This document shows, in pieces, positions 1 through 5,554 of a stretch of 5,554 nucleotides of DNA. Position 1 is the first letter of the stretch. Every line of letters starts with the position of its first letter. The translations under genes and the position numbers were made by a program. The DNA lies in the IMG/VR virus record IMGVR_UViG_2706794685_000013; one strand, given 5' to 3'. A model generated the notes under the pieces. That model worked only from the letters and a program-made list of their open reading frames with translations. It had not been told where the DNA came from and did no database searches. Source of the stretch: a virus. Lineage: Duplodnaviria > Heunggongvirae > Uroviricota > Caudoviricetes.

Positions 1-406
1 GGGACGGAAGTCGCTGTCGTTCTCAAAATCGGTGGAGCTGCATGACAAAGTCATCGGGCATTATCTGAACATAAAACACTATCAATAAGTTGGAGTCATT
101 ACCCGATATCCTGCTGAGAACATAAACACCCACGGATCGAGGCGTACGCTATCATGTTGCTGTGCACCGCCCAGTTTATAATTGGCGATGGTATCGATAT
201 CCATGTACCACACTGACATGTTTTAAAAAATGCAATAAGACATTGTATCTGAAAGAAAAAACAGGATTTTGAGGCGCTTTTTTATACCGTTTTCCGTGTT
301 TTTAACTGCCTGATTTTATTGAAATCTTTTTTAGTTTTGCAGAAAGGATTTTTTGCTCGATCGCTTTAATTTTATACATTCCTGATAACGGAAATTTTTT
401 TGCCCG

Positions 407-436
407 TTGACAGTTTTTGTTCTCCGGGGCTATATT
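407..436 (+). promoter_or_regulatory. Putative sigma70 promoter: -35 TTGACA (407-412), 18-nt spacer, -10 TATATT (431-436), preceded by an A/T tract (392-401) resembling an UP element
   Basis: Exact TTGACA hexamer and a 5/6 match to TATAAT at allowed spacing, read directly from the sequence. Oriented toward the Rha-like gene at 679. Confidence 0.4.
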
Positions 437-497
437 CCTCACACAACCGCAAAATCGGTTGTCGGGATTGGCGTCTCGGATAACATCACAACGCATA

Positions 498-518
498 GCC
501 GCGTTTGCGGTTTTTTTT
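498..518 (+). terminator. Putative intrinsic terminator or attenuator in the leader: short GC stem (gccgc/gcggt, loop gttt) followed by a run of 8 T
   Basis: Hairpin plus T8 tract about 55-75 nt downstream of the predicted start site. The stem is short (4 GC pairs plus one GU), so strength is uncertain. Confidence 0.3.
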
Positions 519-678
519 GCGTTAAGCATTGCCACATTCGCATTATGGTGGGGCGTGCAGGGGCGGAGAAATCCGCGCCGGGTTTTGTGATGACCGGTTA
601 CGCCAACCCTGTACGTCTCACCACCTCCCTGATTGGCGTCAGAGGTGGTGATCATCCAATTAATTGGAGTCATCACAT

Positions 679-1239
679 ATGAATACAGCTATAACTTTTT
701 CTAACGAGTCACCAAAAGTCTTTTTCAAAGATGGTCGCCTGGTTACCACCTCTCAAGCTGTTGCCGACTACTTCGATAAACAACATAAACACGTTTTAGC
801 TAAGATTGACACACTCGACTGCTCTCCCGAATTTACATCAGCCAACTTTTCGGCCGATGTTCAGACTGTCGAAATTGGCAACGGCGCAGANNNNNNNNNN
901 NNNNNNNNNNNNNNNNNNNNNNNNNNNNNNNNNNNNNNNNNNNNNNNNNNNNNNNNNNNNNNNNNNNNNNNNNNNNNNNNNNNNNNNNNNNNNNNNNNNN
1001 NNNNNNNNNNNNNNNNNNNNNNNNNNNNNNNNNNNNNNNNNNNNNNNNNNNNNNNNNNNNNNNNNNNNNNNNNNNNNNNNNNNNNNNNNNNNNNNNNNNN
1101 NNNNNNNNNNNNNNNNNNNNNNNNNNNNNNNNNNNNNNNNNNNNNATGCACTCTGGAACGGTTTAAATTTTATCTGGAGCAACATGGGTGGATCGTTGCC
1201 CGTAAAGAACAATTGGTGGAAAGGTTGATGCGGTTTTAA
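679..1239 (+). CDS. Phage regulatory protein, Rha family (central part masked by N 891-1145)
   Basis: ATG at 679 with GGAG about 10 nt upstream. N-terminus MNTAITFSNESPKVFFKDGRLVTTSQAVADYFDKQHKHVLAKIDTL matches the Rha-domain pattern (xVTTSxxVAxxFxKxHxxVLxxIxxL). The masked run is 255 nt, an exact number of codons, and the same frame stays open to TAA at 1237-1239. Confidence 0.6.
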   Translation: MNTAITFSNESPKVFFKDGRLVTTSQAVADYFDKQHKHVLAKIDTLDCSPEFTSANFSADVQTVEIGNGAXXXXXXXXXXXXXXXXXXXXXXXXXXXXXXXXXXXXXXXXXXXXXXXXXXXXXXXXXXXXXXXXXXXXXXXXXXXXXXXXXXXXXXCTLERFKFYLEQHGWIVARKEQLVERLMRF

Positions 1240-1248
1240 TGAATGCAA

Positions 1249-1280
1249 AACCCCGGATGATCACCGAGGTTAATTTTATC
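1249..1280 (+). terminator. Putative intrinsic terminator after the Rha-like gene (stem aaccccgg/ccgaggtt with one mismatch, loop atgatca, then aattttat)
   Basis: Imperfect 8-bp inverted repeat followed by a T-rich tract immediately after the stop codon. Confidence 0.3.
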
Positions 1281-1365
1281 GAGCGTGATTGCCGCTAATC
1301 GCCATCGCTCTGATTGAGCGTAAATCATTCAGGTTATTCAGTTCTTCCTTCTGCTCTCGCTGACG

Positions 1366-1536
1366 TCAATAAATCCCATCATTGCGATCAACCTCATCCT
1401 TAACCATTGATGCGAGCAGTTCTTCCAGTTTCTGCGCTGACAGCTTTACCTGGTGATCTTCAGCATCTTCCCGGGCTATTGTGGTTCGCGCAGTGGCTGA
1501 TTTTGCTGACATCACCACAGGGGGCAGACGGACCAT
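1366..1536 (-). CDS. Hypothetical small protein (56 aa, MVRLPPVVMSAKSATARTTIAREDAEDHQVKLSAQKLEELLASMVKDEVDRNDGIY)
   Basis: ATG at 1536-1534 with GGAGG 10 nt upstream (plus-strand cctcc 1547-1551). I do not recognise the family. The longer ORF in the six-frame track (to 1647) uses a TTG start and would run through the tfa 3' hairpin, so I prefer the shorter form. Confidence 0.3.
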   Translation of the reverse strand: MVRLPPVVMSAKSATARTTIAREDAEDHQVKLSAQKLEELLASMVKDEVDRNDGIY

Positions 1537-1600
1537 TGAACCATGGCCTCCGGAACAAATAAGGGCAAAAATAACAACCACTATCGAAAGCTCACAAACT

Positions 1601-1760
1601 AACCGCAGCACGTTCCTGCATACGACGTGTCTGCGGCATAATCCCAATGATTACTCCCTGACAGGATTTGCAGGCCACTCAATATCAGGTGCAGTTGATG
1701 TATCAACACGATTCAACAATACCCGATATTTATTCCATGCCTCCAGCAACGATCTTTCTT
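1601..1760. repeat. Direct repeat copy A (about 140-160 bp): 3' end of a tfa gene plus its 3' hairpin; partner is 2651-2800
   Basis: Long identical stretches shared with 2651-2800 (for example ctgcggcataatcccaatgattactccctgacagg and ccactcaatatcaggtgcagttgatgtatcaacacg), with scattered substitutions and one 1-nt indel. Confidence 0.85.
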
Positions 1761-1884
1761 CCTCCGTTGCGATTTCCAGATCTACAGCATCCTGCAGTGG
1801 CGCAATATACTCACTAAATTCCTGGATGTAGAACTGTGTGGTGACGGTCTTCCAGCCATTCGGCTCCTGCTGTATCGAAGCATA
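1651..1884 (-). pseudogene. tfa: Tail fibre assembly protein (lambda Tfa-like), C-terminal 77-codon fragment lacking a 5' portion and start codon
   Basis: Minus-strand translation ...[54 protein letters not shown] closely matches the lambda Tfa C-terminus as I recall it (...[55 protein letters not shown]). Stop TAA at 1653-1651; the frame is closed upstream by TAG at 1887-1885. Confidence 0.65.
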
Positions 1885-1988
1885 CTAGGCTATTTCAATA
1901 TCGCTATGCTGCGGCAGCATTTAACCCCTTGTAATTCATCGCCATAATTGATTTAATTCACAAATAAAACTATAACATGGTGAAATCA

Positions 1989-2645
1989 ATGAAAACAAAC
2001 ACAGATGATGGGGCTAAAATTTACACACCACTTACCCTAAAGCTTTATGACTGGTGGGTTTTGGGAGTATCAAATCGGCTTGCATGGGGATGTCCTACAA
2101 AGGAACACCTTCTTCCACACTTTCTGGAACATTTAGGTAACAACCATCTGGATATTGGTGTTGGAACTGGGTTTTACCTTACTCACGTACCTGAGAGTAG
2201 TCTGATATCTTTAATGGATTTGAACGAAGCTAGCCTGAACGCGGCATCTACAAGGGCTGGGGAATCAAAAATTAAACATAAAATTAGCCATGATGTTTTT
2301 GAACCTTATCCCGCGGCGTTACATGGTCAATTTGATTCCATTTCCATGTTTTACCTTCTTCACTGCCTGCCTGGAAATATATCTACAAAAAGCTGTGTAA
2401 TACGCAATGCGGCGCAGGCCTTAACTGACGATGGAACTCTATACGGAGCCACAATTCTTGGCGATGGAGTTGTGCACAATAGCTTCGGTCAAAAACTGAT
2501 GCGCATTTACAATCAGAAAGGCATCTTTTCAAACACAAAAGATTCCGAAGAAGGCTTAACACATATACTCTCAGAGCATTTCGAGAATGTTAAAACCAGG
2601 GTTCAAGGTACTGTAGTAATGTTTTCCGCTTCAGGGAAAAAATAG
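1989..2645 (+). CDS. Class I SAM-dependent methyltransferase, small-molecule/protein/RNA type, not a DNA methyltransferase (alternative start ATG 1977)
   Basis: Rossmann-fold motifs in order: motif I LDIGVGTG, acidic post-I LMDLNEASL, motif II FDSISMFYLL, motif III LTDDGTLYGATI. No DPPY/NPPY or PCQ/ENV DNA-methyltransferase motifs. GGTGA lies 5 nt upstream of ATG 1989. Visibly AT-rich relative to flanking phage genes. Confidence 0.8.
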   Translation: MKTNTDDGAKIYTPLTLKLYDWWVLGVSNRLAWGCPTKEHLLPHFLEHLGNNHLDIGVGTGFYLTHVPESSLISLMDLNEASLNAASTRAGESKIKHKISHDVFEPYPAALHGQFDSISMFYLLHCLPGNISTKSCVIRNAAQALTDDGTLYGATILGDGVVHNSFGQKLMRIYNQKGIFSNTKDSEEGLTHILSEHFENVKTRVQGTVVMFSASGKK

Positions 2646-2652
2646 CATCCAA

Positions 2653-2685
2653 CCGCAGCACGTTCTTGCTTAAGACGTGCTGCGG
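2653..2685. other. Perfect 11-bp inverted repeat (ccgcagcacgt / acgtgctgcgg) with an 11-nt loop; likely the tfa 3' hairpin or terminator. Imperfect counterpart at 1603-1636
   Basis: Reverse-complement symmetry read directly. On the minus strand it follows the tfa-fragment stop, on the plus strand it follows the methyltransferase stop. Confidence 0.4.
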
Positions 2686-2699
2686 CATAATCCCAATGA

Positions 2700-2789
2700 T
2701 TACTCCCTGACAGGGTTCGTAGGCCACTCAATATCAGGTGCAGTTGATGTATCAACACGGTTCAGCAACACCCGATACTTTTTCTAGGC
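2700..2789 (-). pseudogene. tfa: tfa 3'-end fragment (last 29 codons), fused in frame to the pin fragment; has an internal TAG where copy A has TGG (Trp)
   Basis: Minus-strand translation [28 protein letters not shown], collinear with copy A ([29 protein letters not shown]). Confidence 0.6.
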
Positions 2790-3026
2790 TTCCACCACCA
2801 GCACGACAAGATGCCGCATACAGTGCCCCAGTCAGTCCAGTTTTCAGACAACCAGTGCGTCACCTTTTTGAAGGCGCTTTAAAGCACGTTTTAATCCAGG
2901 TCGGCCTGTCCTTGTTCCGCTTAATTTATCTTCAAATATTTGTTCATATCCTGCACAAACAAGAGCGTTTCGTTGCAGGTCTGTATTCTGGTCATTTGTT
3001 GATACCCTTACATAGCCAATCAGCAC
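2790..3026 (-). pseudogene. pin: Serine invertase of the Pin/Gin/Hin/Cin family, N-terminal 79 codons only, with GTG start and two in-frame TGA stops
   Basis: Translation VLIGYVRVSTNDQNTDLQRNALVCAGYEQIFEDKLSGTRTGRPGLKRALKRLQKGDALVV*KLD*LGHCMRHLVVLVVE matches Pin/Gin (MLIGYVRVSTNDQNTDLQRNALVCAGCEQIFEDKLSGTRTDRPGLKRALKRLQKGDTLVVWKLDRLGRSMKHLISLVGE), including the catalytic Ser in VRVSTNDQ. Stops replace Trp61 (TGG to TGA) and Arg65 (CGA to TGA). GGGAG lies 6 nt upstream of the GTG. No resolvase C-terminus or DNA-binding domain follows. Confidence 0.8.
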
Positions 3027-3080
3027 GCTGAATCTCCCGTCCAAAAGCACAAATCATGCCATGCAGGCCAGAAACCGCCA

Positions 3081-3106
3081 TTATCTAAAACCTCGGTTTA
3101 CGAGAA
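3081..3106. other. Invertase crossover site (gix/pix/cix-like 26-bp imperfect palindrome), TTATCTAAAACCTCGGTTTACGAGAA
   Basis: Reverse complement TTCTCGTAAACCGAGGTTTTAGATAA matches the gix consensus TTCCTGTAAACCGAGGTTTTGGATAA (as recalled) at about 24 of 26 positions. It sits between the invertase start and the start of the tail-fibre variable cassette, as in Mu, P1 and e14. Confidence 0.7.
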
Positions 3107-4067
3107 CTCGGCACAAGCGGGGAGAAAATACCGTTACTCAGTACAGCGAATACCTGGACTAATCGACAAACATTCAGCGGTGGCCTTTCTGGTGAACTAT
3201 CCGGCAATGCTTCTACAGCTGCAAAATTAAAAACTGCCAGGAAAATAAGCAATGTGGCTTTTGATGGTTCCTCCGATATCACATTAAAAGCAAGTCATGT
3301 TGGTGCGTTTGCCTTAGGGAAAACAGGAAGCACCGTTGCGAATGATAAAGCAGTTGGATGGAACTGGAGTAGCGGAGCCTATAACGCAACNNNNNNNNNN
3401 NNNNNNNNNNNNNNNNNNNNNNNNNNNNNNNNNNNNNNNNNNNNNNNNNNNNNNNNNNNNNNNNNNNNNNNNNNNNNNNNNNNNNNNNNNNNNNNNNNNN
3501 NNNNNNNNNNNNNNNNNNNNNNNNNNNNNNNNNNNNNNNNNNNNNNNNNNNNNNNNNNNNNNNNNNNNNNNNNNNNNNNNNNNNNNNNNNNNNNNNNNNN
3601 NNNNNNNNNNNNNNNNNNNNNNNNNNNNNNNNNNNNNNNNNNNNNNNNNNNNNNNNNNNNNNNNNNNNNNNNNNNNNNNNNNNNNNNNNNNNNNNGGTAA
3701 TTCGATTGTATTGGGTGATAATGACACGGGCTTTAAACAAAAAGGCGATGGTAATCTGGATGTTTATGCTAATAACGTCCATGTTATGCGCTTTGTCTCC
3801 GGAAGCATTCAAAGTAATAAAACCATAAATATTACGGGACGTGTTAATCCCTCGGATTACGGTAACTTTGATTCCCGCTATGTGAGAGATGTCAGACTTG
3901 GCACACGAGTTGTTTAGACCATGAAGAAAGGCGTGATGTATGAAAAATCAGGCCATGTAATCACGGGGCTTGGTATTATCGGTGAAGTCGATGGTGATGA
4001 TCCGGCAGTATTCAGACCAATACAAAAGTTAATTAACGGAACATGGTATAACGTATCGCAGGTATAA
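3089..4067 (+). pseudogene. stf: Side tail fibre variable C-terminal cassette (Sv), promoterless and not joined to a constant region in this orientation; masked 3391-3695; in-frame TAG at 3915-3917
   Basis: Open frame from inside the crossover site: NLGLRELGTSGEKIPLLSTANTWTNRQTFSGGLSGELSGNASTAAKLKTARKISNVAFDGSSDITLKASHVGAFALGKTGSTVANDKAVGWNWSSGAYNA... After the gap: [122 protein letters not shown], which matches the lambda-type Stf C-terminus. The two flanks are in different frames if the N-run length is literal. Confidence 0.8.
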
Positions 4068-4069
4068 TC

Positions 4070-4603
4070 ATGCAGCATTTAAAAAACATTGTCGCAGGTA
4101 ATCCAAAAACCGTTGAACAATACCAGCTAACAAAGAATTTTGATGTTATCTGGTTATGGTCCGAAGATGGAAAAAATTGGCATGAGGAATTAAAAAACTT
4201 TCAGGAGGATACAATAAAACTGGCTTACACAGTTGAGGGAATAATTATTGCTATAGACAAGGATGTATCAGCAATTAATCCAGAAGGTTTAAGTGTCGTT
4301 GAGTTGCCTGATATTACAGCAAATCGCCGGGCTGATATTTCGGGCAACTGGATGTTCAAAGATGGTGCGGTGATAAAGCGAACTTATACCGAGGAAGAGC
4401 AAAGGCAACAAGCGGAAAATGAAAAGCAGAGCCTGCTGCAGCTCGTCAGGGATAAAACCCAGCTGTGGGACTCTCAGCTACAGCTGGGCATCATTTCCGA
4501 TGAGAATAAACAAAAATTAACCGAGTGGATGCTCTATGCGCAGAAGGTTGAATCCACAGACACCTCCAGCCTGCCAGTAACGTTTCCCGAACAACCAGAA
4601 TGA
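4070..4603 (+). CDS. tfa: Tail fibre assembly protein Tfa (lambda Tfa / Mu U family)
   Basis: 177-aa [25 protein letters not shown]...[32 protein letters not shown] is 2 nt after the tail-fibre stop (TAAtcATG), the usual stf-tfa coupling. Confidence 0.9.
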
Positions 4604-4606
4604 GAG

Positions 4607-4636
4607 AAGGCCCGCTATCGGGCCTTAATTTTTATT
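4607..4636. terminator. Bidirectional intrinsic terminator between the convergent tfa genes: stem aaggcccg / cgggcctt (8 bp, loop ctat) followed by aatttttatt
   Basis: Perfect 8-bp GC-rich hairpin with a T tract, placed between the stops of the two convergent tfa genes. Confidence 0.6.
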
Positions 4637-5159
4637 CAGGCTTTTGTGGCCATTCAGGATTTGCCGTATCCACACGGCTGACCAGAACACTGTAGCGTTC
4701 CCATGCTTCCAGTCGTGTGCGTTCCTCGTCTGTTGCCATATTCAGCCTGACAGCTCGTTCCAGCGGCTGGATGACTGATTCAGCTTCGGAAAGCAATGCG
4801 GCCTTTTGTGATTCGGCCTGTTGTTGCAGTTCCTGTTCTGTATATTCCCTCTTTACTACTTTACCATCCAGAAACATCCATTTTCCGTTATTGTCTGCGT
4901 GACGATTTGCCGTAATATCAGGAACTTCAACTATGCTTAGCCCTTCAGGATTAATAGTTGAAACGTCTTTACTGACAGCAACGATGATGTTGTTCTCATC
5001 GTAAGCAATTTTTATGGTGTCTGGCTGAAAATTCTTTTGTTCCTCATACCAGTTTTTGCCATCTTCGCAAAAGAGCCATACCACGCCCGCTTTTTTAGTT
5101 AGCTGGTATTGTTCCGGTGTTTTCGGATTCCCGGCCTTAATATTTTTCAGGTGCATCAT
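4632..5159 (-). CDS. tfa: Tail fibre assembly protein Tfa, alternative copy on the opposite strand (Mu U-prime type)
   Basis: 175-aa [33 protein letters not shown]...[35 protein letters not shown] at 5159-5157 is 1 nt after the upstream fibre stop, with GGGGAG upstream. The longer ORF in the track uses an upstream TTG and is not preferred. Confidence 0.9.
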
Positions 5160-5160
5160 C

Positions 5161-5449
5161 TTAAACACTCCCCACGTTGTACCATATTCCCCCAATCAAT
5201 TTCTGAATTGGCCTTCTGGCAACAGTGTCGACAATATCATCCGCATTGCTGTTAATTGCGGCTGTTAAAACATAACCTGACGCATCGCCAAAGCCGTAGT
5301 CGCGCCATACGTTTTTATATTCAATGCTGCCAAGACGAATATCCCGAACGACATGATTATGCAGCCATGTGCTTAACCAGTTGTTTTCCCACACTGAACC
5401 ATAAATATCGCCACTAGACGCAACTTGCGCACCACTTCCCAGCGCAAAT
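5161..5449 (-). pseudogene. stf: Alternative tail fibre variable cassette (Sv-prime), C-terminal fragment only, truncated at its 5' side by the IS insertion
   Basis: Translation ...[95 protein letters not shown] shares the C-terminal [12 protein letters not shown] signature with the other cassette. The upstream part of the ORF in the track (MSVKLRLPQ) is IS-derived sequence. Confidence 0.75.
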
Positions 5450-5554
5450 TGAGGTAGCCTGAGTTTAACGGACACTCCTTCCTGAAATAGAATGGCATCA
5501 GAAGGAGCTAATAATGAGCAGAAAAACCCAACGTTACTCTAAAGAGTTCAAAGC
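5450..5554 (+). mobile_element. IS3-family insertion sequence (IS600-like), left end and start of orfA; continues beyond the window
   Basis: Element end begins TGAGGTAGCC (IS3-family ends start with TG), followed by AAGGAG and ATG at 5514 opening an ORF MSRKTQRYSKEFK..., which I recognise as the N-terminus of IS3-family OrfA proteins. Tail-fibre homology stops abruptly at 5449-5450. Confidence 0.6.
5514..5554 (+). CDS. IS3-family transposase OrfA, first 13 codons only (partial at window edge)
   Basis: AAGGAG 6 nt upstream of the ATG; MSRKTQRYSKEFK is typical of the start of the IS3-family OrfA helix-turn-helix region. Confidence 0.5.
   Translation, partial: MSRKTQRYSKEFK

Follow-up and report, generated by a model that had tools for sequence, protein, structure and literature searches.

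The question raised by this locus is what lies between a near-consensus promoter and a downstream Rha-like gene, and what the intervening DNA would do. In the 5,554-nt stretch of prophage DNA analysed here (hereafter, the window), a preliminary description had pointed to this promoter, to a stem-loop at the predicted transcription start and to a short GC hairpin with eight T, and had proposed that the arrangement could yield a short transcript of about 70 nt, an attenuated leader for the Rha-like gene, or both. This proposal is supported by homology and by covariation, and, by analogy with the prophage Gifsy-1, in which the same RNA family does both, the locus may well do both too. Judging from the sequence and its homologues, positions 407-682 very probably constitute a single regulatory cassette of known type, in which an IsrK-type leader and a C4 RNA would gate the translation of a Rha-type antirepressor. 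Its putative parts are the following:

407-436, + strand: sigma-70 type promoter, with TTGACA at 407-412, an 18-nt spacer and TATATT at 431-436 (consensus match and conservation in homologues).
443-518, + strand: IsrK-family small RNA of about 75 nt, which would also be the 5′ leader of a read-through transcript (Rfam RF01394).
443-462, + strand: hairpin 1, 7 bp with the loop CAAAAU, at the predicted transcription start (sequence, Rfam structure and RNAalifold).
463-478, + strand: hairpin 2, with the stem CGGGA/UCUCG, displaying site a1 (Rfam alignment).
468-474, + strand: site a1, UUGGCGU, within hairpin 2 (loop and 3′ side), complementary to segment a′ of C4 (600-606).
484-491, + strand: site b1, CAUCACAA, a single-stranded stretch ahead of the terminator, complementary to the loop of C4 hairpin 2.
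497-518, + strand: intrinsic terminator, with the stem AGCCGC/GCGGUU, the loop GUUU and then T8 (sequence and homologues).
541-628, + strand: C4-type antisense RNA, with segment b′ in the hairpin-2 loop (585-593) and segment a′ in the junction (600-606) (Rfam RF01695).
545-682, + strand: orf45-like upstream ORF of 45 codons, with its ATG within the 5′ arm of C4.
633-639, + strand: site a2, UUGGCGU, identical to a1 and placed five bases 3′ of C4, complementary to a′.
666-681, + strand: rha translation start region, with the Shine-Dalgarno (SD) sequence GGAG at 666-669, b2 at 670-677 and ATG at 679-681.
670-677, + strand: site b2, UCAUCACA, between the SD and the rha ATG, complementary to b′.
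679-1239, + strand: gene for a Rha-family regulator, which is the cargo (891-1145 are masked as N in the window).

The promoter at 407-436, as previously proposed, was confirmed: it matches the consensus at 11 of 12 positions and ranks first among just five promoter-like sites in the window. Since shuffled sequences led us to expect 10.1 such sites, promoter-like sites were not enriched across the window, and the argument rests on the quality and the position of this particular site. By our own arithmetic, which assumes equal base frequencies, about 0.07 matches at 11 or more of the 12 positions would be expected per 5.5 kb, counting both strands. The promoter ends 6 nt ahead of the start of the isrK RNA as indicated by consensus and comparative evidence, and its position is conserved: of 70 unique upstream regions from homologues, 63% have a promoter with at least 9 of the 12 consensus positions at this place, vs 0.5% of shuffles.

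It was observed that the sequence immediately downstream matches the Rfam family isrK (RF01394) at 443-517 over the full model (1-77), with 72.2 bits and E = 1.5e-14, the curated gathering score of this family being 50 bits. On the strength of this match, 443-518 is a member of IsrK, a known small RNA family, in a copy carried by an E. coli prophage. The model c4-a1b1 (RF03163, described as "a1, b1 targets of C4 antisense RNA") was also matched, at 430-482, with 43.8 bits and E = 7.6e-9, which lies 2.9 bits below its gathering score of 46.7; this score was passed by five of the 14 phage homologues. The stem-loop formerly placed at 444-461 is exact (caaccg/cggttg), and the additional pair A443-U462 lengthens its stem to 7 bp. 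When 73 unique IsrK homologues were submitted to RNAalifold, hairpin 1 was recovered, with pairs changed on both sides at five of the six stem positions, and the CGGG/CCCG stem of hairpin 2 was conserved.

RNA folding, which had been suggested as a check, was run on two stretches. Folded alone, 440-520 did not return the family hairpins, but a weakly supported long-range structure in which the 5′ hairpin arm pairs with the terminator (-24.0 kcal/mol, z = -2.1). Folding 443-700 as a single molecule recovered the three IsrK hairpins together with the C4 fold (-97.6 kcal/mol, z = -4.89). The long-range fold was dropped as a working structure because Rfam, RNAalifold on the 73 homologues and the 258-nt fold all favour three separate hairpins.

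The GC hairpin with eight T noticed at 498-518 is also present, its hairpin occupying 497-512 (six pairs, four of them G-C, and a 4-nt loop) and the T8 run 511-518. In the MAFFT alignment of IsrK homologues, the terminator classes were out of register and RNAalifold retained only three terminator pairs, so the terminator hairpins were catalogued directly. A G+C-rich hairpin of 5-7 bp followed by T6-8 was found in 98 of 111 homologous cassettes, nearly always ending 23-37 nt before C4. The preliminary description had held that homologues lacking the hairpin would speak against its proposal; what was found is a canonical terminator in these 98 cassettes, and the 13 exceptions are all P1/P7-like, their hairpin having a long loop and preceding TATTTTT or a sequence close to it. 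Pairing is preserved in 27 distinct terminator hairpins, such as ACCGC/GCGGU, ACACGC/GCGUGU, AGACGC/GCGUCU and ACACAC/GUGUGU.

The start codon of rha (ATG, 679) lies 161 nt past the T-run, in agreement with the 160 nt previously given. This supposed gap holds a second RNA gene, C4, the core of the proposed switch: Rfam family RF01695 is matched at 541-628 with 75.9 bits and E = 4.2e-14, its gathering score being 45, and the isrK and C4 matches are 23 nt apart. Along with C4 (541-628), the preliminary description had overlooked hairpin 2 (463-478), the duplicated sites at the rha ribosome-binding site and the 45-codon upstream ORF.

Two segments of C4 are unpaired in the predicted fold, namely a′ (ACGCCAA, 600-606, in a junction) and b′ (UGUGAUG at 586-592, within the 12-nt loop of C4 hairpin 2), and the sites a1, b1, a2 and b2 are all complementary to them. 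The 7-mer TTGGCGT occurs at 468 and 633 only across the whole window, and GATTGGCGTC at 466 and 631 only within 401-700. Likewise, b1 (484-491) is complementary to the C4 hairpin-2 loop UUGUGAUG at 585-592 (b′), and CAUCACA is found in the window only at 484-490 (b1) and 671-677 (b2). For the four short site helices, energies between -10.3 and -14.0 kcal/mol were predicted, the b′:b2 duplex reaching -14.0 kcal/mol. Whole-molecule RNAduplex energies of C4 against IsrK or against the rha start region did not go beyond those of shuffles (z = -1.65 and -1.31, respectively). This procedure imposes long bulged duplexes and disregards intramolecular structure, and insignificant values are expected for short loop-loop contacts; site-by-site helices and covariation were used instead. 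In the predicted fold of 443-700, the SD and b2 also pair locally with GGUGGUGA (643-650) to form a hairpin.

The distribution of the element was assessed by a DNA similarity search, in which the stretch was present in 753 of 5426 complete E. coli genomes (about one in seven), and 417 E. coli records matched 230-890 with an identity of 99% or more; E. coli 14EC017, 14EC047 and TW14425 are examples of strains whose copy is identical. Related sequence was also found in phages (275 records), among them Stx phages, Gifsy-1, SfV, P88 and an Actinobacillus phage, and all 14 phage loci that were fetched carried isrK followed about 25 nt on by C4, every match being above threshold. Viral contigs were scanned with a pattern for the 5′ end of C4, and the matches, added to the fetched phage loci and the window, made up 114 unique cassettes, of which 111 are real C4 loci and three are chance pattern matches. 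The regular expression used for C4 parsed 103 cassettes and failed on 11 of the 114; eight real C4s with unusual closing stems are thus absent from the resulting table of 52 types. These types are the distinct (a′, b′) codes of the 103 parsed cassettes, built from 19 a′ and 43 b′ variants, and the b code of the window was not found in any other of them.

Covariation in homologues, another check that had been suggested, bore out the proposal, with 52 pairing codes across the 111 cassettes and compensatory changes in hairpin 1. Site a1 is a perfect 7-nt Watson-Crick complement of its cognate a′ in all 52 types, and a2 in 50 of them, the distances of a1 and a2 being constant, at about -78 and +12, respectively. 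The same pattern holds for b1 and b2, and in homologues b2 adjoins the start of the next gene. Because the b sites differ in length and offset, a formal intermolecular pair count was replaced by an alignment-free test of cognate vs non-cognate combinations. In this test, cognate Watson-Crick runs averaged 6.9-7.9 nt vs 4.3-4.6 nt for non-cognate ones (for b1, contiguous complementarity of 7.0 nt vs 4.5 nt), and the 95th percentile of non-cognates was exceeded by all a1 sites and by 96% of a2 sites. The case for pairing of the sites with C4 rests most strongly on this three-way covariation.

The rha gene itself is partly masked in the window; an identical unmasked copy in strain L001 encodes 185 aa and matches Pfam PF09669 (Phage_pRha) with 95.3 bits. 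Its start codon overlaps the TGA of the 45-codon upstream ORF (ATGA, 679-682). Among the 52 types, such an ATGA-coupled ORF was found only in the window and in Gifsy-1; in the others, the C4 ATG is open in frame into the downstream gene (28 types) or meets an earlier stop (22 types), and the coupled upstream-ORF step may be lineage-specific. In Lelliottia (71% identity), Enterobacter mori and Enterovibrio, the Rha homologues are likewise preceded by isrK and C4 at the same spacing. The scan of genome contigs for Rha homologues covered nine loci, too few to give the frequency of Rha genes that lack the cassette.

The behaviour expected of such a cassette can be drawn from Gifsy-1. Hershko-Shalev et al. 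(2016, PMC4825925) revealed that Gifsy-1 IsrK is a terminated small RNA of about 77 nt and that read-through of its terminator yields an isrK-orf45-anrP mRNA, which is transcribed and untranslated. IsrK provided in trans increased anrP translation 139-fold, full activation required the translation of orf45, and a processed downstream RNA complementary to IsrK, STnc1160, was described, the system being compared with P4 CI/seqA (PMC4825925). The substitutions G28A and G31A inactivated IsrK, their partners being C162 and C159 in a helix named b-I (PMC4825925). In the window, G28 and G31 correspond to G470 and G473. When the numbering of that paper was placed on the Gifsy-1 sequence, G28 and G31 fell in UUGGCGU (a1) and C159 and C162 in ACGCCAA (a′) of the Rfam C4, and the Gifsy-1 helix b-I thus corresponds to the a1:a′ pairing.

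By analogy with Gifsy-1 and P1, we infer for the window a partial terminator, excision of C4 and repression by it, and activation by the short RNA. Transcription from the promoter at 407-436 would begin at about position 443, and most transcripts would stop at 497-518, releasing an RNA of about 75 nt that shows a1 in a hairpin loop and b1 in single-stranded form. Transcripts reading through would contain C4 (541-628) and then a2 and b2, which bracket the SD and the ATG of the Rha-family, antirepressor-type gene. The a′ and b′ segments of C4 would pair with a2 and b2 and lock the leader in a closed fold, leaving rha untranslated; C4 could act after excision, as in P1, or within the mRNA, as in the Gifsy-1 model. 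The local hairpin that holds the SD and b2 with 643-650 may add to this silencing. The free short RNA would compete for a′ and b′ of C4, or of the C4 segment in the read-through mRNA, relieving the block; with the leader opened, the 45-codon upstream ORF would be translated and rha would follow through the ATGA overlap. A caution comes from Gifsy-1, in which constitutive co-expression of the C4-like STnc1160 strengthened IsrK toxicity instead of weakening it (PMC4825925), an effect that a pure titration or sponge model would not predict.

Two other readings depart from a two-RNA switch altogether. Genome pipelines assign 407-682 to a 91-aa "ash family protein", a PGAP call that agrees with a match to Pfam PF10554 (Phage_ASH) of 53.8 bits. 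However, this ORF opens with the TTG of the -35 hexamer and traverses the small RNA, the T8 terminator and C4. Its substitutions track RNA pairing, the authors of the Gifsy-1 study having also seen conserved nucleotides together with a variable orf45 amino-acid sequence, and the spacing between terminator and C4, which ranges from 12 to 37 nt in homologues, is not confined to multiples of three, so no frame spans both RNAs across them. A genuine protein is thus hardly credible, and the ORF is probably an RNA-coding stretch misread as a protein gene; the annotation upstream of the Rha regulator would be corrected to a two-RNA switch made of an IsrK-type leader and C4. The preliminary description had itself drawn parallels with lambdoid phages, citing oop RNA and the Q-antiterminated 6S late transcript; read in this way, the element would be an antisense RNA like oop or a late leader of the 6S kind that depends on Q. 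A strong promoter with a short terminated transcript in a lambdoid prophage bears them a generic resemblance only, and the window offers no credible opposite-strand gene as an antisense target, the downstream gene is an antirepressor-type regulator and not a late operon, the sequence falls in another RNA family (isrK), and the cassette is also carried by P2-like and P1-like elements that lack Q. This reading is accordingly given very little credence.

The remaining alternatives accept the parts and differ on what they do. The terminator might merely limit read-through to C4 and rha, with an inert product of about 75 nt and all regulation exerted by C4 on a2 and b2. The P1 record annotates a1 and b1 merely as "putative" targets, and the P1-type hairpin is weaker, with a long loop and an interrupted T-run, as if a discrete short RNA were dispensable. 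Nevertheless, the covariation of a1 and b1 with a′ and b′ is just as tight as that of a2 and b2, implying selection on their pairing, and in Gifsy-1 the short RNA is an activator in trans whose a1 point mutants are inactive (PMC4825925), which makes a pure attenuator unlikely. It may also be asked whether the cassette is a relic, intact in appearance and placed in a decayed prophage end where its regulatory output is gone. On the 3′ side of rha, the prophage consists of pseudogenes and fragments (DUF4376, tail-fibre-assembly pieces and a truncated invertase that is a 68-aa stub), and the cassette is separated by only about 185 nt from the prophage end, next to an ompW fragment beside yciE-yciG and trp. 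With such decay, the switch may no longer control anything useful. On the other side, promoter, terminator and all pairing elements are intact, as is the reading frame of rha, the near-identity of 230-890 among E. coli records (given above) points the same way, and L001 and some other strains retain complete tail-fibre genes in the neighbouring prophage. We hold a relic to be improbable, and the IsrK-C4 switch remains our preferred reading.

A broader possibility is put forward tentatively and with rather less than even expectation: the short RNAs of the IsrK type may serve specifically to mimic the targets of the repressor C4, each sharing a pairing code with its C4, and an RNA-coded network of cross-induction or anti-immunity may result, in which 52 or more codes are in use. 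Prophages that are unrelated carry the same a/b codes before different antirepressor cargo (Rha, ORF6N, Bro-N, derepression protein and icd-ant), so the short RNA of one prophage or of an incoming phage could derepress the antirepressor of another. The cargo was ORF6N for Gifsy-1 AnrP and for the Sakai gene, Bro-N for TL-2011b, a small derepression protein for P88 and icd-ant for P1. If these RNAs are target mimics, the efficiency of the terminator would set the ratio of decoy to repressor. The module, with its dozens of pairing codes and interchangeable antirepressor cargo, offers a simple sequence rule for predicting possible prophage cross-talk.

Among the known systems, the closest is Gifsy-1 isrK-orf45-anrP, with which the window shares the order of the locus, that is, a small RNA, a C4 containing an orf45-like ORF and an antirepressor-type gene, here of the Rha family. 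Both loci match the same RNA family above threshold with the same three hairpins, terminator included, and both carry a C4-like RNA (STnc1160 in Gifsy-1) about 25 nt after isrK, a 45-codon ORF running from the 5′ arm of C4 to a stop codon that shares bases with the next ATG (ATGA), and an identical a site (UUGGCGU/ACGCCAA). The b site, in contrast, is CAUCACA in the window and UCACCG in Gifsy-1, which makes a different pairing code, and the N-terminal domain of the cargo is Phage_pRha here vs ORF6N in AnrP, the two proteins sharing only the C-terminal ~65 aa at 32% identity. The window cassette lies at a prophage end by ompW, whereas the Gifsy-1 locus is downstream of Q. Hfq binding, activation in trans and the two transcript forms, short and read-through, were shown by experiment for Gifsy-1 IsrK (PMC4825925).

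The immI operon of P1/P7 presents the same order of parts (a1 b1 - c4 - a2 b2 - icd - ant1/2), and the P1 record annotates a1, b1, c4, a2 and b2, then icd and ant. The logic proposed for the window is the same too, with two unpaired segments of C4 pairing with duplicated targets, the downstream pair of which is located at the ribosome-binding site of the next ORF. In P1, where the synthesis of Ant is repressed by c4 RNA, C4 is excised from the leader by RNase P, and repression is coupled to Rho-dependent termination. Unlike P1/P7, the window has neither an icd or ant homologue nor a separate icd-like ORF; its downstream gene encodes a Phage_pRha protein, b2 is placed at the rha start itself, and an upstream ORF internal to C4 takes the place of icd. 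P1-type leaders carry a long-loop hairpin and TATTTTT, whereas the window has a canonical terminator. The element would thus work like immI, yet it is not a P1-type immI operon.

The c4-a1b1 motif, described by Weinberg et al. in 2010 (PMC2864571; RF03163), corresponds to the 5′ two-thirds of IsrK, that is, hairpin 1 and hairpin 2 with a1 in the loop, and its seed alignment includes P1 48217-48269. The window carries both sites complementary to the adjacent C4, and the motif as defined omits the part from b1 through the terminator.

In the lambda oop and pR′ 6S transcripts, a short transcript with an intrinsic terminator near a strong promoter is shared with the window; the RNA family is another one, and the window has no antisense target gene opposite, no Q/qut context and no late operon downstream. 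The earlier analogies with oop and with the Q-dependent 6S RNA thus chose the wrong families, the right ones being Gifsy-1 IsrK, the c4 of P1/P7 immI and P4 CI/seqA. The P4 CI RNA, together with seqA and seqC, is alike in that a processed leader RNA pairs with complementary sites up- and downstream of itself, and its reported action is the premature transcription termination of replication genes. The Gifsy-1 authors named SeqA as a structural homologue of IsrK (PMC4825925).

The element and its mechanism have therefore already been described, and no new kind of mechanism is proposed here. A 2025 review lists IsrK and c4 as separate systems, and the Gifsy-1 work links IsrK only to P4 CI (PMC4825925); what is mildly new is that the Gifsy-1 and P1 descriptions are explicitly brought together, along with the size of the code space. 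The mapping of the Gifsy-1 helix, the order of the P1 annotation and the content of the c4-a1b1 seed together show that IsrK and the P1 a1/b1 leader are the same element. By these comparisons, Gifsy-1 IsrK/STnc1160 and P1 a1b1/c4 are one module, of which the window holds a further copy.

The RNA cassette of the window is covered by a protein annotation, the first of the features below, whose reading frame takes the TTG of the promoter's -35 hexamer as its start codon and then runs across IsrK, the IsrK T8 terminator and the C4 RNA.

407-682, + strand: 'ash family protein', 91 aa (PGAP annotation; match to Pfam PF10554, 53.8 bits)

Translated RNA genes may be the basis of at least some of the Pfam ash family (PF10554). 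Annotations drawn across both RNAs were also found in other phages, in which coding sequences named 'Rha' or 'transcriptional regulator' cover isrK and C4 in mEp460 (locus L011, 832-1983) and SfV (locus L012, 832-1668). The 5′ arm of C4 carries an ATG that is in frame with, and open into, the downstream gene in 28 of the 52 cassette types, as distinguished by their pairing codes. This ATG may have misled gene callers, or it may be genuinely used for translation.

In phage P1, the position of the IsrK terminator is occupied by a hairpin lying between c4 and b1, one of the two leader sites complementary to C4, and left without annotation in the P1 record.

Phage P1 locus (L016), 48277-48342: conserved hairpin CCGCAGAU(U/A)UCCGAUAUUGCGG, between b1 and c4

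This hairpin was common to all 13 unique cassettes of the P1 type, that of P1 included, most of which present UAUUUUU 3′ of it, with a further interrupted U-run in two. Where the Rha homologue is more distant, other RNA motifs stand upstream of it in place of C4, and the second of those listed here scored below its threshold.

L141 (Proteobacteria MAG), 1069-1150: Rfam sRNA-Xcc1 match, 66.3 bits (threshold 53)
L144, 1087-1153: sub-threshold int-alpA match, 32.4 bits (threshold 35.8)

The same type of gene may be guarded by different RNAs.

Outside the cassette, the window contains the following features.

97-222, - strand: 3′ fragment of ompW (incomplete according to the annotation of L001, an identical locus)
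1601-1748 and 2651-2797: direct repeat of about 148 nt, 90% identity
2844-3050, - strand: Pin/Gin-type DNA invertase ORF
4070-4603 (+ strand) and 4632-5195 (- strand): two facing tail-fibre-assembly genes
4607-4626: strong terminator-like hairpin between these two genes

The prophage insertion site, marked by the ompW fragment, lies next to yciE-yciF-yciG and the trp operon. The window is masked by N in two places, within rha (891-1145) and within a tail-fibre gene (about 3390-3700); for rha, L001 supplied the sequence without masking. The direct-repeat copies, which flank a class I SAM-dependent methyltransferase gene (1977-2645), lie inside or adjoining fragments of tail-fibre-assembly genes, and both were matched by Rfam IS009 below its threshold of 117 bits (110.8 and 46.4 bits). 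Adjoining this repeat, the invertase ORF stops after 68 aa and is therefore a truncated gene. The 5′ parts of the facing tail-fibre-assembly genes form an inverted repeat of 159 nt (71%), and this arrangement, together with the hairpin, is that of a tail-fibre segment of the invertible kind.

Follow-up and report, generated by a model that had tools for sequence, protein, structure and literature searches.

Why does a prophage remnant carry a methyltransferase gene between two imperfect direct repeats, beside a dead invertase and close to tail-fibre genes? The question is raised by the window analysed here, the whole stretch of 5,554 nucleotides of Caudoviricetes DNA (IMG/VR record IMGVR_UViG_2706794685_000013). 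The explanation that we consider probable is that the gene, ybcY, is cargo of lambdoid phages with its own promoter, that the repeats are scraps of tfa genes left as recombination scars, and that the product methylates a small molecule. The features on which this account draws are listed in Table 1.

Table 1. Features in and around the ybcY segment (window coordinates; L001 is a locus 99.5% identical to the window).
Feature	Position	Strand	Evidence
Untranslated 3′ portion of tfa fragment A, including the terminator hairpin (stem ~1604-1637)	1601-1650	-	Repeat, folding
tfa fragment A, the 59 C-terminal codons of a tail fibre assembly gene of lambda-Tfa/TfaD type	1651-1827	-	Translation, L001 annotation
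Conserved region upstream of ybcY: two sigma-70-like hexamer pairs and Shine-Dalgarno	1908-1988	+	Promoter scan, conservation
ybcY, intact 218-aa class I SAM-dependent methyltransferase	1989-2645	+	ORF, homologue and profile matches
Untranslated 3′ portion of tfa fragment B, including its hairpin (stem 2653-2685)	2651-2698	-	Repeat, folding
tfa fragment B, 27 codons (2702-2782) and stop (2699-2701)	2699-2797	-	Translation from sequence, L001 annotation
Dead pin-type DNA invertase, ~first 77 codons only, two in-frame stops	2798-3050	-	Profile match, L001 annotation
Single gix/hix-like invertase crossover site, edge of tail-fibre segment	3081-3106		Exact match

The methyltransferase gene is an intact allele of ybcY

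The window gene is an intact allele of ybcY and encodes a stand-alone methyltransferase; its nucleotide sequence is 99.2% identical to that of K-12 ybcY (b0562). The reading frame is open on the plus strand from 1977 or 1989 to a TAG stop at 2643-2645. RefSeq starts the window gene at ATG 1977, giving 222 aa, while ATG 1989 agrees with the start of the homologues and of the PHROG profile and is preceded by the Shine-Dalgarno sequence GGTGA (1979-1983). The YbcY family profile, phrog_2132, is matched with an E-value of 9e-156, residues 5-222 falling on profile positions 1-218 of 218. The ORF and the Pfam scores given below bear out the 218-aa class I methyltransferase proposed here by an earlier, sequence-only reading. 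YmfD of e14, likewise an uncharacterised class I methyltransferase of ~220 aa from a K-12 cryptic prophage, was ruled out as the identity of the gene, the two proteins having no detectable similarity (BLASTP E 14).

The arrangement is not new: it corresponds to the tfaD-ybcY-tfaX module (b0561-b0563) of the K-12 cryptic prophage DLP12, beside appY-ompT-envY. The two ybcY copies are ~99% identical, nucleotide identity is ~97% over 1674-2797, and both loci have a convergent tfa 3′ end with its hairpin at the ybcY stop and a tfa scrap upstream. They differ in that K-12 ybcY is a pseudogene, owing to a 2-nt deletion in codons 3-4, whereas the window copy is intact, and in that a full-length tfaD abuts the ybcY 3′ end in K-12, whereas in the window 27 codons are fused to the dead pin gene. 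The sites (argU in K-12, ompW in the window) and the neighbours (appY/ompT versus ash/Rha with isrK/C4) also differ. Since a module with tfa scraps on either side is already annotated in K-12, the finding is real yet ordinary, and as the module is present in most E. coli it adds little to genome anatomy.

Substitution patterns indicate that ybcY is a functional gene under purifying selection. Its dN/dS is 0.10-0.12 against homologues at 65-79% identity, and values of ~0.1 span the family, island- and phage-borne copies included. Eleven of 14 sampled full-length copies are intact, the remaining three having the K-12 frameshift. Unlike the K-12 reference, the great majority of sampled strains have an intact ybcY under purifying selection; because the reference copy is frameshifted, standard knockout collections are uninformative on this gene. 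The claim that ybcY is visibly more AT-rich than the tail genes is a weak one, the contrast being only marginal (GC of 41.4% versus 40.5-46%; GC3 of 35.6% versus 43-44%).

The flanking repeats are the 3′ ends of tfa genes

ybcY is flanked by direct repeats of 148 bp (1601-1748 and 2651-2797), which are 89-90% identical. They align either as two blocks of 90% identity each, 1601-1629/2651-2679 and 1631-1748/2680-2797, offset by a 1-nt indel, or as a single stretch of 148 columns at 89%, with BLAST E-values of 1e-46 to 1e-50. Each consists of the final tfa codons and a terminator hairpin, as had been read from the sequence alone. Also as described, the downstream copy starts 5 nt past the ybcY TAG, which places its hairpin 5-7 nt past the stop. 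The hairpin folds together range from -18 to -28.5 kcal/mol, with z-scores of -3 to -5. Specifically, the fragment A hairpin reaches -24.1 kcal/mol on the minus strand (z -3.35), and that of fragment B -28.5 kcal/mol on the minus and -23 kcal/mol on the plus strand (z about -5). A terminator scan of the minus strand returned 1620-1604, a 5-pair stem followed by GTTAGTTTGT, which is the inner part of the fragment A hairpin only.

Fragment A carries the L001 annotation 'tail fiber assembly protein, missing N-terminus' and corresponds to K-12 tfaX, which likewise sits upstream of ybcY. Fragment B, a tfa fragment in the L001 annotation too, is the remnant of a convergent tfa gene (K-12 tfaD); upstream in its reading frame lie an in-frame TAG and then a short extra homology up to 2797. 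Both scraps are of the lambda-Tfa/TfaD type; their protein identity to the intact tfa genes of the window is only ~49%, in keeping with the earlier view of ybcY as acquired cargo.

The dead invertase next door, also claimed before, is confirmed by a truncated match to the Resolvase N-terminal domain profile (just positions 2-69 of 145) and by its RefSeq annotation in L001, 'Recombinase family protein, missing C-terminus'. Similarity to what we take to be the PinE sequence extends to ~2798 and is interrupted by the two in-frame stops. The crossover-site search gave one exact match, with none expected by chance, at a site that presumably resembles gix/hix; there was no second site in the window and none near the repeats. 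Could the adjacent invertase or another recombinase then have moved ybcY as a mobile cassette, with the repeats as its functional ends? The 148-bp direct repeats on both sides of ybcY, and the invertase fragment and crossover-like site that adjoin this segment, would fit such a cassette. However, each repeat is the 3′ coding end of a gene from a known family together with its terminator, the extent of the repeats varies by locus, one or the other is absent in many loci, and the crossover-like site has no copy near them. Moreover, serine invertases use inverted sites of ~26 bp, not direct repeats of 148 bp. A mobile cassette is therefore extremely unlikely, and the repeats are tfa scraps rather than the ends of a mobile element.

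The downstream scrap would be the residue of a tfa gene that converged on ybcY, with its terminator hairpin right next to the ybcY stop, and a further deletion in the window would have joined it to codon ~77 of pin (~2797/2798). More generally, the repeats are probably scars of the modular recombination that shuffles the ybcY cassette among lambdoid prophages, and from the mosaic boundaries we infer that they probably double as homology patches promoting cassette exchange. The cassette core common to the window and phages ev243 and Kati spans ~1696-2685, and the flanks differ in extent. Bracketing by two tfa ends, true of the window and K-12, is not general: several other configurations occur, and tfa flanks were seen only around ~98-99% identical copies in E. 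coli, Shigella and E. albertii. The variable scraps offer an example of conserved gene ends as joints in lambdoid mosaicism.

The remnant as a whole is situated between IS1 and IS600. Positions 1-103 are the end of a multi-copy element, which we take to be IS1, adjoining an ompW fragment; reading 1-110 as the icd/e14 attachment site proved wrong.

ybcY is widespread prophage cargo

At an identity of at least 95%, ybcY is present in 3799 of 5426 complete E. coli genomes (about 70%), at argU/DLP12, between ompW and trpA, between bioA and ybhB, and in an O157 prophage. Full-length copies occur in 14 phage records, inducible lambdoid phages among them. In phages ev243 and Kati, ybcY lies in the interval from the tail fibre genes to int, has the orientation of int and exo, and has other cargo nearby (ompT, an AraC-type regulator or an alpha/beta hydrolase). 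In 1137 genomes ompT lies directly upstream of ybcY, replacing the upstream tfa scrap, and one remnant (L102) is reduced to ompT-ybcY-tfa′-int′. The flanks are mosaic and variable among the loci compared.

Collectively, lambdoid coliphages carry ybcY as non-essential cargo in a region that runs from the side-tail-fibre genes to att/int and corresponds to the b region of lambda. The gene is not part of a tail-fibre module, as had been supposed, and sits among other cargo. The analogy with the slot next to an invertase (gin-mom, pinE-mcrA) fails as well: no invertase lies near ybcY in K-12 DLP12, in ev243 or in a minimal argU remnant, and the pin neighbour is incidental. The possibility that close homologues are ubiquitous housekeeping genes in a recurring context is partly matched by near-identical copies in 70% of E. 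coli and by the recurring context, but the gene is prophage cargo, not housekeeping. The same non-essential position holds the lambda b-region morons and lysogenic-conversion genes (lom, bor, ompT and the gtrABC/oac slots). Morons of this type have their own promoter-like region and a 3′ hairpin, a composition under the host average and a variable presence among related phages, features that ybcY may share; unlike them, ybcY encodes a cytoplasmic enzyme rather than a surface protein, and it differs only marginally in composition from the phage genes around it.

A predicted promoter precedes ybcY

The promoter scan found two sigma-70-like hexamer pairs upstream of ybcY, TTAACC-16-CATAAT at 1921-1948 and TTGATT-17-TATAAC at 1948-1976, and this region stays conserved, hexamers included, where ompT supplants the upstream tfa scrap. 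The K-12 ybcY/tfaX spacer was bound by RpoD holoenzyme in vitro, as a genomic SELEX peak that overlaps an H-NS site, and its predicted promoter is TTGATT-17-TATAAC (PMC3946193). This -10 (1971-1976) would place the transcription start inside the Shine-Dalgarno sequence, so that both hexamer pairs are candidate promoters only. We suggest that ybcY is transcribed from its own predicted sigma-70 promoter, which would lie within the ~80 nt upstream, a stretch that is H-NS-bound in K-12. In the excised phage it may also receive read-through from the early leftward operon, given that its orientation matches int and exo. On the plus strand the hairpin 7 nt past the ybcY stop is strong and has no U-run after it, so that termination there is not assured.

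YbcY has the fold of a small-molecule methyltransferase

YbcY is a member of the class I (Rossmann-fold) SAM-dependent methyltransferase superfamily. All four Pfam models proposed for a profile search scored over cutoff: Methyltransf_12 with 37.6 bits (cutoff 30), Methyltransf_23 with 28.8 (27), Methyltransf_25 with 27.7 (27) and Methyltransf_11 with 24.7 (21.2). This disposes of the reservation that the ORF might match no SAM-methyltransferase profile. Motif I, LDIGVGTG (in which DIGVGTG is D55-G61), D77 and D102 are invariant across 38 homologues down to 56% identity and correspond to the GxGxG motif and the SAM-binding acidic residues that end strands 2 and 3. The AF2 model (pLDDT 91.6) predicts seven strands in class I order, with the last strand antiparallel and helices flanking the sheet. 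The methyltransferase core and lid cover all 218 aa, with neither an extra domain nor a transmembrane segment, and the pI is 6.6. Likewise, the reported lack of DNA-methyltransferase motifs was substantiated: YbcY contains neither a DPPY-type nor a PC motif, and a lone ENV at residue 199 comes without PC. The protein therefore falls outside the N6-A/N4-C and C5 DNA methyltransferases, which are defined by catalytic motifs and a target-recognition domain.

Searches by sequence, structure and profiles for a characterised relative found none, and the names of distant relatives were uninformative. Single-protein and profile searches of PDB sequences gave matches to JHAMT (the best, E 6e-6) and UbiG that are confined to the Rossmann core. 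No NCBIfam model came close to its cutoff, and membership of PmtA, RquA and CpaM was rejected on scores far under the cutoffs. The top Foldseek match in the PDB is the R. thermophilum phosphatidylethanolamine N-methyltransferase 8ys9 (E 1e-11, TM 0.62-0.69), to which YbcY is no closer than to many unrelated methyltransferases. Compared with UbiG/Coq5, JHAMT, PmtA, DhpI and the natural-product O/N/C-methyltransferases (Methyltransf_11/12/25), YbcY is 12-22% identical; its N-terminal YTPLTLKLYDWWVLxxSNxxAWxC and C-terminal HNxFGxKLMxxYNxKGIFSNxxDS blocks are family-specific, and no YbcY catalytic residue could be mapped onto a known substrate class. The fold is that of a generic small-molecule class I methyltransferase. 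YbcY does not belong to the known anti-phage defence systems either, mad2 (E 0.0027, 14.6 bits) being the sole, non-significant match among PADLOC models.

What YbcY may methylate

We infer that YbcY is a soluble cytoplasmic methyltransferase that acts on a small molecule or lipid (by O-, N-, S- or C-methylation), and not on DNA. The Mu and e14 cargo beside tail-fibre or invertase modules, to which ybcY had been likened, is related to DNA modification, and a Mom/McrA-like enzyme could protect phage DNA or modify host nucleic acids. This is very unlikely for YbcY, which has no DPPY/NPPY or PC/ENV motifs and no target-recognition or RNA-binding domain, a pI of 6.6, no significant PADLOC match, and common stand-alone chromosomal homologues in Gammaproteobacteria; the three loci without an invertase neighbour also speak against the analogy. 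In another reading, YbcY would N-methylate phospholipids or phospho-bases in the manner of PmtA/PMT and so remodel the membrane of the host, as a form of lysogenic conversion. This would agree with 8ys9 leading the Foldseek matches, with the Plasmodium phosphoethanolamine methyltransferases also among them, and with the abundance of invariant aromatics (Y12, Y20, W22, W23, W33) in the N-terminal helices. With sequence identity of just 15-17% and 15.5 bits against a cutoff of 390 for the NCBIfam PmtA model (NF045882), such an activity is very unlikely.

Alternatively, ybcY could be a functionless passenger, common only through an old, widespread DLP12-type remnant beside ompT. The K-12 copy and three of the 14 sampled copies are pseudogenes, the ybcY promoter region is H-NS-bound, and a K-12 ybcY mutant had no distinct effect in one phenotype test, of Hha toxicity (PMC2408971). 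A literature search on the gene and protein yielded no functional study, returning this negative result, the SELEX promoter/H-NS entry and a note on the ompT context. We nevertheless regard a passenger as unlikely, given a dN/dS of ~0.1 throughout the family, intact copies in badly decayed remnants (the window between IS1 and IS600; L102) and intact copies in inducible phages. Purifying selection, intactness in minimal remnants and persistence in inducible phages leave room for a tentative proposal within the small-molecule reading, namely that YbcY is a domesticated lysogenic-conversion enzyme whose methylation of a specific host metabolite, envelope lipid or xenobiotic alters host fitness or phage susceptibility. 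If true, this would explain what is done by a prophage gene that ranks among the most common uncharacterised ones in E. coli, and any defined YbcY substrate would give a function to a gene in about 70% of E. coli genomes.

Across Gammaproteobacteria, homologues with 50-70% identity occur as stand-alone genes on the chromosome, and the YbcY family there makes up a widespread and entirely uncharacterised branch of the small-molecule methyltransferases. At 85 loci searched for conserved gene neighbours, nothing was common across genera and synteny was confined to single genera. A methyltransferase-esterase link, considered for the alpha/beta hydrolase of ev243 and an Erwinia COesterase, was ruled out, the two proteins being unrelated. 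In Pseudomonas, the syntenic neighbours are a small protein upstream, a downstream ORF that is crotonase-like by eye and a further ORF that is CorA-like by eye.

ybcY within a common prophage cargo module

The methyltransferase gene of the window is ybcY, and the observation that singled it out is real and well above chance. The object is, however, already annotated and very common: it is the prophage cargo module tfaD-ybcY-tfaX of Escherichia coli K-12. The view of the gene as acquired cargo was borne out. Window positions 1674–2797 are about 97% identical to DLP12, a cryptic prophage of K-12, in which a full-length, convergent tfaD is followed by ybcY, the 61-aa scrap tfaX, appY, ompT and envY. 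K-12 ybcY, a pseudogene by annotation, is frameshifted by a 2-nt deletion in codons 3–4, whereas the gene is intact in the window and in 10 other copies sampled. YmfD of e14, the initial guess for this gene, was ruled out by protein comparison.

At ≥ 95% identity, ybcY alone was found in 3799 of 5426 complete E. coli genomes (four copies per genome at most); the entire 1601–2800 stretch is at least 80% covered in 3423. Its chromosomal sites include argU (DLP12), ompW-trpA, bioA-ybhB and an O157 prophage; the ompW-trpA site is that of ST131 strain 4/1-1, which is 99.5% identical to the window over 190–3390. Full-length ybcY also occurs in 14 phage records. Phages Lambda_ev243 and Kati carry it in the stretch from the side-tail-fibre genes to int, in the same direction as int and exo, with ompT, an alpha/beta hydrolase or an AraC-type regulator as neighbours. 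Its product is matched end to end by phrog_2132 ('unknown function'). In E. coli O157 AR-0429 (5655–7868 of that locus), four genes annotated as a general stress protein, two ferritin-like proteins and a manganese catalase separate the methyltransferase from the prophage tfa/tail-fibre genes; we take these to be chromosomal genes of the yciGFE-katN type enclosed by prophage sequence.

Features of the window
Feature	Position	Strand	Remarks
Multi-copy element end	1–103		abuts ompW fragment
ompW remnant	104–190
ash and Rha genes	about 410–1239	+	partly N-masked
isrK, Hfq-binding RNA	443–517	+	Rfam 72 bits, above gathering score
C4 antisense RNA	541–628	+	Rfam 76 bits, above gathering score
DUF4376 fragment	about 1276–1554	−
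tfa fragment A with hairpin	1601–1827	−
Methyltransferase (ybcY)	1989–2645	+
tfa fragment B with hairpin	2651–2797	−
Dead pin invertase	2798–3050	−
Invertase crossover-like site	3081–3106		one
Tail-fibre segment	about 3110–5440	both	two intact tfa genes, opposite orientations
IS600 (IS3-family) start	from about 5440, to 5554		truncates minus-strand tail-fibre gene

Flanking repeats and origin of the cassette

The two imperfect direct repeats described by the sequence-only reading, each a tfa end with its hairpin, were confirmed. The pairs 1601–1629/2651–2679 and 1631–1748/2680–2797 are each 90% identical, and aligned as one they give 89% identity over 148 columns. Copy A retains 59 codons of tfa and copy B 27, with the same C-terminal ending; a GC-rich hairpin follows each (−18 to −28.5 kcal/mol, z −3 to −5 on folding), and the repeats end with the hairpin stem plus 2 nt. 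Copy B begins 5 nt past the methyltransferase stop codon. Because the protein identity of these fragments to the two tfa genes that are intact in the window is only about 49%, they entered as part of the cassette and did not arise by copying of the resident genes. The gene had been called more AT-rich than the tail genes; this is weakly borne out, overall GC being 41.4% versus 40.5–46%, and GC3 (35.6% versus 43–44%) is the sole composition measure to stand out.

The core common to the window, Lambda_ev243 and Kati spans about 1696–2685 and takes in the gene and its hairpin together with the putative promoter region and some of the upstream scrap. Beyond it the flanks vary. K-12 has the downstream tfa at full length; Lambda_ev243, E. 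albertii and the window retain a fragment of it, and in Kati and some other E. coli and Shigella loci the hairpin alone is left. In the place of the upstream tfa scrap, 1137 genomes have ompT immediately next to the gene, and their homology to the window begins only about 80 nt 5′ of the start codon; around homologues of ≤ 79% identity the tfa flanks are wholly absent. A transposable unit bracketed by the repeats does not fit, as the extent of the tfa scraps differs from locus to locus; the variable flanks are rather the pattern that would be expected if modules recombine where gene ends and terminators are conserved. Nor does the gene belong with the invertase or form part of the tail-fibre module, as had been proposed. 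The neighbouring pin is indeed dead (about 77 codons left, two in-frame stops). Its fragment is joined to scrap B through a deletion and is missing from most other ybcY contexts, which leaves the analogy with the gin-mom and pinE-mcrA slots unsupported. The site TTATCTAAAACCTCGGTTTACGAGAA, which we take to resemble gix/hix crossover sites, is present in a single copy, and a search of the window revealed no second one. With pin dead and the partner site missing, the tail-fibre segment is probably frozen.

Protein family

Homologues of 50–70% identity occur in Enterobacterales, Pasteurellaceae, Pseudomonas, Xanthomonadales and Oxalobacteraceae, and remoter relatives in Acidobacteria, marine bacteria and lichen fungi. 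Those of Enterobacter, Yersinia and Erwinia stand alone on the chromosome, each in a neighbourhood unrelated to the others; among 85 loci surveyed, no gene neighbour was conserved beyond one genus, and synteny was within-genus only. A Salmonella enterica copy (67% identical; 4660–9700 of its loci) lies in a prophage integrated beside mutS, in the order int, DUF3950, methyltransferase, ricin-B lectin protein (173 aa), DUF4376, i.e. in the same int-to-tail-fibre slot but with another cargo set. A 79% identical copy shares an island with PerC and an autotransporter. Together, these two copies indicate that the family was captured by mobile elements more than once. Comparison of ybcY with homologues of 65–79% identity gave dN/dS of 0.10–0.12. 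In the Pseudomonas syringae/cichorii group, the orthologues (about 52% identity) have a small acidic ORF (about 100 aa) 6–31 nt upstream; ∼130 nt downstream comes an ORF of about 230 aa, crotonase-like by eye, and beyond it one that by eye is CorA-like. This synteny is confined to the genus.

Enzyme type

The assignment as a SAM-dependent methyltransferase was upheld by a Pfam profile search, with four methyltransferase domains over cutoff; the SAM-binding motifs are invariant across 38 homologues, and a confident AF2 model (pLDDT 91.6) shows the seven-stranded class I topology. We found no characterised relative: NCBIfam models scored far under their cutoffs, PDB sequence matches (JHAMT, UbiG) covered the Rossmann core only, a viral structure library returned generic matches only, and defence-system models gave no significant match. 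The protein (pI 6.6) has no extra domain, membrane segment or DNA-methyltransferase motif, in agreement with the earlier view that it is not a DNA methyltransferase. The invariant residues peculiar to the family are concentrated in two places, the N-terminal helices (Y12, Y20, D21, W22, W23, S28, N29, W33, C35) and an HNxFG...YNxKGIFSN block; regions of this type make up the substrate lid in class I small-molecule methyltransferases. From these features we infer that YbcY is a cytoplasmic methyltransferase acting on a small molecule or lipid. Most E. coli retain ybcY in intact form, and no functional study of it was found in the literature.

Expression

In K-12, RpoD holoenzyme bound the ybcY/tfaX spacer in genomic SELEX, with an overlapping H-NS site, and the promoter TTGATT-17-TATAAC was predicted (PMC3946193). 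This corresponds to window positions 1948–1976; with its TATAAC −10 hexamer, transcription would start within the Shine-Dalgarno sequence. The candidate promoter TTAACC-16-CATAAT (1921–1948) would fit translation from the ATG at 1989 better. Both hexamer pairs lie inside the minimal conserved upstream region. Since in intact phages ybcY runs in the direction of int and exo, lambda biology suggests that it may be read through from the early leftward operon in an excised phage.

The surrounding prophage remnant

The window is a decayed lambdoid prophage end. Its left side is cut off by the element that abuts the ompW fragment; E. coli genomes, with their plasmids counted, contain a median of 10 matches to this element end and 66 at the most, and it is presumably the terminal ∼100 bp of IS1. 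IS1 plus IS600 suggests a Shigella-like host genome rich in IS. isrK and the C4 RNA, just upstream of the ash/Rha genes at the prophage end, resemble a P1/P7-type c4-ant immunity cassette. N runs at 891–1145 (255 bases) and 3391–3695 (305 bases) hide parts of the Rha gene and of a tail-fibre gene; the ST131 locus of 99.5% identity has ordinary coding sequence at both places. A 45-aa antisense ORF (2590–2727, minus strand) overlaps the methyltransferase 3′ end and crosses the hairpin; listed as 'hypothetical protein' in RefSeq (WP_001309429.1) and as 'nucleocapsid protein' in K-12-type records, it is probably a spurious gene call.

Follow-up and report, generated by a model that had tools for sequence, protein, structure and literature searches.

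Why does the right end of an Escherichia coli prophage hold two 3' ends of a tail fibre assembly gene (tfa), in the same orientation and on either side of an intact methyltransferase gene, and were they copied from one gene on the spot or left behind by two genes that once worked? The window (the whole 5,554-nt stretch of DNA analysed) is an E. coli prophage remnant, positions 1240-3390 of which are 99.5% identical to many ST131-type chromosomes, where the counterpart region adjoins trpA and a truncated ompW gene and is labelled by PGAP as a string of pseudogenes. The features referred to below are:

443-517 and 541-628: isrK and C4 small RNAs, followed by ash and rha genes
1276..1554, minus strand: 3' fragment, with an internal stop, of a DUF4376/tail-fibre-type gene, downstream of copy A (PGAP label, translation)
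1601..1650, minus strand: 3' flank of copy A with a hairpin, part of the direct repeat (D4)
1651..1884, minus strand: tfa fragment A (copy A), the 3' 77 codons and the stop codon TAA at 1651-1653 (translation, Pfam Caudo_TAP)
1977..2645, plus strand: intact class I SAM-dependent methyltransferase of 222 aa, a ybcY-like moron (ORF, Pfam)
2651..2699, minus strand: 3' flank of copy B with the tfa hairpin (direct repeat D4, fold)
2700..2797, minus strand: tfa fragment B (copy B), the last ~32 codons and the stop codon TAA at 2700-2702 (codon table)
2798..3026, minus strand: pin/gin-type DNA invertase pseudogene, N-terminal ~76 codons (Pfam Resolvase N-terminal domain)
4070..4603, plus strand: intact tfa gene of 177 aa in an invertible tail-fibre segment (ORF, full-length Caudo_TAP)
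4632..5159, minus strand: second intact tfa gene, of 175 aa, the inverted partner in the invertible segment (ORF, full-length Caudo_TAP)

Beyond the pin invertase lies a tail-fibre C-terminus (stf-C), then the two intact tfa genes, inverted relative to each other, and the beginning of another stf-C; the second intact tfa forms the inverted repeat I1 with 4070-4228, and the tfa at 4070..4603 belongs to the current tail-fibre module of the prophage. At the other side of the region, the DUF4376-like fragment gave nothing above threshold in a Pfam scan, and its tail-fibre affinity was assigned from the PGAP label and from tblastn homologues annotated as side tail fibre or tail fibre proteins (SerU-LTIIb, Rac-SA53, phiP27); it is probably a further relic.

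The two tfa 3' ends lie in a direct repeat (1601-1748 versus 2651-2797, ~90% match, both on the minus strand) that consists of a 118-nt block (1631-1748 versus 2680-2797, 90%) and a shorter one (1601-1629 versus 2651-2679, 90%), parted by a 1-nt indel. Each copy holds ~98 coding nt, equal to ~32 tfa codons, and continues through the stop codon into a hairpin-bearing 3' flank of ~48 nt; the two bracket the intact ybcY-like SAM methyltransferase gene, whose stop codon lies 5 nt past the hairpin flank of copy B. The hairpin has a folding energy of -24.1 kcal/mol in the flank of copy A (z=-3.1) and of -28.5 kcal/mol in that of copy B (z=-5.4), and a hairpin homologous to both is also found 3' of lambda tfa. 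The flank of copy B is identical to that of intact phage tfa genes, and a 38-nt core is identical in copy A, copy B and lambda tfa.

The original prediction had listed six codon differences between the copies, five of them silent (AAA/AAG at codon -27, GTA/GTG at -24, TTG/CTG at -22 and AAT/AAC at -21 and -6) and one, GCA/ACG at -7, exchanging Ala for Thr through two nucleotide changes. All six are present, but three more within the same 30 codons (2700-2789) had been missed: GCA/GCC at -30 (silent), AAT/AAA at -28 (Asn>Lys) and TGG/TAG at -29, the last a premature stop in copy B. The count of five silent in six is exact for the last 26 sense codons only; over the full stretch nine of 30 codons differ (stop included), with six silent changes, two amino-acid changes and one nonsense change. 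The pattern of purifying selection read from those differences was borne out by codon-aware analysis. For the 27 sense codons after the TAG, Nei-Gojobori counting yielded 6 synonymous and 2 nonsynonymous differences (pS 0.31, pN 0.032; dN/dS 0.083, one-sided Fisher p=0.0017), which fall 2/0/6 at the three codon positions, and comparison of copy A with the intact tfa of phage PhiR26_1 over 52 codons yielded 10.5 synonymous and 4.5 nonsynonymous differences (dN/dS 0.11, p=8e-5), falling 3/1/11, the underlying numbers being small (8 differences in 27 codons and 15 in 52). Silent changes are significantly in excess in both comparisons. The 90% identity and this codon-position bias do not match a recent target-site or insertion duplication. 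According to PMC9608196, which cites North et al. (2019), the C-terminal domain of Tfa is its conserved trimerisation part while the N-terminal, fibre-binding domain varies. The stretch shared by copies A and B encodes this conserved C-terminal helical domain, which is why the two alleles differ mostly at silent sites.

In copy A, recognisable Tfa is confined to the last ~55 codons (about 1654-1830), the translation ending ANPVRE*, and the ~17-25 codons upstream had no counterpart in any intact Tfa or other intact protein. Copy A matches Pfam Caudo_TAP (PF02413) with E=3.6e-25 and 89 bits (cut-off 22.1) over profile positions 75-130 of 131, and with this end part of the profile only and an upstream in-frame TAG (1882-1884, where phage relatives have TGG) it is not a full-length member of the family; its ST131 equivalent is labelled by PGAP as 'tail fiber assembly protein, incomplete, missing N-terminus'. 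An intact parent of copy A was not found by tblastn against 50,697 phage records, by a search of 5.8 billion proteins, with exact or degenerate A-specific DNA patterns in IMG/VR, or in one scan of GTDB species genomes. What these searches returned was the same 5'-truncated fragment, bar an stf::A fusion and a likely contaminant labelled Bacillus: full-coverage protein matches in the 5.8-billion-protein database were all of at most 117 aa, an A-specific 33-mer occurred in 108 IMG/VR viral contigs in ORFs of at most 110 codons (the single exception being the in-frame stf::A fusion), and looser patterns and the species-genome scan added further fragments only, one of them in E. albertii. As none of these searches recovered an intact A parent, the case for a second functional tfa is made from the substitution pattern rather than from an observed gene. 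Across contigs the 5' junction of copy A is constant, while its 3' end takes at least six different forms, of which the window type (...ANPVRE, hairpin and DUF4376 fragment) is the commonest (~68 of 108 IMG/VR contigs) and the type found in K-12 and PhiR68_2 is another. Given this range of alternative 3' ends, the last 15 codons of the copy in the window may derive from a third tfa allele instead of the A gene as it originally was.

Copy B is too short for a Pfam scan, and its identity as Tfa was established by nucleotide match: together with its 3' flank it matches exactly the end of the intact 194-aa tfa of PhiR26_1, except for TGG>TAG at the in-frame TAG (2784-2786). With ~32 codons and this internal TAG it is not a full-length member of Caudo_TAP, and PGAP labels it a pseudogene in near-identical genomes. 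PhiR26_1 carries lom, a 3078-nt stf and the intact tfa of 194 aa, then the methyltransferase, encoded on the other strand, and a tfa fragment. In E. coli W46, the same trpA-ompW site as for the window holds an intact stf-tfa pair, behind which come the methyltransferase, fragment A, the DUF4376 fragment and what remains of ompW. Among cassette-bearing IMG/VR contigs the gene at the B position is intact in 49 and a 42-codon remnant in 22, and the 27-codon remnant of the window type is found in 8 IMG/VR contigs. Two further, related IMG/VR contigs with the same pin junction keep TGG at the codon in question, which places the origin of the TAG after the truncation; since the truncation, copy B of the window has gained the TAG only.

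The truncated gene fused to copy B is a pin invertase pseudogene: it starts with GTG at 3024-3026, its reading frame is interrupted by two TGA codons, and its homology runs out at ~2798. It shares 95% identity with the invertases of P88-like and Mu-like phages, and its PGAP label is 'recombinase family protein, missing C-terminus'. In the junction alignment, for which a P88-type invertase served as reference (that of PhiR68_2 was discarded as belonging to a different, PinQ/R-type family), the pin homology joins the tfa homology at a common GGAA microhomology. With the match to intact tfa genes at the same place in relatives, this junction marks copy B as the stump of the resident prophage's own tfa. 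Like the Gin/Pin/Cin segments of the Mu, e14 and P1 type, the window has a Pin-type invertase adjoining stf-C/tfa and an inverted tfa'/stf-C'; unlike in them, the invertase has decayed to a truncated pseudogene joined to tfa fragment B. At 3081-3106, where a crossover site of the gix/pix kind would be expected, lies a 26-nt sequence that occurs once in the window and is a putative crossover site.

At codon -7, the one replacement in the original list, functional B genes carry Thr, Ala or Val, and Ala is found in lambda and in the intact B gene of W46. Thr is derived on the B side, and the Ala/Thr site is polymorphic among functional B-type genes. The W46 B gene combines A-type GCA AAT at codons -7/-6 with a B-type 3' flank; a recent A-to-B gene conversion was considered for this gene and not retained, the Ala of lambda making a retained ancestral polymorphism in W46 at least as likely.

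We compared the arrangement with those of other phages and prophages. The methyltransferase (1977..2645) matches Pfam Methyltransf_12, 23, 25 and 11, and is annotated as a methyltransferase in ST131, phage 2G7b and phage ev243, its label in PhiR26_1 being 'putative YbcY'; scans for promoters and terminators around it yielded nothing exceeding chance, and our search of the literature for ybcY, tfaX and tfaD yielded incidental mentions only. A tfa gene meeting the methyltransferase tail to tail, followed by a 5'-truncated tfa, occurs with the same junction in K-12 prophage DLP12, W46, E. albertii, PhiR68_2 and phage 204576, and this order also holds in ~100 of the 108 IMG/VR viral contigs, in which A-type sequence adjoins the methyltransferase. 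So wide a distribution agrees with the original proposal of two different tail-fibre modules rather than a recent local duplication. In K-12, tfaD-ybcY-tfaX of the defective lambdoid prophage DLP12 has the same gene order and orientation as the window and aligns with window positions 1674-2794 in a single 1121-nt blastn alignment (97.1%) across both methyltransferase junctions, the 5' junction of its downstream fragment being that of copy A. W46, phage 204576 and E. albertii align continuously at 99.3-99.5% over window positions 1340-2794/2797. The K-12 and window versions differ in that ybcY is frameshifted in K-12 whereas the methyltransferase of the window is intact; the upstream tfa keeps 438 nt in tfaD compared to 98 nt in the window; tfaX has a different 3' end followed by appY-ompT, whereas copy A is followed by the DUF4376 fragment; and the chromosomal site is the DLP12 locus in K-12 and ompW for the window prophage. 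The A/B pair is a case of ordinary prophage mosaicism, which the E. coli K-12 annotation already records.

The active lambdoid phages PhiR26_1, ev243 and 2G7b (Nesevirus and relatives) carry lom-stf-tfa and, in the opposite orientation, the methyltransferase, then the tfa fragment, in a cassette 97.5-98% identical to that of the window, with the tfa at the B position intact (194 aa) in PhiR26_1 and, in ev243 and 2G7b, reduced to the 42-codon remnant behind a different gene. In all three, fragment A breaks off after ...GTTGATACATCA, so that its final 15 codons and the hairpin are missing, and hydrolase, ompT and integrase genes come next. Lambda has a single intact tfa (orf-194), followed by ea47, with neither the methyltransferase nor a second fragment; over its last 52 codons the encoded protein is ~90% identical to that of either copy, and its nucleotide core CGTGTTGATACATCAACTGCACCTGATATTGAGTGGCC is identical to that of both.

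When the copies diverged can be judged by setting the differences between them against the variation within each. When lambda tfa serves as outgroup next to two intact B genes, 7 silent and 3 replacement codon changes (Tyr/His, Arg/Thr and Asn/Lys) fall on the branch leading to copy A, the A-specific residues being Tyr -53, Arg -35 and Asn -28. Of the 11 nucleotide changes on this branch 7 are silent, compared to 24-30% under neutrality (binomial p=0.006-0.02). Present-day variation among 103 A fragments amounts to 8 silent changes, 20 replacements and 1 stop, plus 1-nt and 7-nt deletions, and is indistinguishable from neutrality, frameshifts included; each distinct variant is counted as one event, and the counts may include IMG/VR assembly errors, for which the intact B genes of the same contigs provide an internal control. 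In 49 intact B genes, the last 52 codons hold 12 silent and 5 replacement polymorphisms. Divergence between A and B differs from polymorphism within A (Fisher p=0.009-0.02), and the six differences listed originally already separate A-type fragments from intact B-type tfa genes (PhiR26_1 and the W46 sister prophage). Both copies now behave as neutral pseudogene relics, copy A through its lack of silent excess and its frameshifts, copy B through the acquired TAG. Since divergence between the copies is silent-biased while variation within A is neutral, the silent-biased divergence predates the fragmentation of both, as the original prediction had held, and the data support the derivation of the copies from two different, once-working tfa genes under purifying selection.

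We consider it likely, with a probability of roughly 0.85, that the two tfa 3' ends are non-functional scars, left as one tail-fibre module after another was replaced at the right-hand end of a lambdoid prophage integrated at ompW. The history that we propose starts from the conservation of the cassette, the intact relatives of copy B, the codon statistics and the neutral decay of copy A; the order and mechanism of the recombination events would be as follows. A block of stf, tfa(B) and the methyltransferase would have replaced the tail-fibre genes of a phage with a different tfa allele, and its arrival would have left the 3' part of the old allele downstream as copy A. Fragment A would then have travelled with the methyltransferase as a fixed cassette, spreading among lambdoid phages and prophages. 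Copy B would be what remains of the prophage's own working tfa, which in relatives ends in the hairpin and lies tail to tail with the ybcY-like methyltransferase; in the window lineage, an illegitimate join at GGAA would have fused a truncated pin gene and the invertible segment to its last ~32 codons. The divergence between A and B would have arisen during the working life of both alleles, under purifying selection. Copy A is the older relic of the two, and the DUF4376-type fragment below it may be a still older layer, the likely order, oldest first, being the DUF4376-type fragment, tfa A, tfa B and the current invertible segment.

Had one tfa 3' end been duplicated locally and recently, for instance on insertion of the methyltransferase, with random decay of both copies afterwards, direct repeats exactly bracketing an inserted-looking gene would have been left, as is seen here. 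We give this rival next to no credence: the copies are 10% diverged with differences of 2/0/6 by codon position and a dN/dS of 0.08, the same A/B differences recur in phages, K-12 and E. albertii, copy B is nucleotide-identical, bar the TAG, to intact genes elsewhere, and ~25 upstream codons of A are unrelated to the B-type gene, besides being unmatched in any intact Tfa. The sharing of the differences across lineages and the codon-position bias already refute it. An older duplication within one phage, after which B kept its function and gained silent changes whereas A, dead from the outset, drifted neutrally, accords with A being fragmentary in every genome examined and with the failure of the searches to find an intact A-type gene. 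It predicts a dN/dS of ~0.5, that is ~18 replacements for 10.5 silent changes in 52 codons by our own calculation from the Nei-Gojobori site counts, whereas 4.5 were observed; most silent changes (7 codons) fall on the A branch, against 3 replacements (p=0.006-0.02), and the drift actually seen in A has a different composition (8 silent versus 21 non-silent). We therefore regard this course of events as quite improbable. The silent bias could also reflect purifying selection on A itself if the fragment were a small working gene that encodes only the Tfa C-terminal helical domain, in an 88-101-codon ORF starting MLPQHSDIEIAW..., and such an ATG-initiated ORF does span the fragment in most phage and prophage copies, where PGAP-type pipelines call it a protein. 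Neutral variation in 103 copies (8 silent changes, 20 replacements and 1 stop), some of which have lost 1 nt or 7 nt, the swapped or truncated 3' end in many, and the TAG at 1882-1884 that cuts the ORF in the window make this very improbable, and a functional mini-gene was rejected on the neutral polymorphism and the frameshifts.

More weight attaches to the view that copy A is a chimera whose likeness to working tfa genes was maintained by repeated homologous recombination in the conserved 3' core. The silent bias would then have been imported from functional genes and not have evolved along a single A lineage, and the two clusters of differences (-31 to -21, and -7/-6 with the flank) would come from different donor alleles; we judge the chance of this view as a whole to be appreciable, though under one half. 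Copy A combines one 5' junction with at least six 3' ends that switch within or just after the core GTTGATACATCA...GAGTGGCC, the switch in the copies of K-12 and PhiR68_2 lies at window position 1674, A-type states (GCA, GTA) occur singly in some intact tfa genes, and in W46 the intact B gene joins A-type GCA AAT to a B-type flank. On the other hand, the window-type end is the commonest (~68 of 108) and could be ancestral, the other ends being later replacements, and database searches with sequence patterns and proteins found no donor allele with the full A-specific block. A chimeric copy A refines rather than excludes the explanation by successive module replacements.

Being conserved, the tfa 3' end lends itself to the exchange of modules, and the points from which the 3' ends of A begin to vary lie at the core, inside it or just past it. 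A bolder and somewhat doubtful extension is that the ~150-nt unit of conserved tfa 3' end and hairpin may act as a portable homology handle: since two such units bracket the methyltransferase, ordinary homologous recombination could bring it into, or remove it from, any lambda-type tail-fibre region, which would explain the constant 5' junction of A with at least six 3' ends and downstream neighbourhoods.

The A/B feature is an ordinary, already annotated mosaic scar; a function for it is unsupported by any evidence here, and the result matters little beyond careful annotation and does not reveal a new kind of element. It provides a clean worked example in which pseudogenisation is dated by silent-biased divergence between copies against neutral variation within a copy. 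Altogether, our analyses show that relics of one swap of tail-fibre modules after another are stacked at the right end of the prophage late operon, and that the ybcY-like methyltransferase has long been carried together with a fossil piece of tfa among lambdoid phages of E. coli and E. albertii.

The A fragment, a 5'-truncated 3' end of tfa on the minus strand, had a single constant 5' junction, whereas its 3' end took six or more forms (loci L010-L125, mostly IMG/VR contigs; window 1654-1710): ANPVRE*, TSPAE*, EEPDTM*, VAPQ* and WPEL*, plus one in which the fragment is truncated and adjoins hydrolase/ompT. For every one of these 3' ends the switch point lay within the conserved core or directly after it.

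Two carriers of the fragment were unusual. In the IMGVR_UViG contig L097, a 688-codon ORF in the tfa sense consists of a side tail fibre gene joined in frame to A, the junction directly following ...ASKGRV. The probe for the ybcY-like methyltransferase gene was not found beside this stf::A fusion, which either arose by deletion or hints at where the unexplained 5' codons of A came from. The second carrier, L119 (JBJEFM010000006.1, labelled Bacillus sp. MAG), had an E. coli phage-type A fragment on a 4.3-kb contig within a Bacillus metagenome bin, and was probably the result of binning contamination.

Three features bear on how the window is annotated and masked:

2590-2727, minus strand: 45-codon ORF overlapping both the 3' end of the methyltransferase gene and the copy B hairpin, copy B being the second tfa 3' remnant
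891-1145: N run masking part of the rha gene
3391-3695: N run masking part of the tail-fibre C-terminus

The RefSeq call of the 45-codon ORF, labelled 'hypothetical protein' and even 'nucleocapsid protein', is very likely spurious. Neither N run affects the tfa finding.

At the left of the window, ash/rha-type genes lie directly downstream of two small RNA matches at Rfam gathering score:

443-517, plus strand: isrK match (72 bits)
541-628, plus strand: C4 antisense RNA match (76 bits)

We take this region (443-628) to resemble a P1/P7-style region controlling immunity or an antirepressor.

Beside the dead pin gene, with the stf C-terminus on its other side, lies TTATCTAAAACCTCGGTTTACGAGAA (3081-3106, plus strand), presumably a Gin/Pin-type crossover site. 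It occurred only once, and no second copy was found within the window with up to three mismatches allowed. Since pin is truncated, inversion of the segment would be possible only with an invertase supplied in trans. Further right, the plus-strand tail-fibre C-terminus, the alternative fibre tip, looks from its reading frame like a pseudogene, because a TAG in frame at 3915-3917 (plus strand) interrupts it (...RLGTRVV*TMKKGVMYEK...). The match between the window and the ST131-type reference locus (L001) stops at about 3902, with none rightwards, and hence the content of the invertible segment, the current tail-fibre module, varies between strains.

Follow-up and report, generated by a model that had tools for sequence, protein, structure and literature searches.

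The window analysed here, a stretch of 5,554 nucleotides from a tailed-phage record (IMGVR_UViG_2706794685_000013), contains on its minus strand, from 3026 down to 2700, a single frame that begins as the 5′ part of a DNA invertase gene (78-79 codons), continues in frame as the 3′ end of a tail fibre assembly gene, tfa (about 30 codons), and is interrupted by three stops. The locus raises the questions of how two gene ends came to be joined in this way, whether what is left of the invertase still serves any purpose, and what has become of the tail-fibre inversion switch beside it. Judged from the sequence, the feature is an old scar of recombination, without function, that lies where two modules of a decayed E. 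coli/Shigella lambdoid prophage meet; it is a product of ordinary prophage decay. We report the anatomy and parentage of its parts, the breakpoint, the distribution of the junction, the order of its stops, and precise gix-to-gix inversions that took place after the truncation; what goes beyond an initial annotation of the frame is the Gin parentage and three-part mosaic structure, the precise position of the breakpoint, the case for a fusion between elements, the stop order, and the switch that appears to be operated in trans in other strains.

A chimeric frame with three stops

Translation of the minus strand from 3050 to 2690 reads VLLDGRFS-VLIGYVRVSTNDQ..., with a GTG start at 3026-3024. 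The frame is made up as follows.

2826..3026, minus strand: Gin-type DNA-invertase 5′ stub, codons 1-67 (identity to Mu gin, phage matches, Pfam Resolvase)
2795..2825, minus strand: pinE/cin-like patch of the stub, codon 68 to the first base of codon 78 (pinE match)
2794..2795, minus strand: recombination joint, an invertase-derived G at 2795 followed by a tfa-derived T at 2794 (parental alignment)
2700..2794, minus strand: 3′ end of a lambdoid tfa, codons 78-108, with TAG at 2786-2784 in place of Trp, and TAA at 2702-2700 (PhiR26_1 alignment, Caudo_TAP)

Counted from the GTG, the premature stops are TGA at codon 61 (2846-2844), TGA at codon 65 (2834-2832) and, in the tfa part, TAG at codon 81; the TAA is the terminal stop. 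Trp61 and the tfa Trp were each lost by a single change, TGG to TGA and TGG to TAG, respectively, and the stop at Arg65, CGN to TGA, is likewise counted among the single changes from parental codons. On retranslation, the coordinates, codon counts and three stops given in the initial annotation all proved correct, and its figure of exactly 79 invertase codons is right within the ambiguity of the joint, which lies inside codon 78, codon 79 (GAA) being common to both parents.

With the stops repaired, Pfam places Resolvase on residues 3-83 (E=6.9e-22; profile positions 2-91 of 145) and matches residues 79-105 to profile positions 104-130 of the 131 in Caudo_TAP (E=3.8e-12). Since blastn likewise recognises both halves, the in-frame fusion of an invertase 5′ part to a tfa 3′ part, as initially proposed, holds. 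In RefSeq, PGAP labels the two halves as pseudogenes, namely ‘recombinase, missing C-terminus’ and ‘tail fiber assembly protein, missing N-terminus’.

The codon for the Ser9 nucleophile is kept in the stub (YVRVSTNDQ). The Resolvase domain ends prematurely at residue 78 and is interrupted by the stop at codon 61; helix E, which serves oligomerisation, is absent, as is the helix-turn-helix domain for DNA binding at the C-terminus, all sequence past codon 78 being tfa. The full Caudo_TAP domain, of about 130 profile positions, is absent as well; the intact PhiR26_1 homologue has 194 aa. The invertase had been called clearly inactive, and with about 60% of the protein missing, including helix E and the DNA-binding domain, and a stop at codon 61, we agree. 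This verdict holds for the gene but not for the switch, as the adjacent segment still inverts at gix sites in other strains (see below). By descent, the feature is best classed as a fragment of an invertase gene, and not as a member of the Din family in the sense of a working protein.

The invertase part is Gin-type and ends in a pinE-like patch

In a codon-aligned comparison, nt 1-201 of the stub match Mu gin at 191 of 201 positions (95%), the P88-type and JJ2434 invertases at 188/201, and pinE at 141/201 (70%). From nt 202 to 237, it is pinE that matches, with 31 of 36 positions identical (86%) and a perfect run of 27 nt; Mu gin matches at 19/36, and gin overall at 53-56%. When region 3120..2825 was compared with phage genomes, it showed 91-94% identity to the gin regions of Mu, D108, SfMu and P88-type P2-like phages; the blastn alignment with a P88-like gin region has 279/296 identities (E=6e-133). 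K-12 pinE is about 70-75% identical to the stub overall, and K-12 pinR and pinQ gave no nucleotide match to it. With Mu/D108/SfMu/P88-type Gin at 91-95% nucleotide identity against these values for pinE, Pin parentage was rejected. The ‘Pin homology’ of the initial annotation is therefore confirmed as regards an invertase, but the type is Gin, and likeness to pinE is confined to the ~35 nt that precede the joint; the alignment it had proposed, against pinE, pinR, gin and tfa, maps the breakpoint to 2795|2794 with gin, not pin, as the closest relative.

A gin-like nt 1-201 followed by a pinE-like nt 202-237 means that the stub is itself a gin/pin mosaic, with the switch at around codons 64-67. 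No phage invertase in the phage genome collection matched across both the gin-like and the pin-like part. A query composed of the stub and the 3′ half of pinE, meant to find an intact relative, returned pinE itself and nothing else, and exact look-ups of the YbcY and U proteins for contexts with an intact invertase led in every case to the same locus with the same stub. Position 2826, read in minus-strand sense, is G in the window and T in each of the 14 other distinct alleles, and 2827 is also polymorphic; both positions lie at the gin-like to pin-like switch.

Two further features lie upstream of the GTG.

3027..3080, minus strand: invertase leader/spacer between gix and the GTG (collinear with the P88-type and Mu gin upstream regions)
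3081..3106, plus strand: gix-type 26-bp crossover site, TTATCTAAAACC TC GGTTTACGAGAA (matched once in the window, against a chance expectation of 0)

The leader/spacer is the most polymorphic part among the alleles. The layout resembles that of the Mu G segment and gin, also found in D108, SfMu and P88-type P2-like phages: the 26-bp sites have the same gix core, the S-U / U′-S′ architecture is the same, and the invertase starts ~68 bp from the gix centre, as in Mu-type gin, to which nt 1-201 are 91-95% identical. Unlike in Mu, only 78 invertase codons remain, and these contain stops; the constant part of the fibre is a lambdoid Stf N-terminal domain, where Mu has S; and tfa′-ybcY lies downstream, where Mu has com/mom. 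The e14 P segment with pinE, in K-12, is likewise a Din-family tail-fibre inversion switch in a cryptic prophage, and it is pinE that the last ~35 nt of the stub resemble; however, pinE is intact in K-12, and the overall nucleotide identity is only ~70-75%.

The tfa part belongs to a lambdoid Tfa-YbcY-TfaX end module

Window positions 1696-2797 are 99.2% identical to the lambdoid phage PhiR26_1, and the blastn alignment with its tfa region has 156/158 identities (E=7e-79), the TAG being the only mismatch downstream of the joint. In PhiR26_1 the gene order is Stf, intact Tfa, YbcY on the opposite strand, and a short Tfa remnant; DLP12 of K-12 likewise has tfaD-ybcY-tfaX. The corresponding features of the window are listed here.

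1977..2645, plus strand: intact ybcY-type class I SAM-dependent methyltransferase gene, 222 aa (Pfam Methyltransf_12/23/25; YbcY in PhiR26_1)
1651..1830, minus strand: tfaX-type tfa 3′ remnant (repeats; PGAP ‘tail fiber assembly protein, incomplete’)
2653..2685, no strand: inverted repeat with an 11-bp stem, CCGCAGCACGT...ACGTGCTGCGG, between the convergent ybcY and tfa′ (read from the sequence; conserved in PhiR26_1)

The window thus has a tfa, a convergent ybcY, a tfa 3′ remnant, duplicated tfa ends and a shared hairpin. A 90% direct repeat, 1601-1748 and 2651-2797, flanks ybcY and corresponds to the 3′ ends of tfaX′ and tfa′, each with its downstream hairpin; the joint truncates the right copy at 2797. 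DLP12 and PhiR26_1 share this gene order, the hairpin and the doubling of the tfa 3′ end, but the functional tfa of the module is reduced in the window to its last 30 codons. The inverted repeat probably acts as a terminator in both directions. A 45-aa ‘hypothetical protein’, WP_001309429.1, annotated in many genomes and corresponding to 2590-2727 (minus strand) of the window, spans the 3′ end of ybcY, the hairpin and the end of tfa′, and is probably a spurious gene call.

The joint separates DNA of two ancestries

Across the joint the window reads GTG CTG GTG G|TG GAA GCC, the pinE-like parent GTG CTG GTG GAG GAG TTG, and the tfa parent TCA TTG CTG GAA GCC. A crossover at 2795|2794 accounts for the sequence with zero mismatches. 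Contiguous identity between the parents at this point consists of TG on the left and GGA on the right (TGGAGGA versus TGCTGGA), i.e., a microhomology of at most 3-4 nt. The short nucleotide similarity initially noted at the join is therefore present, but minimal, and the joint has the marks of illegitimate recombination with minimal microhomology. Since every allele seen has a stop ahead of the join, it makes no difference that the two parts share a frame.

For comparison with an allele in which tfa is whole, we used a query consisting of the window from Rha to the end of tfa′, extended by the rest of the intact PhiR26_1 tfa. This query is covered to at least 80% in 365 genomes, and all 25 matches listed cover it in full at 99.0-99.3% identity. 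Strain TUM2826 carries such a sister prophage at the same trp/ompW site, with the order trpA, ompW′, Ash, Rha, DUF4376′, tfaX′, ybcY, and then an intact Tfa, a 3.4-kb Stf, Lom and J; the invertase is absent. TUM2826 and EC958 are 99.935% identical over 6,199 bp, and this identity stops exactly at the equivalent of window position 2797. Past the breakpoint, similarity does not resume until the N-terminal region of stf, at 84%. Compared with the sister allele, the stf N-terminus, lom and J have identities of 84-92%, and the exchange lacks a sharp left-hand boundary. Near-identity up to the breakpoint and 84% beyond it imply that the joint separates DNA of two ancestries, which favours recombination between elements over deletion within one. 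Because the left boundary is not sharp, the fusion event may have happened in another phage and have been brought in later by homologous exchange.

We consider it very probable that the feature is the recombination scar of a lambdoid prophage, arising from a cassette fusion, followed by decay, with inversion in trans persisting elsewhere. In this mechanism, a Mu/P2-type invertible cassette (S-like fibre end, U, U′, S′ and gix sites), whose gin-type invertase was already a gin/pin hybrid, would have become linked, through illegitimate recombination, with the right-end module Tfa-YbcY-TfaX of a lambdoid prophage at the trp/ompW locus. The crossover would have fallen inside codon 78 of the invertase and codon ~166 of tfa, at a microhomology of at most 3-4 nt, leaving 78 + 30 codons in one frame. 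The frame match is incidental; the TGA at codon 65 is found in every sampled allele, and the TGA at codon 61 and then the tfa TAG came later. That the fusion took place in a single step is inferred: a donor element with an intact gin/pin-hybrid invertase was looked for in the phage genome collection and none was found.

A local deletion is an improbable alternative. Here, the prophage would once have carried a full invertase, residual stf and a complete tfa in the same orientation, and a microhomology-mediated loss would have run from codon 78 of the invertase to codon 166 of tfa. The two genes are indeed co-oriented, as expected if a Mu-type S-U-U′-S′-gin block had inserted upstream of tfa, and there is short similarity at the joint, the sequence of which, by itself, does not distinguish deletion from fusion. 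However, an intermediate with a full invertase and a full tfa was found neither in the ~45 loci read nor among the top E. coli matches, a search that was non-exhaustive; the sister allele at the same locus is a plain Stf-Tfa arrangement without invertase; and identity of 99.93% up to the breakpoint only, with a different lambdoid lineage at 84% on the other side, is the pattern expected for exchange between elements. The initial proposal of a ‘microhomology-mediated deletion or fusion’ is thus narrowed by the TUM2826 sister allele, with fusion between elements favoured and local deletion disfavoured.

It is highly improbable that the joint arose by aberrant site-specific recombination, with the invertase joining a pseudo-gix site in its own gene to one in tfa. 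Din invertases occasionally use secondary sites, and the locus is full of gix-related activity; but neither parental sequence at the joint resembles AAACCNNGGTTT, and the sole match to gix in the window (allowing up to 3 mismatches) is that at 3081-3106. A pseudo-gix site at or near 2795 was accordingly rejected.

The junction is widespread and its stops accumulated in order

Among 5,426 complete E. coli genomes, 426 cover at least 80% of window positions 2600-3120 at ~99% identity, including NCTC86 and ST131 strains such as EC958. Nine further assemblies of 4.8-5.0 Mb, rich in IS1 and IS3-family elements, which we take to be Shigella, also carry the junction, and six of the nine are 100% identical to the window over 2640-3120. 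Metagenomes were scanned with a junction pattern in which the three stop positions were left degenerate, and 15 contigs were found to carry it; the same pattern gave no matches in a collection of species-representative genomes. Whether other genomes share the chimera, a point raised by the initial annotation, is thus answered in the affirmative by both the complete genomes and the metagenome contigs.

The TGA at codon 65 is present in 15/15 of these contigs. Six of the 15 have TGG at both Trp61 and the tfa Trp, one has TGA at Trp61 with TGG at the tfa Trp, and the rest have all three stops. These combinations give an order of events: the joint (with or after the Arg65 TGA), then the Trp61 TGA, and then the tfa TAG. 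We read this order as the stepwise decay of an already dead gene.

Despite the in-frame join and the fact that two of the three stops are TGA, there is next to no chance that the stops and junction are sequencing or assembly errors or that read-through yields a functional fusion, given that identical junctions and stops recur in dozens of independent complete genomes and in metagenomes, that a read-through product would lack invertase residues 80-190 (helix E and the helix-turn-helix) and all but 27-30 Tfa residues, and that the stops pile up stepwise, in the manner of a neutral pseudogene. The artefact reading was ruled out on the grounds that NCTC86, EC958, 4/0, 4/1-1 and ~20 other independent complete assemblies carry the same junction with the same three stops, which also disposes of the sequencing errors considered in the initial annotation.

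The junction is found in at least three flanking contexts. In two metagenome contexts, L031 and L043, it has other neighbours, with homology to the window ending at 2713. L031 has a G-like segment beside the junction and, downstream, a 443-aa GGDEF protein, ybhB and bioA, whereas in L043 the surrounding element is e14-like and has both a P-type segment and a leader resembling that of pinE. Its recurrence shows the junction to be real and old. In itself it is of little weight, being one more pseudogene scar of modular phage evolution that RefSeq already records as two partial genes; as a marker it is useful, in that it is unique, widespread and dated by successive stops.

In both metagenome contexts the junction lies beside a gene for a 443-aa membrane GGDEF protein (L031, 4380-8389; L043, 693-2024), which presumably resembles dgcX of O104:H4-type strains. 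The ybhB-bioA neighbourhood that follows in L031 is the attachment region of phage lambda.

In the lineage of the window the switch is also dead

Beyond the gix site, the window continues into an invertible tail-fibre segment and ends in an insertion element.

3107..5454, no strand: G-like invertible tail-fibre segment (80-85% nucleotide identity to the Mu and P88 G segments; ORFs; Caudo_TAP)
~3107-4067, plus strand: Sv, with an in-frame TAG at 3915-3917
4070-4603, plus strand: U/tfa
4632-5159, minus strand: U′/tfa
5161-5454, minus strand: Sv′, cut by the IS element
5455..5554, plus strand: left end of an IS3-family element (HTH_Tnp_1 and rve ORFs at this place in L009/L011, identical to the window)

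We assume the IS3-family element at 5455 to be IS600-like. At the other end, window positions 1-103 are the 3′ end of an IS1 copy. In L009 and L011, lysis genes follow the IS3-family element. One gix site is present in the window (3081-3106) and one in L009; two inverted crossover sites flanking the segment are not present in the window. The arrangement indicates that the lineage of the window lost Sc, the tail genes and its second gix site through insertion of the IS3-family element together with a deletion. With the second gix removed, nothing can invert there. In addition, the Sv end is broken by the in-frame TAG into two ORFs, 3336..3917 and 3921..4067. Invertase, switch and tail fibre are all dead in this lineage.

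At the Sv codon corresponding to 3915-3917, the metagenome relative L031 has Q (CAG). The fibre variant of the other orientation would be truncated; it is annotated as 875 aa + 48 aa in L026. Masked runs of N in the window, at 891-1145 in the Rha gene and 3391-3695 in the Sv gene, are unmasked in L009-L017.

In other strains the segment has inverted after the invertase was lost

A gix site with an inverted partner is found in L001, L002, L010, L013, L029 and L030, as well as in Mu and P88; among the relatives of the window, the second site is present where the prophage has been kept whole. Two pairs of loci carry the segment in opposite orientations. L010 and L013 have flanks that are 100% identical and the same three-stop stub, with the gix-to-gix segment reverse-complemented; the same is true of ST131 isolates 4/0, from a urinary infection, and 4/1-1, from faeces. 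The stretch inverted between the gix cores is 2.9-3.1 kb in both pairs, and the inner gix half-sites are exchanged between orientations, CGAGAA for CAGGAA (...TTTACGAGAA versus ...TTTACAGGAA). Long inverted repeats able to support homologous inversion were found in none of L010, L013, 4/0 and 4/1-1. Homologous recombination was therefore rejected as the cause in both pairs, and the inversions are taken to be site-specific. Across genomes with at least 80% coverage, the orientation of the window was counted in 374 and the other in 152. These figures are rough, because matches to the P2-like locus enter the count, being included in the 374, and long repeats of the NCTC86 type distort it as well.

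Since the inversions postdate the truncation, an invertase must act in trans. An intact 199-aa invertase, WP_000905061.1, is encoded in a P2-like prophage with near-identical gix sites, and its 3′ part, which is missing from the stub, is found at 100% identity in 4/1-1, 4/4, EC958, JJ1887 and many others. The helper is most likely the invertase of this co-resident P2-like prophage; strain 4/0, which has the inverted orientation, may be without it. A parallel is provided by PinQ, which inverts the P segment of e14, so that the segment of one cryptic prophage is flipped by the recombinase of another prophage (Kirigo et al. 2025, PMC12529663). The likeness lies in a tail-fibre segment of a cryptic prophage being flipped by a recombinase from elsewhere in the genome (PMC12529663); the difference is that e14 keeps its own pinE, whereas here the resident invertase is destroyed and inversion would depend wholly on the helper. 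The junction shows that a tail-fibre inversion switch can survive the loss of its own recombinase and go on switching with one that is borrowed.

The stub probably also retains a cis-acting element. For Hin, the Fis-dependent enhancer is 65 bp long and lies ~100 bp from hix (PMC3798978); the Gin stimulating site is placed ‘within the invertase gene’ in a statement there that cites Kahmann et al. 1985 (PMC3798978). Between the GTG at 3026 and the joint at 2795, 232 nt of invertase sequence survive; over the first 121 of them, 2947 is the one position at which the window departs from Mu gin. The stretch equivalent to the enhancer by position, ~3005-2940, is therefore kept, and identical to Mu gin except at 2947. 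With one difference in 121 nt, the Fis-dependent enhancer is very probably retained, by analogy with Hin and Gin, and the stub could have enhancer function. Among the 15 distinct alleles, there was no signal of stronger conservation in the enhancer-equivalent stretch than in the rest of the stub, and hence no evidence of selection on it. Fis-like 15-mers of the form G-N13-C were discarded as enhancer evidence, being too frequent.

We raise, tentatively and as something that we consider rather unlikely, the idea that the stub has been kept for its enhancer. By analogy, the switch would then be a non-autonomous inversion element, consisting of gix sites and an enhancer without an enzyme, and run by an invertase from a P2-like or Mu-like prophage in the same cell. 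Such an element would be comparable to a defective transposon that depends on a helper, and would account for the occurrence of one and the same stub next to three kinds of flanking module. Isolates 4/0 and 4/1-1 offer a clean natural system for studying dependence on both the helper invertase and the enhancer.

In NCTC86 (L001), the ends of the segment, 6478-7789 and 9475-8184, form a 1.3-kb inverted repeat (85% identity), and the two inner gix half-sites do not differ in type, which points to gene conversion or to a different cassette. Homologous inversion through this repeat is possible in NCTC86. In the ST131 and Shigella-like versions, the segment ends are unrelated outside gix.

Follow-up and report, generated by a model that had tools for sequence, protein, structure and literature searches.

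A decayed Mu G-type tail-fibre switch in a Shigella sonnei prophage, probably locked by IS600 and a large deletion

Invertases of the Gin/Pin family cross-complement each other. Mu G-like segments and decayed invertase genes are reportedly known from Shigella: Tominaga and colleagues are said to have described in 1991 the B segment with pinB of Shigella boydii and a defective pinF of S. flexneri, and S. sonnei was reportedly not one of the subgroups found to have an invertase gene, whether active or defective. The P segment of prophage e14, which has its own invertase PinE, is also flipped by PinQ, which is encoded in prophage Qin and acts in trans (Kirigo et al. 2025, PMC12529663; Plasterk and van de Putte 1985). 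For prophage Phi4 of E. coli EC958, a 3.1-kb invertible segment next to a truncated invertase has already been described, and PacBio reads of one EC958 culture revealed both orientations (Forde 2014, PMC4134206).

The locus compared here with these systems lies in a stretch of viral DNA of 5,554 nucleotides (IMG/VR record IMGVR_UViG_2706794685_000013), the whole of which is called the window. Its layout had been likened in the initial annotation to the Mu G and e14 P segments, and this likeness was borne out by the presence of one crossover site, a truncated invertase gene and two convergent Sv-tfa cassettes. The following features were assigned:

2700-2786, minus strand: surviving 3' part of an older tfa gene, to which the invertase remnant is fused (from its translation and the E. 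coli annotation)
2787-3026, minus strand: truncated Gin/Pin-type serine invertase gene (Pfam Resolvase 4.6e-15; GTG start at 3024-3026)
3081-3106, plus strand: invertase-proximal 26-bp crossover site, TTATCTAAAACCTCGGTTTACGAGAA, with halves TTATCTAAAACC-TC-GGTTTACGAGAA
3089-3917, plus strand: silent variable fibre cassette SvA (translated from locus L005 and compared with NCTC86 and EC958; weak Pfam gp37_trimer match)
3918-4067, plus strand: tail of SvA beyond a TAG codon, the last 49-50 codons in the same frame as SvA, TMKKGVMYEKSGH...
4070-4603, plus strand: tfaA, tail-fibre assembly chaperone gene and homologue of Mu U' (177 aa; Caudo_TAP 4.8e-34)
4607-4626, no strand: GC-rich, terminator-like hairpin between the convergent tfa genes
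4632-5159, minus strand: tfaB, tail-fibre assembly chaperone gene and homologue of Mu U (175 aa; Caudo_TAP 9.8e-37)
5161-5449, minus strand: 3' remnant of cassette SvB, the last 95 codons and the stop (homology to locus L004 ends at 5449)
5450-5554, plus strand: left end of IS600 (IS3 family), terminus TGAGGTAGCC..., with the start of orfA at 5514 (MSRKTQRYSKEFK)

In the G segment of Mu with gin, the invertase, the site, S'v-U' and U-Sv follow one another in the order and orientation found here. Both tfa genes had been called intact, and they are: the encoded proteins have full-length matches to Caudo_TAP (PF02413), equal their Mu counterparts in length and align with them end to end, tfaA with 85% identity to U' (177/177 aa) and tfaB with 82% identity to U (175/175 aa). 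In addition, tfaA is 98% identical to the tfa of E. coli NCTC86, and tfaB was called as a 175-aa gene in every sister locus. SvA and Mu S' share 84% aa identity across 93 aa, and the Sv tips of the window as a whole are only partly related to those of Mu. Unlike Mu, the locus has a lambdoid side-tail-fibre gene with a constant region of the phage_tail_N type instead of the Mu S gene, and in the window the invertase is dead, one site is gone and both Sv cassettes are damaged. With e14 the window shares a defective lambdoid prophage as its setting and an invertible stf/tfa segment of the Pin type, the P segment being invertible by an invertase encoded elsewhere in the chromosome. However, e14 has kept its own invertase and both sites and its inversion yields an expressed chimeric protein, whereas no comparable chimera can form in the window.

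Phi4 of EC958 occupies the orthologous locus between trpA and ompW and is 99.5% identical to the window at the nucleotide level over 190-3390, a stretch that covers the ash-Rha-methyltransferase-tfa::pin remnant and reaches into the first part of SvA. Both carry the same severely truncated invertase and an identical invertase-proximal site, the sequence at 3081-3106 agreeing without a difference with the published Phi4_3prime site. The constant-side site of Phi4 is that of S. sonnei AR_0030 (L004), and the tfa alleles of the window and EC958 have diverged (69% and 82% aa identity). Unlike the window, EC958 has a complete prophage, with a fibre gene of 968 aa and both sites, and its segment flips in culture via an invertase acting in trans. 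The window is set apart from Phi4 by IS600 in SvB, by the TAG codon in SvA and by the probable loss of the second site together with 26 kb.

Sister loci were found by an exact-protein look-up of tfaA, and all ten of them lie on chromosomes of the S. sonnei lineage. The window is 100% identical to three S. sonnei chromosomes (loci L005, L006 and L007) and differs by one SNP from a fourth locus, L012. Positions 3391-3695, a part of SvA that is masked by N and so unreadable in the window, were filled from L005; the initial annotation had passed over this mask.

That the window contains a single crossover site, at 3081-3106, was confirmed by a search of both strands, which found no other at up to 6 mismatches. 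The site has the 26-bp length, the family consensus and the 2-bp core of crossover sites of Gin/Pin/Cin/Hin-type segments and equals Mu gix at 23/26 positions (3 mismatches), with the central dinucleotide shared. A chance resemblance to gix was ruled out by shuffled controls (0/200). A second, inverted site is present in L004, L009 and L012 (in the latter at 13247), and hybrid sites are found in L010 and L011; the constant-side half-site reads TTATCGAATACC. No second site was detected in L005, L006 and L007 within the 9 kb examined downstream.

The reading frame of the adjacent invertase is open for codons 1-60 and is then interrupted by TGA at 2844-2846 (codon 61) and at 2832-2834 (codon 65). 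Beyond approximately codon 80 (~2787) the gene is lost and the tfa 3' remnant stands in place of the rest; the window thus has codons 1-80 only and no adjacent functional serine invertase. In orthologous E. coli loci the two parts are annotated as 'recombinase family protein, incomplete' and as a partial 'tail fiber assembly protein', respectively, and the tfa remnant at 2700-2786 recurs with 90% identity as a direct repeat at 1631-1748. Over its first 180 nt the invertase remnant matches Mu gin at 175/180 positions (97%), and from this identity a Fis-dependent recombinational enhancer should persist in the 5' part of the gene, where it may still function. The position of the enhancer within gin was reportedly described by Kahmann in 1985; in the case of Hin, the enhancer lies ~100 bp away from the hix site. 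A scan of the remnant for Fis-like 15-mers returned candidates that are 49 nt apart instead of 48, which is not a clean match.

The frame of SvA is open from the crossover site (3089) onwards until it meets TAG at 3915-3917, where E. coli NCTC86 has CAG and its tail fibre protein continues from SvA into the part corresponding to 3918-4067. The TAG codon is present in all S. sonnei loci examined. It had been overlooked in the initial annotation. On the plus strand upstream of SvA, neither a promoter-like site nor a start codon was found. The initial annotation had also noted that this cassette is not joined to any constant fibre region. As a description of the layout this is correct; as a defect it does not hold, because the silent S'v-U' cassette of Mu is arranged in the same way. 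On the opposite strand, the SvB remnant agrees without a difference with the C-terminal end of Stf (918 aa) of S. sonnei AR_0030, and in intact relatives it is to SvB that the constant fibre region is joined. The two convergent cassettes are SvA-tfaA on the plus strand, with a nonsense codon in SvA, and tfaB-SvB on the minus strand, with SvB truncated, and no constant fibre N-terminal region (the stf sequence MTVKISGVLKDG...) is fused to a cassette across a site in the window.

The IS element that had been proposed to cut the second cassette was identified as IS600, which begins at 5450 and leaves 95 codons of SvB. The window ends 105 nt into the element, whose terminus and orfA agree with IS600; these 105 nt (5450-5554) are 100% identical to the IS copy of L012, and the latter is in turn 100% identical to IS600 annotated on S. 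sonnei plasmids. The target triplet AAT lies directly before the element at 5447-5449, and its 3-bp duplication was seen in L012 only. There, IS600 is a simple insertion, and directly beyond it come the inverted site and the constant region, which is otherwise open (right junction CACCTCA then AATCCCCCATC; flank marker AATCCCCCATCTG, then TTCCTGTAAACCGAGGTATTCGATAA ~0.6 kb on). In L003, L005, L006 and L008 the right flank of IS600 differs and the AAT duplication is missing. In L005, L006 and L007 the DNA beyond the element is not the rest of Sv but the lysis-to-Q region belonging to this prophage, the arrangement in L007 being inverted. This right flank is collinear and in the same orientation with the YdfR-holin-esterase and methylase-Q region of Phi4, and the deletion-type junction reads CACCTCA then GTTAGTCAGC, with the flank marker GTTAGTCAGCTTCTT. 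Of the 24 contigs accounted for among the tfaA-protein matches, 18 were of the deletion type. The exact SvB-IS600 junction had no match in a collection of species-representative genomes, in which Shigella is presumably folded under the E. coli representative. These junctions suggest that the genome of the window itself is of the deletion type and that the deletion was associated with IS600. The missing DNA could also have been relocated by recombination between IS600 copies instead of being lost, and L007 displays one such inversion.

An intact form of the switch is seen in S. sonnei AR_0030 with its 918-aa Stf, and an inverted form in S. sonnei ATCC 29930 (L010) and in L011, where the fibre protein has 875 aa up to the TAG codon. 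AR_0030 and ATCC 29930 have opposite orientations and reciprocal half-site hybrids, the half-sites of L004 and of L010 and L011 being exchanged inside the 12-bp common core ACCTCGGTTTAC; the inversion breakpoints of L010, L011 and L017 all fall within this core. Homologous recombination was rejected as the source of the flips, given that the two sites share only 12 bp of uninterrupted identity and that their flanks are unrelated. In E. coli, the tfa::pin remnant lies beside cassette A in 302 complete genomes and beside cassette B in 152, and the flipped segment is the sole difference between isolates 4/0 and 4/1-1, whose flanks are 100% identical. The orthologous locus of these relatives therefore occurs in both orientations, with breakpoints in the core of the site. 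The initial annotation had named the pseudogene state of the invertase as one reason for a frozen switch. The TGA stops and the truncation confirm the pseudogene, but it is not the lock, because relatives with the same remnant carry both orientations. Both orientations and breakpoints in the core therefore argue for an invertase acting in trans; in S. sonnei it is the two orientations only that suggest this action, and the enzyme is presumably supplied by another prophage.

Taken together, the locus is very probably a decayed G-type switch of the S. sonnei prophage orthologous to Phi4, locked by IS600 and a large deletion. The region forms the right end of a defective prophage of the lambdoid type, integrated at ompW beside trpA in Shigella sonnei, and carries a host-range switch of the Mu G type. 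In the intact form, which is seen in relatives, the long gene for the constant fibre part lies on the minus strand and is read over the 26-bp site into either SvB-tfaB or SvA-tfaA. A serine invertase of the Gin/Pin family, assisted by an enhancer that Fis binds within the 5' part of the invertase gene, would cut both inverted sites at the central TC/GA, and rotation and rejoining of the sites would fuse the other cassette to the constant part. The local invertase is likely to have been dead for a long time, owing to its stops and its truncation at codon 80, and flipping would have continued via the invertases of other prophages in trans. The lock would then be the insertion of IS600 into SvB at 5450, and in those genomes that are identical to the window a deletion associated with IS600 would later have removed roughly 26 kb. 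Gone with it would be the complete set of head and tail genes and, on the fibre side, the constant gene, the second site and the part of SvB beyond the element. Cassette A, which remains, has no promoter-like site, no N-terminal part and a nonsense codon.

The conclusion of the initial annotation that the region can neither invert nor make a complete fibre is right for this haplotype, in which the second site is absent and lysis genes follow IS600 (L005-L007). It had also been stated that an inverted site and an intact constant stf region just beyond the IS, together with reads showing both orientations, would speak against it; of the sister loci checked L012 does contain the site and the constant region, while L005-L007 do not. 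Were the genome of the window of the L012 type, the switch would be broken but not locked: the second site and the constant fibre gene would come right after a simple IS600 insertion, and an invertase in trans could still flip the segment, then 1.27 kb longer, with no functional fibre in either orientation because of the IS in SvB and the TAG in SvA. L012 is only one SNP away from the window and has the AAT duplication, the site at 13247 and the otherwise open constant region, the window itself has kept the site next to the invertase and the 5' part of the invertase gene undamaged, and inversion in trans is documented at this locus. Nevertheless, a second site is missing from all three loci with 100% identity to the window, and deletion-type contigs outnumber those of the L012 type by about 18:1 among those read, which makes an L012-type genome unlikely.

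It may also be asked whether the remaining pieces (both tfa genes, what is left of Sv, and the orphan site together with its enhancer) have been kept because they serve the host. They might, for example, hinder phages by masking a receptor, as does StfE2, which PinQ generates in e14, or the orphan site might be used by chromosome-rearranging invertases acting in trans. Both tfa genes are full length amid many IS elements and stop codons, and a cryptic-prophage fibre fragment with a role in defence that is switched by an invertase in trans has a precedent in e14 (PMC12529663). Against this stand the SvA cassette, which has neither a promoter-like site nor a start codon and contains its nonsense codon in every S. 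sonnei locus, and the missing second site for inversion. Furthermore, given the youth of the S. sonnei clone, relic ORFs should by chance still be found intact. Maintenance by use is accordingly regarded as very improbable, and the simplest view of tfaA and tfaB is that they are relics which decay has so far spared. It is just as doubtful that the orphan site, the enhancer-bearing 5' end of the invertase gene and the tfa genes are still used by the invertases of other prophages. If they were, recombination with the sites of other prophages might lead to large chromosomal rearrangements, or fibre and chaperone fragments might be expressed and change phage adsorption as StfE2 does in e14.

Locking of the old switch by IS600 and the deletion, the preferred reading, amounts to ordinary prophage decay of a known Mu-type switch and not to a new system, and its importance beyond careful annotation is slight. 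What the locus offers is already known from the literature on the E. coli orthologue. It records the decay stages of one switch in a young pathogen clone, from the intact and the flipped form to the IS-inserted form and the form with both insertion and deletion. It also illustrates the caution that a dead neighbouring invertase does not mean a frozen segment, as family members can act in trans and it is the loss of a crossover site that locks the switch.

A feature map of the window was built from the ORF listing, the sequence, Pfam and annotated E. coli orthologues:

1-103: IS1 end, cutting an ompW remnant
407-682, plus strand: ash gene
664-1239, plus strand: Rha gene
about 1276-1554, minus strand: DUF4376 fragment
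1651-1872, minus strand: first tfa 3' remnant
1977-2645, plus strand: class I SAM methyltransferase gene
2700-2786, minus strand: second tfa 3' remnant, fused to the invertase remnant
2787-3026, minus strand: truncated serine invertase gene
3081-3106, plus strand: 26-bp crossover site
3089-4067, plus strand: SvA, a fibre-tip cassette
4070-4603, plus strand: tfaA, its chaperone gene
4607-4626: hairpin
4632-5159, minus strand: tfaB
5161-5449, minus strand: SvB, the alternative cassette, last 95 codons
5450-5554, plus strand: IS600 left end

Two N masks cover 891-1145 (255 N) and 3391-3695 (305 N). The same stretches measure only 252 and 253 nt in three sister loci (L005, L006 and L007) that match every visible part of the window at 100% identity; the mask lengths are thus unfaithful and do not allow a reading frame to be followed through them in window coordinates. 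The intact ash- and Rha-family regulator genes (407-1239), situated between the ompW remnant and tail-fibre debris, do not fit the usual lambdoid gene order and are conserved in E. coli orthologues; the pair is possibly a remnant of another element. A direct repeat of ~145 nt (1601-1748 and 2651-2797, 90% identical), each copy of which consists of a tfa 3'-end remnant and its downstream hairpin, brackets the intact methyltransferase gene (222 aa, GC 41%). This arrangement is kept at 99.5% in E. coli ST131 and O121 and looks as if tail-fibre modules had been replaced one after another, their remnants piling up around a trapped cargo gene.

Exact-protein look-up of tfaA recovered ten chromosomal loci, among them CP026802 (L010, S. 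sonnei ATCC 29930) and CP032523 (L004), assigned to S. sonnei AR_0030 through its sister plasmid CP032524. All ten share the IS1 junction at window position 103-104 and thus represent one lineage. The locus is situated between trpA and the ompW attachment site, and window 190-3390 shares 99.5% identity with the corresponding position of many E. coli genomes. One of them is ST131 EC958, in which the orthologous region forms the end of a complete 55-kb lambdoid prophage, Phi4.

The crossover site, TTATCTAAAACCTCGGTTTACGAGAA, matches the Mu site gix at 23 of 26 positions, a match found in none of 200 shuffles of the window. The initial annotation had placed this site, the invertase remnant, both tfa genes and the IS600 truncation correctly, and its single crossover site was borne out, as no second copy occurs in the window with up to 6 mismatches allowed. 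Pfam and alignment likewise confirmed that both tfa genes are intact: tfaA (177 aa) and tfaB (175 aa) are full length, equal in length to Mu U' and U, with 85% identity to U' and 82% to U, respectively.

Gene order is that of Mu in the same orientation, namely gin (minus), the G boundary, S'v and U' (plus), then U and Sv-Sc (minus). In AR_0030, a 918-aa minus-strand fibre gene reads ...AVIEYLGL/QETVNK... across the constant-side site (reverse-complemented, TTATCGAATACC-TC-GGTTTACAGGAA) into SvB. The segment is inverted in ATCC 29930 and in L011, where the constant region continues as ...AVIEYLGL/RELGTSGEK... into SvA. This layout and these joins identify the plus-strand cassette beside the invertase as the silent one of this orientation, so that its separation from a constant region, previously read as a defect, is the normal condition, as in Mu. 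The sites of the inverted loci are reciprocal hybrids, TTATCGAATACC-TC-GGTTTACGAGAA and TTATCTAAAACC-TC-GGTTTACAGGAA; all share the 12-bp stretch ACCTCGGTTTAC between unrelated flanks, which limits the exchange to these 12 bp. This is the pattern produced by a serine-invertase reaction at the central dinucleotide. RecA recombination was ruled out for the flips, the common stretch being too short.

The invertase remnant has a GTG start at 3026 and matches Mu gin at 175 of 180 nt, but carries TGA stops at codons 61 and 65 and runs into the tfa C-terminal remnant past codon ~80. Remnant and fusion are common to S. sonnei and E. coli and are hence older than the flips within each species. A 651-nt probe spanning the tfa remnant, pin remnant, site and SvA was contiguous in 302 complete E. 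coli genomes, and the equivalent probe ending in SvB in 152. ST131 strains are among the hits for each orientation (EC958, 5506 and 4224 for one; JJ1886, 4433, 751 and 4993 for the other). Between isolates 4/0 and 4/1-1 the flanks are 100% identical (4862 + 1692 nt), whereas the 3.1-kb segment is flipped and the half-sites are exchanged. With both orientations present in relatives sharing the dead invertase, its decay, which had been named as a cause of freezing, is not what freezes the switch. For Phi4, the published description gives a 3106-bp invertible segment, these two 26-bp sites, an invertase called "severely truncated" and both orientations among PacBio reads; it ascribes flipping to a trans-acting invertase, perhaps that of Phi1 (Forde et al. 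2014, PMC4134206). Trans action within this invertase family is well documented: PinQ acts on e14 (PMC12529663), and action of Fin on the H segment of Salmonella has been described. In cis, the reaction requires the two sites and, we infer, an enhancer in the invertase 5' end, a part that shares 97% identity with Mu gin; the Hin enhancer is located ~100 bp from the site. In the complete E. coli genome NZ_CP082831.1 (SCAID WND1-2021; hits H11 and H130), the pin-remnant junction occurs in both orientations, at two widely separated positions. This reflects either a genuine duplication or an assembly artefact in which an alternative-allele contig was merged into the chromosome, as warned of by Forde et al. 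2014 (PMC4134206).

What locks the switch in the window is found at its other end. Homology of SvB to intact relatives stops at 5449, and the window ends 105 nt into IS600. A sister locus one SNP from the window (L012) shows this IS600 as a simple insertion with a 3-bp AAT duplication (junctions GCGCAAAT/TGAGG...CCTCA/AATCCCCC), beyond which the remainder of SvB is followed by the second site (L012 13247) and by a constant region that is open. This near-identical relative could mean that the window is in the same state, with site and constant region just beyond the element, but such a reading is unlikely, since the window-identical loci belong to the deletion type, as do about 18 of the 24 contigs accounted for. 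In L003, L005, L006 and L008, the right flank of IS600 is GTTAGTCAGC..., without duplication, and the DNA past it is collinear, in the same orientation, with the YdfR-holin-esterase and methylase-Q region of Phi4, which on the EC958 map corresponds to a deletion of roughly 26-28 kb. The deletion, probably IS600-mediated, would have removed SvB's 5' part along with the second site, the constant fibre gene, lom and J, every tail and head gene, the terminase and some of the lysis cassette. The window very probably represents this locked, deleted state. Part of what would have spoken against freezing, a second site and a constant region just past the element, is present in L012.

For this haplotype, the claim that the region is frozen and can make no fibre stands. 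The segment is fixed in orientation A, SvB has been cut short, and SvA lacks a promoter and is interrupted by a nonsense codon. This in-frame TAG (3915-3917), overlooked by the initial annotation, splits off the final 49 codons; in E. coli NCTC86 the codon is CAG and the protein runs on uninterrupted. All ten loci share the TAG, including the two whose constant region reads into SvA. Continued use of the orphan site and the intact tfa genes, for rearrangements or StfE2-like phage defence, is very improbable; the integrity of the ORFs is the argument for it.

Further IS events were observed among the sister loci. L007 carries an additional IS600-IS600 inversion (12645-20270) flipping the Q-to-hok region, and L009 an independent IS600 in the constant fibre region (13501-14764). 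A second IS1 with a ~10 bp duplication lies in the first tfa remnant (window 1631-1640 equivalent) of L004, L009, L010 and L011, only in the S. sonnei sublineage without IS600 in SvB, whose members include both orientations of the segment.

The E. coli orthologue is already known, including its trans inversion with a truncated invertase (PMC4134206). The locus belongs with the classical invertible fibre segments of the Gin/Pin family (Mu G, P1 C, e14 P, S. boydii B). IS-driven pseudogenisation and deletion are the usual fate of Shigella prophages.

Follow-up and report, generated by a model that had tools for sequence, protein, structure and literature searches.

The amber codon in the tail-fibre cassette of the window, by which we mean the whole 5,554-nt stretch of DNA analysed here, very probably arose by an ordinary CAG-to-TAG nonsense mutation that has become fixed in Shigella sonnei; it lies in an invertible-segment cassette of a lambdoid prophage remnant that was already decaying. 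In the mechanism that we propose, a single C-to-T change would have converted a glutamine codon (CAG) to TAG where one of the two alternative fibre cassettes encodes the receptor-binding tip. The change would have arisen once and then become fixed in the S. sonnei lineage.

An amber codon interrupts the fibre reading frame

The TAG occupies positions 3915–3917 of the window and lies in frame with upstream sequence ending in FDSRYVRDVRLGTRVV, as judged from both the letters and their translation. The surrounding codons are GAT GTC AGA CTT GGC ACA CGA GTT GTT TAG ACC ATG. An earlier reading of this DNA, made from the sequence alone, had reported an in-frame amber codon inside a tail-fibre C-terminal cassette, and the codon is present as described. 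The variable C-terminal cassette on the 5' side of the stop (3101–3914, + strand) is 98.6–98.7% identical to the 3' part of an intact E. coli fibre gene (loci L001 and L013), and its unmasked copy in locus L005 gives a Pfam match to gp37_C. On the 3' side, the cut-off fibre tip (3918–4067, + strand) comprises the last 49 sense codons of the fibre and a TAA at 4065–4067. The sequence-only reading was right that the frame stays open to this TAA but counted 50 codons, one too many. It also described the TAA as coupled to the start of tfa. The two genes are indeed adjacent, but do not overlap, with a 2-nt spacer between the fibre TAA and the tfa ATG at 4070. The tfa gene itself (4070–4603, + strand) encodes the tail-fibre assembly chaperone of the TAG cassette, is intact at 177 aa, and matches Pfam Caudo_TAP (E 4.8e-34).

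The runs of N in the window are masks that do not carry the true length of the sequence they replace, and frames and distances measured across them are not trustworthy. The run at 3391–3695, which covers the middle of the cassette, has 305 N where L005–L008 have 253 nt, and the run at 891–1145 has 255 N where identical chromosomes have 252 nt. All three unmasked pieces of the window are matched exactly by L005–L008. A frameshift across the run at 3391–3695 was considered and rejected: the apparent change of frame is an artefact because the mask does not preserve length, and L005 keeps one frame all the way from the crossover site (from 5084) to the TAG.

Relatives carry glutamine at this position and extend beyond it

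The best E. coli match (98.9%) is NZ_OZ040035 (L001), which has an uninterrupted 934-aa fibre gene with CAG in place of TAG and the same 49 residues after it. CAG is also found in E. coli NCTC86 (L013) and EcPF40 (L002). Among metagenome and viral loci found with a pattern that left the first base of the codon free, 34 of 40 carry CAG (11/11 metagenome loci and 23/29 IMG/VR loci) and the other 6 carry TAG. Every complete copy among the metagenome and IMG/VR loci shares the C-terminus ...INGTWYNV(S/A)QV. The expectation of a glutamine in relatives thus holds, although the motif RLGTRVVQLM of the sequence-only reading does not, the orthologues reading RLGTRVVQTM. That a single CAG-to-TAG transition made the stop is likewise borne out by the CAG of the orthologues, which places the C-to-T change at 3915. 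The peptide encoded downstream is identical in the intact orthologues (L001, L013, L026, L028, L034, L039, and L045–L047), and by this identity we read it as homologous coding sequence and not as a chance open frame.

The fibre is a composite. Its description as a lambda-type Stf suits the N-terminal domain of the full-length orthologue, which is lambdoid (PF08400), but not the TAG-bearing tip, which is of the P2 gpH / Mu S type. The last ~300 residues are 87% identical at the amino acid level to P2-like gpH proteins, for example that of Yersinia phage L-413C, and have the same C-terminus. The alignment to the Mu S chains 5YVQ and 8JU3 likewise extends across the cut-off part, as far as RP(I/V)Q..INGTWYN, at the C-terminal end of Mu S. 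Because homologues from E. coli, from metagenomes and viruses, from P2-like phages, and from Mu extend past the TAG, this position is not the usual end of the fibre. The sequence-only reading had allowed for homologues that end here; the orthologues and P2-like gpH continue instead to the common end. A sense codon in the orthologues with a common end beyond it, and one base change at a real base, are what a nonsense pseudogene presents. Conservation of the TAG among homologues, which a readthrough gene would present, is absent, the codon being confined to one S. sonnei remnant.

The S. sonnei cassette is separated from L001 and L013 by 7–8 substitutions and one 3-nt deletion across 915 nt, a divergence of less than 1%. 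The 150 nt after the TAG show no differences from L013 and one synonymous difference from L001, where about one substitution would be expected at this divergence under selection or under none. Zero to one change in 150 nt is too few to test for selection after the stop in either direction. Preservation of the downstream frame had been offered as a clue, but it is uninformative because about one change is expected in either case. The earlier proposal of a very recent nonsense mutation or a suppressed amber is supported in its first half, since divergence from the E. coli orthologues is below 1%, and unsupported in its second. By this comparison, the mutation is recent when set against the separation from those orthologues. 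The 49 downstream codons would then still be open and identical to those of orthologues because the mutation is too young for further change to have built up. The lesson is a general one: below 1% divergence, an open frame downstream of a stop carries no meaning.

The TAG is a real base and is fixed in S. sonnei

A Tfa protein identical to that of the window is recorded in 4765 blocks of the collection. TAG is present in 10/10 of the independently assembled chromosomes (4.8–5.0 Mb) listed with it, and the TAG-bearing IMG/VR contigs (6/6) are all the same remnant. The ORFs on either side of the stop are also on record, each on at least 1000 contigs: one of 203 aa precedes the TAG and one of 48 aa follows it, the latter under the name 'putative tail fiber protein (GpH) [Shigella sonnei]'. 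Other record names for the flanking ORFs include 'putative bacteriophage tail protein [Shigella sonnei Ss046]' (Q3Z104), and an 875-aa version is found on 72 contigs. The feature is in this sense already known, with its flanking split ORFs publicly deposited as separate proteins. A short-query search of 5426 complete E. coli genomes returned 0 copies of the exact 65-nt TAG allele and 6 near matches, and exact-pattern scans of species-representative genomes returned no match to the TAG allele or to the codon-degenerate pattern.

Judged by the 10/10 chromosomes, the 6 IMG/VR contigs, and the records on at least 1000 contigs, the TAG is a real base that is fixed in the S. sonnei lineage. The sequence-only reading had raised the possibility of a sequencing error. 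Such an error, or one of assembly, with C as the true base, would explain the single-base difference from the orthologues and has nothing else in its favour; it would have to recur as the same base in every one of those independent assemblies and contigs, and to have created both of the widely recorded ORFs. Its probability is negligible, and by the independent assemblies we regard it as already refuted.

The cassette is a silent copy within an invertible segment

The right end of the window (5450–5554, + strand) is the left end of an IS3-family element, whose transposase genes (HTH_Tnp_1 and rve) start at the matching place in L005–L009. By its end sequence and by the beginning of its ORF, MSRKTQRYSKEFKA, we take this element to be IS600. 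To its left are two fibre C-termini that face one another, each with its own tfa: the stf C-terminus and tfa on the + strand, and tfa' with a remnant of the stf' C-terminus on the − strand. The chaperone of the opposed cassette, tfa' (4632–5159, − strand), is 175 aa long and matches Pfam Caudo_TAP (E 7.9e-37). An inverted repeat is formed by tfa 4070–4228 and tfa' 5001–5159. The stf' remnant (5161–5449, − strand) retains ~96 codons of the opposed fibre cassette and is cut by IS600, with homology to L011 and L004 ending at 5449. It lacks the constant N-terminal part of the fibre and the second crossover site.

A 26-bp crossover site lies at 3081–3106 (+ strand). Its sequence is TTATCTAAAACCTCGGTTTACGAGAA, comprising the half-sites TTATCTAAAACC and GGTTTACGAGAA on either side of a central TC, and the half-sites are exchanged among strains. 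In the window, the outer half is of the invertase-side type and the inner half is that of the TAG cassette. Translation of 3050–3130 reveals an in-frame TAA at 3086–3088, inside the crossover site, which closes the cassette frame at its 5' end. What the window holds is a fibre C-terminus that has no N-terminal attachment domain and is bounded by this TAA and interrupted by the TAG at 3915. Only one crossover site is present; its inverted partner is found in L001, L004, and L010–L013, and IS600 stands in its place here. Beside the segment, at 2844–3026 (− strand), is the stump of a Pin-type serine DNA invertase, consisting of the N-terminal 60 aa followed by tfa-fragment sequence (Pfam Resolvase, E 4.6e-15, profile positions 2–69 of 145). 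Gene calls in L004, L008, and L010 give it as 60 aa long, and a stump of this length adjoins the segment in L011 and L012 as well. The same truncation occurs in E. coli L001 and L013 at 99.2–99.4% identity, so that 60–68 N-terminal residues, and not an intact invertase, adjoin the segment in the relatives as well.

Both orientations of the segment are found among S. sonnei chromosomes. In L011 and L012, where the fibre N-terminus is present and the TAG is retained, the constant part runs into the TAG cassette to give an 875-aa ORF followed by a 48-aa ORF. In L004, it is the opposed cassette that is joined to the fibre constant part, giving a 918-aa gene. We compared the half-sites of L011 and L012 with those of L004, L010, and the window; the sites in these L chromosomes are at 5064–5089 and 7980–8005. 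Because the half-sites are exchanged exactly around the central TC, the rearrangement is assigned to site-specific inversion. Homologous recombination between long inverted repeats was considered as the cause of the two orientations and set aside, as the exchange maps to the 26-bp sites and no match between the S. sonnei cassettes was reported over the ~770 nt that the cassettes share in E. coli. The arrangement in E. coli is different in this respect. The opposed cassettes of L001 (3435–4203 and 5653–6424), and likewise those of L013, have ~770 nt in common at 98% identity and are distinct only in their last ~55 codons, whereas the S. sonnei opposed cassette has another sequence. Lineages have evidently swapped cassettes.

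By its position and structure, the TAG cassette in the window is a silent, headless copy belonging to an invertible segment, a point overlooked by the sequence-only reading. It would not be expressed as a fibre, given its silent orientation, its truncated invertase neighbour, and the TAA in the crossover site. It is also frozen in that orientation, since IS600 has taken away both the partner site and the constant part. The history of the segment appears to be longer than that of its invertase. Since the E. coli orthologues have the same stump at 99.2–99.4% identity, the stump predates the sonnei-specific TAG, and because the TAG is nevertheless found in both orientations, the segment must have inverted after its own invertase was lost. 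Inversion was presumably carried out in trans by an invertase encoded elsewhere. There is precedent in the e14 P segment, whose inversion in trans by PinQ of Qin is reported to yield a fibre chimera, StfE2, that acts in phage defence (PMC12529663). A comparable case is the one path by which this locus might turn out unusual, and we found no direct support for it. That continued inversion despite the stump points to a trans-acting invertase is a mildly useful by-product of this analysis.

In the orientation that joins the TAG cassette to the constant part, the product would be an 875-aa fibre without its last 49 residues. In PMC9608196, which cites the 5YVQ work, Mu Tfa is described as binding the distal fibre moiety, ensuring its folding and trimerisation, and staying bound. 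By homology with Mu S, the lost 49 residues would be part of the distal moiety that is bound by Tfa and meets the receptor, and because of this the truncated 875-aa fibre is most likely non-functional. Against a full loss, the intact tfa and the continued inversion leave room for some residual use of the locus.

The surrounding prophage remnant is in decay

Insertion sequences are found at both ends of the window and elsewhere in the remnant. An IS1 end occupies positions 1–103, and a second copy of the IS sequence at 5450–5554 is present in L005 and L030. Beyond IS600 are lysis genes and not tail genes. Chromosomes L004 and L011 have an extra IS1 (~768 bp, with a ~10 bp duplication) near window position 1640. 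Because this copy is present in some S. sonnei strains, IS activity in the remnant is ongoing. In L011, the tail-tip gene J beside the fibre gene (1–2402) is represented by two ORFs, between which the frame is lost for a short distance and stops occur at 750 and 765. As J is split by frameshifts in this chromosome, the prophage is defective even in strains where the fibre segment is 'on'.

Several further features were observed on the 5' side of the segment. Rfam matches above the gathering score were obtained for IsrK (443–517, + strand, 72.2 bits) and for C4 antisense RNA (541–628, + strand, 75.9 bits). These lie just 5' of a Rha-family gene (Phage_pRha) and overlap an ORF that is called Phage_ASH in related loci. 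The IsrK/C4/Rha region looks like a leftover control module of the P1/P7 immunity/antirepressor type. Direct repeats at 1601–1748 and 2651–2797 (~148 nt, 90% identical, 1049–1050 nt apart) consist of tfa fragments on the − strand. They bracket an apparently intact gene for a class I SAM-dependent methyltransferase (1977–2645), and the same arrangement of methyltransferase and tfa-fragment repeats is kept in E. coli L001 and L013. The methyltransferase looks like cargo inserted into the fibre region.

Alternative explanations

Near-cognate tRNA-Gln gives low-level readthrough of UAG in E. coli, and would restore the original glutamine here. The TAG might on this basis be read through, for example by an amber suppressor such as a supE-like tRNA-Gln with a CUA anticodon, to give a full-length fibre with Gln at this position. 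An open downstream frame identical to that of the orthologues is what such readthrough would leave, but is equally what less than 1% divergence would leave with no selection at all. We found nothing in support of amber suppression, which had been raised by the sequence-only reading: the 5,554-nt window contains no tRNA genes, its apparently intact methyltransferase gene itself ends at a TAG (2643–2645), and the element is otherwise dead. The window cassette would in any case yield no fibre product when read through, since it lacks the N-terminal part and is closed by the TAA at 3086–3088, and the prophage carries other lesions. Background readthrough would, moreover, almost never supply the three full-length chains of a trimer. 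We consider this explanation very improbable.

Retention of the truncated fibre, or of the cassette, for a host function is a different proposition, in which the amber would be neutral or adaptive and the locus might, for example, block adsorption of other phages, as is reported for StfE2. The inversion of the segment after the TAG arose, in spite of its truncated invertase, would sit well with continued use, as would the intact state of both tfa and tfa', and trans inversion with defence by the e14 fibre chimera is a precedent (PMC12529663). We found no sign of expression or selection, however, and the window cassette is headless and has lost its partner site, while the locus is being taken apart by IS insertions. 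On balance, a host function is very unlikely. It is likewise very unlikely in the more specific form of a segment that is still flipped by an invertase encoded elsewhere, with one product (the 875-aa fibre, a headless fragment, or Tfa) kept for anti-phage protection, and still less likely in the variant in which S. sonnei reads through the TAG. An S. sonnei-fixed nonsense mutation in a cassette of a decaying remnant is the explanation that we prefer.

Comparison with known systems

The segment resembles the G segment of Mu with Gin, the C segment of P1 with Cin, and the P segment of e14 with Pin. As in those systems, opposed sets of fibre C-terminus and tfa lie between 26-bp sites, a resolvase-family invertase gene adjoins the segment, and half-sites are exchanged around a central TC. 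It differs in that the invertase is a 60-aa stump, both in the window and in the E. coli orthologues, and in that the second site and the fibre constant part are replaced by IS600 in the window. The N-terminus of the fibre also sets it apart from Mu and P1, being of the lambdoid side-tail-fibre type (PF08400).

The tip is closest to the fibres P2 gpH and Mu S, the latter with chaperone U. Mu S shares with the TAG-cassette tip the motifs FDSRYVRDVRLGT and SGHVITG and one 13-residue stretch, and in both cases the tip is followed directly by a Caudo_TAP gene. The fibres of these functional phages are uninterrupted, whereas the S. sonnei fibre loses its last 49 residues to the amber codon.

The closest parallel to the event itself is gene decay in Shigella, which proceeds through pseudogenes and IS expansion (PMC7373316, PMC3218036, PMC2374995). 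The changes seen here show no notable difference from that pattern: a nonsense point mutation has become fixed in a Shigella lineage, it affects a prophage gene that is non-essential, and IS1 and IS600 have inserted around the fibre locus. The amber codon would thus be one more fixed pseudogene in a well-known process, and matters little beyond it.

Follow-up and report, generated by a model that had tools for sequence, protein, structure and literature searches.

The right-hand end of a 5,554-nucleotide stretch of Caudoviricetes DNA (IMG/VR record IMGVR_UViG_2706794685_000013; the whole stretch is referred to here as the window) raises the question of what ends its tail-fibre coding sequence so abruptly, and what became of the rest of the gene. 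A first-pass annotation had placed the break at 5449-5450 and attributed it to an IS3-family insertion truncating an alternative tail-fibre cassette. The element is IS600, a member of the IS3 family first described in Shigella sonnei. All 105 nucleotides of window 5450-5554 are identical to nucleotides 1-105 of the 1264-nt element on the plus strand (100% identity to L002 2501-2605). Matches to the same segment were found in 3,301 E. coli records and reached 99% identity or more in 3,210, numbers that rule out a chance match, and PGAP labels the matched features 'IS3-like element IS600 family transposase, programmed frameshift'. Within the segment, the left inverted repeat starts with TGAGGT at 5450 (according to the repeat alignment from full copies), a promoter scan picked up a promoter-like TTAACG-17-TAGAAT at 5465-5493, and a ribosome-binding site, AGGAG (5503-5507), precedes an ATG at 5514, all on the plus strand. 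This ATG opens orfA, of which the first 13 codons plus 2 nt are present; their translation, MSRKTQRYSKEFK, is the N-terminus of the 100-aa IS600 OrfA, and the OrfA-like start noted earlier had thus been correctly recognized. Elsewhere in the window, outside 5450-5554, there is no further IS600 sequence.

The exact position of the break follows from a comparison with uninterrupted relatives. Across the boundary, the window reads ...CAGCGCAAAT|TGAGGTAGCCTGAGTTTAACGGACACTCC... (segment 5100-5554). When window 4600-5554 was compared with 5,426 complete E. coli genomes by megablast, 24 records showed at least 80% query coverage, and in 19 of these the alignment, of up to 99.2% identity, stops at query position 850, corresponding to window 5449; the other five end at 843 or 812. 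None of the 24 records carries the stf|IS600 junction itself. Because the intact flank continues as ...GCGCAAAT|CCCCC and the window as ...GCGCAAAT|TGAGG, the breakpoint 5449/5450 is unambiguous. A tblastn comparison with an intact cassette of 298 aa (L001 6562-7458, from a P2-like prophage of E. coli ZY22049) agrees with this position: residues 204-298 align to window 5448-5164 at 97.9% identity, and the homology stops exactly at 5449. The window retains ~289 of the 897 nt of the cassette, namely the C-terminal 95 codons, with the stop, of the side tail-fibre gene stf, which belong to its variable, receptor-binding part and lie on the minus strand (5161-5449, with the 95 residues encoded by 5164-5448 and the stop at 5161-5163). 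The disruption of the tail-fibre coding sequence at one discrete point was accordingly borne out. A genome-contig scan for the 44-nt junction returned no match, S. sonnei evidently not being among the species representatives of that collection.

As the element is represented in the window by no more than its first 105 nt, its completeness was judged from other genomes with the identical junction. Ten such loci (L003-L012) lie in chromosomal records of 4.78-4.86 Mb; the source records include S. sonnei strain 866 (L011, CP022672.1) and CP109775, a record that an S. sonnei study cites. Outside its masked runs, the window shares 99.9-100% identity with these loci. In all ten, IS600 is present in full length, with 1264 nt that are 99.6-99.8% identical to the PGAP-annotated copy of E. 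coli E2865, amounting to 2-4 substitutions or indels. The E2865 reference (1264 bp, L002 2501-3764) interrupts ninF and is flanked by a CGC duplication; a further copy, #2, has a 3-bp duplication of GGA. The element is bounded by imperfect TG...CA inverted repeats, IRL TGAGGTAGCCTGAGTTTAACGGACACTCC vs IRR (reverse complement) TGAGGTGTACTGGCAATAGCGGACACTACC, with the ends reading TGAGGTAGCCTG...GGACACTCC for IRL and TGAGGTGTACTG...GGACACTACC for IRR; of these, the window holds IRL only. In the full copies, orfA occupies IS nt 65-367 (100 aa), and orfB, open in the -1 frame over IS nt 304-1221, overlaps it at the slippery heptamer A-AAA-AAA (IS nt 316-322), where a programmed frameshift is predicted from sequence and annotation. 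The fused 385-aa OrfAB scores 412.6 bits against the NCBIfam model NF033516 (IS3 family transposase, cut-off 160) and matches the Pfam domains HTH_Tnp_1 (2.2e-22), HTH_21 and rve (1.7e-25). The orfA/orfB architecture, the heptamer and the right inverted repeat, whose absence downstream would have spoken against the IS3 assignment, are found in 10 of 10 loci. With respect to length, terminal repeats, both reading frames, the heptamer and 3-bp target-site duplications, the copies at the stf junction show no notable difference from IS600 as known.

The same ten loci bear on the possibility that the junction is a chimeric contig end produced by assembly, a solo terminal fragment or the edge of some other IS3-family element. 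Both window ends fall into repeats, IS1 at 1-103 and IS600 at 5450-5554, as is typical of collapsed repeats, and the window has the appearance of a contig from short reads that broke in these multi-copy elements. Yet the junction is located mid-record in the ten chromosomes and in a 21.5-kb IMG/VR contig, and always leads into a full IS600 of 99.6-99.8% identity. We therefore regard this group of explanations as extremely improbable, the assembly artefact being effectively refuted by an identical junction in ten large chromosomal assemblies with ten different accessions.

How the element entered the gene can be read from strain 866. In L011, the locus has the form ...GCGCAAAT|IS600|AATCCCCCATCTG..., compared to ...GCGCAAAT|CCCCCATCTG... 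in the intact E. coli locus L001, and with its far flank, (AAT)CCCCCATCTGTTTTAAAAATG..., it resumes the sequence of the uninterrupted E. coli locus. The first-pass annotation had suggested looking for a target-site duplication, and the 3-bp AAT is such a duplication: one copy occupies window 5447-5449, and in strain 866 the other comes after the right IS end. Upon deleting IS600 and one AAT from L011, we obtained an open frame of 942 codons, or 918 aa counted from MTVKISG (MTVKISGVLKDGTGKPV), in which the insertion point lies after codon 823 and the IS is oriented opposite to the gene. As this restored frame sits downstream of lambda-like L, K, I and lom in the L011 gene order, it represents the lambdoid side tail-fibre gene stf, the N-terminal part of which is annotated in E. 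coli as 'prophage tail fiber N-terminal domain-containing protein'. (For the Lom homologue, a search of 90%-cluster representatives gave a best full-length match at 93% identity.) Given that removing the IS restores an stf of 918 codons and that AAT is duplicated, the primary event was a simple transposition, with IS600 separating the last 95 stf codons from the N-terminal 823. The earlier wording that the IS truncates the cassette thus holds for the window alone: originally the element simply inserted, and the N-terminal part was lost or displaced later, in most strains.

Taken together, we are confident, at a probability of roughly 0.93, that IS600 transposed into stf of a defective prophage and that IS600-IS600 recombination followed in most strains. 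According to the mechanism we propose, the 1264-bp element transposed into the variable receptor-binding C-terminal part of stf, in a defective lambdoid prophage that lies between ompW and trpA in Shigella sonnei. It entered between codons 823 and 824 of 918, opposite to stf and in the stf-fused cassette, duplicating AAT and splitting the gene such that the last 95 codons were cut off from the rest, as seen in the window. Being multi-copy, IS600 causes short-read assemblies to break inside the element, which accounts for the window stopping 105 nt into it. Later recombination with other IS600 copies would have brought the far end next to the Q/nanS/holin late region that it adjoins in most closed genomes, and further variants originated by deletion between direct copies in one strain and by inversion between inverted copies in another. 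The insertion is widespread in S. sonnei. For the strain of the window, of which 105 nt of the element are at hand, the completeness of IS600, the duplication and the far-side context are extrapolated from the other genomes.

Beyond the right end of the window, the loci diverge. The AAT duplication at this IS600 copy is present in one of the ten loci, L011, and absent from the other nine, which later IS-IS recombination would explain. The far flank is of the GTT type (GTTAGTCAGC...) in 7 of the 10 displayed loci and in 12 similar places outside the display, TCCATCACC... in L006 and GGATAGCGG... in L008; AAT occurs only in L011. On the majority far side lies a lambdoid late region comprising DUF968, RusA, Q, a DNA methylase, a second IS600 (with the GGA duplication), a nanS-like gene, a holin, DUF1327 and an endolysin-start remnant. 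The remnant (L004 8422-8762) begins like a SAR endolysin (MSAKIKYGLSAAVLALIA...), degenerates into repetitive sequence and is followed by the GTT flank of the majority. Three IS600 copies were located in ~12.5 kb beside the locus (L004 4036-5299 and 8763-10026; L008 1139-2402). Relative to the majority type (L004), L008 lacks the 3.5 kb between IS600 #2 and #1 together with one IS copy, a 4.7-kb deletion between direct IS600 repeats. In L006, pairwise alignment revealed an inversion of ~11 kb between the oppositely oriented IS600 #3 and copy #1. Strain 866 appears to keep the ancestral state after insertion, and the majority arrangement would have arisen by IS600-IS600 recombination, as a deletion or an inversion relative to the 866 type.

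For the window's own strain, these data make it likely that IS600 marks a rearrangement or deletion junction, and hence a true truncation, adjoining the late region with DUF1327, holin, nanS and Q. Such a state refines the transposition scenario without contradicting it. It is favoured by the frequency of the GTT-type flank beside the endolysin-start remnant, DUF1327, holin and nanS, and by the IMG/VR contig L014, which carries the majority, late-region arrangement. On the other hand, the window ends inside IS600, and its right part (3696-5554) is 100% identical to the 866-type L011 with one mismatch to L004. In 1-3390 the relation is reversed; as one part favours L011 and the other L004, the SNPs do not decide the arrangement. 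Alternatively, the window strain could carry the simple insertion as in 866, the remaining 823 stf codons following directly after the 1264-bp IS and AAT. This arrangement does exist in L011 (CP022672.1), but it is found in one of ~22 long contigs, and we consider it rather unlikely for the window. A viral-contig scan for the reciprocal junction (IRR+AAT+stf) gave no match.

The restored gene also reveals which of two fibre cassettes was hit. The window contains a second cassette, a silent alternative C-terminal part of the fibre on the plus strand (3107-4067, partly N-masked, recognized by gp37-type Pfam matches), followed by its own tail-fibre assembly gene (tfa; 4070-4603, plus strand, Pfam Caudo_TAP E = 4.8e-34). 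The 5' 159 nt of this tfa form an inverted repeat with 5001-5159, which belongs to the intact tfa gene cognate to the interrupted cassette (4632-5159, minus strand, Caudo_TAP E = 7.9e-37). Next to the silent cassette we found a crossover site of the Gin/Pin/Cin invertase type, TTATCTAAAACCTCGGTTTACGAGAA (3081-3106), which we take to resemble the gix/cix consensus. In L011 it is part of an inverted repeat of 30 nt with 83% complementarity (8131-8160 / 12318-12347), whose second arm equals window 3077-3106; the partner site lies inside stf, ~600 bp past the IS insertion point and outside the window. As this pair brackets IS600 together with both tfa genes and both variable cassettes, IS600 lies within the invertible segment. 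The constant N-terminal 620 codons of stf run in frame into the interrupted cassette in strain 866, and the plus-strand cassette at ~3107-4067, beside the remnant of a pin-like invertase, is the promoterless silent one. The first-pass annotation had this the wrong way round: the cassette split by IS600 is the one fused to stf in 866 and not the silent alternative.

The remnant itself encodes the N-terminal ~60-68 codons of a serine recombinase (2844-3050, minus strand; Pfam Resolvase positions 2-69 of 145) and is annotated in E. coli L013 as 'recombinase family protein, incomplete, missing C-terminus'. This 68-aa N-terminal Resolvase fragment is all there is of an adjacent serine invertase, and no functional one was found next to the segment. 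The layout is that of the Pin/Gin/Cin segments of lambdoid and P2-like prophages (e14 P region, Mu G segment, P1 C segment), with two opposed fibre cassettes each having its own tfa, inverted crossover sites of ~26 bp, one of them inside the fibre gene, and a serine invertase gene alongside. In contrast to these systems, the present segment is dead: the invertase is reduced to ~60-68 codons, the silent cassette has a stop, and the cassette in expressed orientation is split by IS600. The stop is in frame at 3915-3917 (...RLGTRVV*TMKKGVMY...) and divides the silent cassette into ORFs of 203 and 48 aa, so that both fibre cassettes are defective. Unless an invertase is supplied in trans, the segment is probably locked in its present orientation. 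In view of the truncated pin, the nonsense codon in the silent cassette and IS1 at ompW, IS600 may have hit an already non-functional gene set rather than having been the inactivating event.

The insertion also created a chimeric ORF of 104 aa on the minus strand (5161-5475, from mechanical ORF calling), which starts with a GTG within the IS600 left end and joins 9 IS-encoded residues to the 95-aa Stf tip. Its database entries are titled 'bacteriophage tail protein [Shigella sonnei]' or 'MULTISPECIES: hypothetical protein [Shigella]'. The exact 104-aa ORF occurs in 585 contigs, and every named cluster member is S. sonnei or Shigella. It was found in 450 collection blocks; sorted by the longest carrier, 36 of these are on a contig >1 Mb and most are in the 2-10 kb classes. 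Numerous proteins in the cluster are 'partial' and come from contigs of ~5.3-5.7 kb, similar to the window. An outward promoter driving the ORF was considered and rejected: in 5100-5554, the minus strand has no promoter-like site, the sole match being the plus-strand one upstream of orfA. It is conceivable, although we rate this as highly improbable, that the chimeric ORF and the intact tfa downstream are co-expressed, yielding a free receptor-binding tip that has kept some function, such as blocking a surface receptor against superinfecting phages. In a more modest version, the IS600 copy might act as a recombination hotspot that removed the whole morphogenetic block of the prophage, its junction types (AAT, GTT, TCC and GGA flanks) marking S. 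sonnei sublineages.

IS-mediated rearrangement had also been suggested as the source of the larger changes in the region. This holds to the right of the window, as exemplified by the L008 deletion and the L006 inversion, but not for the rearrangements inside it. The part of the window spanning 1146-3390, with the tfa fragments, a methyltransferase, the cut pin and the start of the silent cassette, recurs in 377 complete E. coli genomes, where it is 99.5% identical. E. coli O25b:H4 (NZ_CP015085.1) has the prophage at the same trpA-ompW site, with ash, rha, tfa fragments, methyltransferase, pin remnant and silent cassette at 99.5% and an stf constant region 96% identical to that of S. sonnei. 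It differs in having neither IS600 in stf nor IS1 at ompW, and window 3902-5449 is unmatched, other internal alleles taking its place; in the 20-kb stretch examined, window 5450-5554 had no BLAST match. IS600 as the cause of the pin truncation or the methyltransferase insertion was rejected on these grounds, the arrangement being present in the 377 E. coli genomes, one of which, examined for IS600, shows none in this stretch. The class I SAM-dependent methyltransferase gene (1977-2645) is flanked by direct repeats of ~148 nt (1601-1748 and 2651-2797, 90% identical); the E. coli O25b:H4 annotation treats these repeats as pseudogene fragments of tail-fibre assembly genes. The methyltransferase has the appearance of cargo that was inserted between remnants of tfa, beside the truncated invertase.

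IS600 is one of five IS that have expanded in all Shigella species, and IS insertions have been described at population scale as a substantial contributor to pseudogene formation in Shigella (PMC7373316). In the genome of S. sonnei 866, IS elements were reported in most of the prophages (PMC6128377). The feature at the 3' end of the window is a textbook case of a cryptic S. sonnei prophage decaying through IS600 and undergoing IS-IS recombination, already known and contained in annotated public genomes. Its significance is small beyond bookkeeping, as another case of such decay, but it explains the recovery of the region as a contig of ~5.5 kb with IS1 at one end and IS600 at the other, and corrects which fibre cassette stood in the expressed orientation. 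Furthermore, the variable far flank of the IS600 copy could act as a structural marker among S. sonnei strains.

Some minor observations concern the window and its relatives in IMG/VR. At the left end, positions 1-103 are the right end of IS1, adjoining a 3' remnant of ompW (104-219, minus strand), and a minus-strand ORF (82-219) reads ...FMFSAGYR from this remnant into IS1. The N runs at 891-1145 and 3391-3695 measure 255 and 305 nt, compared to 252 and 253 nt in closed S. sonnei genomes; as masked and real lengths are unequal, coordinates are shifted by 3 and 52 nt relative to the real sequence. Two IMG/VR contigs, L016 (1-10301) and L015 (3785-4272), carry the identical stf|IS600 junction. 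At a point corresponding to window ~1673, inside the tfa-fragment repeat, L016 departs from the chromosomal rha/ash/ompW side, and the DNA to the left is phage-plasmid-like, with SopA/ParB and ~98% identity to E. coli plasmids of 46 kb. Either the linkage is genuine and represents an alternative, or the assembly has produced a chimera through the repeat; in L015, the match to the chromosome ends at the same point, with 488 nt remaining.
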